This document shows, piece by piece, positions 1 through 64,000 of a DNA stretch of 64,000 nucleotides. The notes below the pieces were generated by a model. It ran no database searches. It had not been told where the DNA came from and saw only the letters and a list, made by a program, of their open reading frames with translations. This stretch comes from Ophelia neglecta (taxonomy: Eukaryota), in assembly GCA_965285935.1 (NCBI GenBank), contig OZ260665.1, positions 54,622,001 through 54,686,000 of the forward strand, read 5' to 3'. A program made the translations under genes and the position numbers. Every line of letters begins with the position of its first letter. Position 1 is the stretch's first letter.

Positions 1-3000
1 TATGTACCAGGATAACTACTCTTTGTACGTACACTTGCACACAGTAATATATTTTTATATAAAACGAAAATCAATAAATTGATCAATAATTCAGTCAGGT
101 CTCAAATAAGTCCGTATTATGTTTGATTCTTACATTCGAAGGAAGTGGTTTTGTCCATTTTTTTGTTTTATTTCATTTTTTAATTCTTGATCATGCTGAC
201 AACAAATATTTGGATTCGCCTCATGATGCCGCCAGATTTCGTCGAGCCCCCTGTGTGTTCACCTCGGTCAAGACTAACGCGATCTCTTATTTATGTATCA
301 TTATAACATAAGTCTGTAGCTGTATTCAAACAGCTAAACAAATAATTCCAGTTTTCATCTGCGACTGCTGGGTTGCGTGTTCGAATCTGCATCAGCGTCG
401 TTAACACCCAACCGATTCGAACGACCACCAACCCGAACATAAATAATCTCATATTTCAATATCATTTCCATAATGACGCTCTTAGTCAACTGTGATTTCT
501 ACCGCTGAATTTTAAAATGGTAGTTACAAAAAGATAGCCGTTTACAATGTCAAATGGCCTTGCATGGCAATAAATTTTGCACGTATAACGATTTTCGTTA
601 TTCAATTAGCCATAACATTGTGGATGACATGCAATCTTCTCATTAAGGTCAATCAGTCGCTCTTAAAACTTTGCTTACACTTTCATTCATCGCTTAGCCT
701 TTCAAACTGTGCTGTATCCAATGTATAAAATCAGCTACAGTGTACGTTTCATTCCCAGAACATTATATACATCTAATTTATAGGGCTTGTATGTTTTGTT
801 GACATGGGAATACACAGACTTCTTCTAAATACATTGTGTTTGGCGTTTGAGTATTCTGCCACTTCAGTGACATTTAACTGGTAAATGTTTAATATATCTG
901 TTAGAAAAACAGCAAGACCTTTCATTTGAGTTACCCTGTATATGCCTCTATATTGAAACATGACAGGCTCTATGGTATGAAAGAAATGTTCAACGCCTTT
1001 TACGTAACAATGAGTATCTTTATTAGGATCCTTTCTCACTGACTCATCCCAATGACAATCAAATGGTTAATATTTTAAAAACTTTCAAATGTCAGGTTAT
1101 TATGTTCATATGCCACACAGTTTATACCTCCGTAGTCCGAAAACCTCTGATTATAGTGGTATATGTAAATGGGCCCATCACTCTAGCATATTCATTAGGA
1201 AATACATTAAGAGGCCATTTAACATCAGAGATTCTCGGACTAATACGTCTGGCACAATCAGTAGGAACGCTATTAGGGTTAGGCCTATTTACCATTATAT
1301 GTCGTTTAAAACGATTCTGCGTGGAATGCATTTGTTTGCACAAAATCTTTTAGAAAATTTCTCTTTTTAATTATCAGTGATAAGTAACAAGCTCATTTTA
1401 ATAGCAACATTTTTATACAAAGTTGCTTCGGAAAGTTCATGAAATCTGACTGGACGTGTGCGTAGATTGCAGGAATCTGGCTCATATTCCTTTCCGTCAG
1501 CCTTGGTTTCTGACAGCAAGTATCCGGCAATTTATGGTGTCCATTTCTGCCGGATCAATATTATCTGGCGCTCTCTTGTGCCCCATTTTCCTTCTCTATG
1601 TGGGCCGTTGATTTTGTGAGGTCAAAAAATTTTGTTTACCTTTCTTGTCTTTTCATTCTTCAATTCGACAGTAACAACCTTCTGTTTCTCCTTTATGTGG
1701 ACAGCGGGGAAATCATGTCTTATGCTAGAGGGCTAAGTGCAATAACGGTTTGCAGGAGCAGCAAAACCAATTTAAGAGCACAACAAAGGTCTAACTCAGT
1801 AACGCAATTCAACTGATTAATGAAATTAATAAAATCTGGTTAGATGGCTTCAGTCTAAAAAGTATGCAATGTATTCTAATAACAATATATTGCAACAGTT
1901 GAAACCTAGGCAATCAAATCAGATTGCAACGAAACCGAAAGTTTTTACCGTATCTAAGCAACATTCCATTTAAGCAACAGAAGTATTACTCAATGAGATA
2001 GGTCTAGACCTTTGTTGCACCCACAAAATATATAAATTTAGTGAGCTCCTTTTCCTTTTATATTATATCTTGAATTAAATCTGACATTTTACTCCGAAAA
2101 CTTACTGAATTAGAAAACAAATATTTTCATCAATTATCAATGAAAAAGTTATTTTCAACTGTTTGAGTTAAACCACTGCTGCGCTCAGTCCTCCTGTTGA
2201 GGACGATAATTTAACTGAACTGTAGGTATCAAGGCAAAAATACTAAAACATCCCTGCCTGATGCTGTTATAACGTCACCAGGGTCCCAGGTGCCTCAGGA
2301 AAGTAACAGCTTATGATCACATTTGCGTGAAGTAGAAACAAGTCACATTTTGCGCTATTATAAGACACATGCCGTGTTGGCAAGAGTCTAGAGAGAGACG
2401 CGGCATATTCCAAGAACATGTCCCTGTAAACACAGTAAATTTCTACACTCAGAACACCGATTCCTATCTTCACGGGGGTGTGATCAAATCTTATCATTTT
2501 CAGCCACAATGTTGGCGGGCCCAGAGGAGCACAATTACCAGCGGCAGTTAAAAACACCATTTTCTTTTCGTCTGGTTTCCTCTTCCACTTTTACGTCGTA
2601 GACCGCATCGTCGACGTCATCAGCGTCGTCCCGGTATAATAATAGTCAACAGATCAATGCTGTATATCTTCACCTGATTTGTGAAGGTAAGAGCTTGCTA
2701 TAGGAAGCTGTGGTATTTTTTTTCTATACCCGCATTGACGTGGTATCTTTTGTATACACACATTGTTTTAATTAGATAAGCTTCTTAACACGCAAGAAGC
2801 CTTATCATATCGGCACGTGTGTTTAAACATCTTTTCAAAAACTTAAACAAATTATTGATTGAAGTATATATACTTTATTTCTGATAAAATTTCATATCAG
2901 GTCGTCAGATTGTCGCTGTGTCAATATTGGCATTAGTCTGAAGACAATCATTAAGTAATATGTGTTATCATTGCCGAAATTTAACCAAGGCTTTTATTTT

Positions 3001-5090
3001 TGTTCTGAAATGCAGGTTCAATAACTTTATATGATAAAATCAAGTATATTATACATATGCAATATTGTGGTAATGACCATTAATTCAAAAATTCATAGCA
3101 TCGAGTACTTTACAGCCCATCTCTTTAAGTTAACATTTTCCTGCTTAGGCAATAACTCCTCAAACTTTTGTCCCACAATGTTTTTTTTGGACAAACTGTA
3201 TAATCCAAGATGGTACCAATTTATCTTGTATGTACATCTATATGATGCACAAAGTCGCATTTTGCAAGGTATCTCTAAGGCACGTCGCATATCATAATCT
3301 GTGCGGGGGGTTTCAGCATAAATCTCTCAAATGATTTAGGCCTATAGCAGGGCCATGAAGTTATTGATTTGTAGATGGAAATATTAATCCAATTATTTGG
3401 GATTGAGGAACAAAATAGACAATAATTGCCTTATTAACGGACGGTGAAGCGCCTGTCACGTTACACTCAGGGTCGGGTACACATAGTCTGTTTATGGCGA
3501 TAAACCATTCTTGGTTGTTGCTACACATCCCGTGAGGCTAACCTAAAGTAATTCCTGACTTCCAGTCTCATGTACACGTTAATACGCCGAAGTTTGGTAA
3601 TGAGACGATTTACCATGTCAAACGTCAAACGATTAGGAAAGATCAACGTAGCGCGCTAAGATTTATTTGCATAAGACGTTTTGCACGCGGCCTACTTTAA
3701 TAGATGTCTCCTTTCCTTTTAATACTAGAGGGAGTTAGGTCACGGGGAAGGCTTTAGTTCGCCTCACCCTCCTTCCCATATTGCTAACCCACCCTTTCTT
3801 CTGTATTAATATACTCGCCTGATATATTTGGGGAATTGCAAACTCGAAGCTTATATTGGGCTCTTTATGGTGGGCGTGTCTTTTATGGTGAAAGAAGCAG
3901 TTTTAATGTTAAAATGCAATGACTTGATGGGACGATTTTATGATTTTACCATACAGTGCCGATTGTGCTGTATGCTGTGTGATCTTTATTAAAATGAAAC
4001 AGCACTGCACAGTGATTTTCGACTAGCTGTCAAAATGACAAATCGCTGCACCACGAGCAGTGATAATATTCTGAGAGAGGTCAGTGGGCAGGCAATGGGA
4101 AGGGTCATTTCATCATATTGGTAAATTAACCACGGCCTTGATCAATGAAATGGAATGAGCATTGGTCCCCGTGTATCATATTTGCCCAAACCTCACCGCT
4201 TGTGTCCGAACCTAATGTTGGTCTTAATCAAAGATCTCGCGCCGCACTGCATTCCGGCCATGGCCTAATTTGTCCCTTATAAGGCCATAATCTGTAAGGT
4301 TTTAGATTATCTTAAATGAATCTCAACCTTTTGTAACATTAACATGTGAAATTTCGAAAACTGCGTTATTATATATAGTTGGCATGTGTCAAACGGTTAT
4401 TCATACTGCTGCCACATAAAATGATGCACAAACGGTACATCTTCCATCCATTTTCACGCAAACCATAGGGCACTGAGACCTGCGGTCACAAAATAATTTG
4501 TCAGCTGATGGTTCTATTAAGCCTTGAAAAGCTCTTCTTGAGCTCCTGTCGCTACCAAACATGGTCCTGGCTATAAACTCGGTATTGTATGGCTATAAAA
4601 CACGGTGGCCATCTCTCCCGCATTCAAATCACCCCATCAATAAGCCGTCCAATGATAGAAAGACATAACTTGGCGTCGTCCCTACGCTCGGTGCTGCACA
4701 TCACATATAGGCCTGCCACAGCAGCGTTTGTTCCGGTAATAATATTTTAGCGTCACTTGGGATTCATAAAAATCACTGCCTCCTTCATCTGGCAAAAAAA
4801 GACAACATCATAGATAAGGGAAGTGACACAGCGCACACAGCCACAGGGACTACGAATGACAAGACTCAGTAATCACATAACATACTAACGAAAGGTCCAA
4901 CATGCATAAATGCCATCAGCGCAGCCCCGGCGAAGAATTTTGATGAAGAGGAAAGTCCGTAATAAATCAGACTACGTTCCAATGTAGATGGACTAATTTA
5001 CTTGTTGCTTATTTTATTCATCACTTAGGAAGACTCCCACCTTAGGTACTTTAGGTTACCACCATGGTAAGATGATATGTCCATGGCAGT

Positions 5091-5092
5091 CC

Positions 5093-5182
<90 letters not shown>
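5091..5182. repeat. Compound microsatellite, C13 followed by (TC)n
   Basis: Directly visible; one TTT interruption near 5146. Confidence 0.95.
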
Positions 5183-5185
<3 letters not shown>

Positions 5186-8100
5186 ATCAGTGGTTTGTAA
5201 AGGTTTAAAAACTTAACATCAAAAGAAATTTACCTCTGCCATCGTCCTGAAGCGCTTACATCATAACATTAATATCCTAGTCGTCTGCTGCAGTGCAGAC
5301 TTTGAAGTGTTAATTGTTGGAGGACGAATATGTCCCAGACCCGGAGGCGATGTCTGTGTCTCAAAAATAACCCTGTCCAAGCGATTGACACTCTCTTACT
5401 TGTTTGGCCCAAACGACCCAACTCTTCCAAATCCCGTGTACCCTCTTTACGACTGACGCCGTCAAAACCTATTGCAAAACTATAATTGAAAGTGATATGG
5501 GTTTTTTGTGCTTAATCTGGGCAAAATATCTATCTTGGTCTCAGACTCAATGTTGCCTTTATGATATGGCTTCACTGTGGTACATACTTGATGATAAGAG
5601 TACCTGCTTCGAATGTCTGTGAATTCTAATGTCCGTTTTCTGTGTCTCCTATGCTCCGGGATCAATATCGCAGCCGTTCCAATTACTCTAAAAGGATCTG
5701 ATGTAGTTTAATTACTGTGGTAATTAGTTACGTTGGTGAGTTTAAATGTCACAGGGGGTTGTTGTCACATACGATCATGACAACGCTCAAAAAACTCAGA
5801 GGCTATAGCGTGTGCCTGTTTGGCATGGCTTCGAAAGTGACTGCCATCATGTATTTTTTTTTGAGAATATATGGCACGATTTGTGCCAATCAGAAAAAAA
5901 GGATTTAGGGATCTGAAAGAAGGGTTCGAAGAAGAACTTGGCACCATGGTAACCAAGTTGGCATAAAACTCCATTTAACAGGTTACAATGTGGGATTGAA
6001 CACTGTCCTTACCACTTTAAAATCATTACACATTCTAAATACAGTTTCTTTTCCTCAGCTCGTTTTAGTAGATATAAATTGATTTGATTTGTAATGATAT
6101 CGCTCGAGGCTTCCCGGAATTTTCTTGAATAGTAAATTGTTTTAACGATGAATATGATATTTATCATTGTCGATAAATTACGTTGTACAGTTTGATGTGG
6201 TATGTTTTCTGTCCAGACAATTGTCAGGCATGTTAAACATCATTGTTGTGGAAACAACACACTCTCAATACTTTTTTCTCTCTTGTCAGATGTGCACATT
6301 TTTATGTGAAAGATTTCTTTATGTTGATTAAATAAAAACATGATGAATTAGCTTTGGTCAGTGCCATAGGGAGATTTAAGACACAAACAGTCTGTTTTTA
6401 TTACCTCTGAGGTTTAAGTCAGGGTTTGCCTATATCTCTCCTAGCAGTTTTAACCAGCTGGTGGAAGAAAAAGTCTCCCTCGTCGATCCAAATCAATACA
6501 ACAATTTGGGGTGAATCAGATGAGGCCAGGTTTCATGTTTGTGACCTCCTGATGAAGCTCTCCATCATTGACTACAATTCCATGAGCTCGGGAGATAAAA
6601 CTCTAATCTGTTACTATTAGCCCAGATATCCAGAGCTTATCCGGTGAAATGTATGAACAGAGGCTGCTCTGTCTGTCTAGTAGTTTATTACTCATCAATA
6701 CGTCCATGTATTCGATCTTCAGTGATATCAAAGACCACCATATTAATATGGCTACTATTTGATATTGAGAAACAAACTATTAGGGGAGAAGCCTGCAAAG
6801 TTGCAATTGTGTGCCAAAGACAGCTGCAACTGCCAAAGACTATAGGCACATGAGATATAATCATAAATTGGTTTTGGGCTCACCATTGATTATTTCTTAA
6901 TTATAGTCATTGTTGCTATTGAATGGTACCGGCTCCTTCCTTAGAAAATCTAAGCCATTGTTCGTGGTAATAGACAACTCGAATCAATAGACATTATATT
7001 GGATTCGTTATTCGGAACGGTAATGACACTACAGTGACATTAATCACGCTAAGAGAGGTTAGAGGATTTCTGATATTCAAAACATGCTTGGATATTAAAC
7101 CAAACCGACCAGAAGCTGGGTTTAATTTCTTGCCATCTTTTTAAAGCCATGTTGTGATATCCCGTAAGGCTCAATCGGATTTTTAAAATTGATGGTGCTT
7201 TTTAATGCTTTAGGAAAAATAGACGACAGTTGTCGTTAACCCTATATGTCAGATACTAATCAGGACATTTGCTATCAGCGTGTTATGGCTAGCCATTTTA
7301 TCTCTTTTGGTGAAGAAAAATATGCCGTAAGGGGATGGCTCTAGTTGATCCCTTATGGCATATAACTTTATTAGTTTCAATGCCAGCTATATATAGCGCC
7401 GGAATCTGAGCAAATTCGGCTTTTACCACAGGGAGTATAAGGGATGTGCTCTGTGATCCCAGCCTGGTTATACATAGCCAACCAATATTATTTAAGAAAT
7501 GGACCCAGCGCTATGACTCTTATAGCTACTGTCAAAACCCCTCGAATATTGTACATTTAACTTCGAGGAAAGCATTTGCATTTGAAAGTGTGAATTAAGG
7601 GAAGAAAGTGTCTTGCTTCACCACCCCCCCTCCCCCACCTTGTTGCATCCCCCTTTCATCATATTTATGTGACATCTTCTTTTGGTATTGACGGTATAAA
7701 TGGACTGGGGAACACATTACTCAAGTTAATGCTATCTTTATTTCTATCCCCTCGCACCGATGCACAATACCCGTCATGTAGTAGTCAAGTGTGACTAAGA
7801 TGACGTAATTTATAGATAGATTTATCTCACTTCCGTTACTTGTGCTCGAATAATTTCAAATGGCCTGCGTATGCCCTGGGTCCAATAAAGCAATACAGGT
7901 TAATATAAATATATCTGATATGCACGGCTTATATTAGGCCCTTAAGACCAAAGGTTTGTTTCCCATTTCCTTGGACGAGTCTAACAAAATCTTTGCCAAA
8001 ATGTACCTGTCTTGAGTTTTACGATTGATGGTGCGGATTATATTTGGAAGATCAAATTATGGGCTGATCTGTAAAAATAACATGGACAAAATTAATGAGT

Positions 8101-10562
8101 TAGAAACGACCTTATTTCATCTATACTACCCAAAGAGTTTCAAATTATTAGTTCTATGGCACTTGCTTGTGTTTCAGTGCATTGACCCGGGTCAGGGGCC
8201 ACAGTATATGTGGGCCTCATCGTATTGTAAACGAGATATACCGCAGATTGCACAGCGAAATTGAACGGCATTGATCGACCCATCTAACTTTATCAATATG
8301 CTAAATCTTTGTTTGATTTAGGCAAATCTGGCACAAGATTGGGTTAACAATCTTAATGGGTTCGCGGTATAATCCTTGGCCGGGCTACTATTCTTAGCAC
8401 CAAAAATGTGGCCATTCAGCTTTTAATCGGTCTCCTCATTGGAATTTAGTACACACAAAAGTAGGCAAGTTGATACAAACAACATTTCTTACTTATCTGC
8501 AACCAAACTTTACTACTGTGGATTAAAGAACACAACAATGTTTAGATAACGGGTGCAATAAGTCCCCGACCCTCCCCGACCACCAAAATATCACCCCAAC
8601 CCCTACACCGCAAATACTGACACACCGAAAACCATCCATCAGTTCAAGGGATTTGTCCACGAAAAGCCGGCGCAATTCCCGAGTGCTATTCGTATTCCGA
8701 AAATGTGTTGAGAGGCTTTGATAGATATTCTTAACGCAGTGCTTCCAGAATTCACTGCTCTCTTTGCCATGGAGAACGAGGATTAGCCACTAAAATAGAT
8801 GCCAATTCGTTCCGCCATGGCCTGTGTTTGCTTCCTCTTTTTAAGGAAGTTTTGATCCTAATTAGATTGTGCTCCAGGAAGACGCGCGTGTAGTAATTCT
8901 ACAGTGTTTCATGTTTCCAGACGGTAATTGTCCGCAGCGAAGGTCAATGCCACAGATATCGTAGGTGAAACGACCACAAAAAGAATAGATTGATTATTAT
9001 TAGTTCTTTCTTTTTTTGTCCTATTCCATTCAAAGCTGTGCCATAGATTGCCGGACCACCCACCCCCTTCATGTATTGCGTAAATATAGATGCCAGCTTT
9101 TTGTTGTTGCACAAAAAGCCACCCCCCTTGACTCCCCAAATTGTTGCTGGTCGCTATCCGTTTCTTTTTGTAATAAATTAATGTCTTAGAAAGTAATATA
9201 GTATTTTAAGATTCGAATGAAAAATATAATTTCAGATCTTATGGTTAGTTTATTTGACAGGCATATGTTGTGCCTTAATAAATCCAGAAGATATGATTAT
9301 TGATAATCACAATTTACTCAAATTGACCTTTACCAAGAACTCAGGATCAAAATCATAGTTCCCATTAAACATCTTAAATATATTTTACCAGTATTGTTTT
9401 GTTGTACACAGTATGGGCCTATCTGGTTTTTTTGAAAGGCCTATTGTCAAATCGGTGTTCCTATTAAATATTATTGTAACAAAACTATCAATGTCGATTC
9501 GAATGATATAAGTCCTTTCTTTTTATATAGGATAATTATACTGAATAGTGCAATCGGAATGTCTAATTTTAATTACTAAGACACTAGTATTCTCAATATA
9601 ACATTGCCGAAGATATCCTGGTTAAACTAAAGGTCTACATTACCCTTCTTATGTAGGACCTTCTATGAGTGGTCAATACAGTTGATAGACATATCCTGCA
9701 CATTTACGCAACAACAGTGTACCGACATTTAACATACCAAATTTTGATTTAAATTGGTCAAGAGGTCAGACAACCCTCTCCCTATCTGGCTCTGTGCAAG
9801 TTCTAGACTCACAATAAAATTCTGATTTTTTCGAGTGGAGTCACGAGAGGGCATTATAGATAAACCGCAAAAGTCCGGAAATTTTGATAACCCCGACTTT
9901 TGTCAATCAGATCAAATCACAAAGCTTAATATACCTCCGTACAAAATTGTTCAGTTAGTACAACAAACAACCTGTTGGGTCCAGGGAGAAAACTTTTTAA
10001 GTTTTGAAGGCTGGTAAAGGGTTCACTAAATATAGATGAGTGTCGTATTTTATATAAATGTCAGAGAGGTAGAGTGCTATAATTCTGTCATGTATAAAAC
10101 AAAGTTGTAAACAAATTGCTTTTGAGAAAACACGACTTCCATTAGAACACTACGGGGTGGATTTGTGATGGCCTCTTGATAATCGTCCACAGTGCAATTC
10201 ATCCTGTCAGATCGTCATATCTTCGCTATCTGACACAAATATGTCTTGTGCCTTTTGAAATCAACCATCACTCGTCGGACATGATCTGAGTAACATTTTG
10301 TTACTAAGTTTAAACATAGCAGACATGAACTCCACTCCTGTTTGGAAGTAGGCTTTTATCAGTATTTATACAGCTGATATGATGGTTGTTGTTTGCTAAT
10401 AGTTGTAGAATGCTGTTGATAGATGTTAGTTGCACATGTGTTTGTCATGAGACCTGAAGAACAATTTTGTGCAAAAAAAAATCCTGTCCTACCAGTGAAG
10501 TATCGATAGAAAATCGAATTCCTACCCACTTTGGACTAGAAATCAATGAATCACGTTTGGAC

Positions 10563-10585
10563 AGAGAGAGAGAGAGAGAGAGAGA
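10563..10585. repeat. (AG)n microsatellite
   Basis: About 11 AG units. Confidence 0.9.
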
Positions 10586-11061
10586 CAGAGCCATACATTT
10601 TCCGTTTATGACCTTGGCTGACCATTTACTCGTTCGTTCTGTAATCTAATTCGCATCATGGAAAACGGTTGACTACTCTTTATTGCAAGCGATAACAATT
10701 TCTGTTTTGGATTTTTTTTGGTTAAGTATTGTTGTGGTAGCTGGTGCCTGATGATATCACACCGATTTAATGGAGTATTTTCTGTCAGCGGTTTGACTTT
10801 GTCTGCCGGGCATCCACTCCCGGCCTCTATTTTCTATGTGCGATAATGTATCCAAATATACGTACGGTGATAAGATGTCATGTACACTGAAAACCGAGTA
10901 AGCAGGAAGTGCCAGATCAGAACGGGTTTGGCTGCGGATGGCGAGTGCCATTCAGAGTGAACCACTTAAGCAAGAATTACAATTGTATAGTATATACAAG
11001 GGAAATTGGCATTTTTGTCCGCATTAAAGATCTGGTTTCAATTTAGGTCGGGTTTCCTCTT

Positions 11062-12078
11062 CATATGGACTAATTGTTATTGCTTATAACAGGTATGTAC
11101 TCAACGTTTGATGGAATGACACCAATACAACCAGCATTTAATATAACAAAGAAAGAAATCAAGAATGGTTGGCAGTGGTGAACCTTGCCTGATGGTGTGT
11201 GGTGTCAAGTCTCTTTGAGAAGGTCCTTATTGGAATAAGAGGTCTCCATATGGCAAGACAAAAGTAGTTACCAGCTGCTCGTGTTTATTTTATCAGTTGC
11301 TCCAGTAATGAACATATAGAATATATGTTCATCATTTGAAAGGAAGGTTAATAAGGAATGAGAGAGACTATAAATGGTGGGGATTGGAACTAGTTATCAG
11401 AAAAGATAGGTTCTTTGGTGCGGCATAGTGACACTTGGAGGTTTTATCAATTTTCGAATCTAGGGAGCTGTACATAGAATTTCCAGCCCGTGGAAAGTTG
11501 GGAAGTAAAAATTCACGTAGGGCATCAATTTTTGTATCGATATTAGAAGCCCAATAACCAGGAAGTACAAAATCCGAATATTGACGGCGAATGCCAACCA
11601 AATCAACCCACAAAAACAAGCGTTCCAGTTTTCATTGAATAAAGAGGGCAATAATATCTATATTAAATATGTGCTGCTCATTTTTCTATATGGACTTTTC
11701 TAATATTGGTATTACTAATAACAGATGTGTGCACAGTATTTGATGGAATGAAGGCATTATAACTAGCATTTCATATAAAGAAGATAGAACTGAAAACTGG
11801 TTGGCAGTGGGTTAACCTCGCGAGATGGTGTGTGCCCGGTCTCTTTAGGAAAGCCCTGTTAGGTTGTTCATAATTGAAATAAGAAGTGTCTTAGTGGCAA
11901 GACAAAAGAAGTTACTAGCTGCCCGTATCTTATTATATAAGTTACACCAGTATTGTACACATATTGTTCAACATCGAAATGAAAGGTAATAGGAAATGAG
12001 AGAGGCTATTATTGGTGATGATTAGAACTAATTATCAGAAAAGTGTTTGGGGAGGCATGGTGGCATTTTGAGTTTTTT
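11062..12078. repeat. Old diverged direct duplication (units about 11062-11445 and 11690-12078, offset about 632-644)
   Basis: Collinear exact anchors: TTTGATGGAATGA at 11107/11739, TGGTTGGCAGTGG at 11166/11798, TGGCAAGACAAAAG at 11251/11895, TTATCAGAAAAG at 11394/12032. Confidence 0.88.
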
Positions 12079-13379
12079 GGGCATGTAATTGCTAATTCCT
12101 GATGATTGCGACCGATTTAATGGACCGTACTTGATTAATGATTTTTGCTTTGTGTACCGGGTATCAACTCGTGCAATGTCCTGGTTGCTTAGACGAAATT
12201 ATTTCATTCAAAGTAGCACTACCCCTCCCGGGTGACCATCCACATGCCCTTTATGGGCAGCATGGAAAGGAAAGGTAATAGGAAATGAGAGAGGCACAGG
12301 TAGAAGCCTCAGCTGCCTTTCTACGCCATCCATTATTAATCTCGTTATATGTGTGATTAATTCCTGCAAATCCTTCAGGTTTGGGTGATTAAGGCCAGGT
12401 TAGGGGGAATTATCTTCAATATGCTCGAAAATTAAATGTCAGCTCAAGGTAAATGATTTGAATTGTAGCTTTGAACCTCGTAGGAAACGCTCTTGGATAA
12501 ATAGTATATAATTGAGCTGTTCCGAGAAAAAAAGAAGTATGCACTATGGACAATTGAAAATGATTTAAACAATATGTATGGGGCCCCTTGCTTATCACAT
12601 TTCAGGAAAATATGAGATTGTTTAGCTCTAAGAGTACAAAATATGCACGGGATATAGCATTCATTTAAAATGCCTAGGATACATGCCTTGTAAACTAACA
12701 CTTAACGATGGTTAAGCTATTTTGTTTTGAGTTAGGTCATGTATCTTTTGAATCCTACTATTCACCCTACCTAAACGAAAAAGTGAAGTTGTGACGATAT
12801 TGTCCAGTCGATTGCCTTTTAAAGGCAAAGCCAAAACTACACATGTCTTTTGGAAAGTAGAGCAAAAAAGCTATAACTCCACTTGCAAAAACCGAAAAGA
12901 ATATTCTGTTGTTAATGTGTTTATACGTTTATGCACATATTTATAGAAATACAGAAGCTATAACAAATCCTAAAAAAACAACATATATTGCCAATACATT
13001 GTACGTAATTGGATCGACAATTAAATATATTGTTCATTTCATTTTATGAAACGAGTTTATGAATGGAGTTTTACAGTGGAATTAGTCCTGTCCAATTCAT
13101 AGTTCTTGTAAGAACGCAGGGGATACCAGTCAGATAAACATTGAAGTATTTAAGAACATTATCTATTTTTCCGTTTGAATATTCCAGGTACCAAAAACTA
13201 TTCGGACCAATATTAGGAAATAAAATAGTTTGTAGTTCATGACCAATTTATCAAGAAATTATTCCTAATTTTTGAAATTGATTCTTCCTTTAAATAGAGA
13301 ACAATCTAACACATTTCGTAATAATATGTTGCCGCCTAGTAAAAGTAAGCAATAGAGAAAAGGAGGATTGGATACTCGG

Positions 13380-15575
13380 CAGACAAAGCAAAGTCAATAA
13401 TGAAGAATAGTCCATTTAAAATGTCAGAAGCAAATAAATATACATGTAATGCAAATGAAAATTGAAAACATACAATTGAAATCGATTGCAATGAATTATA
13501 GCCAATATTTTTCCATGATGCGAGTCAGAGCATAAAACAAACGAGTCACCTCGAAAACGGAATAATGAATAAAAATACATTAATAATTAACAGGGCGCAC
13601 GCAAGGAACAGAATAATGCTATATGATTCTTCTTCGTTCTTCATTTAAGAGAGAGCCCCAAATACTAACAGTAATGCTTGAGGCAGGCTAGAGCAATGAC
13701 CGCAAGTGGTACCTGCTATATGCTCTGTGTAATATAATGAAATTTACCAATGTAATGACAGGTCTTATGTAGTGAATCTACATGACCTCGGCGAAAGAGG
13801 AAATGAAAAGCATTATTAACATTCCTTCAGACATCGCCTAGATTCTTAAAGAGAAACTGTGTCGGGCGCTGGTATATTTCACAATTGAAACATTATTGTG
13901 GTTGCTGACAAAGTTGTCTATACCGCGACATCAGTCAGTGGTCAGAATGACCAGGTATCATGTCGATGGCTTTTTGAATGTAGTTTCTATTGATGGAGAG
14001 TGTTAATTCACTTAAGCATTATAATCATGCAAATCAGAAGCAAGATGCTTTTTTTATGTATCAGAAATTTGTATGAGTATTCAGACGGCTTAGTTCAATA
14101 ATTGTTACAGGCTGCTAGATACAAGCAACAAATTAGGCTTGAGTGTCCTTCTGGTACCTCTTACCAATATAAGAATGGGTTAACACGTCAACAATGACCA
14201 GGAAAAAGAAAATGGCCGCCATGTTCAGGCTTAATCCCATAACTTTGTCTTGGGATGACCTAGAAGGCAGGTTTGTGGTTTCTTTACCAATCCTTTCAAG
14301 ACCAAAGGATTTAAATATGATGTACAAGAAATAGCAGACTTCTTGAAAAATAAGATGGTCGCTATTTCAAGCACATTAGTCCAGAACAAGAGCAAACTGA
14401 CTTGAATCATGGACTATATGATGAAAACATGAAATTTGGCAGACATGTATTTTAGGGTTCCCTGAACAATTTCTGTTTCGGGCCAACTCGAAAATATCGA
14501 GAAGTCTAGTGGAAAAAACAAAATGGCTGCCATTTCCAATCTATTTAATCCAATTTTTGTGTGACTTCACCTATGTTTTTAGGTAATAAGGGAATTCAAA
14601 AAATTAAAGACATACTGGAGATCATTTTCCCTTCCAGTTTCCCAAGTCCTTTTTGTTCGATAAACACCAATTCCCATACTGCAGATTTGCCCTTATTTAC
14701 ATAGATCTACAATGCTTAAGCATAACAATTCCGATTATCATGAAGTTGTATAACCATTTGAAAAACAAATGGCTGCCTTTTTCAGCAATGTTTCCATTGA
14801 AGGCAATTCACAATTCATTGCCTACACTTTGAAGGGACATTGTCAAATACAAAAATATTGCTAGATACAAACATATAAAGTATTAAGATGGCTAGCATAT
14901 AAAGGGCAGCTACAGGAAAGGATGGAACTGATATCCATACCTGTTAAAATGTCGATATTTTCATGTCTGAAATATGGAGTTTTGAAATCAAGATAATCCC
15001 AACAATTAGCTAGTTCTGTCTAATATTTGTTTACCATGACTGAAACAAAATGTGTATCAACCTTAACTTTAGCATCCGCTTTTCGATGAGATCAATCAAC
15101 AGATTCATATAAAACGAAATGATACCCTAACTGTTAGATGTTAACAGTCTCCTTAATGAGATCAGTATATCCAATGACATGAAGGTTCTTGCCTTAGCTT
15201 TTTCACTTAGATCAATTCTTCTAAAAATGGATATGTCTTCCTTGGTAAAAAAGTGGAATGCTGCAAAGCTTTGGCAATGGTACATTGTACCATGGTATGT
15301 TATTCATTATTGAAGTCAAGCATTAATTCTCTTAGGGTATATTTTATCGTAGTCCTTCGGTGACCACAAACGTTTTATGGTCTGACTCGCATCATGAAAA
15401 TATGTTGATTACCACTCATTGAAAGGTAATATCATGTTTTAATTTTTTTTAATTCTCATTACAAGTTTATTTGTATTTGAGAACTGGGTGTTGGTGTTAG
15501 ACTGTCTTGCAGCTGACGGTCCTGGTGATGTCTGCTCGATTTATTAGACTATTCTGTATTAATGATTTTCTCTGT
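13380..15575. repeat. Decayed long inverted repeat (arms about 13380-14040 and 14690-15575); possible foldback or long-TIR DNA transposon relic
   Basis: Antiparallel collinear anchors: 13404-13412 / 15547-15555; 13514-13538 / 15372-15396 (24 of 25 match); 13561-13572 / 15300-15311; 14011-14020 / 14711-14720. Confidence 0.72.
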
Positions 15576-18500
15576 TTACTTGTTATGGTATTGGACACAA
15601 TGCTCTTTGCCTACCCAGCGGTATATCTCAGAGGGGAAGCGGCTATCCATAGAGATAAAAAAGATGCAATACATTTTGACACAGGCTAGTGCGCTTCTTG
15701 TCACTAGAGAGAACGATCTATAATCAAAAGTGATCTAAAGACAATTTTAGCCTGCAGTTAAAATCCTTGTGTGTGTTGCTTTTGAAGGAGCCGTTGTGTT
15801 TAGACTGTGCATCGATTGCATGTGATTCAGTAAATGCGATCCTTGTTACATGCTGTCATAATCAGCAAATATGGACTGATTTTTAAAACATCAAGAGAAT
15901 TTCAAACGGGAATTAGAAATATGGTGGTGAAACATTTACTACGGTATTAATTTTAATTGTGTTTCTAGATCCATGCAGTGAATATATTGCTGTCCCATTG
16001 TTGCATGGGTTAAACTGTATAACAAAGTTAACAAGTTTGTCCAATGCATTGCCATTCTGTGCCTTCTTCTTCACTCAATCTTAAGTTGGATGGATTTTAC
16101 GAAATGGCTTCCCTCTTTTCTACAATTTCACCATCGCAAGTAAAGTAGCCTCAAAGGGTAGAGATAGGGAAACTATGGACCTCCTGAACGCATATCAAGT
16201 GCCAAACTGGCAAACCATCGCCTGCAGGAACAACGGATGGCTGTGCATTAGCTTAAACTGATTTCTATCAGTAGGACCAATTCCGTTAACATCCATTCGA
16301 GTGCTCGATTCGCAGCAATCACAAGTAGGAGTGGAGTCCGGCGCAATTCGTCTCGAGACGGCACGCAACCCGCCGCCCTAACCTTCGGAGCGGTAATGCA
16401 CAACACAATATTTCCTTTAAGCAGAAACCTCCACATTAACGGCTTTGGCTGACATTCTCCTCGAGCTGGGAGTATTGGCAAACCAACTGATTTTTATTCA
16501 CAGGACGGAAGTTAAACCATCACATCTTACCAATATCTTAGGAATATCGTGCCTCTGATTTTCCATTACGTCAGTCGAGTTACTTCCAAATATTTGCCAA
16601 CGTTCGAAGCCCTTGCTGGACTGTGGCCTTAAACCATTATGTCAGCACGGTTTGAGTATCTGTTGCGCTTGCGTTCAGTAACAAGGTAACAGCCTCCCTA
16701 ATCAGTGGCACGCGGCAGGGCTAAAAGCAGACTACAACAGCCACCGTCAGAACTTGTATGCGTGAGTCGAGACATAGTGTCTTAGGTAAAGGAGAGTCCT
16801 GTTTACTCCACTGATCGATGTTTGAGCTAGGCAATAAACAATACAAGGCATCGAAAATCATTACATGCAAGCCTTGATTATCTTTGTTCAAGAATTGGGG
16901 CATAATGAATCTTACGGACATTTTCGATGCTGTTCCATTTGGATATTTTTGATAGTTGGAAGAACAACACGATCACTATAGCGGTTCTTGCCATGGACGT
17001 GACAAGTAATGAATAAAGGAAAACGACAGGTGAGACAGAAATGTTACAATCTCTCATCAAATCAGAAATTTATAATATTTCATTTACATGAAAACCCCGG
17101 AAATTTTGATTTTTGAGCGGAAAGGCTTCTTTGCAAATTTACTTCCTGCTCTTTTAAGAGAATCTATGTCTTTTTCAATCTTGAAATGTTTGGACAACCT
17201 ATATGCACTAGCGTAAACCTGGGAGCTTATAAATTATTTTTTTCGCCTAAACGGAACAACTGTTTTTTTCTCAAATGAAATAACATTCGCGAATGCCTTG
17301 TTTAATTAATATACTATTGACACAGCAATGCCTATTCATGTGTCTGATTAGTTAACCCTGGCCCCTTGATCTCCTTGCTGGAATGTATCCGAGCATGAGC
17401 TTCCACTAGGTAACAATCGCAAATTTTATCTTCCTTCTTGATAAAAGAAAAGAAACTAGATATTCAACTAGCCCAACAAATTCCGGGTTTAGAATTTTAT
17501 CGTCCAAAGAAAACCTAGAACAAACATTAACCATACGTCACTGCTTTCACAAAAATGTCAATAACAATGCAGTATGACTGACTAAATGTTAATAGCCTAA
17601 ACTTAAGATTTCTGAAAAGAGAAAGGAAACAACAATTTGATATTGTGGTGGGGAAAGAAAAGATTAGGAAAGAAACTTTTCCCCACCAAAATAATAAACC
17701 CGTTTCAGCCAAAGGCAGCAAACACTTTTTAGCAGAAACAACGGGGTTGTTTTTCCGGGCGCAGATATAAGCCTAATTAAATGCATGCTATTCCCTGAGG
17801 ATTTGTAGCAAAGTATATGAAAAGGCATTACTAACACCAGATTTATCACCATAGTAGTGGGATACAAAAACCAGGAATTAATTAGTCTGCCGTGTTCATG
17901 CAGACTAAATAGGTCCGTTCTACGGTCTTGTTTGATTATGCTCATAATGTTCCATTCACCAGTTCTGCCTCTATCACTTTCCTTTTTCAATGACTGGCAT
18001 AACCTGCAAAATGCCAATCCTTGGGTCGAGATTCAACGGTTCAATACATTTTCAAACAGAACTGGTTTGCAATTCAAATCGCATAGGCCATACGTAGCAA
18101 AAATACTCTTCAAATGCGTTTCAATGACTAAATGTAGAATATATGAAAACAAATATTTTTTTTACAGAAATATCATGCCCCAACGAATTGCAATAAAATC
18201 AGATAGGCGTTACAAGATAAATACGAGATACAATTTACTAGTTATAGTTTATTGCGGACGTGGTTGGTGTTAAAGCTTACCTTACACGTGCCACCTTAAT
18301 CCTTCAGCCCTATCTAAATCTAACCTACAGTAGCGACCGTTTAGCCACCTCTTGTTCTATATACACGTGTTTGTATCGTATTTCTTTTAAGGTTGGTATC
18401 TATGCTCTCACATATTTAGGCATTACTTGCCTATAGCTGGTCTCAAACATGATCAAACAGGAAATTTTGTGATTCCTATTTTGTTTTAATCATTTTCTGA

Positions 18501-18736
18501 ATATGGTGTGACACTTAGACAAAATTGAATTTCTGTTTTGGAAAAATTCAAAAACTAATAACTTGCGAACCCTTATTAAGACAGGCTACCGATTTGAGGC
18601 AAATACCTAAAAACGATTGGTGCAAAACTCATGATTGCCTGTTTGTTGCGTCTCGGGAGTTCCATAAGCAATGATATGATGCAAAATGACATCTCTTCGG
18701 CGGAGATTGGTAATAATTGTTAACAACGTTATCACT

Positions 18737-19158
18737 ATTATTCTACCCTATGAAACTATGAATTATTATACATTATATTTCTGAAAAGAAAGTTTAACAT
18801 TTTTAATTATCTGGCCCATTTAAACATATATCTATGGCGGTGCCTTAGAGGTAACGAATTAGCTTCATGGGCCAGATAAGCTCACCTTGCAACTTTGGCA
18901 TCTTGCCACTACTACCATACACTTCAAGTATTGAAACCGTTCTCATTGGATGAATACATATTTGCATGAATCCAATATGTTCGCCATTTTGCGAACCAGG
19001 TGACCTTTTGAAATGACCTATAATCAAGCTTTTGAGTTCAAACTTAAGATATAATTTTGATGCGATTTTATGAACTTGAGTATTTAAGAGCAATGACTTG
19101 GAATCGCTTTGAGCCTTTATTCAATCCTCGAGCCCTACTCTCCGTAGGGGTTAAATAA
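18737..19158 (+). mobile_element. Possible non-autonomous Helentron-associated (HINE-like) element
   Basis: Ends in a short hairpin CCCTAC-TCTCC-GTAGGG (19133-19149) followed by an A/T tail, starts near TTATTCTACCC, and has an internal CGCCATTTTG motif. Boundaries are uncertain. Confidence 0.3.
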
Positions 19159-19570
19159 TACTTCGTTTATCATATTGAATGAACTACGACCAACATATAC
19201 CTTAAAAGTTGAATGCCAAAAAAAACGAAGAAAAAAGATATTTTAAATAAAGTAGCTCGCAGGCTGCTCACAATTAAGGGGCTATATGTATTCGCCGTCA
19301 ACAAAACATTAATTTTATTGGAAAGGCGACATTTAAAATTGCCCTGTGAAAAACCCATAATTTGGATTATGGACGCACCAAATTGGGTGAAGAGCATAAT
19401 TGGTTTCACTCAAACCAATAAAGTATGCTAATTGATTGCCTTTATCTGTTTTGTATATTGACGTCAATAAGACCATGGTTTTCTAGATTAACAGAGAAAC
19501 TTCTTGATTTTGGATTATATATCAGGCTTTCCCCACCGATTTGCAATTGCGTTACTACTGGTTTATACTT

Positions 19571-19768
19571 ATTTGAGAGAAGAGATTGCCGCTCTAAACA
19601 GCTGACATGCTCTTTTTAAAAAAACATACTTTCAACACAATATACAGTTTCCGATCCATGGGTCGACTAATTTGAGAGAAGAGATTGCCGCTCTAAGCAG
19701 CTGACATGCTCTTTTTAAAAAAACATACATTCAACACAATATACAGTTTCCGATCCATGGGTCGACTA
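19571..19768. repeat. Tandem duplication, 2 x 99 bp
   Basis: 19571-19669 and 19670-19768 differ at two positions (CTAAAC/CTAAGC and CATACTTTC/CATACATTC). Confidence 0.93.
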
Positions 19769-22700
19769 TAACAATGTTGTAAGCATGGTAAAGACGTGAA
19801 ATTCCTGTCACGAAATAAACAACTTTTGTTGCTGTCTAAAAATAAACCTTTATCAAGCTCCCCTAAAAAACGAACACGAGTTTTCCATTGGTGGACGAAA
19901 CAAACTTCGGGATTCACAAGCAACAAACATTATTCAGAAATAATAAATTCAAAAACAAACTGTTTTGCCTAAAAATGCATCCCTCTTCTCAGTCATGCAA
20001 CTGGTCAGTTCCCATATGTCCTTTTTCTCCATTTTGAACTTCGTAAATGAAGACACTCTCTTCTAGCTGCTCAGAAAAAGATCCACTTATCCACGGTAAT
20101 CATAGTTACATGCTATCATAAGTGCGTTTTCGAAGGAACAGCTAAACTGACTATGAAGGTATTAGTTTGTGTCCCTTAAGTAATCGCATGGCTCCCCTCT
20201 TTGTCTAAACAAATACATGTTCTGTTAACTAGTCGTTAGTGAGACGCTTCATATTTCAGATTAGATTTGCTTATGTTCTGCCTCGTTATCTGTCTATTTG
20301 AAAATAGTATAGTCGTTTGGTGTAAATACTATGCAGTTGATTATTACTTTACTTAATTTACCCTATTTATCCAATAATACTAACAATGCAGAGGCAAATC
20401 CCAGGGAAAAAGATATATAATAATAAGTAATTAAATGGGTAATCTAAAGTTTTGTGTAACGTCTATAGGAGTTTATAACCTTATGGTTGCTAACAAGAAA
20501 GAACGTGGGACGCTTACGAAGGCGGATATGAATAGTTATTATGAGCTGGGGTAATTACATCTAGTTTTCTGTGGCCATAATCTCAATAGACTGCTGCATG
20601 TAAGGATCTAAATCCATTGGCAAATGAAGGTAGTGAAATACACTGCTATAACTTGCACTAAACCAATTTCCTTTTATGAGTTGTCTTGCCGACTGGCCTT
20701 TGTCAGTTACCAGCTTCTTGTGCTGAAGAGATCAAAATATCAGATGAAGAGCGTAATTAAGCGCATAAGTTCCTTTCTTATACTTAGGATGGTACAGCAG
20801 TTCATTCTCAGGAGACAAACTCCACCTTGATTTTCAAGAGAAGAATGCATTTTATATACAGCCTGTTCGATAGGTATCGACTCCTGTGTTTCGGACTACA
20901 CATGTTCGCGGGTTGTACTTATGACCAAATACATCTGTATGTTTCAGACAGCCCGAACAGTACACTCGGATAGCAGTATACAGCTTTAGGTCTTTCAGTA
21001 GTTTGTAAATAATAATAGTAAACATGCTCTTGACTCTTGGTAGCATATACATTTTATTATTGTACTTGCTAACAATACATTAAGTTCTTACGAACATGAT
21101 AAGTGAAATTCAATAGAATTAATTATGATTATTTGCATTGATTAACTAAGTCCAAAGGTAACATAAAGACTGGGGGTTTGTTTGTCTCCTTTGTCAGGTA
21201 AACTTTAAACTATTCAAAATTATGAACTAATAGTGGAAAAAAATAGGACAACACTATATATACGTAGAAGATAAAGGAAACACAATTTCCTAGCAAATTA
21301 TAACTCACCTGAGGTTCACTGCAATACAACATTTTTGAGGCTCCGATTAAAATGACCAATATTCATTTGTTGATATTATACTTCCTCTTGGAAGTTAGAA
21401 TTGATTCTTACACATACCATCGTAGTCGAAGCTTTATCTGGCATTATTTAGACAAAACCGCAACAGAGAATTCAGGGAAAAATAGGTACATATGAGAAAC
21501 AAGTAAGTGTATGTTAGCGACAGGGTTAAGGGTAGGGTTTTGCCAACAGTCCAATTTAAACATATGCCATCCTGAGCCCTGACCCTACCATACATCTATT
21601 CTATTGAACTACGTCTTAAGCACCTCGCTTGTCGTATCTTGTATTTATGCCAAACGGGGGTTAAGTGGCTTGCCGATTGATTCTCGTAAAACGTGAACAT
21701 TTAAACGGTATAAAACACGATTTATGTTCGATTAAGAAATAAACCCCTGCTACCGCAAAGAAAGAAGTGGGGTTTCTGATCTTAGAAATGGAGAAAACTC
21801 ACAATAGCTTTTAATCATATACCATTTTGCACGATGGCTTTTTCATTTAAGTCCTCTAGCATACTCGCTATCTGCATAATTTTCCATTAGGCCTATTCAA
21901 AATACGTTCAGTAGATATTAATATCTATTTTATCTATTTTATAATGGCTTGGTACTACGAATTTATGGCAAGGAAGATTTGATTTTTTGATATAGTCAAT
22001 TATCCCTCCCAAGATAGCTGTAGTCCCGTCATCTCCGCATATTGGGCTCACATTTTTGTATCTGCTGCTTTTGCTAGAGACCCAAGCAGCTTAACTTAGA
22101 TACTAGGGTTATGGATTGAAGGACAGGGTCGCTTTTCCTTCCAATGCGAATATTTTATATATGGGATCTACACTCCAGACAGAGGTCTGTATTATAAAGT
22201 GAAATTTTGAATAGAAACGTTAGAAAGAGAAAAGAAAATAGAACCTATGTTGCATTGCCTGTTACCGGAAAACGTTTAGCAAGCTCCCCCGATATGTCAC
22301 GCCCCCTTTTCCCCAGGAAATTGGTCTATTTGGAGTATATTTTGGGAACGATGGAAAAATTGTGACATTTCACCTCTCTCAACTCTCCAAAAATCACCCT
22401 GCCCACGCGGATGTCATTGCACAGTAACTGAACAGATAATTTCTTTTGAATTATCGTACATAAAAAATAACAGAGAACCTACAGTATTTAGTATCTTTCG
22501 ATCATATTAGATGCCAGCTTAAAACTCCACAGTGATTATAAAGGTAACCCAGATGTCCACACCAGCTATACACAATTGTCTTTCAGAACAGAACAGAATA
22601 AATTATGAAATGGGTGTGTATGCGTTCAAAATTACTATGTATGTAAGCGGCTTCCAGTACTACCTAACAATTCTATACAACTACTTCTTGTGAGTATTTG

Positions 22701-25059
22701 CTTTAATGCTTCTGTATGATCTATTTATTGCAATTAAAAAACAAGTAATTTTGGGTCGTTCACACAGCTATGCCTCCAGTGATCGAAATAGAAATTATGG
22801 ATAGTCATACACTCGGTGATGGCATCCGGTTTTTAAAAGTATCGTAGCTCGACAAATTAGGGTGCACTCGGTATAAGGTACCCTCGAAATTAAGTCTATG
22901 AAAAGCGCAGTACCTAACCCAAATATTCCTTAATAGCTTATTAAACTTTCGGAATACATGCTGAAAGATCATGGTAAGTGCATATTTTAAGTCCCCGGTT
23001 CACTTGTGCGTCCTTATGTATTTCTTTTTGCCAGTATATTGTAGTTAGTTCCAGACCAGAATTTATAATTTTTAATTGTTGTCAAGAACGTAGGATGGTT
23101 TGAAATAACAGTGACGGAAATACTCAATTGAAGTAATAAGTTTTGCATATAAATGCAATATTATATGTTACTTTGCCAACTGACAGAAAAACAAAGTGCT
23201 TATGGAGAATGATATGTAGGATTTACCTTTGGCTAGTCTAGAACTGGTGCAGGACGTTGGACAATCTTGTACCGTAAGTTGTTAACGTGCTTGTCTACCT
23301 CAAGCCAGTCCAACAGAGAAGACTTGTCAGATATCCTTCCGCTTGCATACTCGTCAAAAGCCTCATATATTATTTGGCGTTCTTCTTCCCAAGGAATTTT
23401 CCCTGTTCTCCGTTAACAAGGGTTTGGAATATAAGATTAGGTTGTTCTTTAATAGTAGAGTGAATATATATTTTGTTACTTGAGCTACATTAACTTACCT
23501 ATCATCCATCAGTGCTAATTGCACACATACAAACCTCCCTTGTTATATGTTTGTAGAAGCCCTGGAGCCTTATTTGACAGAATCAAGTGAGTTAGTTTCG
23601 CTCAAGACGAAATACACGTCGTTGTTGTACTGTCTAGAAGAATGCATCATTCCACACTCTATGTTGTAAAAAATGATGCAGTGTCTTTTTATTTTAAACC
23701 AGCTTTTCGTTTCTTCTTGTGTTTTGTTCGTCCTAGGCAGAGTTTTGCATGAGCTTATCCCTTTATGTCTCCCCTTCAAAACATATTTCCCTTGGGGGAT
23801 GCCCTGCAGGACATTTGTGTAAGAGCTGTAGTCTTTGTTATCAGCTATCTATAATTCCCAGCGGAGTGCGATCGCAAGCCGCGCTGATGACATCCTTTGG
23901 TATCCAGGAATAGAAAACCATTTCTTTCCCACCCAATGTGGCAAGGCTTTGTTGATATTCCAATGAAATAAAAGCCAATGTTTTGTATCATTGCTGTCGA
24001 TCACATAAGAAACAAATGAATGCATGTCTTTGTTTGTTATATAAAACAGAAGTGCATCTGAAATGTACACCCAAACTTTGGCCGATATAATTGCTAATTT
24101 CGCGAAAACATTTTATTGGTAGCATATGTATACATATTATACAATGTAATAAAGCAGAAATTAATGCCACTACAACATGCAGAATCTCAAAGGAATTATA
24201 TATCAGTACCGGTAAAAACCGCTAACCCGGTTCTTATAGACAAAAAGACATATTGCAATATATGAAAACAGGGGGACACTGAACAAAAGGACCTGAAATG
24301 ACTAAGTTTCTAGCAGTACCAGTTTTACATTCGCTAAGGTTATTATCCTGTTTACGGGGCGGCTTTGAACGCAGATAGAAATCGATATGCACCAGGGAGA
24401 GGAATGAATATCAGAGACAAACAATGCCAGTGACAATGAATAAATTTATGATCGGTTAACTTGAATTCCAGCCTGGGACAAGATGTGAGTTTTCTTTCCT
24501 GTTTCTGTGATGCACCATTACGTATACGTTATTTATTTGGAAAAAACACAAAAGAGTGATAAATTGTACGGTTTCGACGTTTGTTTTTACTGCTAGAAGG
24601 TAATTGGTGCGTACTTTGCACAAGAAACATGTAGTGCGCTGGAATTCAAATGAACCACCCCTAAATCAGTCTAGATAAATCAGGAATTTCATCTGCAATG
24701 TAACCAAAAATACCATCTCCCAGTTTTAGAACGTAAAATAAGTTTGGACCTTGTCTAAGAATTTCCAATGGGTTATTAAAGGATATTTAGGATGCTCAAA
24801 TCGATAATAACACCGTAAGCTCACCTCGTAACCCTAGTAGTAGGTCAAGACTTCATAAATTAGGTGCTATTAAAACGATTGCTAGGACATTTCGAGGATA
24901 GCTTCCGACCATGTGAGTTCCATAAAATTCATTTGTTGCCCAATGTTTTCCACGATGTGAGTCGAACCATCACCCTGCAATTGTCATAATAATGTTGCCG
25001 AGGATGTAGTTTAGTTTAGGATGGAGTGTCTGAGCTCTCCAGACTATGGTTGTTATTGT

Positions 25060-26280
25060 AAACTTTTATTGACTTTATTTCTGACTCATGCAAAGGCAAT
25101 AAAAATTATGTACAAATACACAACCATGTACAATTAGGAACACATATTTACAAAAGACCAATTATATACAATATTTACCATTATAAAATACACATTAAAT
25201 ATTAACGAATAGAACTTGGTGGTAAATACATGATTAGAGAGGTCATAATAGAGGATCATAAAATACTGGGGCAAGTCATAAAAGAATGTCTTATACAATA
25301 GAATAAACACATCTTAGTTGAAAGTGTGCCGATTCACTTGCGCCCTGTATGAACCTTATAGTATTAACTAGTAAGTTTGCCGAAATTTGCAAATGCAGAG
25401 GTGTCTACATATTTAACCAACCAGTTTAAAATGATTTGATACCAGAAGACTATACCTAAATAAAATGTTCATACATGGTTTCCTTTTCCATTTTCTTTGT
25501 TGCAGTGGCATACTGAAATTTTGCGAAGAAAATAGACGTAACTTTATTTTCTAATTGGTATATAAAGTTGCATTCTTCTTCAATCTGTAAAGCACACAGG
25601 GCACAATCTCTCGTTGACAGAGATGTTGACCAATTTCAATTGGCAACTTTCCAAAGCTGTTTCACGTGCTTTTGAATCGAAAATATATATTTAAAACCTT
25701 GTTGACATAGGTATGCGCAATTTTGCTTACCTGTTAATGCCATAATTTCATTGATAAACCATCCTAGATATTTCATTTATTTTCACGTTCTATAGGTTTG
25801 TCCCCAAATAGATATAGATAGTAATGTATCTCTCTGTATACGACCAATGGAATATGGAAACGATCATGTGTACAGTTTAGAGAAACATAGTATTAGTCTG
25901 TATAATAAAATGCTGGAATAAGGTTGATTCCCTCAGTGAAGTGAACCATAGTCATATATGTTTCGACTGAAATCTGCAAAACTCCTGCACTTTTCGTCTA
26001 ACAGCGGTTTTAAAGCATTCGATACATATACCTGAACCTAACACTCAATATAAGTGTGTTTGGACTGTCTTTTTATCCCAGTATAAGAGTTTAATGTTGG
26101 TTTTTATCAATATTTACATTCGTTTGCTGTATCTAACCGGGGAAATTGTCTATTTAGATCAAACTTTTATCTATGCATATAGTTAAAAAGTGCCGGTGCA
26201 CGATTAGTGAGGTTGTCCTATTCTTCAACTCAGCATTACCATATAAGGTGGAAACTACAAATGAGTACGTTTATAGTGGG
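25060..26280 (-). mobile_element. Degenerate 3' end of a non-LTR retrotransposon (LINE ORF2 C-terminus plus 3' UTR)
   Basis: The minus strand gives, across frameshifts, KLPIEIG (25649-25629), ERLCPVC (25612-25592) and IEEECNF (25584-25564). This matches the LxIExGR...ERxCxxC...EDExHF C-terminal motif of CR1/Crack/RTE-X-type ORF2. The element ends in AAATAAAGTCAATAAAA on the minus strand near 25063-25080. Confidence 0.6.
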
Positions 26281-29200
26281 TGCTAGTTAATTTGACTTTG
26301 AAAAAGTTGTCTGATACAACGAGTATTAATTATCTTTAATAACATAATGGATTGCAGCATTGATTTTCTTAGTCTGTCTTGCAATAATAGCAAAAGAAAA
26401 ATCAAAAACTGAATTGTTTTTGGTAAAGGGGGAGAAAACAAGGATTTATTTAGACCCAATTTTTCAGGAAATTCATGCAAAAAAGCGGTCCCGATAAACG
26501 TTTTATTGGTCTGTCATGAAACTGTTATCACTTTCTTTTGATGTTGTAAAAGATTGCGATTGGCCCAAGAATGGTTCAGTGCACTCACGCCTGGGTCAGT
26601 ATTTGTAGGATCGACAGTACTTGGTCCGTGATTATTGATGACAGTGTACATACATAACCTGTCCCCAATACATTGCGCTCGGAGTGCTCTGTCAACAGAA
26701 AATTGTTGAAGTAAAACAGTGGGGATTGGAAATCATAGGTTCTTTGTTTCTCAACCAGTAATGGTCACGTATTTCTACTCAACCTACTTTTCACAATAAG
26801 AATTATGTATTTCTGTGTGCAAAGGAATACACAAATACCAACCCTTAGCCATTAAGTCTCGCTGGCTTAACTTTGACATCTGGATGGTGAATAGTCTATT
26901 CAACCAGTCTGCTACTTACTAAAAGGAAACATGTAATTAGATTCCCAGTTATGTCCAATATTTGAAATCCCGTGGAAAATAGAATAGTAAAACCTTACTT
27001 AATATACAATGAGGTTGGCTGCTAAATAATGAAAGGAATGAATCAATTTATAAATAATGCGATACTGTGGATCAGCAGCTTTTTATTGATATTATGTGTG
27101 ATTGAGTGACAGTTTATAACCGTATAGGTATACAATGCGTAAGTAGAGGCCTTGTGTTACCTTCAAAAGACAGATTATATTAGGGTATCATCTCAGTCAG
27201 TGTAATATTGAAGGCAATATTCCCCAATCCGTATGTAGTGCTAGGAACTCATTTGAGATGAACACTTTGCAAAAGTGCTACGTTGAAGCTTGAACAAAAC
27301 TGCGGTGGCCTCTCTTTAATAAAGTTGATACGGTACTTATGTACATGTTCATGTTACCAAATCTGTTGGGAAGAATTATTCCTAATTTGAAGCATTTTCT
27401 ATTTGGCCAGATAATTTTGAAAGCATTCCTTTGGGCACTGTTTTATCAAGTTTTTGCCATAATGACATAGGCATCCCAAAATTTACAATCATAGGATAGC
27501 TAAGTCGGTAACAGAGGGTAACGCACAGTGAATTCACTAGCTTCACAAACATTATAGGTACTCATGACCCGTAATTTGTCAATGTCCATGCTCAAAGTTG
27601 TAGGTCCCTCATTTTTTTCCCCGATTCTCAGCTTTTATTCTAATATCCATGCTTTACATGAACAAAATAATTTTACAAAATAATACGTAAACTTTCACCT
27701 TACTACGCATCGGTGTTCGCAAAAAGTGGAATACCTCCTAAATGCCTCGAACTTCAGGTCAACTGGAAAAATGGCCGCCCCCTTAGAAAATGAAAAATAC
27801 ATATAGGCGGTCCTGGTGACGCAGTCACAAGCATTAAAATATATCCCACATAGGCCTACTCTCGGTCCTGATCGATACTTGCCGGCCTGGTGCCGACGGA
27901 CCGGCTTGTAAATCGAACACTGGTAACGCAGCACACGTTGGTTGCTTTACATTAAGGCCATGACACAGAGATTCCATGTGAGCGCCATGCCCCACCAACG
28001 ACATGTCAGCCAAAGCCACATTCAAGGGCAGGTCTTGTTGAAGAATGATACATTAAAGGTATGCTTTTTTCGGTTGCCATAAGTGTCTGTCCTACTACAA
28101 ATCGGCAGCATTCAACGTTATAAAACGAGAGTGTATACCCGGCAGACAAATCAGAATCTTTAGTCAAGAATATTCTGTAACATTGTACGATTAATAATTA
28201 TAAAGCTGGCAGCTGCCACTTTTATATGGGTATCTCTCGTGCTCCGAATCCTTGATTGTGAACGAAAGGCTTTTAACCCGAACAAGCGTTATGTCTACTT
28301 TCTTTTTTGTTAGTATTGCATGGCGACATTATTTCAATATTTATTGACAGATGTTCCATCCTCATGCGATTAATTAGTCATAAATAGTTTTTTTTATTTC
28401 AAAACGTTTTGAAACAGACAGAGTAATGTTGGGAAGTGCGCAAGAAGCTATACGAGAATATAGGTCGACGGACTGAAAAAAGTTTATTTAAGTTGCGAAA
28501 AAATACAATACTTAATACGTTGAAGCCATGTATTCTATACATTGTGTACATAGGTTTACAAAACTTGCATTTCAATGCTGCAACGCGAAATTTTCGGTCA
28601 CCGAACCAGTTCTAGTCAACCATTTTTAATACTCTTCTTAGACTGCGTGACCTTTTGACAATGCAACAGATGCTTTTGTGCGGCATTACTCGGTAGGGAA
28701 ATCCATAGAGAAAATGGCATTGGTACGTCACCTAGCACATTGTGTTACGCTCAGTCATTAAGATGCACTAATCACGTTTGGCTTTCGTTGTTATTGCGCG
28801 GATGAGCACCTGATGCCATTTCCTTATTTGTGTAGAGTACAAAACAGTGCATTGTCAAAGGTTGATATAAGATCAGCGTGAAGAGTCAACAATGCCTTCT
28901 TAAGTTCTTACCGGAGACGTGGGGACGGAGAGGGATGGGTCTGTGCTGCTTTGAGTGGAAGAGAAAGAAGAGGGAGAAAAGCACTTTCCATTAAACGTGA
29001 TGGGAGCTTTTAGTGTATATCTTACAAACTCACGCAAGTTTCGCTGCTTGGCACCGTTCTGTCATGGCAGGAATGTACTTGTAACAACTAGATATGGCAA
29101 CTTCTACTCTTACTAATATCTGAGCCGAGCGACGCTTATGTACTTCCAAATCGTAAACTGTGTCGTATAGAGTGGGTACATTTCAATGAACTGCACTTTA

Positions 29201-30512
29201 TAACATCTCCTTGTATTTTTCTTGACGTCATTGAAGATACATTTTCATGTAGATTTTGTCGCAAAGTTGTTCTTGTTTTCAGCTTAATTATTTCAACGTT
29301 TCTTGGTCATTATAATATAGCCATTTCCTGGCTCCAAGTGACCATGTGTCCTAAGTTACTATGTCACCATCGCATAATTTTTAAATCATGCCAACATGAT
29401 ATATTAGTTGGGTCCCAATGTAGGCAATGATGAATAAATACAAAGAGTAAATGATAAAAAAACAGCAGTCTATTATATTCTAACCATTATTTGTAGATCA
29501 GACTTAATATGAATAAGTTATAAGACGACTACTTGTAAATAAAGCAATGCGGCAATACGTGAAGGGCCATGGTAAGTTATATATTGCCAAAGGTATATAG
29601 TTTCTATTGTGAGGCTGGCTGTATATCTTATTTTGTGGGTATTCAGTGATTGATTGCATCTAGATAATAAAACAACTCTAGTAAGGCAAAGTGCCTCATG
29701 CCGGTGAGCAAGACCTGTACCATGAAGGTCCTTGGATCACGTGTGCACACGACTTGAATATTATTTGTGTCGATCGATCGGTATCCTATGTTGGGCCCGG
29801 AGCATTGCTGTCATCTCGTCAGACACGGGAAAACCATAGACCCACCTCTTACGGCGTTCTGGACGAGCTGTTTTTTAAAAGGTCTGGCTTCGAGATGACA
29901 ATAGCATGGATCATTGCCAAAATGTTTGCTTCTTTGCTAAAATATCATGTAATTTCATGATATTGTAGGTCTAGCCAGTTTGAATTGCTCTCTTATTGAC
30001 TTCGCTAATCTGCCAGTAAATTGACTTTTTTCAAACCCCCCTCTAGCCGGCATAATCTGACATGTTACAATAGCTACTAAACCTGTCTAAAGGCAAGCTA
30101 ATACTTTTTCTTAAAAGTATCACTACGCAAAAACATATAAAGGGAGAACAGTTTCATCAAGGCGATAATGGTTCCACTAATTTCAGTAAAATGTAATAAT
30201 TGGTTATTATATCCTTTATTAACTTCATTTATTGATATGAAAACCAAACAGGTAGCAAAATGCTAAAGGTAGTTTTGTCGAAGCCCCTGCGGGAGTTGGT
30301 CCTATTGTTTATATATCTGTTAAAACGGTAACATTTGGTGAGCTATGGGACACAGAGTAATTTGCCTATCTTTTTATTAAAAGACCAACTTCTTAATTGT
30401 GTAACTTCTCGCATCATCGGTCAAACTAAAACCGATTACGAAATGGGGTACATTAATAAAGGTACATTGCTTGTAACGTTGTTGGGCTCTCGAATAATGA
30501 ATCTCGAAAACA

Positions 30513-30560
30513 TTAGTTAACTTCAGTTAACTTAGTTCACTTAGTTGACTCAGTTAACTT
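30513..30560. repeat. Minisatellite, 5 copies of a 9-mer, consensus T(T/C)AGTT(A/C/G)AC
   Basis: ttagttaac t tcagttaac ttagttcac ttagttgac tcagttaac. Confidence 0.8.
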
Positions 30561-32671
30561 CTAAAGCCACTTGATACGGAGAAAGCAACAGTTTTTTTAA
30601 TTCAATTGCTACATTAACACCAATTGATATACCTTTATCAAACATATTTTTCAGCGAATTAAGCCGACCTTTTAAGATTTAATATCCTGTATTATCCTGT
30701 ATTTCAAATATCTCCTTTCTTCTCCGATGGTTTAGGACCCAGATGCCATTCGGTGTACCTTAATACATTGTATTTCCAATCTAGCTTCCATTCAATAATT
30801 TCTGCTGTCAATGTCGACGAGTTATGAATTATTGCCAAATATCATGCTGCGCAATCGCTACCTGGGTTGTTTTGCCTACTGCGAGCAATTGTTCCACAAA
30901 ACTGTAACAAAATATGGAGATATTTCCGTCGAAGTCCTCCTTTATGAGTAAATTCGCCGGGTAAATATGGCGGTTTTCAGTCACAATGCTTGTTTACTTG
31001 TAGATAAATACAAAATGTTTACAATGTCGTAGATCTTCGGCCGCGTGACTTATGACCTGAATGACGAAACTACCCTAGAAACGGTGACTGTGCATTGCGT
31101 GAGATTTGCATTCAGTACCTCGGGGAACCATGATTGCAAAGCCAGAGCAAAAGCATAGTGTTGAAAAAGAAAGGGCATACTGCTTCATTGTACACTGTAC
31201 ATGAATCGTGGGTGCTACTAGTACATTATATTCCACAAATCCACGATTCCAATCAGTCCGTGCCTAAGTTTGTTTGCAACTTAGATATTTTTTTTCATTT
31301 GCATTTGCAAGTGTCGGTAAATAGTCAGGTTCGTTCCTTTTGCGTTTCCCTGACGCCTTATTTGAAATCATTTTCAGGACAATTACTCGATTGTCTTACC
31401 AGAAATTGCGGTTCACATTGACATATAAGTGAACACTCAACAAAATTATATAATATTGGCAACACATTTAGCAATCATTTTCTTTTTAAACCCTGAGTAT
31501 TGATGAATAATTCGGCTGTTTTTTTGTGTAATTTGAAGGGGATTAATGTTTGGAAACATGTAAATCCGTACTGTGCATCGGATAAATTAGTGGCAAGTAT
31601 GCTGCAGCATATATTTGAGAACCTTGTGCATATATAAATTGCCAAGGATCTCTGGCATGGTGTAGACTCAGCTTTTGGAGATCTAGAATGTGTGTCTTGG
31701 CTTTAAATACTATCAGTGGCTGAGCCAACCTGATCAGCAGCATGAGAAAAGATACAAGGAGTAGCACTGCTCTCAATGCTCAGTTTGAGTAGTAGCGAAG
31801 AAGCGTTACACTTTTGGGATGTGTACCTGTTATCTTGCCTTATACAAACTACCTCTGCAAAGTGACACAGCGTTAACAGTTCTTAGCAATAGCTGCCTAA
31901 TGTAATATTCATATTGTATAAGGTGTTATTGTAAAACGACGAATACAGATTTATTGGTTAGTCAGCCCTTGGTGATGGGGTCCAAAAGACGACAAGCTTT
32001 CTGATTCCAGTATGTAGTATGCCTTCAGGAATAAGATTCAAGGATTAGTAGTCTCATGAATGATATAAAACCTAAACTACTTGTTCAATTTTGATATCAC
32101 GCTTACTACAGTCTTTTCTCCGTCAACCCCAAACAAAATTAATATAATTTTCATTTCCATCTCAGTAATTTCAACATGCCCGAAGTTGTTGTTTCAAATA
32201 CAGTTATTTTTGTTTAATGATTGCAGTACTCAGAATTCTTTCAGCTGCTTGGCAGATGATTTGACTCAAATTCTACAAAGAGATGATGTTTCTTCCTGAT
32301 GCTGGTCTGACATCATAATACCATTACATTGCTTCTAATGTCTTAGAACCGCCTTGGGCTAATGGCGGTGAGGAACCAGTTCAATAGTCGTCCATAAATC
32401 AGCAGTGGCTACTTATAGACGGTTATGAGACTTGACGGATGTGTAATTGGCCAAGTGCCGCAGTTTATTTTGACAGTCTTGGCACGTACTGAATGGTGTA
32501 CCAGTCCTCCAGCTCCCAAACCAATCATCGCCTAGCAATCCGCCTGATTGACTCAACCCGATCACATTCTATGTCTTAATTCTTTTCGAGTAGGATTACT
32601 TCTCACTAATGAACGGACCATGGCATGTCTTTTGCACAAACTCAATGATTTCATTGACTGGTGAAATATAG

Positions 32672-32719
32672 GCTTACTAAACTGTCGGTAGGCCTATGGT
32701 GGAATGAGCTGCAACGTGG
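32672..32719 (+). pseudogene. Eroded LINE ORF2 fragment
   Basis: Translates to AY*TVGRPMVE*AATW, resembling the post-RT AYKTLVRPxLEYAxxVW motif of CR1/L2/Jockey-group LINEs. Confidence 0.4.
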
Positions 32720-34199
32720 GCTAATATTTTGCTTGAGGCAGATGTATAAGATCAGTTAGTTTATACATGAGAGACATGTATATCACTGCGTGTTTTTTTA
32801 AGGATGATATATATGAGGCATAAACAATTGGTTTAAGGACGCCTACCAGACTATGAAATCTATAAACCACTGTATGTACCGACAGCTCAATGCATACATG
32901 ATCACCTCGTTCTACTAGAGTACCATGATAAAACACTGAGTGACTTGTCTGATGGTAGTCACAGGCCATATATGGAAGGCTAGGGGTCTTGTCAAATACT
33001 AAACTACCGGGATGAACAGCGGCTCAAATCGACCAACTGGTGTAGCTTGGTAAAAGACATGCATTTTGTAACCGACTGTAGCAATGAACAGGTAATAGTC
33101 GAGCCATAGCATAGTCTGAATTTCTTAATTTTAATTGGTGATTAACTTTATTTAAAGTTAAAAACAAGGTTGAAATCCTGTCCAGCGATTGATTGTCATT
33201 TTTGGCCTGGAAGCGTTTACTTTACGGTAAGCGAGCATTTTTCGACAGCGTATTTTACGTATAACGTGAATGCGTGGTGACGTGGGGCCTGAGTAAACTA
33301 TCAGCTGTTAAAGACAATTGCTCAACACGTAACATTTTTTTGTTGGGCGGATTATTCGACTGAAGGAGGGCGTGCATAAAACCATTATCATCATCATTCC
33401 TCGCAACACAGAGATAATATGAAATCAGACTTGGTTGGAGAAAACTTTTAGAGGCATATCAATATACCATTCTCCTCGTTATTTTATACCCATATATTTC
33501 TTATCATATAATGACATTAAATTTAATGCTGAATAGAATCAATTTCGTATTCAACCTATATTTGTGCTGTGAACATTTGGGACAATGTGGCTAGTTGAGT
33601 AATATCTTCCCTAATCCAACTGTGTCGGTGTATGACGTGTCAGAAAAAGGAAATGTGTTGAACTTTACACTGTAGGCCTTGATTGAGTCGCTTTGACGTC
33701 ACATGGCTAGAAGAAAATTCCTGTTTTCACACTTCCTAGAGCGACTCTGGTCACCTTTATTGATCGTTTGCACCATCTCCCATTGGCTTGGCGAGCAGAA
33801 ACGACAATAAGACACAACTTCGATTTTAGGCATTATTCTTGTCTCAAGCGCGCAGTTTCTGTCAATATATGGCATGCAAAGCATACACCAGCAAAAAAGT
33901 ATAGTTCGTGCACAACAATACCTGTCATACGTAAACGCTCAGGTTCATAATTAGTTACCATATGATAGTTACCATATTCATGTCTACTAAAATAGACATT
34001 GTGTGTATCTGATATTGAGCGGTACAGCATGTATGTTTGTGCTTCTGGTTTCTCGATATATGTTAATCGAATTCCTATTAGTTTGTTTAAACATATGAGG
34101 TAGGTGTATGATTTATATGCATAATTGTTATCGATTACTTATCTGTGGGGACCATTGCTTTAGTTAGTATCATTTTGTGTCACCATGGCTGATTTTTCA

Positions 34200-34600
34200 A
34201 ATATTGTCGACTCATGTGTAATGGAATTTTAGATTCAGGGAAACATGGCCAGTTCTATGAAACATATCAGGAGAGAGGCTATTCGGATAGTGTACTCTGG
34301 GAGGCTTTGCGATTGAGCTACCAGCCACCATCACCTATAAAACTGCAGCATGCTTACAATTCGCTGTAGCACATTGTTCGAATTTATAAATGGTATAAAT
34401 ACTCATCATAGCAAATTTTTTGAAATGGATGACCATGCTCATTATAAAATAAAGACATACAGAAAAAGCAAAATCCGTAACTCGGAAAAATGTATTAAAT
34501 CAGCCCGAAATCACCAGGTATCGTCTGCTGCAAGCCAACGGCTATCCTCGGTTCAATTACTGTAAATAAGTTTGTGAACAATTAATAAAACATTAAAATT
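34200..34600 (+). pseudogene. Possible eroded LINE ORF2 C-terminus and 3' end
   Basis: MKHIRREAIRIVYSG and SMLTIRCSTL resemble the LExIQKRALRII and LxTLxxRR motifs; AATAAA follows near 34584. Confidence 0.25.
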
Positions 34601-35275
34601 GATATAACTTGCAATGAGAAGATGTCAGCAGTTTTCAGTTTTCCATTGTGCGAGTCAGAAAACAAAAAAAAAGGAGTCCATGGTCAACGTAGGGAAGATA
34701 CGAAAAATGCCCTATGTGAGAGACCTAGCTTTCCCCTAATTGTGAGGCGATACATTAATTTTGTCTCCTGAAGACGCCGGACCAGAGAAGGGTGTAAAAT
34801 GTTCCTGCACACTGAATAGGAACAGTTATGTATCAGCTTGATATTACAGTAAAGTAATAATTATGTGAAGTGCGCCAGCCATGCCTTTATTGTGACTGGA
34901 CCCGAGTATTATTCAGCAACCTACTATAGTAAATCAATTTACAGCAGATACACATTTTTTAATTGTCCCTCTCTCCCTGTCCTGTTCATCTGACCAAAAT
35001 ATTCTCAATTAATAAAAATTAATCAAAATTACAATTCTAGTTACTAAAATGTTGATTATCGGAACTGAGAGACAGAGACTTAGACAAAATAACTATGGGT
35101 TGTATAATTTATTTTATGTATCAACTTATGGTACCCTACAATTTGGAATTGTATATCATAACATTTTCGACAGACAGATTCTACATAACACGCGAAGGAC
35201 TCCCTATAGCCAATGTTATACCGATCATTTCCATGGCGTCATTGGCCACAACGCTTTGATTTTTAATAGAACATG

Positions 35276-35702
35276 TGTAACGATTGTGTCTATGCCTTTC
35301 AGACTTGTTCTTATTGTATTTAGCCTTGCAGGAATGGTCCTATTGTTCTAGCAGACCATGTGTAGTTGTTATTGTTTATAACTGTTTCATGGATTCTTAG
35401 TGGTCACTGACAGTACAGCAGGGACCAATAGTATCCCTTCTTTGTTTCTAGTCTGAAGTATATCAGACCATGTCTGTGACTGTTCTGTCTCAGATCCTGA
35501 CTAGCTGTTGCAGAGGTAAGACCGATTCACATTGAGTACTGTATACACACAGGCATGTGCCACTAAATTAGTATTGTAACAAGGTTACACTAATACACAA
35601 CGAGAAGCAATATTTACCACTGTTTAGTAATAAAGGATTATTAACAAAACTTTATAATTTGTCTTGGTAATTACTTTGAATGAACCAAGCAGGTTCATTA
35701 CA
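35276..35702 (+). repeat. 5' LTR (427 bp)
   Basis: Starts TGTAACGATTG and ends GGTTCATTACA; matches 42305-42731 with no mismatch seen. Contains AATAAA at 35629-35634 and a splice-donor-like GAG|GTAAGA at 35516. Confidence 0.97.
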
Positions 35703-35703
35703 T

Positions 35704-35715
35704 TGGTGCCGTGAC
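35704..35715 (+). promoter_or_regulatory. Primer-binding site complementary to the tRNA-His 3' end
   Basis: TGGTGCCGTGAC lies one base after the LTR end. It is the reverse complement of GUCACGGCACCA, the 3' end of eukaryotic cytosolic tRNA-His. Confidence 0.85.
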
Positions 35716-35808
35716 AAACCTATTCACATGTTGCCCTGTACATATACTTGTAGTTGAACCATGCCTTTGTGTGTATAACTTTGAAATATTTCATCATACT
35801 GATACAAT

Positions 35809-37605
35809 ATGGCTGGCTTTAGAGACTGGCTTAATAGGTCCTTGGGTAGGTTGACACCTTCCTTTGCTATGTCTCCTGAAGCCGGTATAGGTGAGGAAAC
35901 TTTGCAAGAGGAACAAATGAACACGCCTAGTCCAGATTCTGTTATTGGTAGCATCCCAACACAGAACCACAATTTGGATGAAAATCCATTCATGACTTCT
36001 GTTTCTTTGCCTTCCGCTGTGAACAATATGGATCAATATCCAACCGTCCACAACACTAATATTTCTCACAACTCTCTGGGCCTAGACCCAAACGCCAGTA
36101 ATACTAATTTACAACCTCTTGGTGGCTCTCTGGGTGTAAACCCAGGACCTAGCTACCCGACTTATACAGACAGACCTCACGTGTCTAATGCTACTACGGA
36201 TGCAATTCCGAATGACGGCATTAATGGTGCAACATTATTTTACAATGACTTTCCACTAGGTTACCCTATGGACCAACGTCCAAAAATTGGTGATCATTGG
36301 AAACCGGGTATATTTGGCCAAAATACTCAGGTAATGGCAACTAGTGTTTTACCCAATACAGTGATTGGAAGCCGCCAAAGGCAAGTTACTGCAGCCACAC
36401 CAACTCCTCATATTGGGGCATTCCCAAGTGAAGAGGCTTCAGAGTGGAGGAATCAGCTAGTTTACCCTCCATACTCTGCAGCTTACACCACTGCATCTAC
36501 AGTTCACTTATCAGCTGAATCCCGGGTAGTTAGTTCAGGGAACATGCAACGTGGTCAAACTTATCCTATCCCTATTGCCACAGGCACATACAATAAACAA
36601 CCGATCTATCCACCTGGGTACAGTAGCATTCTAAATACTCCATATAACGCTCCTACAACTTCTAGCATCTACTACCCTTACATTCAACAGCCACTTCCAC
36701 CAATTTTCTCATCGGCTGGAAATCTACACAACCAAATGGGACAAAGAAATATGATTCAACCTGAAGAAACTGGTTATTCTGGGTCTAGTCACCGTAGAAA
36801 GGAGAAAATGCCCATGGTTTTTGATGGCCTCAAAACTGAGTGGCAAGATTATTTGTGTCATTTCAGAGTGGTAGCCCGATGGAATGGTTGGTCCTATGAA
36901 GAGATGGCCATCCAACTAGGTTCTTCTCTGTCTGGTATACCATTGAGAATTTACAATTCCTTGCACCACTCTATACAATTTGACTTTGATAAATTGATTA
37001 TGACCATGACTCAGAAGCTAGATCCTCCTGAAAGAGAGGGTGCTTACAGATCTGAGCTTAGAGCTCGTCAACGAAAATCAGATGAAACTCCTGATGATTA
37101 TGCGAGAGAATTGTTACGGCTGGCTACTAAAGCCCACCCTAGACTTCTTGATAATGATCGAGAGGAATTGGTTATTGACCACTTCATTCGTGGAGTTGGC
37201 CCCAATGATATACAACGTCATGTCAATTTCAGTAGACCAGTGGATTTAAACAATGCAGTGGCTAGAGCCATTGAATATGAGAATTTTGTCCCTAATGATT
37301 TCAAAGGTAGGAAAGATAAACCTAAACCAATTGGAATATCCACTGTTGGGGACTTTAGAAGCCTAAAGAAAAAGACGCCTAACCGCCCGATAACAAACAA
37401 AGGCCAAAACAAACAACCAAAATTTCCAAAGGGCACCTGTTTTGGGTGCGGATCTACAGAACATTGGTTAGATAGATGCCCTACAAATCCAAAGAGAAAG
37501 AAAATAACAAAAGGGAATGAACTGAAAACCAGCACTGATGCAAAACAGGACAATGGAGAGAAAGATAACGGCCCTACAATGAGCGAAGTGAAAAAAAAAA
37601 ACTAA
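35809..37605 (+). CDS. gag: Gag polyprotein, 598 aa: long low-complexity N-terminus, capsid-like domain, one CCHC zinc knuckle
   Basis: ATG in good context (AAT ATG G). A capsid-like segment starts at about 36805 (PMVFDG..EWQDYLCHFRVVARWNGW...QRKSDETPDDYA...DHFIRG). Cx2Cx4Hx4C knuckle CFGCGSTEHWLDRC at 37438-37479. Confidence 0.93.
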   Translation: MAGFRDWLNRSLGRLTPSFAMSPEAGIGEETLQEEQMNTPSPDSVIGSIPTQNHNLDENPFMTSVSLPSAVNNMDQYPTVHNTNISHNSLGLDPNASNTNLQPLGGSLGVNPGPSYPTYTDRPHVSNATTDAIPNDGINGATLFYNDFPLGYPMDQRPKIGDHWKPGIFGQNTQVMATSVLPNTVIGSRQRQVTAATPTPHIGAFPSEEASEWRNQLVYPPYSAAYTTASTVHLSAESRVVSSGNMQRGQTYPIPIATGTYNKQPIYPPGYSSILNTPYNAPTTSSIYYPYIQQPLPPIFSSAGNLHNQMGQRNMIQPEETGYSGSSHRRKEKMPMVFDGLKTEWQDYLCHFRVVARWNGWSYEEMAIQLGSSLSGIPLRIYNSLHHSIQFDFDKLIMTMTQKLDPPEREGAYRSELRARQRKSDETPDDYARELLRLATKAHPRLLDNDREELVIDHFIRGVGPNDIQRHVNFSRPVDLNNAVARAIEYENFVPNDFKGRKDKPKPIGISTVGDFRSLKKKTPNRPITNKGQNKQPKFPKGTCFGCGSTEHWLDRCPTNPKRKKITKGNELKTSTDAKQDNGEKDNGPTMSEVKKKN

Positions 37606-37637
37606 CTTCGGCTGGGGAAGTGGCCCGCCCCTCAGCC
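37596..37637 (+). promoter_or_regulatory. Programmed -1 ribosomal frameshift signal (gag to pol)
   Basis: Slippery A AAA AAC (37596-37602) sits immediately before the gag TAA. After a 7-nt spacer comes the stem GGCTGGGG (37610-37617) / CCTCAGCC (37630-37637). pol is in the -1 frame and is open across the junction. Confidence 0.85.
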
Positions 37638-40600
37638 ATGCCGATAAATAAAAATTCCAGGCCGAGTATTATATCTCCCTTGTCACTTGATCAGTGTTGG
37701 TTTGCTTTTGTTGAAACTGGGGACATCGGGGTTAAATTTTTGATTGATTCTGGTGCAACACGCACATATCTGGCGAAAATCTTGTATGACAAGATGCAAC
37801 ATAAACCTCTTTTGCAAACGAGTCATGCTAACCCAGTCACAGTTTCGGGAGAAAGCATTCATGTGTACGGTGAATGCGAAATGGCACTTAACTTTTCTGT
37901 TGAACACACAATAAATCATGTAGTAACTATTGTGGATATGGATGAAGGAATTGGTATCCTAGGAAATGACTTTCTTAAAACACACGACTGTGTGACTTAC
38001 CACAAGAGAGGGGTTTTAACTATTAACGGACTCCCATTTTCCCTGTTAGAGGATGAAAAACCAAGATGTTGCCGAATAAATGTCGCTGAAACTGTAGTGA
38101 TTCCGGCACATAGTGAAACTATAGTCCCGGCGAGAATGGACTCAAACAGATTTAGGTCTGCAGACAGTTTATATGGTCTGATCGAGGCAGCAACCACAGT
38201 GACACCAGAAACTGGTCTCATAGTTGCTACTGAACTGGTTGATGTCAGAACTCCTGACATTCCCCTTAGTATTGCGAATTTCACTGATGAACCGGTGGTT
38301 CTAGCTAAGAATAAGACTATAGCTATTCTTAAACCATCCAATGAAATTCACGACATTTCACTTTCAAAAACTTCCATCCAAAATAGCGAATTTCTGAATA
38401 GTATAGGAGACTCCGATAATAATGCTGCTAAATCGTTTGAATCAATGTATAATGCATTACCTGAACATCTCCAAATAATGTTACAAAATGTGTCAGATGA
38501 TCTAACAGTTGATCAAAAACTTAAAATCGCTACTCTCTTGACAAAGTACCAAGATATATTTGCCGGACCAAACAAACCCTTGGGCCGAAATTCTTGGGTA
38601 AACCATCGTATTGATACACAAGATCATGAACCGTTATATATCCGACCATATCGCCTCCCCTTGGCCAAAAAACAGATTTGTAGAGACCAAGTAGAAAAAA
38701 TGTTACAAGAGGATGTGATTGAACCGAGCAACAGCCCATGGTCAGCCCCCATTGTTCTTATTACAAAGAAGGACAAATCAACAAGATTTTGTATTGACTT
38801 CAGGAGGTTAAATAAAATAACCAAAGTGGACACGTATCCTATGCCCAAGATTGATGAGATTCTTGACAGTCTGTCGGGATCAGAATGGTTTAGTACTTTG
38901 GATCTAAAGGCTGGCTATTGGCAGGTCGAAATTGATGAACGTGACAGAGAAAAAACTACTTTTGCCACGCCCCAGGGTTCATTCCGATTTAAGGTCCTCC
39001 CGTTCGGATTGGCAAATAGTCCCCGAACCTTCTCGAGACTTATGCAAATGGTTTTGCATGGTATAGAATGGTTAAGGTGTTTGGTTTACTTAGATGATAT
39101 AATGGTTTTTGGCAGGTCTTTTGAAGAGGCCTTGCAAAATTTGGAGTGCGTTTTTGAAAGATTGAAAATTGCCGATCTCAAACTGAATCCAAAGAAATGT
39201 GACCTCTTTCAAAGTGAGGCCAAGTTTCTTGGACATTTGGTAAGCAAAGACGGAGTGTCCTGTGACCCCGACAAGGTCAGCGACATTATTGATTGGCCAG
39301 AACCTTGCAACATATCTGACCTCAGATCATTTATGGGAATTGCATCTTATTATAGATCTTTTGTTCCTGACTTTGCCAATATAGCTGCTCCGTTAACTGA
39401 TTTGACATGTAAAGGAGTAGGTTTTAGATGGACGGTAGAATGTCAACATGCTTTTGAGCAACTCAGGTGTCATCTTGGGTCTGCCCCTATTCTTGCTTTT
39501 CCTGATGACGACGGCATGTATATTCTAGATACCGATGCCTCCGATTTTGCCATCGGGGCAGTTCTGTCCCAAGTGCAGAATGATAAAGAACATGTCATTG
39601 CTTATGCCAGCAACAGACTGAGCAAAGAAGAACGCAATTACTGTACCACAAAGAGAGAACTCTTAGCAGTAATTTACTATGTTAAAAAGTTCCACCATTA
39701 CCTATGGGGAAAACATTTTGTTGTTAGAACAGACCATGCAGCTCTTACATGGTTAAGAAATTTCAAAGAACCTACTGGTATGATTGCTAGATGGATTGCT
39801 ACCCTGGATATGTATGATATTGAGGTGCAACACAGGAAAGGTTCCCAACATTTGAATGCTGATGCACTCAGTCGCAAACCGTCACGTCGCTGTAAACGTC
39901 CGGATTGTCCACAGTGTTGTGAAGTTTATGGTGAACTGCTCGCTGCGGTTCTAACTCGAAAAATGGCTCAGAATCTTGCTTTTCCTGATCCCACCTATAC
40001 AGATAGGCAGTGCACGGCCAATTCTGTGGGAGGAGGGGAGGTTGGTGTTAGGGACACCAAGGAAAAAGTTGGAAGTTCTGAAACCATTGATTCGAGTGAT
40101 GAATATAATGAGGATGCCAAGAAAGGCACAGCAAGTAAAAACCCGGTAGTCACTGAAAATGTAGACGGTTACTCCATATCCAACTTTATGGACACTTGGT
40201 CTAAAGAGAGTATCAGAAATTGGCAAAATTCAGACTCACAAATCCAGAAAATTATTCGCTGGAAGGAAGCATGCAATGACAAACCTTCCAAGGATGAAGT
40301 CCGTCCTGAGAGTAATCTGGTCAAGTGTCTGATAAGCCAGTGGGATTCTCTGCAATTAGCAAATGGTGTCCTTTATCAAAAATGGAAACCGAGACATTCT
40401 TCCCAGTGTGTGTGGAGAATAGTAGCTCCGACGACTCTTAGAACTGAATTATTTGAGCACTTACATAACAAATCTTCCGGGGGTCATTTAGGTTTTCGTG
40501 GAACTCTTGAGAAAGTCCAAATGCGTTGCTATTGGCCAGGCATGCGTGAGGATGTGTATCGTTGGTGTAGATCATGTAAATTATGTAAATACCGCAAGTC

Positions 40601-41483
40601 GAAACGAGCAAAGAAAGCGCCCTTGAAACAACTCCCTGTTAGCTATCCCTTTCAGCGAGTTGCTATAGACATATTGAAACCAGGAAGAAAATCGAGACAA
40701 GGAAACCAATATATTATTGTAGTGTGTGACTATTTCACTAAATGGGTTGAAGCCTTTGCAGTCCCAAATCATACAGCTCAGACTGTTGCTGACAAGGTAG
40801 TTAGTGAAGTATTTCTCCGTTTTGGTATTCCGGAACAAATTCATTCAGACCAAGGAAAAGAATTCGAAAGTAACCTCTTTGGTTCAATTTGTGACATTTT
40901 AAAAGTAAAGAAGACCCGAACGGCTCCATATCGAGCTCAGTCAGATGGTCTAGTCGAACGATTCAATCGTACTTGTCTACAGATGCTTAGTTTGGCTACT
41001 AGTGGTAATCGAACCGACTGGGAAGACCAACTTCCTTTTATTTTGTGTGCCTATCGAGCAACACCTCATTCTTCTACGCTATGTACGCCAAACTTACTAA
41101 TGTTAGGACGGGAGAGTACCCTACCGGTAGACATACTGTTGGGTCCCCCTCCTTTTGAACACCCAATGTGTCCAATCGAGTATGTAGAATGGCTGAGACA
41201 AAGTCTAGTCGAAGCCCATGAATTGACAAGAACTACTCTGCGGAAGTCCGCAATTCATCAAAAGAGATTTTATGACACAAAAACTAAGTCGAGAAGCTTT
41301 GCCCAGGGTGATCAAGTTATGTACTATTATGTGCCCAAGGAACGGGACAAATTAACGCCTAATTGGCAGGGCCCTTATACAGTGTCAAAGGTGATGAATG
41401 AGGTTGATGTAGAAATAAGGAAAAGTGAAAGTTCTAAGCCAAAGACTGTTCACATAGACTATTTAATACATTGTTTAGATTAA
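37602..41483 (+). CDS. pol: Pol polyprotein (aspartic protease, reverse transcriptase, RNase H, integrase), translated as a Gag-Pol fusion
   Basis: PR: FLIDSGA (37737-37757). RT: PWSAPIV, RFCIDFRRLN, LPFGL, YLDD (39087-39098). RNase H: DTDASD, YCTTKRELLA, TDH, NADALSR. IN: HHCC finger (H..GGHLG...CRSC), DIL, HSDQG, ERFNR, and the GPY/F motif WQGPY. No stops or frameshifts. The ORF-track GTG start at 37620 is not the biological start. Confidence 0.97.
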   Translation, partial: LTSAGEVARPSAMPINKNSRPSIISPLSLDQCWFAFVETGDIGVKFLIDSGATRTYLAKILYDKMQHKPLLQTSHANPVTVSGESIHVYGECEMALNFSVEHTINHVVTIVDMDEGIGILGNDFLKTHDCVTYHKRGVLTINGLPFSLLEDEKPRCCRINVAETVVIPAHSETIVPARMDSNRFRSADSLYGLIEAATTVTPETGLIVATELVDVRTPDIPLSIANFTDEPVVLAKNKTIAILKPSNEIHDISLSKTSIQNSEFLNSIGDSDNNAAKSFESMYNALPEHLQIMLQNVSDDLTVDQKLKIATLLTKYQDIFAGPNKPLGRNSWVNHRIDTQDHEPLYIRPYRLPLAKKQICRDQVEKMLQEDVIEPSNSPWSAPIVLITKKDKSTRFCIDFRRLNKITKVDTYPMPKIDEILDSLSGSEWFSTLDLKAGYWQVEIDERDREKTTFATPQGSFRFKVLPFGLANSPRTFSRLMQMVLHGIEWLRCLVYLDDIMVFGRSFEEALQNLECVFERLKIADLKLNPKKCDLFQSEAKFLGHLVSKDGVSCDPDKVSDIIDWPEPCNISDLRSFMGIASYYRSFVPDFANIAAPLTDLTCKGVGFRWTVECQHAFEQLRCHLGSAPILAFPDDDGMYILDTDASDFAIGAVLSQVQNDKEHVIAYASNRLSKEERNYCTTKRELLAVIYYVKKFHHYLWGKHFVVRTDHAALTWLRNFKEPTGMIARWIATLDMYDIEVQHRKGSQHLNADALSRKPSRRCKRPDCPQCCEVYGELLAAVLTRKMAQNLAFPDPTYTDRQCTANSVGGGEVGVRDTKEKVGSSETIDSSDEYNEDAKKGTASKNPVVTENVDGYSISNFMDTWSKESIRNWQNSDSQIQKIIRWKEACNDKPSKDEVRPESNLVKCLISQWDSLQLANGVLYQKWKPRHSSQCVWRIVAPTTLRTELFEHLHNKSSGGHLGFRGTLEKVQMRCYWPGMREDVYRWCRSCKLCKYRKSKRAKKAPLKQLPVSYPFQRVAIDILKPGRKSRQGNQYIIVVCDYFTKWVEAFAVPNHTAQTVADKVVSEVFLRFGIPEQIHSDQGKEFESNLFGSICDILKVKKTRTAPYRAQSDGLVERFNRTCLQMLSLATSGNRTDWEDQLPFILCAYRATPHSSTLCTPNLLMLGRESTLPVDILLGPPPFEHPMCPIEYVEWLRQSLVEAHELTRTTLRKSAIHQKRFYDTKTKSRSFAQGDQVMYYYVPKERDKLTPNWQGPYTVSKVMNEVDVEIRKSESSKPKTVHIDYLIHCLD

Positions 41484-41539
41484 GTTAAATGTTAACCTTA
41501 CACTTCGTAGTCAAGAAATATTCATTCATTAAATAGCTA

Positions 41540-41559
41540 TTTCCCCTTTTTGTTATTAG
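41540..41559 (+). promoter_or_regulatory. Candidate 3' splice acceptor for the ORF3 subgenomic mRNA
   Basis: Polypyrimidine tract plus TAG (AG at 41558-41559), ending 5 nt before the ORF3 ATG. Confidence 0.55.
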
Positions 41560-41564
41560 TTACC

Positions 41565-42050
41565 ATGGCATCTCCCCAGACACAAGACAAGGAGTTAGTT
41601 CCATGTGAAGTGGAATTCTGTAGTAATCAATTTTTGATATACAGCGGAATGGAAAAATTATGTCGTCACTGGGAAGAGGTGCATGCCTCTTACACCCAGG
41701 TATTTAAATGTAAAGTCTGTGGATTTCTTTCTAAAAGGAAATCGAACATTAGTAGACATGTTACGGCCAAACATAAAAAGGTAGATAAAACCCAGATTGT
41801 ATATATGATATTGCCAAATAAAGGGTTTCAAGCGCCTGAGAATACTATTGCCCCGAAAAACTATAAGGGACAAGTAGCCATTTCCCCCTTCACTACCGCG
41901 TCATGGAATGGGCGACTGGAAACCATTCGAACAGGCGTACTAGACTGCTCAGACGCCGGAGTTGCGGAGAGAGGCCGATTCATCTACCGGAGTCGTGGAG
42001 ATGAGCTGTTCGTCTACCGGAATGTGTTAGATTACCAAGGTCATTTGTGA
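41565..42050 (+). CDS. Retrotransposon ORF3: 161-aa protein with two C2H2-type zinc fingers in the env position (not env-like)
   Basis: Lies inside the LTRs, between the pol stop and the PPT. The ATG is in ACCATGG, preceded by the acceptor-like TTTCCCCTTTTTGTTATTAG. Finger 1 is CEVEFC-x15-HWEEVH; finger 2 is FKCKVC-x12-HVTAKH (canonical spacing). No signal peptide or transmembrane stretch. Confidence 0.82.
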   Translation: MASPQTQDKELVPCEVEFCSNQFLIYSGMEKLCRHWEEVHASYTQVFKCKVCGFLSKRKSNISRHVTAKHKKVDKTQIVYMILPNKGFQAPENTIAPKNYKGQVAISPFTTASWNGRLETIRTGVLDCSDAGVAERGRFIYRSRGDELFVYRNVLDYQGHL

Positions 42051-42292
42051 AGAAGAGTATTTTGTTTCACAACAAACTGTTAAAACATTTTTGTTGATTC
42101 CAGTATAGGAGTTATAGGAAAAACATTATTATGGTATGATTAGTCCTTATTTTATGTTATCAGGTAAAAGTTTCGTAATGACTGCCAGTTTAGGAGTCAT
42201 AATTTATTTCTCTTGTTTAATATTTTTAACAACTTGATTGTTCGTTGATTTAGTATTTAGCCATGTTTACACTGATGACACAGTCACAGTGT

Positions 42293-42304
42293 AGTTGGGG
42301 GGAA
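42293..42304 (+). promoter_or_regulatory. Polypurine tract (plus-strand primer)
   Basis: AGTTGGGGGGAA abuts the TG of the 3' LTR. Confidence 0.8.
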
Positions 42305-42731
42305 TGTAACGATTGTGTCTATGCCTTTCAGACTTGTTCTTATTGTATTTAGCCTTGCAGGAATGGTCCTATTGTTCTAGCAGACCATGTGTAGTTGTTA
42401 TTGTTTATAACTGTTTCATGGATTCTTAGTGGTCACTGACAGTACAGCAGGGACCAATAGTATCCCTTCTTTGTTTCTAGTCTGAAGTATATCAGACCAT
42501 GTCTGTGACTGTTCTGTCTCAGATCCTGACTAGCTGTTGCAGAGGTAAGACCGATTCACATTGAGTACTGTATACACACAGGCATGTGCCACTAAATTAG
42601 TATTGTAACAAGGTTACACTAATACACAACGAGAAGCAATATTTACCACTGTTTAGTAATAAAGGATTATTAACAAAACTTTATAATTTGTCTTGGTAAT
42701 TACTTTGAATGAACCAAGCAGGTTCATTACA
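42305..42731 (+). repeat. 3' LTR (427 bp)
   Basis: Copy of 35276-35702 at offset 7029. AATAAA at 42658-42663, donor-like GT at 42545, followed by the CATG TSD. Confidence 0.97.
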
Positions 42732-42907
42732 CATGTATGTTCACTTTCCCATCCATCACGAAACCCCTACCGGCAATCGATAGGACTTGTTTTCAAATAA
42801 GATTAATGTATGGACATTTTCCTCTCGTCTTGCCATTTAGCTCATTCGATCTGCCTCGCCTTGAGCGTATTACTTACTCAGAGCGCACATAGGCGTTTGC
42901 AATCATA

Positions 42908-42943
42908 TTTCTTAATCTTGTTTGCTTTCTTATCTTCTGACAG
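42908..42943 (+). promoter_or_regulatory. Probable splice acceptor of the HCN exon (exon about 42944-44494 including 5' UTR)
   Basis: Long pyrimidine tract TTTCTTAATCTTGTTTGCTTTCTTATCTTCTGACAG. All three frames downstream close quickly, so the start of this exon would be UTR. Confidence 0.6.
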
Positions 42944-43421
42944 ATGTGAAGAGCAAAGGAGGGAATCTTTGTAGATCACTTCAGATGGTTTTGTTTGTGC
43001 AATAAGGACAGCAATATTACTGGACATGAGTCGATGGTTGATTGGGCCAAACTAAACATTACCAGCTCCCCGACGGATTTTTCTGTTACAACATTGAAGG
43101 CGACCGCTTCCGGAAATGACGTAATCAGCCAGTCTCTGCGTGCTGCCAGGTGACGCTGTTCCACCGCTGATGAACTCCACAGCCGGAAATTCTGGTCTCC
43201 TGATGTCGTGTCAGTACCTGAAGAATGATTATGATCAGTGTGCGATTCAGAGGCGGTGAATGGGATTTATTAGTGATGCATTCAACGCAGATAATGTGTA
43301 CAAATTCCATAACAAGGTCACATCCACATCTTAATACTATCTATTACGGCAGTGATGCTGAGATTGTTGCTTGCCTGTAAGCAGTTTGTCGAGCGATAGT
43401 ACGAGCATTCGCGAAGGATAT

Positions 43422-44494
43422 ATGGAGATGGAGCCGATGGCGGGATCGGACGACGGGTTACCTTCCTATGTCACTTTTATCAACACTTGCGACTCTCCCA
43501 TTACCCACCAGAAGGCGACACAGACCGCCAAAAGCATTCCGCGCCTGCCTCCCCCGGCGATTAGCCGGGTTGCCAGCATCGCCAGGCCACCTCTGGAGCG
43601 AGCGAGCTCCGTGCCGGAGCGCGCCACTCTACGTAGCACCGAAGTCAGCGCCAGCAAACCGTCCGTTGATAAACCCTACTATGGCGACAGGCCGAGTAGA
43701 GATGTCTTGAGTCGGGTCCGCGAGAGGAGCAGCGTTGACTCGGTACGGGAAAGGAGTGGCGCCAGGGATGGCTATCCGAGCAAGCATACCCCCTTCGTTG
43801 CCACATTCTCCAAACTCGGCTCTCTGGGCAAATTGTCCTCAATCTCCCAAGAAAGAGTGGACCGGGCCGGCAAAGGATACTCTAACAATGTGGGGAGCAT
43901 CGAGAGACCTATCGAGCTCATTCCTATGGATGAAAACAATGTCCCCATGATAGATCAAGCCATCACTCCACCCACTACGCCGACGAGATCTGTAGGACAC
44001 GGTAATATGTTTAACGCCGGTGGTTTCAAGGGCCTGGCTAAACGAAAGCTGCCGAGCCTGAAGTTCAAGCGGGGTAGGTTGGCATCGTCCCGTTCTGATA
44101 AGGAATCGGGCACCTCCTCGCCGTCGTCAAACCCTGCCAACCCAACAATCACCATCACCATGAATGACGACGGCGATGATTCCATCAGCATGGTGTCGGA
44201 CTACCTTAGCCCCGACCAGAACTTCAGGCGGGACCGGGGTTCCTCCCCATTTCCTAACATCGGCGATGAGGTGAGCCTATATGGCACGCCTAAAGAGGAG
44301 CCTTTCAAGGAATGCGACAGCCAAAAGTCCAACACTGCCGCCAATTATCTAAAGGATCAGATCATATCCTTTTTCCAACCTTCTGACAATAAGCTCGCTA
44401 TGAAATTATTTGGCAATAAAAACGCGCTTATGAAAGAGAAAATGCGCCAAAAGGCTGCAGGAAACTGGGTCATTCATCCTTGCAGTAACTTCAG
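43422..44494 (+). CDS. HCN: First large coding exon of a hyperpolarization-activated cyclic nucleotide-gated channel (invertebrate HCN/Ih): cytoplasmic N-terminus and HCN domain, up to S1
   Basis: Contains VSLYGTPKEE and DQIISFFQPSDNKLAMKLFGNKNALMKEKMRQKAAGNWVIHPCSNFR, which are characteristic of invertebrate Ih/HCN. The exon ends at a canonical donor CAG|GTGAGT (GT at 44495, phase 2). An in-frame TGA at 43359 precedes the first ATG at 43422; 43428 and 43437 are alternative starts. Confidence 0.93.
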
Positions 44495-47400
44495 GTGAGT
44501 AGATTTGTATCAATCAAAACAAAAAATAATTATACCACTTTATTTAAACCACATGCATGTCTAACTTAGTTTCATCGCAGGAAACATAATAAAGTTTTTC
44601 TAGGTTTAGATTTGATGAAGTCTGCTACTTCTCTAATCACCAATTCATTGGAAAATAGCCCATTCAATGTTTGGACATTATTGCCGTAATCTTACATTAT
44701 CCATTTTGCCCTGACTTAATGTTCAATGAGATTAGTCCATTTCGCCCGTTATAGTGTTCCATAAAGTTATAAAGGAAACTAAGATTCTCTTTTAAATGGC
44801 CATTACAAATACGAGAATATGTTTTTTTTTCACTTTCTGCCAAATCTTAGTTGACCACTCCCACCTACAAATGTCAGAGTATTCTTACTGTCTTTAAAAT
44901 CCCTAAAAAAGCAAGATTTTTAGTCAAGCCCTTGATCTGAGAGGAGACATACGACTAATCTCCTTTTTCTTTTTCATGTTGCTCCATTGTTTAATGTGCC
45001 TTTCGTTCACCCGAACTTTTAATTTCGTTAATGTTCTGCGGTGTAACACATATTGAACACACGATTTCCTTTGTACTGCTGCTACAGGCAGAAAAAAACA
45101 TCTTGGATGCATAAATGTAAATCTTGACTTGGGTGCAGTTTGGCAGCCATTTCCCTGGGGATAAAGGCTATTGCCAACAGCGTCCCGTCTAGATCTTGAA
45201 CTACGAGGAGCGCGGAACTGGCTTGAAATAATGCTAATTGACAAGCAGAACTGCCTTGCTGCATGCTTACAGTCAAATACGTTGAGGTAATATAAGAGAC
45301 ACTTCCGCTTGGCAATCCGTAACTGAGAAAACGTCTTTTTTATGCTACAACTTAATTGATGGTTAAGTCTTGAAACGGAATGGAACACGCCACCAATACC
45401 ATTAAAAAGAGTTCTCATTTCCATACATGAACTCAACAGTTTGTATGCTCCATCGAGCTTTTTATTGTCATATAAAAGTCATGTCCTCACCTTGGCCGTG
45501 CAAATCATTATTATTATACAGTGATAAGTGTTTTTATGGTATTTTGAGTTTAACAAGTCTTGTTTTGGAATGTTACGTGTCGAGACAGCCTCGTAAAAAA
45601 CGTGTGTGTGCGTCATATCATCCCATTGAGCCAATCAGAAACGCAGAACCATGGTGCCATCTAGAAAACATGGCATATACAAGGAGTATGATGGCGCGGG
45701 ATTTAGCCTCAAACTGGTCTTTGTTGTTGTTCCGGGGTCTACTTGAAGTATTGATGTTCCCAGGATTATGCATCTCTGCCCTATTAACTTCATCATTGCT
45801 GCCTTGCAATCTTCAACAGCCACTTCAACTTGCAATGACGTGTTCATGCTCGAATAAAAGCAAAACTTAGTCGAACTGTCTGGGCTTCAAATATCAATAC
45901 TCTCCGACAGTACCATTTACTGTGGGAGGATGGCCCTTTAGACGCTCGCTAGGAAAGTCTCTTGTACAAAATGAACAAATGCCCATAACTTTTTCTAGTC
46001 CATTAAACTAATAACTGCAGATTATGAGTCTCAAGAAGTGTGAAAGATCCGAATTGGTTTCAACTTGAGATCACCAAGCTACCTGTTTTTTACTCTGTCA
46101 GTTTGCAATACCAGAATTTATGAGAGCACTTGAGTATGGGTGATATTCGTATGAGGGGTAAATACCTTATGCCTCAGCATTCTGGATCTTTTGAGTAGGC
46201 TGTTATTTGATTCAGTGGTACAAATGGTGCTTAAACCAGAAAACACAAGCCACAGAACTAAATAGTACATTGCCATGGCAGCTTGGGTCGTGGCGACCTT
46301 GTTTTTTTCACCAAGTGAATTTACTGGTATCCATCTATAGCTAGAATCATGCAATGGTGTGTATTTCTGCCAGTGTCATATTATTGTAATCCTCGGTTAT
46401 CATGAAACAACCAAGATATGGATTATAATGGCTTCCCTCCCATATTTTAGAAATGCAACAATGTTATTACTAAATTTAAGAAATGTGGGAGTGACTATAT
46501 AGATTGGGCACAATGAAAAGCAAACTGTGAATAGTAACTTGAGTTATTTTCCCCGCGAGGCGAAGGATTGGGTGACAAAGGCGGCCCTTCTGGCCTACAT
46601 GATGAAGCTTTCGTGCAACACCTGGTATCTGAGCATCCAAGATAAAAAAACAGACAGCCAGTCATTCATTAAAATCAGCAAGAGAGCAGGCCCCAGAAAG
46701 AGCAATACGGCCGTTTTTTCTATCGGCCTTTGCCATCATTGATTTCTTGCGATGGCCACATGCTTCTGACATCGATATATCCGGTAGCAAGTGATTTGGG
46801 CAAACCGGACGCCCTAACTCAAGATAGACAGTGCCTAGAGAGAACTAGATCATTAACAGGCAGATGTATCTGATTGAAACACCGGAGAAATGTGCAATTA
46901 AGGTGAAACAGTTGAACAATGTGCCTTTCGTAAATCAGATGGGTTTTTACTGCTCACATGCAGACTGTGCTGAATGTGTCTGGCTTGAACGGCAAGGCTG
47001 CCCTGCCCGCTAAACATGGTAATTTATACAACGGAATATTTGAGTAAGCTCGTTTTAAGGCCACACTCGAAACCGAAAACTAACCTAAGCAATGAATGAG
47101 TTATGTCCTGAATTAAAAGCGGCTTATGTTTCTCCACTTGGTAGATCTAAGATATCTTGTCGATAACGCACCGCCGTCTGCCTTCTTTGGATTGTTTTCC
47201 TTCTTACAATATTGACAGCAGTGCTCATTCTCATGTAGTCTGTGATCTCGAATAAAGCATAAAAAACCTCCCGATACAAAGCTATACAATGTGCCCATCG
47301 GAGTTCGATACAGCTTCAACACTTGTGCCGCGGGAAACAGGTATTTTTGGGATATTTTTGTTCTCAAATGATTTGTTATGCCATTTAGCACGAAGACTAT

Positions 47401-50400
47401 TGTTGTTATAGGTTTAGAATGAAAGCAATACGCCGATTCAGAAACCCGTGAGGGATTTCACACATCTGATATAGCCCTATTGTCTTATTTTCAGTCAGGA
47501 ATAAACATACGTCATTAAGTGGAAAGAAGATTAAAAAAAGACTCACAATTTACTATTGAACTCTTTGTCTGCCCATGTAATTGTTATTTTAACAACACTC
47601 GTAGACTGAATATGCTTTCACATGAAAGATTAACTGTTATTGACAGATTGTTTTCTTGAAAGAACAACTTCATCATGAATATTTTAGGAACTAAAGCACT
47701 GTGGTCAATAAGAGCATGCTTGGCTCACCTGCTTTGGTTGTTTACAGCTGAGCAGCGACAGTTCGCGGAATAATATTAATAATTAAGTGTCAGGGTCAAG
47801 TACGAAAGCATGAAGGTAAACTAAGCTTGACCCTGTGGTCCTGTAAAACTTAGAATTCTGCAATGAATCTAATAACACCTTACCTAATGCCTCAAATGTT
47901 CATTTGATATTTATGTGACATTCTGTTTTAAGAACACTGGGGGCATTATTTGTTTTGGGAGATCCAAAACCATGCCAAATTCATGAATGCAAAAAGTGAT
48001 TTCATGGTAGCTGCCAGCGTCACTATATGTGTTAATGGCATAGGCTTTATTGATAAAATTACTTGGTAAAGGATCAGGTTTATACTCGTCACCTGGAGGT
48101 GTTTGTATAGGAAATGCAGAATGTTTGATATCTATATTCTATCGAGGATTTCTGATCTCCTGAGAATTAATGCGGCGCTGAAGCAGTGTCACCTCCATTG
48201 AGAACGAGGCGCTCCAAACTGCATTGGCTCACCACACCGTAACTCACATGTATATGGGCGATACTTCAACTAAGTGCAAAGCATTTTCCATATTATCGAC
48301 CACACATTAGTAAATATACCAAACTTCGACGAAAGAGCTGTATCTCTGTCTGTCATTACAAAGCAGACGATGGAGGTAACACGTGTTTTGTCCTTATCCG
48401 TGGTATTGGGTTCTTGCCCAAGGGTAGCTGGCGGTTCTATAAAATGCTCGAGAAGCAGCTGCGTTCTTCTGTACATTAAGGTGTTTACCTGAGACGCTGC
48501 TCCTTTGATGTATTGTAGATCATATAGACCGTCCTTGAAGTGGCCGCAAGACACATTTCTTACCCCCCACAGTCACGAGATGAAGCCACTCTTTAGCAAC
48601 CTTAGGTGATATTTATCATCAATAATGTCACATCTTTGTTCAAACCCTGAACCCACATTTAATCTTTTACGTATATAAATCTCAAAATTAAATTGCTAAT
48701 CATCTTCTTCAACTTGTCGCAGTATATGCTTTAAATGTTTTATAAAACCTGCTGCCTGACAATGTCATTTGTTAAATTTTGTTGTTGTTTAGCAATGATA
48801 GAATATTAAATTGTCAAGCTGGCCATTAATATTGAGTATTTTTCTAATTTACTATATACACTGCTTTCGATGAATTACTATTGTCCGGAATTCGTTCATG
48901 TCTAAGAATGCGACTGAGGTTCCATGTTGTTATCTGCAAGTTCGTGTACCTCCAGCGGCAGATTATTTTTCCCTCTGAAATCTGTGACACAGAACAACAC
49001 GTGACCTACACACGCCGTGCATATTTTCGTGAGGCCGTATGTTTCTTTTGATGATGTTAAGGATTGCTGCATGAGAAACAATTAGCCATTTTGATTCTGG
49101 ACAATACAAGTAGTTAGGTGCACGAAGTCTGTTTTAATAAAATAGATTGCAAAGAATAAAAAGAGAGAAAGTGTACACCTGGGTACATATCAAGCGTATT
49201 TTCATTATTTCTGCCAATCATCGATCCCATGAAAGGCTACTTAGCTGCTGAGCTGTGATTTGTACAGTTCTACTCGATCTGACACCTGGCAATACACACG
49301 CTGTATCCCCCAAAAAGACATATACGATGCTCGAGCCTAATAAACAACAAAGTCGTGGTAATTAATGATAATGTGTTCCCCCCTCGCCATATGATAGCGG
49401 TTATTCTCCCTTCAATATTTCTGCTGAATCAGAGCATGCGGCAATGTGCAAGGACGATAAGTTAAACTGAATGATAGCTAATGGTGGTCCGCTGGGTCCG
49501 AAAATTGTCACACTATCTATTTGTTTCCGTTCACTTGCTAAACCTTTTTCGTCTCGCATGTCTTGCAAGTTGATTGATGGGTCGGACTAACTCCATCCCT
49601 CCACTCTGTCTGTCTTGTTTGTTGTTGACATAAACGACCGCTGTAAATTATCCCTTGAAAGTGATAATATTATCGGCATTATTCCCGAAATGAAAATCCA
49701 ATGCCAGCCTCACAAATTTCCAATTATATGAGACTGGCGTACGTTAACTTTGGGTTCTGAAAGGCGCCCAAATCCTCCATTGTCAATCAGCTGACACCGC
49801 TGAGGCTGCCAGTTTGTTTGTAGCTGATTGTATTCAACTAAATCAATTTGTCTGCCTTTATGCGGCACCTTTTATGGTCGCTTTCCCCCACATTAACCAG
49901 TTTAAGCGTCAATGCCAAGAAATGACGTAATATTCTGAAAATGATTGTCCTATTGCAACCAGCGCGTCAAACACAATGCCACCGGGAATTCCTCCAAAGT
50001 CACATATCTTTACTGTCATGACATCTTATGTGTGTGTAAAATGAAGTAACATTATCCCCCACAACCGCGTACAACTTCAAACCATTTTTAAACGACAGCA
50101 GTGTGTATTTTCTTTCTTACACTGTTGCTCTGAGTATAGTCAGTAAATATAATGTTTTCCTTTGATGAAGTAGCTTAGTTGCTCTAATTCAAAAGGTGTG
50201 TACATACTAATTTAACTTCTGAGCATGTGCAGATATATAACAACTCGCGATTTTTTTAGCAAACAGCTAGTTCGTTTCACCAAAAACGATTACTAACTTT
50301 AAAGTTCTTGTCATACACATGGTCTTGATGCATCCTGCACTAACCGTTTTGTCTTTTTTTGTGACCTAGAATCTGCAGGCCATACTGCGGACAAGCTCCT

Positions 50401-53193
50401 GGACTGCCTATTCATTGCAAATGTCTGGGTTCGGCACATTGCAATACGAAATGGCGTCTGCTGCCATGTGATAAATCATAATAATCGTTCGTTTATAATT
50501 TCCGCCATCAATTACCCCGATCATTGCTTTCCGCGTTACGCCGAAGTGCTATCGGACTTATCTTTTTCTATATTGACTGCTGTGTGCTGGCGTCCCTTAT
50601 GGCGAGTCAAGTCTTGCCTCTGGCGACGCGTAGGAGGTATGGGGAAATTGTCCAGAAATGATTCACGTCTGAACCCTCTAATGCTATGTATATATCTATA
50701 TAGGAAATATATATAGCAAATAGAGGCTGTGATTGGTTTTTGTCTTAGACTCCTGTTCTTTTGTATTTACGTTTGTGTGTTCACTTCATATCAACGGCCA
50801 CACTGACCAGGAAGTAGATCTATCTGATGATGATACTGGACAGACAGTTTCACTAACACACTAAACGCCAGTGTGGCCATTCCTAAACGCAAAACCAATT
50901 TTCAATCATCCAGCTCGCAAATCGCGTTCCATTAGTGAATGAAAGCACTGACGTGATAAAATCATTCTTTCACTGAGTCAGTTTGTGTTCCCGTTGCTGA
51001 AGCCTTCATTTTCAAGGGTGGGCTCTTAATATGAATAGAAATGTGAATTCCTGGGCAATTTGGATAGTAATTTAAACTCCTGGGTCATGTACATGTTTGG
51101 CCACCTGAAGATTGTGCTTTTTTTTATTGGCTACATGAATCATATAAAGTTCGGTAAGCTCTTACAAAAACAATGTGTTAATTATAAAATTAGCTAATGA
51201 TGAAACAAGGCATGGAATTCACAGATCGTCACTTATCAGTCATAAAAATAGAATTATACCCAGCATGTTATGTAGTTTTCTCTCAAAAACAAGTTTAAAA
51301 GTGACAACATAGAAATAAATCAGTTGATTAAATTCGAGTCGATCAAATTTCAATTATATAATGTGTTAGGATGGTGTTTGTTAATAAAAGCCAAGTTATA
51401 TTCCCCTCATACGTGTAAGTATGACTAAGCGGAAACTCAATATAATATTAACACAGATTAATAATTAAATATACCTCGTCGTCCATATTTTATTACCCAA
51501 TATCAATAACACGCACGCCTTATAAAGATAACTGGTTTGTGGACTGCATCCACCTTCCCACACATAATCTATACAAGTATTTGCCGTATATGATGGGGGT
51601 TAAAACACAATTGTTGGCCTTTTTACCCCTCATGTCTTTTATAGCACGAAACAACTGTCCATTGATTAAGATATAAGTCGGTCTCCCCAATTTGTATATC
51701 AATTCCTTTTAAAAATTAATATCTGAACTTTACTTGTGATTAGAACGTTAGGCATTGAATGGAATCATATACGAGAATTCATACGAATGGCAATCATTTG
51801 ACATGGTTGATTTGCAATATGTTTATACTTAATTTAAAAAAGCCTGTCGGTAAAATTAATTTGTCACAGTCATACACATATACACAAATCAGTCGTTTCC
51901 ATGCTATTTGAAGATCCACCCCCTTATTTTAAACACAAGGGACGTTGTGAGTTGGCAGATTTCAGTAAAACTACCCGTACAGTGGGAAACGTGCATGCCA
52001 TTGGCAATCGAGGGAAACGCCTTTAAAATTAGTGTCTGGGATGTGTAGCCTTTGGGACTCGGACGCCAGAGGAAGGGCTTCTAGCTACAGATAAGAAAAA
52101 TGGCGTGTTGATGTCAGGAAAATATCCAGATGTTCTAGGACTTCATTAGAAGATTGGTTGGAATTTATAAAGAACACCCCGCTCTAGTCAGAAAGCAAGA
52201 CAGATCGGCCTTCTAAAGCTTAACTTGGGAAATGATAGTTCCAAATTGATCGGACACATGCAAGCTTTTTATGGGATATGCAACCTAAAATTAAATTGTT
52301 TTTCTAGCAAAACTGGATTAGCCGTCTCGCATCAAATGTATCACCAATTCAGTATATTGGCTGGTCGGCGTAGACGTATTCTTTCATTGCCCCCAGGAGA
52401 AATGCGCCGCAACAGATTAATATATCCAGGCTATAAATGGTTGAGTATCATAGTTTTTCAATTTCATGCAACATTTATTAGGTTTTTTATCATATATAGT
52501 ATATAAAAGTTAGCTTGAGTTATCATTAAATATCCATATTGTTAATGTATGTATACCGAACAGAGCAGTAGTATGAGTTAAGGGAAGTGCACGTATAGAG
52601 GACACGTATTTATTATATATCGTTGGTACTTTTCTTGTTATCTCTCGGACATGCAATTGACGGGTGTTTCCTTTCATATTCTAACTGACGTGAAACACTT
52701 GGAGCTAACCGGCGCTTAATTAAAGCGTATGAATACATCAGGTGGCAGGGCCAGGGATGCACTAATTCTGAAAACAACCAAAGTCGTCAATATATTGATA
52801 AAATAAGCACACAATCAATGCATGAAATAGTTCTAGGATATTGCTTCTATCATTTAGGGGAAAATAATGATTTTGTAGTCTGTAGTATATTCTTTGGGAA
52901 CCATTCTAGGGCTAGTATGTGACATACCCTCCATGAGCCTTTGAAGCCCTTGCAGAAATCAGCCTTAACCCATTTTTGGCATCCAACATGTCAAGTCGGT
53001 TCACATCAAACCATTTTGCTTTCCAAAGGAATCTTATTGTACTAATCGGTACATTTGATAAATGCCCTTTCTGAACAGACGGAATATTATTCATGCCTTT
53101 ATCCGAACATGGCTGGGCGAACATTGTCAGTATGCTAACTTTATAAAACAAAATGAATGAGTCGCGTATCAGAGTACCCTTGTCCGTTATATG

Positions 53194-54340
53194 GCTCATT
53201 TCTCTTTGTGGAATACGATAATTTTCCTATGGCAGTCTTAATAACGTGTGTGGTTTTTAGGAACTGGCTTCCAGCTAGTTTGTGTCTGCTGACTTATATG
53301 TCATATAACCTTTGGTATACTAAAATCTATTTAAAGAATCGTGTCTTACATGTCTCTAGGAGATATCTATTGTTGTATTGTAAAAATCTATGATTTTACA
53401 TGTTATTCTAATTCTCGAAAACAACTCAGGAAGCATATATTTATGTCACCGATGGAGCCTTCTTATCACGCCTCGGGAAATGTGCTCAGACGATGTAGCA
53501 AACAATGAATCTAAAACTCTAGAATATTTCTCTTTTTTTATTTATATTACACTTTACTTTGTTTGCTTGGATATATTAAAAACTCATCATATTAAATTCT
53601 ATTCCAAGTGTTCGACGTTTGATTAGCGTCATACATGCGAACAGCAGTTGAGCCCTGGCTCTCAAGTCTAGGGCTTTTTCTGCTTTGGAAGATAAGTTGT
53701 ATTGGACGATCTGGAAAAATTCCAAAATTCATTCATTAATTTCATGCAATGCTACTATTGCTTAAGCTCATTTCTCTTTGTGGAATACGATAATTTTCCT
53801 ATGGCAGTCTTAATAACGTGTGTGGTTTTTAGGAACTGGCTTCCAGCTAGTTTGTGTCTGCTGACTTATATGTCATATAACCTTTGGTATACTAAAATCT
53901 ATTTAAAGAATCGTGTCTTACATGTCTCTAGGAGATATCTATTGTTGTATTGTAAAAATCTATGATTTTACATGTTATTCTAATTCTCGAAAACAACTCA
54001 GGAAGCATATATTTATGTCACCGATGGAGCCTTCTTATCACGCCTCGGGAAATGTGCTCAGACGATGTAGCAAACAATGAATCTAAAACTCTAGAATATT
54101 TCTCTTTTTTTATTTATATTACACTTTACTTTGTTTGCTTGGATATATTAAAAACTCATCATATTAAATTCTATTCCAAGTGTTCGACGTTTGATTAGCG
54201 TCATACATGCGAACAGCAGTTGAGCCCTGGCTCTCAAGTCTAGGGCTTTTTCTGCTTTGGAAGATAAGTTGTATTGGACGATCTGGAAAAATTCCAAAAT
54301 TCATTCATTAATTTCATGCAATGCTACTATTGCTTAAGCT
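53194..54340. repeat. Perfect tandem duplication, 2 x 572 bp
   Basis: 53194-53765 equals 53766-54337 with no mismatch seen (identical ORFs at 53390 and 53962). GCT microhomology at the junctions. Confidence 0.96.
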
Positions 54341-57300
54341 TGACTTGATTGTGCCTCCCAAGTGGTCCTTATCCTGAACAAACGGTGTTTACTTCCATTC
54401 CTCTTGCCAAATTCCTGCAAACAACTTTGGCAAATCTTAAGCACTTGTGAATTGAGGGAGTAACATGCTTCATATACCACAGCCAGACTAACAAACTTGT
54501 AGGATAAGAATGTCGTTAGAATACGACCTCATATAGCTACCAATGACCTGGTCGCTTAGTCTTCAAAAGCTAGGTCTGGTAATTGCTCCAGGAAAGGCCC
54601 TGGGGCAACGACTAGAGTCCAGCAACACACTAGGCCCTGACGGCTGAGATAACTGAAATGTGTTTACAAGTGGCAAACGGCTCTCGAAAACAGGAGATAG
54701 AAAACGCTGTCTCTTCCAGTTCGAATCACACTTTCTTTGAAAGAATTCATCTTTGATGTTCATGCACCATTCAGTGATTTTCTTTGGTTCTGATTCACCG
54801 GTATAAGATCAATAGGGCTGCATTGAACACGGCTCACAGATGCTATCCGATTGCTTCCCCTTTAGGCTGAGGGTTACTTCTCAATCTGGCCGAGCGGTCA
54901 ACCAAAGTCAATCCTTTGTCCAGAATGAAGACGGCTTGATGATCCTAGAAATTTCGGTTAGCTTTCAGTATTGCAGTCAAAGAAGTTAGCGTAAGGAGAC
55001 CCAATATATATACTCAAAGTAAATAGTCTTGGCGACTGTTATTATTGAATCTAGAATTGTAACGTATAACTCCTTGGCTATCAGACCCCATTATTACAGA
55101 ATAGACATGGGAGCATTACTGAGTAATCAAACAAGATGATGAATCCTCGTTTCCTTGACATGTTCACATTCACTCGTATTGTAAAACGTTTTCATCATAA
55201 ATCGACACGCGTGCAGTCCAATGATATGTTTACCAGTTATTAAAGGGTAGTGAATATGGCAAAATCTTCTTGGTCTGTCGTTTCTCAGTTAGAGAAACAA
55301 GCGATATTAAATTGGCCTTAGGGCAACAATGAACACGCTACAATGTCTGTACTTCCTATGTTTTTTCTAACGTCTGCTGGAGCAATTCTTGCCCCAACAA
55401 CATGCTAAGCAAGCCGCTATTCCCATTTACCAGGACGTCTTATCTTCATAGAGATAATGAATTATCTCGCATGTCATGTTTGACATTATCACCTGCTATT
55501 TACAGAACAATCACATTATTTTGCCAAAGACAAAAATTTAATTGTGCCTTGTGTTCTGTTTATTTTCCGAACACTTAACTATTTAGGCCCCTCCTTTTTG
55601 TAAATTGGTCTATTATTTAAATGTAAGACCGGTAAAATGGCGAATAGATTATCCACGGGATAAAGGGCGCAGCTTGCGTACGGTTTTCTGCTAGCTTGAT
55701 TATCAAAGAGGAACAAGTATTTTTTAAGTTTTGCCGTGCTGCTTATTTACAGTTCAAATGCTCCTTGGTAAATGATTTCAAGCGGAAGCGAGGATCAGTC
55801 ATCATCAATATGTCCTTTGTAGTAATAGGTCAGGGGGAATAGGTCCATCATAGGTCTTAATCAACTTTCAGACCACCAGTCAGGTAAGCAGGTCGTAAAA
55901 TGGCAACTCAGCAAGTCCATGCCAGAGGATGCTCGCGCGGTTAAGACGTCCATGTTCGTTTAATTGTGAATTCGTTCTCATTCAGAAAAATATATATTGC
56001 ACATTCGAGTGCCCTGTTTAAGGTTGGCGGCGACAGACTATAGAAAGGCATATATTCGCGTAGACTTGTAACAAGGCAAAGAAAGCCAGCATCCAGCCTT
56101 GCCATCGATGTCAATGGGGGGGCCTTAGAGCAATAACAACAGCGCTTCCGACATACAGTTTTGTTGATTTCATCATTCTTTGAAAAGCCTTTATAATTTT
56201 ATTGATGATTAACACTGAAGCGGCATATTCATTGGTGCCCGGGCATCAGTATACTGATAAAAAGGAAGCTATATATGTACATAATTTGTTAACGAGCTTT
56301 GTATAATGAAAGCTTCTGTCAAAAGCATGTCCTATATAAGTATAGGCAGCTGGCCTTTCTAAATATTGATCCTTTGCTCTTCCCAAAAGCCAAGCCACAG
56401 TGAGCGGTGCCGGATATCAGTCCCAGTATACAACACCGCCATCTTGTATAGCGCTTGCAGTGTCCACGTGCGTAGCATGCGTGGCACACGTGCAGCGTTA
56501 CATGGATTGGCTGCCAGGTATCTCCCCACTTGCTTCCTTGCGGCTCCTGAGGAAGCCTTTACTTCTGTTTGTAAATTTGTTATTATGTCAATTTAGTGTT
56601 GTAAGTATGTATGTAACTCGGTTTAAGTTTTCATTTCGTCATAGTTCCTATTTCATTTAAAATGAAAGGGCTTGCAGAGTAAGATTCTGTCTGATGTGAC
56701 ATGTTGTGGTATTGGTATTTCTGTCAAATTGTGACTTGTGTCGAGCTGTTCGTGAGTTCCACATGCTTCAGATCTTCATAATAATGTCTTCAAAGGCACA
56801 AGTATTTCTCAGGTTATCTGTTTGTAGCTGCTTCAGTATTAGACTCTAGAACACACATCAATAATACGAAATCAATATAACCCATTTGACTAGCAGCAGC
56901 AAGAAGTCATCTTTGATTAAGGATAGTTAACAACGGTTTTTAATCCTGATATGCTTTTATCATGCTAAATGTTGCTCATCATTAACAATTAACATGTAAA
57001 CGTGATGTTTTTATTCACTTACACGCTCTACAACAGTCCACAGATGCGCGGTTTTGTTTACTTCCGGTTTCACAGCCAGTAGATTTTCCGGAAAGTACGT
57101 CGACCCAATCATAGACTTGCTCGTCCAACTTTATTATTGCCCTAAGTATTATTGAACACCTCCCCGGGGTGGGGGGAGGGAGAGTACTGCATGGAATAAT
57201 TGTTATTTTGTTCACTGCTACCTGACCTTTGCCTCCACAAACCCGTAAAAATGATTTACTTCCAATTTGGTCATCTGCTTTTATTGAGGCGCAAATACAA

Positions 57301-60300
57301 TTTCCCAATGATGGTCGCGTGCAGCTATGTGTGTCATGGCAGTCCGTGGCTATAAGCAAAACACAATACTGAGTAACAACATCTTTATTTCCGGAAGGTT
57401 GCACTGCTTTCGTGCGTTATTTCAGTGTATATCGTGCTCTTCGCCTATTAACACAGGTCTTATATCGACAAAGGAACCCCAACACACTACCCAAAGGTCT
57501 TATCTGTTTAGTTCTACTGGAAATGGCATTTTTACAAACTGTTCTTTGCAGTTGTACATGTACCCAAGATTTAGTTTGAAATGCTCATGGCTAGTTCAAT
57601 GTTGATTCAGCTTATTTACTATATCAATTCGCAATATCTAAAATACCCCAAAATAGTATGGACCGGTTATGAATAGTGTACAATTTTCACCCTCAATGTC
57701 AGTTTAATATTGAATATTAAACTAGAATATAGCTTTCTCCTTGATAATGGTCACACTTTAGCCTCTCAAGGATAACCTAATCGCTAATTCGGCATCATTG
57801 AGAAATATAGCGTATGTTGAAATTACTTTGGATAGTCAAAGAGAAACAACACTATCTGGTTCATTTCATGATTGTTGTAATTCAATAATACGACAACAGG
57901 TTGGCTCATGTTTAGATTAAGTGGAGACAATCAATATTTCAACGTCTGTCTTAAGCTCTGAAATGATGCTTATGAGACTTCGAATGATGGAACCACGGAT
58001 GTTCAGGACTATGGCATCGACTGAGAAGTAAAGAATTCAATGAATATCAAAGCTAAAGCAAAGTTATAATTATAAAAATACTTTTTGTGTTTTTTTCATT
58101 AAGCAAATTACATGATTGTTATTATCGACTTTAACAATGTTACTAAAGCAACAAGTGCGCAACATACATTTATACGAATGCATTCATTCAATAGGATTCG
58201 AGAGCTGGAATGTATATTTTTAAAAAGTGACAAAACCTAGCATAGATAAATATATGAAAATTACAGCATTGCTAGAATCCATGATCAGGTAGAAACTATT
58301 TTAGCAATACAGTCCTAAACCGACTGCAGAAAAAACAGTCAGGTTTTCTACTAGCCACGATCACCCGTTGTTGATATCAAATGACACTTCCGTTTCAGGA
58401 TGGCTCATTCTATCGTCTGTGATAAGACACTCCTGTGCGACTTACATCTTTATATTACTGTTTCATTTGTAAAATAAGTCCTTGCTCTCCAGTCGCGGTT
58501 CCGGCGCCGAAAGGAATATTCATGAGGCGAATACAGTCTTCGATAAAAACGTGATAGTACATTGGACTTGACATTTTCATGTGCTTTAGGCGCATGGCTA
58601 ATCCAAGGTATGTTTTACTTTTGCGTCGAGAATACCGAAGCAGCGAATGAAAGTGGATCCTCAGCAGGGTATAGAGCAGTAGCACGTCAAATTATGAGAG
58701 AATGGCTTCCAATTCTGATAAATATGTTTGACATTTAGGATGATTGTTTTCCCTGCATTACACAAGAAATAACAAACGCATTGCGAAACTAAGTGGTCTA
58801 ATTACACAAAAACCGACTTGTAATTAGTGTACCTTATCAGTTTACGTAACGATGGGTAGGTATACCTGGAGCAATTTTATTACATTGATTCATTGCATAT
58901 TATTGTGGAAAGAGTGTCGGGCATCTTTAATATATTATCAATGCTATTGTATGTTAGAGCTCAATAGCGCAGTCACGTGAATCTGCTTTGTTTGAGAAAT
59001 ATTTTTTCTTAAATTATATCGAATATTAACCAAAAATCATCATCATTCAGCTTATTCTTTCACTGCACTATAATACAATCAATTCAATGTCCAATTAATT
59101 TATTGTCAGTCCAAATTTTTTGCAAGTGTTACATTATCTTCATGCAAGAGTAACTTGCATTCCGTTTTTTTTAATTTCAGGCCTAAACATTAGTCTATGG
59201 GTGAAGTGACCATCGATTTTCCAATAATGAATATAAAGATACTTTTTATTTTTGTTATCTTTTTAAGTAATCATAAGCTATGCTGATGACAGTTGCATTC
59301 AGTTGTTTCGAATGAACTCAGTGGCGTTCTTAGGCGCAAAATGCTGTAAACAACATTCAAGTATATACAATTAATCATTGAATACATAATGAGTCTGTTT
59401 TGGAAAAAGATGAAAACAATTCGTCGATTGTTGTGTGCGCATTGACAGTAATAAACAAAGAAATGGTGTGGTATTTCTCCTTTGCTGTCACATTTAGCTG
59501 TAACTATTGTAACAGTAGGAATGCATTTAAAATGCCGGCTAAAGTTACATTAAAGTGATGTTTACAGTCAGTACATGCCCCTTCCGATCGCACAAGACTA
59601 CTTTTAGCACGAGATGTAATGCTGTCGAGAATTAAGAAAGAGGTAGAAGGGAGGATTTCCTATATATGTAGTACATGGAAAGGTTTTAAGGGGGTTTGTG
59701 GGCGCGAAGCCATGATAATCTATGAAATGGCTTTCCTCAAGCATGTTATTTCAAAAATCCTGGATATAGCAGGCGTTCTGTAGTAGAGGTATGAAGTCTG
59801 TTAGCATGTCATCAGCCTATAACACCCGAAAGGTACTAGTTGACTTTTAATAATCTAACTTTTGTATATAGTTGTTACAATATGGGCCTTCGTGACAGTG
59901 TTGCTTTACCAAATGAGCACCGAAGAATCGTGGTTAATTCCTACGTAACAGATCCGAAAATATAAACTAAATTTAAACCTGCCATATACTAATGTTCTTT
60001 CCAATACTATTTCAACCAGTTGGGGCTAGAACAGGTATACACAAAATTCATTCAACGTCATGTAATTAAATCAATAATATTTCGCCTAATTTTAAATTCC
60101 CTAATCCCTTTGAGTTCTGCATTCTGCGTTTCATTTCACTCTCTACAGCGGAGAAAAACAGCGTGCTTGGTAATCACCGCCCCGTTGATTATTTCAAAAA
60201 ATTCCTCATCCAATATTTCTAGTAATGAAGGAAATCACGCAACCGATCCTAAATCTCGGTCCGCCTATTTACATGAACACCAGACCCAGTAATCTTTCAT

Positions 60301-61039
60301 GTTCTGTCCCCTTCGTTTGAAAAATGGACAAGATAAAATTCGTTCTGGGAATTTCATCGGACAATGATAGAGATGTAGTTATCTTACGCGAAATCAGTTC
60401 CCAAAGACGTCAGTGGTACGACACAGATTAGCTGAGCGTAATTTGATTTTTGTACTTGCGGCTAGTGGACAATTCGAAGGCGGGGATCTGTTATGGCCCT
60501 CAGTGGAATTGTGATCTCCGTGGTTAAGTGAAGTCAGTGTCCGCTAAATCCGGGATTTTAGGCTTTTAAACAACCATTATCTTCCTGCAACTAGAGCAAT
60601 GACCTTTTTTTAAAAGGCTGGATGATGAACTGTGCATGAGACAACAGGATATTGATCTAACGCAGGAAGGGATTACAAGTCACCGACGAGAAACATAAAA
60701 GTTAGCTCTCCAAAATTTGGATTCAGGCAAGAATTATTGCTAAAAGGGTATGAGGATTATGATTTGGACTATTGGGTTATGATTTTGGTTCTCTTTGAGT
60801 TTAATTCTATGTTTAAGTATGGCTAAAGTTAACCAGGTTAAACGTTTAGGTCTAGTTCTTACAGATGGAGGCACGTGATAGGTCCTTGCATAGATTTAAG
60901 GAAAATCCTAAACAATTGCAAACTGCTAGAGTGTTCAGAGACTGTTCCAATGCCAACGTGTCTTTAGTTTTGGTTTCACATTTGTTTTATTCTATATGAT
61001 TCCAAACAGACTAAACACGTAGATAAACAGGTCTAAATA

Positions 61040-62200
61040 TGTCAATTGATCCTGGCTATTATGATAACTTTTGTCGCTATAATTGGCCTTTTTCCATATA
61101 GTGAATTTTCTATATATCTGATAAGTTAGCCTGTCTGTGTTTTGATCCAGATCTTGGTGATGAGTACTAATGACCATAACTAATAAGTGTTCATTGTCTA
61201 TATTGAACCCTTACCCCCCGTGTTGATGCCTTTTATATTATGTGTTTGTTGTTTTATACATTCACAACGTTGGACTTTACCCCGCTCGGGGGAAGTTTTA
61301 GACTCGCGGCAGTCCTCAGTCATGTGACCTATTGTGTGAGCCCTCGTTCTGAGTTTGTGTTCCGGGTATCCATTCTCGTTAGTGATCATGGTTCCTTTCA
61401 GTGTATTTTGTTATGGTTAGGTCTTTAACTGATATTTGTGCGTTTTATTGGACTGCTTTGATTAACAGCTTCTACCTGGCTGGCTGTCTTCGAGGCGAAG
61501 CTATCATTTACCTTGATAATGCCTTACTCAACCGCCAATAAATTGACACTCATTGCCGTTATCGCCTCCTAACCATCTTTATTTCTTTTCACATTGAATC
61601 CAAGTGTGTCATTTAACCTTTAGGTTATATATTTTGCTGTTATTAGCTCGGTTAGGTGATCTTCTCTAATACCTTAATCCAAACACGAAATGGTTCCTCA
61701 TTTGAAATTACATATTTGCAATCCATGTTCGATCAATATGCATATGCACGCTATTTCAGGGACATGCTTAGTGAAATGGCCAGTCAGTATTCTAGGAATG
61801 GAGTATGTCAAATCACTATTTGGACTACTTACTTCTGTTGGTCCGAGTATCCATGTTCCCATTTTGTGGTATTCAATCATATATTGACTGCGTTATTGTG
61901 ATGTTTCAGTCTATCCTACTTTCCCAAAGGATACCCGTGATTATGAACAGAACTTACCTTCATGAAAACAAAGAGCCGGTGTAAAAACCGACACTTTTCT
62001 CGGGGAAGTTTGATGTACTGCTTTTTGGGAAACATAAACTTGTTATCTTCCAATGACAAATTCTATAAAGGATTCCATTTTCCACTAAGTTTATTCCACT
62101 CAGCAACATACATGAACGAATGCTTTGTTGGTATTTAACTCGACATAACAAGGTGGACATTTTTCCTGTTTTATTTAAACCATGCATCTGATTGTGATTA
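61040..62200 (-). pseudogene. Heavily decayed Gypsy-type integrase relic
   Basis: Minus-strand peptides occur in the same order as in the intact pol: LVENGILYR (compare LQLANGVLYQ), ILGP...LTGHFTKH (compare DILKP...CDYFTKW), RLNDTL (compare RFNRT), TDRLTYQIYRK (integrase C-terminus). Many stops and frameshifts. Confidence 0.4.
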
Positions 62201-62541
62201 ACCAGTTAACAAGGAACAATTAATTCGAGATGGGCCTTAAAAAGGTACCATTTATATCAATATTGTATTACAGCATAACCTACTACTCAAAAAAGTTTTT
62301 ATTGGGATGCTAAATGGCATGTATTTATATGTAAAAGCCCTCATTAATTATTGTACCGAAGAGAGAGATAAGTCAAACATGCCGGTCTATGTATCCATTA
62401 TAATAAACCATATTGCTCCTTTTGTTGGGAAGAGGATAAGATAACAATGCCATTTACCTTGGCTGTGTGTCTTGAGAAGGATCTTTAAAACCGGATGGAC
62501 TATCGATGTTACTGAAATACGACTTCCTCTCTCAGTAGATA

Positions 62542-62657
62542 CTTTGCCATTTGGTTCATCTTTGCTCGGGATTACTCAAGTCTTGCGTATTTGGTTCCCT
62601 TTTGCTCGGGATTACTCAGCCCTTATCCATTTGTTTTCCCATTTGCTCGGGATTGCC
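62542..62657. repeat. Minisatellite, 3 x about 40 bp with core TTTGCTCGGGATT
   Basis: Core at 62561, 62601 and 62642, each preceded by ATTTG(G/T)TT. Confidence 0.85.
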
Positions 62658-63575
62658 TTTCTTATGTTGGGTTTGGTCTCCTGGCCATTCGTTTGTAGTT
62701 CACTGGCAAGGTAACATAATTGCCGACCGTCTGCCGTTGTTTGACCTGTACGGATCTCGGTTGTTGCTCTCCGCGCTGCACATGCCTTGTAAACTTTAGT
62801 AAATGATAATGTCGTCATGTCCTTTTTCTTATGGCATGGCCCTAAATGAAGTAAGGTCCGAAAATCCTGTCATTTTTCACGCCCGAGGCTGGCACCTAGC
62901 ACCGAGTACCTGTCAAATGTTCGGTGAACGAATTTTACCGGCTGGGGCCGTGATAAAATACCAGAACTCTCCAGTAATAGAAATTTATGGTTAAGAAATC
63001 CTCTGCAACAACTCATTTCAATTTTTCCTGTCTGTCGGGGGCAGGAGATGTGTTTTGTGCCAATTGTGCATGACGATGAAGAATTCCCTGGTCACTACTT
63101 AGGGGTGTACAGATACCCTCTGATAGATTGGCCGTTGGAGGTATCGTTATTTTTCATATCGCGGGAAACTTCACTATCGCTGCTAACACTATACATATAT
63201 AAGTTTATTCATTAGGATAAGGACTTAATTGAAAGAAAGACACCGTGTTCTGACTTTTCCAATATAGAGCAATGTTTATTGGCCATTTATAAATCTGTTT
63301 GAATTTTAAGCGTGTGATTTTGACGAAAAAGACAAATATAATATATTGGCAAATGTCTTCTTGTTCATGAAAGAAATGTATACAGTAAGCTCTCGCAGTC
63401 GCCCTTCTATAGAAATACGTGTTGAAACACACAATGTTATAGAAGCCAGGCTGGTACTTCCTCGAATGGAAAACAAATCAATACATTAGATTTTGTCGTA
63501 GTCTGGATACATGGCAAAATGCTACATTTACCCTCCAGAGAGCTATATTTACCTTAAAGAATATTGATGTACATG

Positions 63576-63596
63576 TATATATATATATATATATAT
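63576..63596. repeat. (TA)10 microsatellite
   Basis: Directly visible. Confidence 0.9.
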
Positions 63597-64000
63597 GTAT
63601 GTGGCTGCTGTTGCAATGCTGCAATTCTGATAAGTTTAAAGATTGCGCCTTTGACCCGTTCGGGAAATATTTGCTATAAGCCATAAGAACGGTGTCGTAC
63701 AAAGAGATTCATCCATCTCCCTTACCCCCTGGTCATTCCCTTACCACGTGATACATAAAGTAGTACCTCAAATTCCAACTAAAATCAGCCCATTAATCAC
63801 TGAGGGGTGCAGGTGACCGACCTGGCCACCTGAATGCACTAAGTCCCATAGCAGTTTACTCAACCTCCGTGGATTTATGGGCCTGGGTATGGCAGCTCTG
63901 AGTAATTGCAATGGTGGAAGATAAGAAAGCTGCGTGTTATGGTATCTGTGATCATTGTGGGCGTACTTTTATTGCAGTTGATGCTTGGCAACAATCCAGT

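Follow-up and report, generated by a model that had tools for sequence, protein, structure and literature searches.

The window, a stretch of 64,000 nucleotides of Ophelia neglecta DNA, holds at 35276-42731 an intact and young LTR retrotransposon, in which the interval studied here resides (Table 1). The element is a member of Ty3/Gypsy (Metaviridae), featuring LTRs with a target-site duplication, a primer site, a polypurine tract, and a pol gene in which protease, RT, RNase H and integrase were found in this order by a Pfam scan. The location of the integrase 3' of RNase H rules out the Gmr1 lineage, in which, as described in PMC2774666, integrase precedes RT. In an integrase tree restricted to the families of this genome, the element sits on a long branch, with 49% identity at most. 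A Pfam scan at E 0.1 gave no match for gag; a CCHC knuckle is nevertheless in the expected place.

Other copies of the element are flanked by 4-bp duplications that differ from the one found here. In copy L005 a copied tRNA-His end adjoins an inverted U5, an observation which bears on the use of tRNA-His as primer. Internally deleted copies also exist (L001, 36348 to 42294; L004, 37268 to 39318); the ends of these deletions do not join the predicted splice sites, and their origin as retro-copies of spliced RNA was rejected. Three sequencing runs cover the element, its flank and the host intron evenly, in a DNA-like manner, and thus have no bearing on the expression of the element. Splice joints are missing in these runs, and the single joint type detected corresponds to the empty site (35270/42731).

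Table 1. Features of the element and of its surroundings, in window coordinates
Feature	Position (strand)	Remarks
Target-site duplication, 4 bp	35272..35275 (+)	left copy; right copy at 42732-42735
5' LTR	35276..35702 (+)	427 bp, TG...CA, identical with 3' LTR
Candidate core promoter A	35377..35408 (+)	TATAA at 35377; initiator-like site ~29 nt on; predicted start ~35406
Candidate core promoter B	35459..35492 (+)	TATA-like box at 35459; predicted start ~35490; putative
LTR ATG	35470..35472 (+)	open to the donor; in frame with ORF3 after predicted splice
Predicted splice donor in LTR	35513..35521 (+)	GT at 35516
Poly(A) signal AATAAA	35629..35634 (+)	113 nt 3' of LTR donor; 3' LTR copy at 42658
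Primer binding site	35704..35715 (+)	12-nt complement of the host tRNA-His 3' end
gag	35809..37605 (+)	598 aa; CCHC knuckle near C-terminus
Rival donors 3' of primer site	35843..35896 (+)	GT at 35846 and at 35891, each in the frame of ORF3
pol	37569..41483 (+)	1304 codons, stop to stop
Predicted -1 frameshift site	37591..37637 (+)	A-run, then GC-rich hairpin, -15.5 kcal/mol; putative
Predicted splice acceptor	41540..41559 (+)	pyrimidine tract, AG at 41558-41559
ORF3	41565..42050 (+)	161 aa; two C2H2-like zinc fingers plus N-K-x-F/Y-x-x-P strand
Polypurine tract	42297..42304 (+)
3' LTR	42305..42731 (+)	donor copy at 42545
Host exon, channel gene (presumably HCN-like)	43362..44498 (+)	0.6 kb downstream, same strand; Ion_trans_N E 7.6e-25; outside the element

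ORF3 and the predicted acceptor preceding it

ORF3 is 156 aa long in six of seven close sister copies; the copy in the window lacks, near 41957 in its 3' part, about 102 bp present in sister copies. The pN/pS ratio varied from 0.26 to 0.34 when ORF3 was compared with four diverged copies, and from 0.21 to 0.24 for the pol tail compared with two of those. Judged by substitutions, ORF3 is a real gene under purifying selection. Its Pfam zinc-finger matches fall below the cut-off; the structure model features two fingers, the best solved match being a two-finger DNA-binding peptide (E 0.12). Given these matches and the model, and the lack of envelope features, the identity of ORF3 as an errantivirus envelope glycoprotein was rejected. 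A word-index protein search with ORF3 gave no matches. Of 397 HMMER matches in the library at E 0.001, most were generic zinc-finger proteins; a few short ones had the same module of two fingers and N-K-x-F/Y-x-x-P as ORF3, genomic context being absent. ESM Atlas returned unnamed clusters at 0.94-0.95.

The acceptor AG ends at 41559, the ORF3 ATG is at 41565, and five nucleotides separate them, as originally predicted. The pyrimidine count of the acceptor ranks in the top tier of the window, being equalled by nine of 1755 YAG sites, and the acceptor is the best found within 400 nt after the pol stop; when its own 100 nt were shuffled 500 times, the score was reached in 39 cases. Among 29 related families of this genome, the window's counted in, 27 have their best AG no more than 15 nt from the ORF3 start, and in 21 it has a positive score. 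The corresponding counts in controls were 82 of 1382 pol ATGs, and 104 of 1176 ATGs in the flanks of the window. The ORF3 starts behind the 27/29 count were read off translations; in a blind test, run besides, the acceptor was found in 15 of the 29 families versus 52 of 779 other AGs. Families with the acceptor occur in every subclade of the integrase tree, and within the window's own family the AG is retained at 10 of 12 loci. As the families are kin of one another, p-values overstate independence. No branch-point enrichment was detected before ORF3 (10 of 27, 9.1 expected). As a predicted site, the acceptor at 41559 is well supported.

Candidate donors in the LTR and in gag

The GT at 35516 (GAG/GTAAGA) lies inside the 5' LTR, where it had been placed. 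The splice weight matrices used were metazoan ones, not trained on this genome, and by them the site is the top donor of the element, with a score of 6.3, reached by seven of 3665 GT sites in the window, two of the seven being the LTR copies. Shuffled LTRs reached the same score six times in 200, and dinucleotide shuffles gave p=0.05. The intron predicted between this donor and the acceptor (35516-41559) is 6044 nt long and encloses, as claimed, the AATAAA of the 5' LTR together with primer site, gag and pol. The TATAA noted earlier at 35377 is present, and both predicted start sites are upstream of 35516. The start assigned to promoter A follows the promoter spacing rule; the initiator-like block is kept in LTR relatives 70-87% alike, the TATAA is not. 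The box of promoter B reads as a canonical TATATAA in L016, a 75% relative. The LTR ATG would be usable only with the promoter A start. In both LTRs the donor precedes the poly(A) signal (35516<35629; 42545<42658), a foamy-like order. RNA folding gave donor unpaired probabilities of 0.26-0.48 in 5' contexts and 0.18-0.44 in 3' contexts, with no steady difference between the two in donor access.

The GT at 35516 is kept in nine of nine young copies, and L011, with an LTR 87% alike, has an improved donor at the same position. Five of the 13 LTRs aligned lack the GT (L014-L018, 70-82% alike). A second motif, GTGAGT, lies 16 nt further 3' in L009, L010, L012, L014 and L015, so that a donor-like GT resides there in every LTR at least 82% alike; L016 and L017 have no good donor anywhere. 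As to the conservation of donor and acceptor proposed as a check, an AG close before ORF3 recurs in 27 of 29 families, and the LTR GT is lost in LTRs at most 82% alike.

In the short LTRs of the clade the best sense donor exceeds the best antisense donor in 13 of 17 cases (p=0.025), and in seven of eight from a second, held-out batch; in long LTRs the antisense donor is stronger in eight of eight. Dinucleotide shuffles, used as reference, left the clade's LTR donors without significance (combined p=0.07 if the window is counted, 0.14 if it is not). The donor motif was counted in eight of nine LTRs of the first batch, in five of 10 of the second versus 4.7 expected, i.e., at chance level, and weak LTR donors are found in F019 and F059, the families nearest to the window's. 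Over the clade, the enrichment of LTR donors is modest.

Two sister families, making up one lineage, have a B-box ORF3 lacking its own ATG; an ATG is found 12-15 nt before the best LTR donor, in the required phase. As no ATG precedes the domain, an upstream exon is needed. The LTR donor of F031 comes out on top of 65 in-phase candidates. Three of the other 15 short LTRs, too, have an open ATG ahead of the donor. Extra B-box loci were rejected as independent cases, being either F027 family members or decayed copies without a usable LTR. Strong donors reside also outside the LTR: an in-phase gag donor of F027 scores 6.5 versus -0.3 of the LTR donor, and F026 has a strong conserved donor directly 3' of the primer site. 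In the window's element, the gag GTs at 35846 and 35891 score 3.1 and 5.9, respectively, and both are kept, as the LTR donor, in nine of nine copies.

Expression of ORF3

On balance it seems likely that the two-finger ORF3 is translated from a spliced RNA, with the acceptor 5 nt before its ATG and a donor probably in the LTR, the interval corresponding to the predicted intron of an intact, young element. Transcription would start in the LTR at ~35490 (or 35406) and provide a short first exon. The unspliced RNA would serve as gag-pol message and genome; the spliced RNA would direct the synthesis of the ORF3 protein and, having no primer site, would not be copied back. Binding of U1 to the LTR donor, close upstream of the AATAAA, may also restrain early polyadenylation in the 5' LTR, in a foamy-like manner. 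By analogy with Cer1 CERV, the ORF3 protein would most likely be a nucleic-acid-binding regulator of the element's own expression, acting on transcription or on the export of unspliced RNA; this is the weakest step of the scheme. Of the spliced mRNA originally drawn, the acceptor is sustained by its clade-wide position and by the selection on ORF3; the gag donors 35846 and 35891 share the ORF3 frame and older LTRs have lost the GT, so that the LTR donor is not singled out.

The same acceptor could be served by a donor among the opening codons of gag (35891 or 35846), which would fuse a short Gag leader to the zinc fingers, as in Cer1 CERV, and leave the LTR GT unused or minor. The phase of both gag donors, the closeness of 5.9 to 6.3, their persistence in all young copies, the donors of F027 and F026, and the loss of the LTR GT in older relatives are consistent with this route, as are the CERV exons described in the gag frame (PMC10309623). 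Yet one GT in three would be in frame by chance, the LTR donor is both cap-proximal and highest in score, and the LTR mini-exon of F031 ranks ahead of all in-phase candidates. A weak hint points the same way: none of the 12 ORF3 loci of the family is intron-less, although RNA spliced at a gag donor would retain the primer site. We regard the use of a gag donor as rather unlikely.

Quite improbable, in our judgement, is the expression of ORF3 without a long splice, through an internal promoter in the terminal part of pol or through re-initiation on genomic RNA, the pyrimidine tract being in this case an AT-rich spacer. Accessory ORFs of the Drosophila MDG1 group are described as expressed unspliced (bioRxiv 2025.03.14.642691), foamy viruses as having an internal promoter (PMC3694450), and the ORF3 ATG lies in a strong context, with no branch-point signal. 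AGs located 0-15 nt before the ORF3 start are, however, far commoner than at non-coding ATGs, and the B-box families call for an upstream exon. An equally small chance is given to other roles for the LTR GT: as a U1 site that only restrains 5' LTR polyadenylation, as a donor in the 3' LTR (42545) from which read-through RNA would be spliced into the host channel gene, or as a U3 sequence left untranscribed at the 5' end. The order of donor and AATAAA is that of foamy viruses (PMC3694450), the host exon is near and on the same strand, and the start sites are predicted ones; against this, both promoter candidates lie upstream of the GT, and folding lent no support to a 5'/3' switch. Since the element inserted next to the host gene recently and the empty site is found in DNA runs, host use cannot explain the origin of the GT.

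The splicing of ORF3 from an LTR donor may be extended, more tentatively and with the doubts outweighing, to a whole clade of invertebrate Gypsy elements. These would be complex retrotransposons, with a swappable regulator (C2H2 fingers, B-box or other) expressed through a subgenomic RNA whose splice donor is located in R of the LTR, one lineage having its start codon in an LTR mini-exon. The foamy layout, in which splicing is tied to the control of polyadenylation and to removal of the primer site, would have been reached independently.

Comparison with known systems

Spliced regulatory genes are a mark of complex retroviruses. In foamy viruses the major splice donor is located in R, ahead of both primer site and poly(A) signal, a layout called unique among retroviruses in the account given in PMC3694450. 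Differences from the present element are the env gene, the spliced pol and the internal promoter of foamy viruses, and the fact that donor use and U1-dependent poly(A) suppression were shown by experiment (PMC3694450), while in the present element only the layout is visible. The HTLV-1/2 major donor is described as located ahead of U5 (PMC3504254), hence ahead of the primer site too; a U5 element is confined to unspliced RNA, and spliced RNAs encode 3'-located regulatory proteins. These deltaretroviruses differ in having the poly(A) signal in U3, and Tax and Rex are unrelated to C2H2 fingers (PMC3504254). The novelty ascribed to a donor ahead of the primer site was therefore overstated, foamy viruses (PMC3694450) and HTLV-1 (PMC3504254) having such donors, as was that of a switch between genomic and spliced RNA, a choice general to retroelements.

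Considered by itself, the predicted junction of this locus is nothing unusual. No published account of a zinc-finger/B-box accessory gene expressed by splicing throughout a clade of invertebrate Gypsy elements was found in the literature covered, for the most part open-access papers. Should such a gene be present in some 29 families of a single invertebrate genome, zinc fingers and B-box being swapped behind an acceptor that stays in place, regulated processing of RNA and regulators encoded by the element itself would be common in env-less retrotransposons. The clade would then allow one to trace by RNA-seq where LTR-internal donors arose, and would represent a route for zinc-finger modules between elements and host genes.

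Insect errantiviruses such as gypsy and ZAM express env from a spliced RNA, and the element is like them in having a third ORF after pol, with an acceptor before it. Their env, to which ORF3 had been likened, is the wrong comparison, because ORF3, a zinc-finger protein of 156-161 aa, is not env-like; Cer1 CERV (PMC10309623) is closer. Elements of the Drosophila MDG1 group are likewise env-less Gypsy with accessory ORFs (sORF1 and sORF2), one of them nuclear; these ORFs, by the description in bioRxiv 10.1101/2025.03.14.642691, are mostly upstream of gag and unspliced, and sORF2 is a membrane fusogen. CERV of C. elegans Cer1 spans 517 aa and has five exons, of which three, at the 5' end, are in the gag frame; unlike ORF3, it is not a short, self-standing C2H2 ORF that starts at an ATG of its own, and it reportedly lacks homologues outside nematodes (PMC10309623). 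The likeness resides in the non-env ORF found here after pol and before the 3' LTR, and CERV is the worked-out case that was found of a spliced regulatory gene among Gypsy elements (PMC10309623).

Third ORF and probable acceptor across the clade

The original prediction had the ORF3 mRNA spliced from a donor in the LTR to an acceptor just before ORF3, and hence devoid of the primer site. All its coordinates are right, and the predicted intron measures 6044 nt (see table). The splice is plausible: the acceptor is well supported, the LTR donor as its partner less so; a donor ahead of the primer site has precedent.

The acceptor is the strong half, and very probably a genuine splice site. A pyrimidine tract as long is found at 9 of the 1755 YAG sites of the window, this one included. 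Of 12 loci of the window's own family, 10 retain the AG; the other two have common flanks, and seem to represent a single dead insertion.

For comparison, 40 of the 137 integrase matches of the genome were fetched; nine that belonged to families already represented, and three outgroup elements, were left out. The resulting 28 families (F022 and F023 nearly identical) and the window (n=29) form one supported clade in the tree. A third ORF follows pol in all 29, broken in some copies and opening in many with a zinc-binding motif. When the 62 nt preceding each ORF3 start were scanned for their top-scoring AG, it fell no more than 15 nt from the start in 27/29 families, and scored positive in 21/29, compared with 82/1382 ATGs inside pol and 104/1176 in the flanks of the window. 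The ORF3 starts in this count were chosen by eye, two being set at the acceptor itself, and a blind version was therefore run: in each family one acceptor, the highest-scoring of the 400 nt downstream of the pol stop, was checked for a following ATG with 80 open codons; 15/29 of these acceptors had one, as did 52/779 other AGs. The p-values overstate independence, because the families share descent. No branch-point signal was found before the clade acceptors.

Members of a large subclade (L025, L026, L030, L078, L082, L084, L098, L029, L036) have in common an ORF3 of 300-520 aa, with an internal C-x2-C...H-x4-H motif in some; a Pfam scan of two members gave no match. The long third ORF of an outgroup Gypsy family (L034, L035) starts with a signal-peptide-like stretch, and is possibly env-like.

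Coordinates of the features discussed (window positions unless a locus is named)
Feature	Position	Copy in 3' LTR
Element	35276-42731	
Flanks joined in empty site	35270/42731	
TATAA	35377	
Acceptor-like site in LTR	35433-35451 (35451)	42480
TATA-like box	35459	
LTR ATG	35470	
LTR donor, GT in GAG/GTAAGA	35516	42545
AATAAA	35629	
gag donors	35846; 35891	
Acceptor, AG end	41559	
ORF3 ATG	41565	
Short repeat array, 3' part of ORF3	near 41957	
Donor-like site	42164	
GC-rich stretch	43100-43140	
Repeats elsewhere in window: diverged ones, inverted and direct, and a recent duplication of 572 bp	10628-15424; 11073-12043; 53194-54065	
Insertion at ORF3 start codon, sister copy	L108:530; L107:2710	
Inversion with tRNA-His end, sister copy	L005:1474-1540	
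Tandem tRNA-His-like genes	G000:C7:71719725-71764433	

Candidate partners of the acceptor

The donor is the weaker half of the predicted splice. Scored by a general metazoan weight matrix, not specific to this genome, the LTR donor is the top donor of the element (6.3), a score reached by 7/3665 GT sites in the window and 6/200 LTR shuffles. It is cap-proximal under both promoter candidates, the TATAA and the TATA-like box, the latter better conserved and canonical in one 75% relative. All nine young copies keep it, and 82% LTR relatives without the GT carry a second GTGAGT 16 nt downstream. The best sense donor outscores the best antisense one in 13/17 short LTRs (p=0.025), and in 7/8 of a held-out batch. 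Most telling are the sister families F031 and F027, in which a B-box ORF3 begins at the acceptor without ATG, and the LTR has an ATG 12-15 nt before its best donor, in the needed phase; the F031 LTR donor ranks first among 65 in-phase candidates. None of the 12 ORF3 loci in the window's family proved to be an intron-less copy, which agrees, weakly, with an RNA devoid of the primer site.

Several data weigh against the LTR donor. The two ATG-less families are a single lineage, and an open ATG precedes the donor in 3/15 other short LTRs as well. The GT is absent from 5/13 aligned LTRs, two of which have no good donor; comparison of clade LTR donors with dinucleotide shuffles gives p=0.07 (0.14 without the window), the motif count in a second batch is at chance level, the families nearest to the window's element have weak LTR donors, and in all eight long LTRs it is the antisense strand that has the better donor. 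A donor in gag could be joined to the acceptor instead: both gag donors are in frame with ORF3 and kept as well as the LTR donor, the in-phase gag donor of F027 is much stronger than its LTR donor, and in F026 a strong donor follows the primer site. Taken overall, we lean towards the LTR donor as main partner, and regard a gag donor as rather unlikely.

Further sites were noted. In the B-box families (L031, LTR and ORF3; L027/L057; L101) ORF3 combines the B-box, with no ATG before it, and a coiled-coil-like region; their LTRs hold AATAAA besides the ATG and donor-like GT. In 8/8 LTRs longer than 700 bp (L020, L053, L054, L024, L032, L067, L071, L075) the antisense donor is the stronger, a hint of spliced antisense transcripts. 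A 317-nt intron within the 3' untranslated region may be bounded by the donor-like site after ORF3 and the acceptor-like site in the 3' LTR.

With the LTR donor as partner, the LTR promoter would most likely yield one primary RNA, serving unspliced as gag-pol message and genome, whereas joining of a short R-region first exon to 41560 by splicing would give the zinc-finger protein; devoid of the primer site, the spliced RNA would not be reverse transcribed. Starting near 35406, the transcript would include the LTR ATG, adding 17 in-frame residues to ORF3; starting near 35490, it would use ORF3's own ATG. In addition, early polyadenylation may be kept in check by U1 at the donor, which precedes AATAAA by 113 nt; folding of the 5' and 3' RNA contexts did not support a 5'/3' switch at the donor.

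The element and its ORF3

The element is an intact Ty3/Gypsy retrotransposon with identical LTRs of 427 bp, a 4-bp target duplication, a purine tract, a gag of 598 aa and a pol ordered protease-RT-RNase H-integrase; a -1 frameshift is predicted. Its primer site matches host tRNA-His. One sister copy carries an inversion in which the 3' end of tRNA-His (about 35 nt, CCA included) adjoins U5 in reverse complement, a relic of the primer tRNA having been copied by reverse transcriptase. tRNA-His-like genes lie in a tandem array, spaced about 950 bp. The family is young: 19/35 LTR matches are full-length (at least 97%), and LTR pairs are identical in 5/7 sister copies checked, each of the seven with its own target duplication. 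Three sequencing runs mapped to the window behaved like DNA, and contigs from them join both flanks without the element: the insertion is polymorphic. A host exon, which we take to be that of an HCN-like channel, lies 0.6 kb downstream on the same strand, and the 3' LTR donor could splice read-through RNA into this gene. The GC-rich stretch just ahead of the exon, with presumably ETS- and CRE-like motifs, is possibly its promoter.

ORF3 is a gene. Its pN/pS is 0.26-0.34 against four diverged copies, near that of the pol tail (0.21-0.24 against two of the four). An envelope protein is ruled out; ORF3 has instead two C2H2-like fingers, with Pfam matches under the curated cut-off. The structure model is confident over residues 11-100, with a two-finger DNA-binding peptide as its best solved match, though at a weak E-value (0.12). 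By analogy, the protein probably binds nucleic acids and regulates the element. ORF3 spans 161 aa in the window copy, whereas six sister copies have 156 aa and a further sister an early stop; about 102 bp of the short repeat array, present in other copies (L002-L008), are missing from the window copy, whose ORF3 end therefore differs. One sister copy is interrupted precisely at its ORF3 start codon by an insertion of 3 kb, with an intact acceptor upstream. Very long proteins (P0001-P0005) repeat the two-finger module in up to 21 matching stretches; exchange of the module between elements and host genes is possible.

Relation to known systems

The env of gypsy and ZAM is made by splicing. The element belongs to Ty3/Gypsy retrotransposons, not to errantiviruses or foamy viruses. 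The literature search found no spliced zinc-finger or B-box ORF3 described in invertebrate Gypsy elements, though Repbase, subscription papers and supplements may hold one; available passages of a mollusc LTR element survey (PMC6238403), and of PMC2774666 and PMC12801592, hold nothing on extra ORFs. More interesting than the single splice is that an accessory gene placed after a fixed acceptor recurs across the clade.

MDG1-group elements have accessory ORFs that are unspliced (bioRxiv 2025.03.14.642691), in contrast to the splicing predicted for ORF3. In C. elegans Cer1, CERV is needed for genomic RNA export, and its RNA is spliced, gag-frame exons being joined to the ORF after pol (PMC10309623). 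The element is predicted to work much as a complex retrovirus does, in a simplified form. In HTLV-1 a U5 element is present only in unspliced RNA, which places the donor ahead of the primer site (PMC3504254), as in the splice predicted here.

What the first reader, a model, noticed from the sequence alone, without database searches (positions are those of the whole stretch)
41565..42050. Gypsy retrotransposon carrying a stand-alone C2H2 zinc-finger gene in the env position
Seen: an intact 161-aa ORF inside a young element, between the pol stop (41483) and the PPT. It has one canonical finger (FKCKVC-x12-HVTAKH), one variant finger (CEVEFC-x15-HWEEVH), a basic patch (SKRKSNISRHVTAKHKK), an NKGFQAP motif and an ~85-aa C-terminal region. 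Its start is an optimal ACCATGG, and it has no signal peptide or TM helix. Established: standard Metaviridae encode gag-pol, and errantiviruses add a membrane env at this position; a separate C2H2-ZF ORF is not part of the standard architecture I know. Inference: this is a dedicated accessory protein, making the element a 'complex' retrotransposon. It could be an LTR transactivator or autorepressor, an anti-silencing factor, or an integration-targeting tether.
Basis: partly seen in the sequence, partly recalled or inferred. Interest (0 to 1): 0.9.

Follow-up and report, generated by a model that had tools for sequence, protein, structure and literature searches.

The report
Zinc-finger accessory gene in mollusc Gypsy elements
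A young, intact Gypsy-type retrotransposon carries, after its polymerase gene, a small two-zinc-finger gene that recurs at the same place in every related mollusc element examined, so it is a conserved accessory gene whose function is still unproven.

Summary
An intact 161-aa ORF (41565-42050) lies between the pol stop (41483) and the PPT/3' LTR of a 7.46-kb Ty3/Gypsy element. The element has 100% identical 427-bp LTRs, a CATG target duplication, and intact gag and pol.

The ORF is neither chance nor a recent host fragment. Homologues sit directly 3' of pol in every related element whose downstream DNA I could read. These come from Pinctada, Mizuhopecten and several unnamed assemblies, and include two pol relatives picked without knowing what lay downstream.

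- **Selection:** the ORF evolves under purifying selection. In one pair of copies it was exchanged as a cassette, with the boundary in the pol-ORF3 spacer.
- **Conserved unit:** residues 13-100 form two C2H2 fingers plus an N-x-x-[FY]-x-x-P motif. AlphaFold models it confidently, and the nearest solved fold is the two-finger Tramtrack-DNA complex.
- **DNA-contact positions:** the element-borne copies keep Arg at these positions, while helix position +3 varies between families.
- **Differences in the window copy:** longer relatives add an acidic N-terminus and a 130-residue helix. The window copy lacks both and has a poorly modelled 60-aa tail.

The same module also occurs in giant mollusc proteins, in 4-23 tandem copies. 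I found no prior description. Function (most likely a DNA-binding regulator) is inferred.

The parts
35272..35275 (+). Target-site duplication, left copy (CATG)
   Evidence: Identical 4 bases flank both LTRs.
35276..35702 (+). 5' LTR, 427 bp, TG..CA. It holds AATAAA at 35629 and a moderate donor-like GAG|GTAAGA at 35513-35521 (7 of 9 consensus positions).
   Evidence: 100% identical to the 3' LTR. Motifs.
35704..35715 (+). Primer-binding site TGGTGCCGTGAC
   Evidence: Starts 2 nt after the LTR. The same 12-mer sits in the same place in L001 and L007, and with one mismatch in L008. The primer tRNA was not identified, because no tRNA gene lies in any DNA held.
35809..37605 (+). gag, 598 aa, intact. 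Long low-complexity N-terminal half, capsid-like region at about residues 312-552, one CCHC knuckle. It ends in an A11 run (37591-37601) just before its stop.
   Evidence: No Pfam hit. It is 30% identical (E 1e-36) to the gag of L006, which carries Ty3_capsid/PEG10_N-capsid.
37569..41483 (+). pol, intact, in the -1 frame relative to gag. The frame is open from 37569 and overlaps the A11 run, a likely -1 frameshift site. Domain order PR, RT, RNase H, integrase (H2C2, rve, p58_C). No chromodomain.
41538..41559 (+). Splice-acceptor-like site: a pyrimidine tract ending in AG, 5 nt before the ORF3 ATG
   Evidence: Under a strict rule there are only 25 such sites on this strand in 64 kb, giving P of about 0.03 for one within 80 nt. 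Looser T-rich tracts ending in AG lie 0-60 nt upstream of the ORF3 ATG in L001, L002, L006 and L007, and L009 has a strict site 39 nt upstream. Splicing itself is not shown.
41565..42050 (+). ORF3, 161 aa, the accessory gene (stop included)
   Evidence: Homologues in the same position in related elements.
41601..41864 (+). Conserved module, residues 13-100. Finger 1 is 41604-41684, finger 2 is 41709-41774, and an extra strand plus the N-x-x-F-x-x-P motif is 41796-41837.
   Evidence: All zinc ligands and V16, L32, R34, W36, R64, N85 and P91 are conserved in the family. AlphaFold pLDDT is 82-93 over residues 11-100. Tramtrack 2drp is the best fold match. A profile of the family hits ZNF568, CTCF, TFIIIA, Tramtrack and Zif268.
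41865..42047 (+). Copy-specific tail, residues 101-161
   Evidence: Not alignable to the relatives. pLDDT is about 30. GC is 0.53 and CpG o/e 1.02, against 0.38 and 0.57 in the module part. It contains a 30/31-nt tandem duplication at 41956-42021.
42293..42304 (+). Polypurine tract AGTTGGGGGGAA
   Evidence: It abuts the 3' LTR.
42305..42731 (+). 3' LTR
42732..42735 (+). Target-site duplication, right copy (CATG)

Best explanation
ORF3 is a lineage-wide accessory gene of a mollusc (mainly bivalve) clade of Ty3/Gypsy retrotransposons.

**Shown:**
- It is inherited with the element and kept by purifying selection.
- It can be swapped between element lineages as a cassette.
- It encodes one compact unit of about 88 residues: two classical C2H2 fingers plus a short strand and an N-x-x-[FY]-x-x-P motif.

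**Inferred:**
- The protein is a nuclear, sequence-specific DNA binder of the Tramtrack/Zif268 type. Each element family recognises its own short site. The most likely target is the element's own LTR or proviral DNA, so that the protein tunes the element's transcription (activator or autoregulator).
- In most relatives the module is flanked by an acidic N-terminal motif and a very long helix that would pair two modules. The window's copy is a minimal version with the DNA-binding unit and a short, probably disordered Arg/Tyr-rich tail.
- It is probably translated from a spliced subgenomic mRNA that uses the acceptor-like site 5 nt before its ATG, as errantivirus env and Cer1 CERV are.
For: **Position.** The module lies 81-695 nt after the pol stop in the window and in L001, L002, L006, L007, L008, L009, L016 and L017-L020. 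In L005 the pol is broken and has no called stop, and the ORF3 there starts about 450 nt after the last pol match. LTR pairs enclose it in L001, L006, L007 and L008.

**Unbiased sample.** The two pol relatives I picked by pol/gag score, without knowing what lay downstream, both carry it: P0033 from Pinctada imbricata and P0014.

**Spread across the clade.** ORF3-bearing elements are scattered over the whole mollusc-type part of a 119-leaf RT tree.

**Selection.**
- L007 against L008: omega 0.32, with 19 synonymous differences among 43 where 21% are expected, p = 7e-4.
- L007 against L009: synonymous sites are saturated while the proteins stay 75% identical, dN = 0.15.
- ORF3 is full length in L007 and L009 although their pol genes are broken.
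- 9 of the 15 listed members of the 35-member P0278 cluster are 284-289 aa.

**Cassette exchange.** Between L007 and L009, nucleotide identity falls from 93-99% to 67-75% exactly at the pol-ORF3 spacer.

**Fold.**
- pLDDT is 82-93 for residues 11-100.
- The best solved match is the two-finger Tramtrack-DNA complex (TM 0.68, rmsd 2.8 A, probability 0.98).
- The family profile hits DNA-binding arrays: ZNF568 at 2e-11, then CTCF, TFIIIA, Tramtrack and Zif268.

**Contact positions.** Counts are over the ten element-borne modules.
- Finger 2 has Arg at helix -1 in 8 of 10 and Arg at +6 in 8 of 10, while +3 varies (D, N, Q, E, R, P).
- Finger 1 has Arg at +6 in 9 of 10.
- This is the pattern of the guanine-contacting Zif268 fingers, whose sequence is printed. 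The recognition rules themselves are established knowledge.

**Other points.**
- The module has a net charge of +7.
- P0278 models as a disordered acidic N-terminus, then the module, then a single helix of 130 residues.
- The acceptor-like site is described.
Against: - No binding, localisation or expression data exist, and no RNA evidence for the splice. The best donor-like site in the 5' region matches only 7 of 9 consensus positions.
- Foldseek E-values for so small a domain are not significant (0.09).
- The window ORF3 falls just under the Pfam gathering scores.
- Two-finger units can also bind RNA or proteins.
- The window copy lacks the acidic motif and the long helix of its relatives, so it may work differently or less well.
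- No closely related copy of this particular family was found, so selection on this copy's tail could not be measured.
- No candidate binding site in the LTR was tested. The predicted site is too short for a meaningful count.
Confidence: 0.45

Rival explanations
1. Integration-targeting tether. The module binds a genomic DNA sequence or chromatin feature and brings the integration complex to it. This would be functionally like the chromodomain of chromoviruses, or the host-factor tethers of Ty3 and Ty5 (established knowledge).
For: The DNA-binding evidence is the same as for the best explanation. The gene sits right after the integrase C-terminal domain. The pol has no chromodomain. The +3 residue varies between families, which would give family-specific targets. 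This copy landed about 690 bp upstream of a host gene's first coding exon.
Against: - It is a separate ORF with stops between it and integrase, so any link to integrase would have to be non-covalent.
- No shared flanking motif could be assessed from four insertions of different families.
- The acidic motif plus long helix of the relatives looks more like a transcription-factor layout.
Confidence: 0.2
2. RNA-handling factor. The fingers bind the element's own unspliced RNA and promote its nuclear export or packaging, as CERV does for Cer1 in C. elegans and Rev does for lentiviruses.
For: Cer1, also a Ty3/Gypsy element, encodes a non-env nuclear protein from a spliced mRNA. It has a Cys-rich putative zinc finger and a coiled coil, and it is required for genomic RNA export (PMC10309623). 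If ORF3 is expressed by splicing, the element needs a way to export unspliced RNA. Relatives have a long helix suited to oligomerisation.
Against: - No sequence or fold match to CERV came back from any search.
- Arg at helix -1 and +6 is the DNA-reading pattern.
- The GC-rich region at the 3' end of ORF3 folds no better than shuffles, z = +0.9.
- There is no Rfam match in the window.
Confidence: 0.15
3. Decoy or antagonist of host proteins. The single-module ORF3 mimics the module of the giant multi-module mollusc proteins and competes with them for a shared partner or site, for example if those proteins restrain transposons.
For: The same module, including W at +8 of finger 1 and the N-x-x-[YF]-[IV]-x-P motif, occurs 4-23 times in giant host-like proteins. 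hhalign against P0165 gives probability 96.8%, E 3e-10. In those proteins the framework is conserved while the helix contact positions are hypervariable.
Against: The function of the giant proteins is unknown. The element-borne modules form their own subgroup with conserved Arg that the host modules lack. That argues for a distinct activity and against mimicry.
Confidence: 0.1
4. No present function in this copy. The window's ORF3 is a decaying remnant that lost the acidic N-terminus and the long helix, acquired an unrelated tail, and is open only because the insertion is very young.
For: - The tail differs in composition, holds a recent tandem duplication and is modelled as disordered.
- The tail cannot be aligned to any relative.
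- No sister copy was found to show selection on it.
Against: - Every zinc ligand and family-conserved residue of the module is kept.
- gag and pol of the same copy are intact and the LTRs are identical, so this is a copy of a recently active master.
- Other short versions without the long helix exist in active-looking families: the 157-aa ORF3 of the P0014 family is nucleotide-identical in five copies (L017 holds two, plus L018-L020) and its protein is recorded on 9 contigs. L016 has a 180-aa version and L005 a 171-aa version.
Confidence: 0.08

Closest known systems
CERV of Cer1 (C. elegans Ty3/Gypsy element; PMC10309623)
   Same: A non-env accessory protein encoded in the 3' part of a Ty3/Gypsy element. 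It is made from a spliced mRNA, is nuclear, and has a Cys-rich putative zinc-binding loop and a coiled coil.
   Different: No detectable sequence or fold similarity. CERV is a five-exon product that shares frame with the polyprotein and has a putative C4-type loop. ORF3 is a single free-standing ORF with two C2H2 fingers.
Non-env ORF3s of bdelloid rotifer LTR retrotransposons (Vesta/Juno: GDSL esterase, DEDDy exonuclease, coiled-coil ORFs; PMC5408684)
   Same: Family-specific extra ORFs after pol in invertebrate Gypsy-like elements, gained and exchanged in a modular way. This matches the cassette exchange seen between L007 and L009.
   Different: Their domains are enzymatic or coiled-coil. No zinc-finger ORF3 is reported there (0 occurrences of 'zinc' or 'C2H2').
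Errantivirus env (insect and 'ancient' errantiviruses; PMC13524379)
   Same: Same genomic position, and probably the same mode of expression from a subgenomic spliced RNA.
   Different: ORF3 has no signal peptide, no TM helix and no fusion-protein fold. That paper does not mention zinc-finger ORFs.
Tramtrack two-finger DNA-binding domain (PDB 2drp) and Zif268-type fingers
   Same: Best structural match. Two fingers act as the whole DNA-reading unit, finger 1 has an extra N-terminal strand, and Arg sits at helix -1 and +6.
   Different: These are host transcription factors. ORF3 adds a C-terminal strand and the N-x-x-F-x-x-P motif, and finger 1 has C-x4-C and a 15-residue spacer.
Giant multi-module zinc-finger proteins of molluscs (P0121; Sinanodonta woodiana KAL3831323.1 and KAL3831324.1; Gigantopelta aegis XP_041359548.1)
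   Same: The same module of about 85 residues, including the W after the first His and the N-x-x-[YF]-[IV]-x-P motif.
   Different: 4-23 tandem modules in one uninterrupted ORF of up to 14 kb, with no pol nearby. The conserved Arg of the element-borne modules is absent, and finger 1 has F/Y at +4 where the element-borne copies have Leu.
DNA-binding transactivators of complex retroviruses (for example foamy-virus Tas); additional ORFs of plant Tat/Ogre elements
   Same: Regulatory or accessory genes placed after the core genes of a retroelement. This rests on established knowledge, and GyDB lists accessory genes in Tat and some fungal chromoviruses only.
   Different: Not tested here. None of these came back as a hit, and none is a C2H2 protein to my knowledge.

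Membership tests
Ty3/Gypsy (Metaviridae) LTR retrotransposon | Paired LTRs ending TG..CA, a target-site duplication, a PBS after the 5' LTR and a PPT before the 3' LTR | tested here: met
   427-bp identical LTRs, CATG duplication, PBS at 35704-35715, PPT at 42293-42304.
Ty3/Gypsy (Metaviridae) LTR retrotransposon | gag with a CCHC knuckle, and pol with the order PR-RT-RNaseH-IN | tested here: met
   gag is homologous to a Ty3_capsid-bearing gag.
Errantivirus (env-carrying Gypsy) | The third ORF encodes a membrane fusion glycoprotein with a signal peptide and a TM anchor | tested here: not met
   Maximum hydropathy 0.74. The fold is a zinc-finger pair.
Chromovirus | A chromodomain at the integrase C-terminus | tested here: not met
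   No chromodomain hit. pol ends in Integrase_p58_C.
Classical C2H2 (beta-beta-alpha) zinc finger | C-x2-4-C-x12-H-x3-5-H ligand spacing | tested here: met
   Finger 2 matches exactly. Finger 1 has a 15-residue spacer, or 13 in most relatives.
Classical C2H2 (beta-beta-alpha) zinc finger | Passes a curated Pfam zinc-finger model | tested here: inconclusive
   The window ORF3 scores 25.3 bits against 27 for zf-H2C2_5. The relatives pass: P0278 scores 25.9 on zf-C2H2 against 25.2, and P0263 scores 29.1 against 27.
Classical C2H2 (beta-beta-alpha) zinc finger | Beta-hairpin plus helix fold for each finger | tested here: met
   AlphaFold secondary structure and pLDDT of 82-93. Matches 2drp, CTCF and Kaiso.
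Classical C2H2 (beta-beta-alpha) zinc finger | Binds zinc and nucleic acid | not testable with these tools
   Inferred only from the ligands and from Arg at -1 and +6.
ZF-ORF3 of mollusc Gypsy elements (the group defined here) | Free-standing ORF between the pol stop and the 3' LTR | tested here: met
ZF-ORF3 of mollusc Gypsy elements (the group defined here) | Module invariants: C, V, C, L, R-H-W, H, C-x2-C, R-H, H, N and P | tested here: met
   All are present in the window ORF3.
ZF-ORF3 of mollusc Gypsy elements (the group defined here) | Acidic N-terminal E-W..L-E-E-G-E motif and a long C-terminal helix, as in the 285-324-aa members | tested here: not met
   Both are absent from the window copy. 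They are also absent from the short members in L005, L016 and L017, so they do not define the whole group.
Cer1 CERV-like export factor | Sequence or fold similarity to CERV | tested here: not met
   CERV did not come back from the exhaustive sequence search or from the PDB sequence and fold searches. The resemblance is one of position and layout only.
Ankyrin repeat (for the tail only) | Match to Pfam Ank models | tested here: not met
   No Pfam hit for residues 95-161 at E up to 10. The only signal is 37% identity over 43 residues to repeats of one ankyrin protein, P0235.

The most novel reading that the evidence does not exclude
A whole clade of animal Ty3/Gypsy elements has evolved its own sequence-specific DNA-binding protein, with specificity that diversifies between families and travels between lineages as a cassette. 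On this reading the elements are 'complex' retroelements that set their own transcription or choose their own integration sites. The giant mollusc proteins built from up to 23 copies of the same module would then be the host side of the same story, either the source of the module or a domesticated array that reads transposon DNA. That would be a mollusc counterpart of the vertebrate KRAB zinc-finger system.
Probability: 0.15. Interest if true: 0.85.

Novelty: new variant of a known kind. Interest (0 to 1): 0.62.

Why it matters
- **A regulatory-type accessory gene in an animal Ty3/Gypsy clade.** Extra genes in animal Ty3/Gypsy elements are few: env, Cer1 CERV and the bdelloid ORF3s. A conserved zinc-finger gene with the residue pattern of a DNA reader would be, as far as my searches show, the first regulatory-type accessory gene shared by a whole animal clade. 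It would show that complex genome organisation arose outside the retroviruses.
- **A testable question.** It gives a concrete handle on how such elements control their own expression or choose targets in molluscs. Mollusc genomes are rich in young Gypsy copies, and transposon control there is poorly known.
- **Annotation.** These ORFs are currently filed as host genes. Examples are the 'hypothetical protein KP79_PYT02043' of Mizuhopecten yessoensis (UniRef: 'C2H2-type domain-containing protein') and the unnamed ORFs in the other assemblies. They should be masked as transposon genes.
- **A host connection.** The link to the giant multi-module host proteins opens a question about gene flow between transposons and host zinc-finger families.

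Tried and rejected
- **Word-indexed protein search with ORF3 alone:** nothing. The exhaustive search was needed.
- **Exact look-up of ORF3 in the contig index:** not on record.
- **JGI metagenomes:** a back-translated scan with ORF3 found no relative. With pol it found five distant loci. Only L011 has enough downstream DNA, and it lacks the module.
- **Readthrough extension of pol:** rejected. ORF3 shares pol's frame, but several stops lie between them.
- **Remnant of the relatives' long helix downstream of ORF3 or in another frame:** none found.
- **Structured RNA in the GC-rich tail region:** z = +0.9, rejected. Rfam found no match in the window.
- **Ankyrin origin of the tail:** one suggestive pairwise match but no Pfam support. 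I leave it as a weak lead.
- **Strong 5' splice site in the LTR, leader or start of gag:** none reaches 8 of 9 consensus positions in the window, L006, L007 or L008.
- **Naming the primer tRNA:** no tRNA gene lies in any DNA held.
- **Viral structure library:** only generic zinc-finger proteins, none significant.
- **Predicted binding site in the LTR:** not attempted, because a 5-6-bp site is too short to test by counting.
- **Structure prediction on alignment A3:** I used A2 and A4 instead.
Full report
**1.

- The window has an ATG ORF at 41565-42050 that encodes 161 aa with the quoted motifs.
- It lies inside a 7,456-bp LTR retrotransposon at 35276-42731.
  - The two 427-bp LTRs are identical, begin TG and end CA, and are flanked by a CATG duplication.
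  - A primer-binding site follows the 5' LTR and a purine tract precedes the 3' LTR.
- gag (598 aa, one CCHC knuckle) is open.
- pol is open in the -1 frame from 37569. It overlaps an A11 run at the end of gag, which is a plausible frameshift site. It reads PR-RT-RNaseH-IN without a chromodomain.
- No gene of this copy is broken.
- An ORF this long does not arise by chance in the 821-bp spacer: 0 of 5000 shuffles reached it.
- ORF3 has no hydrophobic segment.
- ORF3 is in pol's frame, but several stops separate them.

**2. ORF3 has real relatives, and they sit in the same place**

The word-indexed search found nothing. The exhaustive search found 370 hits. Most are generic zinc-finger proteins, but one set of short proteins matches across both fingers and the NKGFQAP region.

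I fetched their contigs. In L001, L002, L005, L006, L007, L008 and L009 the homologue lies just after a Gypsy pol that ends in the same integrase C-terminal domain. LTR pairs enclose it in L001, L006, L007 and L008.

As a less biased test I took two of the closest pol relatives, chosen by pol and gag score without knowing what lay downstream:
- P0033 from Pinctada imbricata
- P0014, found in several samples

Both have the module in the first ORF after pol.

The only informative element without the module is L011, whose pol is only 34% identical. On an RT tree of 119 sequences the ORF3-bearing elements are spread over the whole mollusc-type part. The simplest reading is that the gene is ancestral to that clade.

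The same 12-base primer-binding site occurs in the window, L001 and L007, and with one mismatch in L008. Named sources are bivalves: Pinctada and Mizuhopecten for the ORF3-bearing loci, Mytilus and Pecten among the named pol hits. The window's host is therefore probably a bivalve, but this was not shown directly.

**3. The gene is under selection and moves as a cassette**

- L007 against L008: omega is 0.32 over 187 codons, a significant excess of synonymous change (p = 7e-4).
- L007 against L009, from one assembly: gag and pol are 94-95% identical in protein. ORF3 is 75% identical, with saturated synonymous sites and dN = 0.15.
- Along the DNA alignment of L007 and L009, identity falls from 93-99% to 67-75% within the pol-ORF3 spacer. 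The pair is therefore a recombinant mosaic, with ORF3 from a different lineage.
- ORF3 is full length in L007 and L009 although pol is damaged. In L007 pol is interrupted once by an insertion of repetitive DNA. In L009 it is split into several ORF pieces.
- In L001 and L002 the ORF3 region is split into a finger ORF and a helix ORF (one frame change each).
- In L008 ORF3 is truncated, and pol is in pieces in L001, L005 and L008.
- The 157-aa ORF3 of the P0014 family is nucleotide-identical in five copies: L017 holds two, and L018-L020 hold one each. Its protein is recorded on 9 contigs.

**4. What the protein is**

- **Conserved positions.** Alignments A1-A4 show invariant or nearly invariant zinc ligands for two fingers. 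Also conserved are V16, L32, R34, W36, R64, N85 and P91 in window numbering.
- **Model of the window ORF3.** AlphaFold models residues 11-100 with pLDDT 82-93 as two beta-beta-alpha fingers, plus an extra strand (78-84) that leads into the N-x-x-F-x-x-P motif. Residues 104-161 score about 30.
- **Nearest solved folds.** The best match is the two-finger Tramtrack-DNA complex (TM 0.68 on the target, rmsd 2.8 A, probability 0.98, but E = 0.09), followed by Kaiso, CTCF and BCL11A bound to DNA.
- **Sequence profile against solved structures.** A profile of the family finds ZNF568, INSM1, CTCF, TFIIIA, Tramtrack and Zif268.
- **Model of a full-length relative.** P0278 (285 aa) models as a disordered acidic N-terminus, the module, a disordered linker and one helix of 130 residues. 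That helix is the layout of a coiled-coil dimer.
- **The window copy differs.** It lacks the acidic motif and the helix. No remnant of either lies downstream.
- **The tail is odd.**
  - It is GC- and CpG-rich and holds a 30/31-nt tandem duplication.
  - It resembles single repeats of one ankyrin protein without Pfam support.

**5. Why I favour DNA binding**

Counts are over the ten element-borne modules.
- At the canonical base-contact positions, finger 2 keeps Arg at -1 (8 of 10) and Arg at +6 (8 of 10), while +3 changes between families.
- Finger 1 keeps Arg at +6 in 9 of 10.
- This is the pattern of the guanine-reading Zif268 fingers, whose sequence is printed as a chain name. The recognition rules are established knowledge.
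- The module carries a net charge of +7.

From this I infer a short, family-specific DNA site. A pair of such sites would be read where the long helix dimerises the protein. An acidic motif, a DNA-binding unit and a dimerising helix together make a transcription-factor layout. My first choice is therefore a regulator of the element's own LTR. The alternatives, all unrefuted, are an integration tether, an RNA export factor of the CERV kind, and a decoy for host proteins.

Expression by splicing is suggested by a strong acceptor-like site 5 nt before the ATG (P of about 0.03) and by looser equivalents in the relatives. No strong donor was found, and no RNA data are at hand.

**6. The module also lives in host-like giants**

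- The top database hits are proteins of 1,257-5,062 aa. The fifteen multi-module proteins I examined hold 1-23 full modules, and the largest hold 16-23.
- P0121 is one uninterrupted 14.2-kb ORF with no transposon genes beside it and no pol domains.
- Named examples come from Sinanodonta woodiana, Gigantopelta aegis and Biomphalaria pfeifferi.
- Profile comparison of the ORF3 family with the four-module protein P0165 gives 96.8% probability over 86 columns that include the motif.
- The host modules keep the framework: W after the first His in 94 of 100, N in 90, [YF] in 96 and P in 92. They lack the conserved Arg and are hypervariable at the contact positions.
- In a module tree, 8 of 10 element-borne modules group together, apart from the host modules. 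The window ORF3's best single-domain matches are the six proteins P0200, P0212, P0231, P0277, P0256 and P0263. Four of these (P0212, P0231, P0256, P0263) are shown to be element-borne; no element context was established for P0200 and P0277.
- The window ORF3 is therefore not a recent capture from these genes. Which way the module first travelled is open.

**7. Comparison with what is known**

Non-env extra ORFs in Gypsy-like elements are a known kind:
- Cer1 CERV (PMC10309623)
- the bdelloid GDSL, DEDDy and coiled-coil ORF3s (PMC5408684)
- plant Tat and some fungal chromoviruses (PMC2774666)

None is a C2H2 protein. Seven full-text searches and five papers read gave no description of a zinc-finger ORF3 in a Gypsy element. 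The papers include the mollusc LTR-element survey and the 2026 survey of env-carrying Ty3/gypsy elements. Repbase and GyDB entries could not be consulted, so an unpublished annotation there cannot be excluded. I rate the finding as a new variant of a known kind.

**8. Limits and slips**

- **No sister copy.** No other copy of this exact family was available, so selection on the window's own tail is unknown.
- **Tree quality.** The trees are neighbour-joining trees on short alignments. The module profile was built from element-borne members, which biases scores towards them.
- **Slip 1.** While guessing the primer tRNA I recalled tRNA 3' ends from memory in my reasoning. The primer is reported as unidentified.
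- **Slip 2.** The scripts printed the bounds of in-frame pieces of broken pol genes of relatives, which hints at where they are broken.
- **Referred steps.** None.

Noticed in passing
window 43371-44498 (+), ATG at 43422: An open frame that ends in the Pfam Ion_trans_N domain (E 7.5e-25). It is the first coding exon of an HCN-type cyclic-nucleotide-gated channel gene. The element's 3' LTR ends about 690 bp upstream in the same orientation, so the young insertion sits in the likely promoter or 5' region of a host gene.
   Followed up: partly
L010 8001-22190 (P0121); also P0122, P0124, P0123, P0125, P0141: Giant mollusc proteins made of many tandem copies of the same two-finger plus N-x-x-Y-I-D-P module. 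P0121 is a single uninterrupted 14.2-kb ORF with 21 modules. The framework is conserved, the helix contact positions are hypervariable, and some modules are recent internal duplicates. Their function is unknown.
   Followed up: partly
L007 and L009 (same assembly, ERZ22147071): A recombinant mosaic. gag-pol is 93-99% identical in nucleotides, while the ORF3 cassette is 67-75% identical, with a sharp boundary in the pol-ORF3 spacer.
   Followed up: yes
window 41865-42050: The tail of ORF3 is the most GC-rich stretch of the element (0.53, CpG o/e 1.02). It holds a 30/31-nt tandem duplication at 41956-42021. It shows 37% identity over 43 residues to single ankyrin repeats of P0235, but has no Pfam Ank match. 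Its origin is unexplained.
   Followed up: partly
L017-L020: The P0014 family (gag 415 aa, pol 1297 aa, ORF3 157 aa) is nucleotide-identical in ORF3 across four loci from different samples. In L017 it appears as a head-to-tail repeat with a period of 7,515 bp. This could be a tandem pair, or a circular form or assembly effect.
   Followed up: no
L003 129-383 and 592-837; L004: Short marine-metagenome contigs (one from TARA) that carry two modules in tandem, an intermediate between the single-module ORF3 and the giant arrays. The contigs are too short to give any context.
   Followed up: no
window 35704-35715; L001, L007, L008 after their 5' LTRs: The same primer-binding 12-mer occurs in element families that share only about 35-45% pol identity (exact in L001 and L007, one mismatch in L008). 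The primer tRNA could not be named with the tools.
   Followed up: partly
L009 13855-18672: A 1,605-aa ORF with a NADAR domain lies 3 kb downstream of the element, where its 3' LTR would be expected. No 3' LTR was detected for this copy.
   Followed up: no
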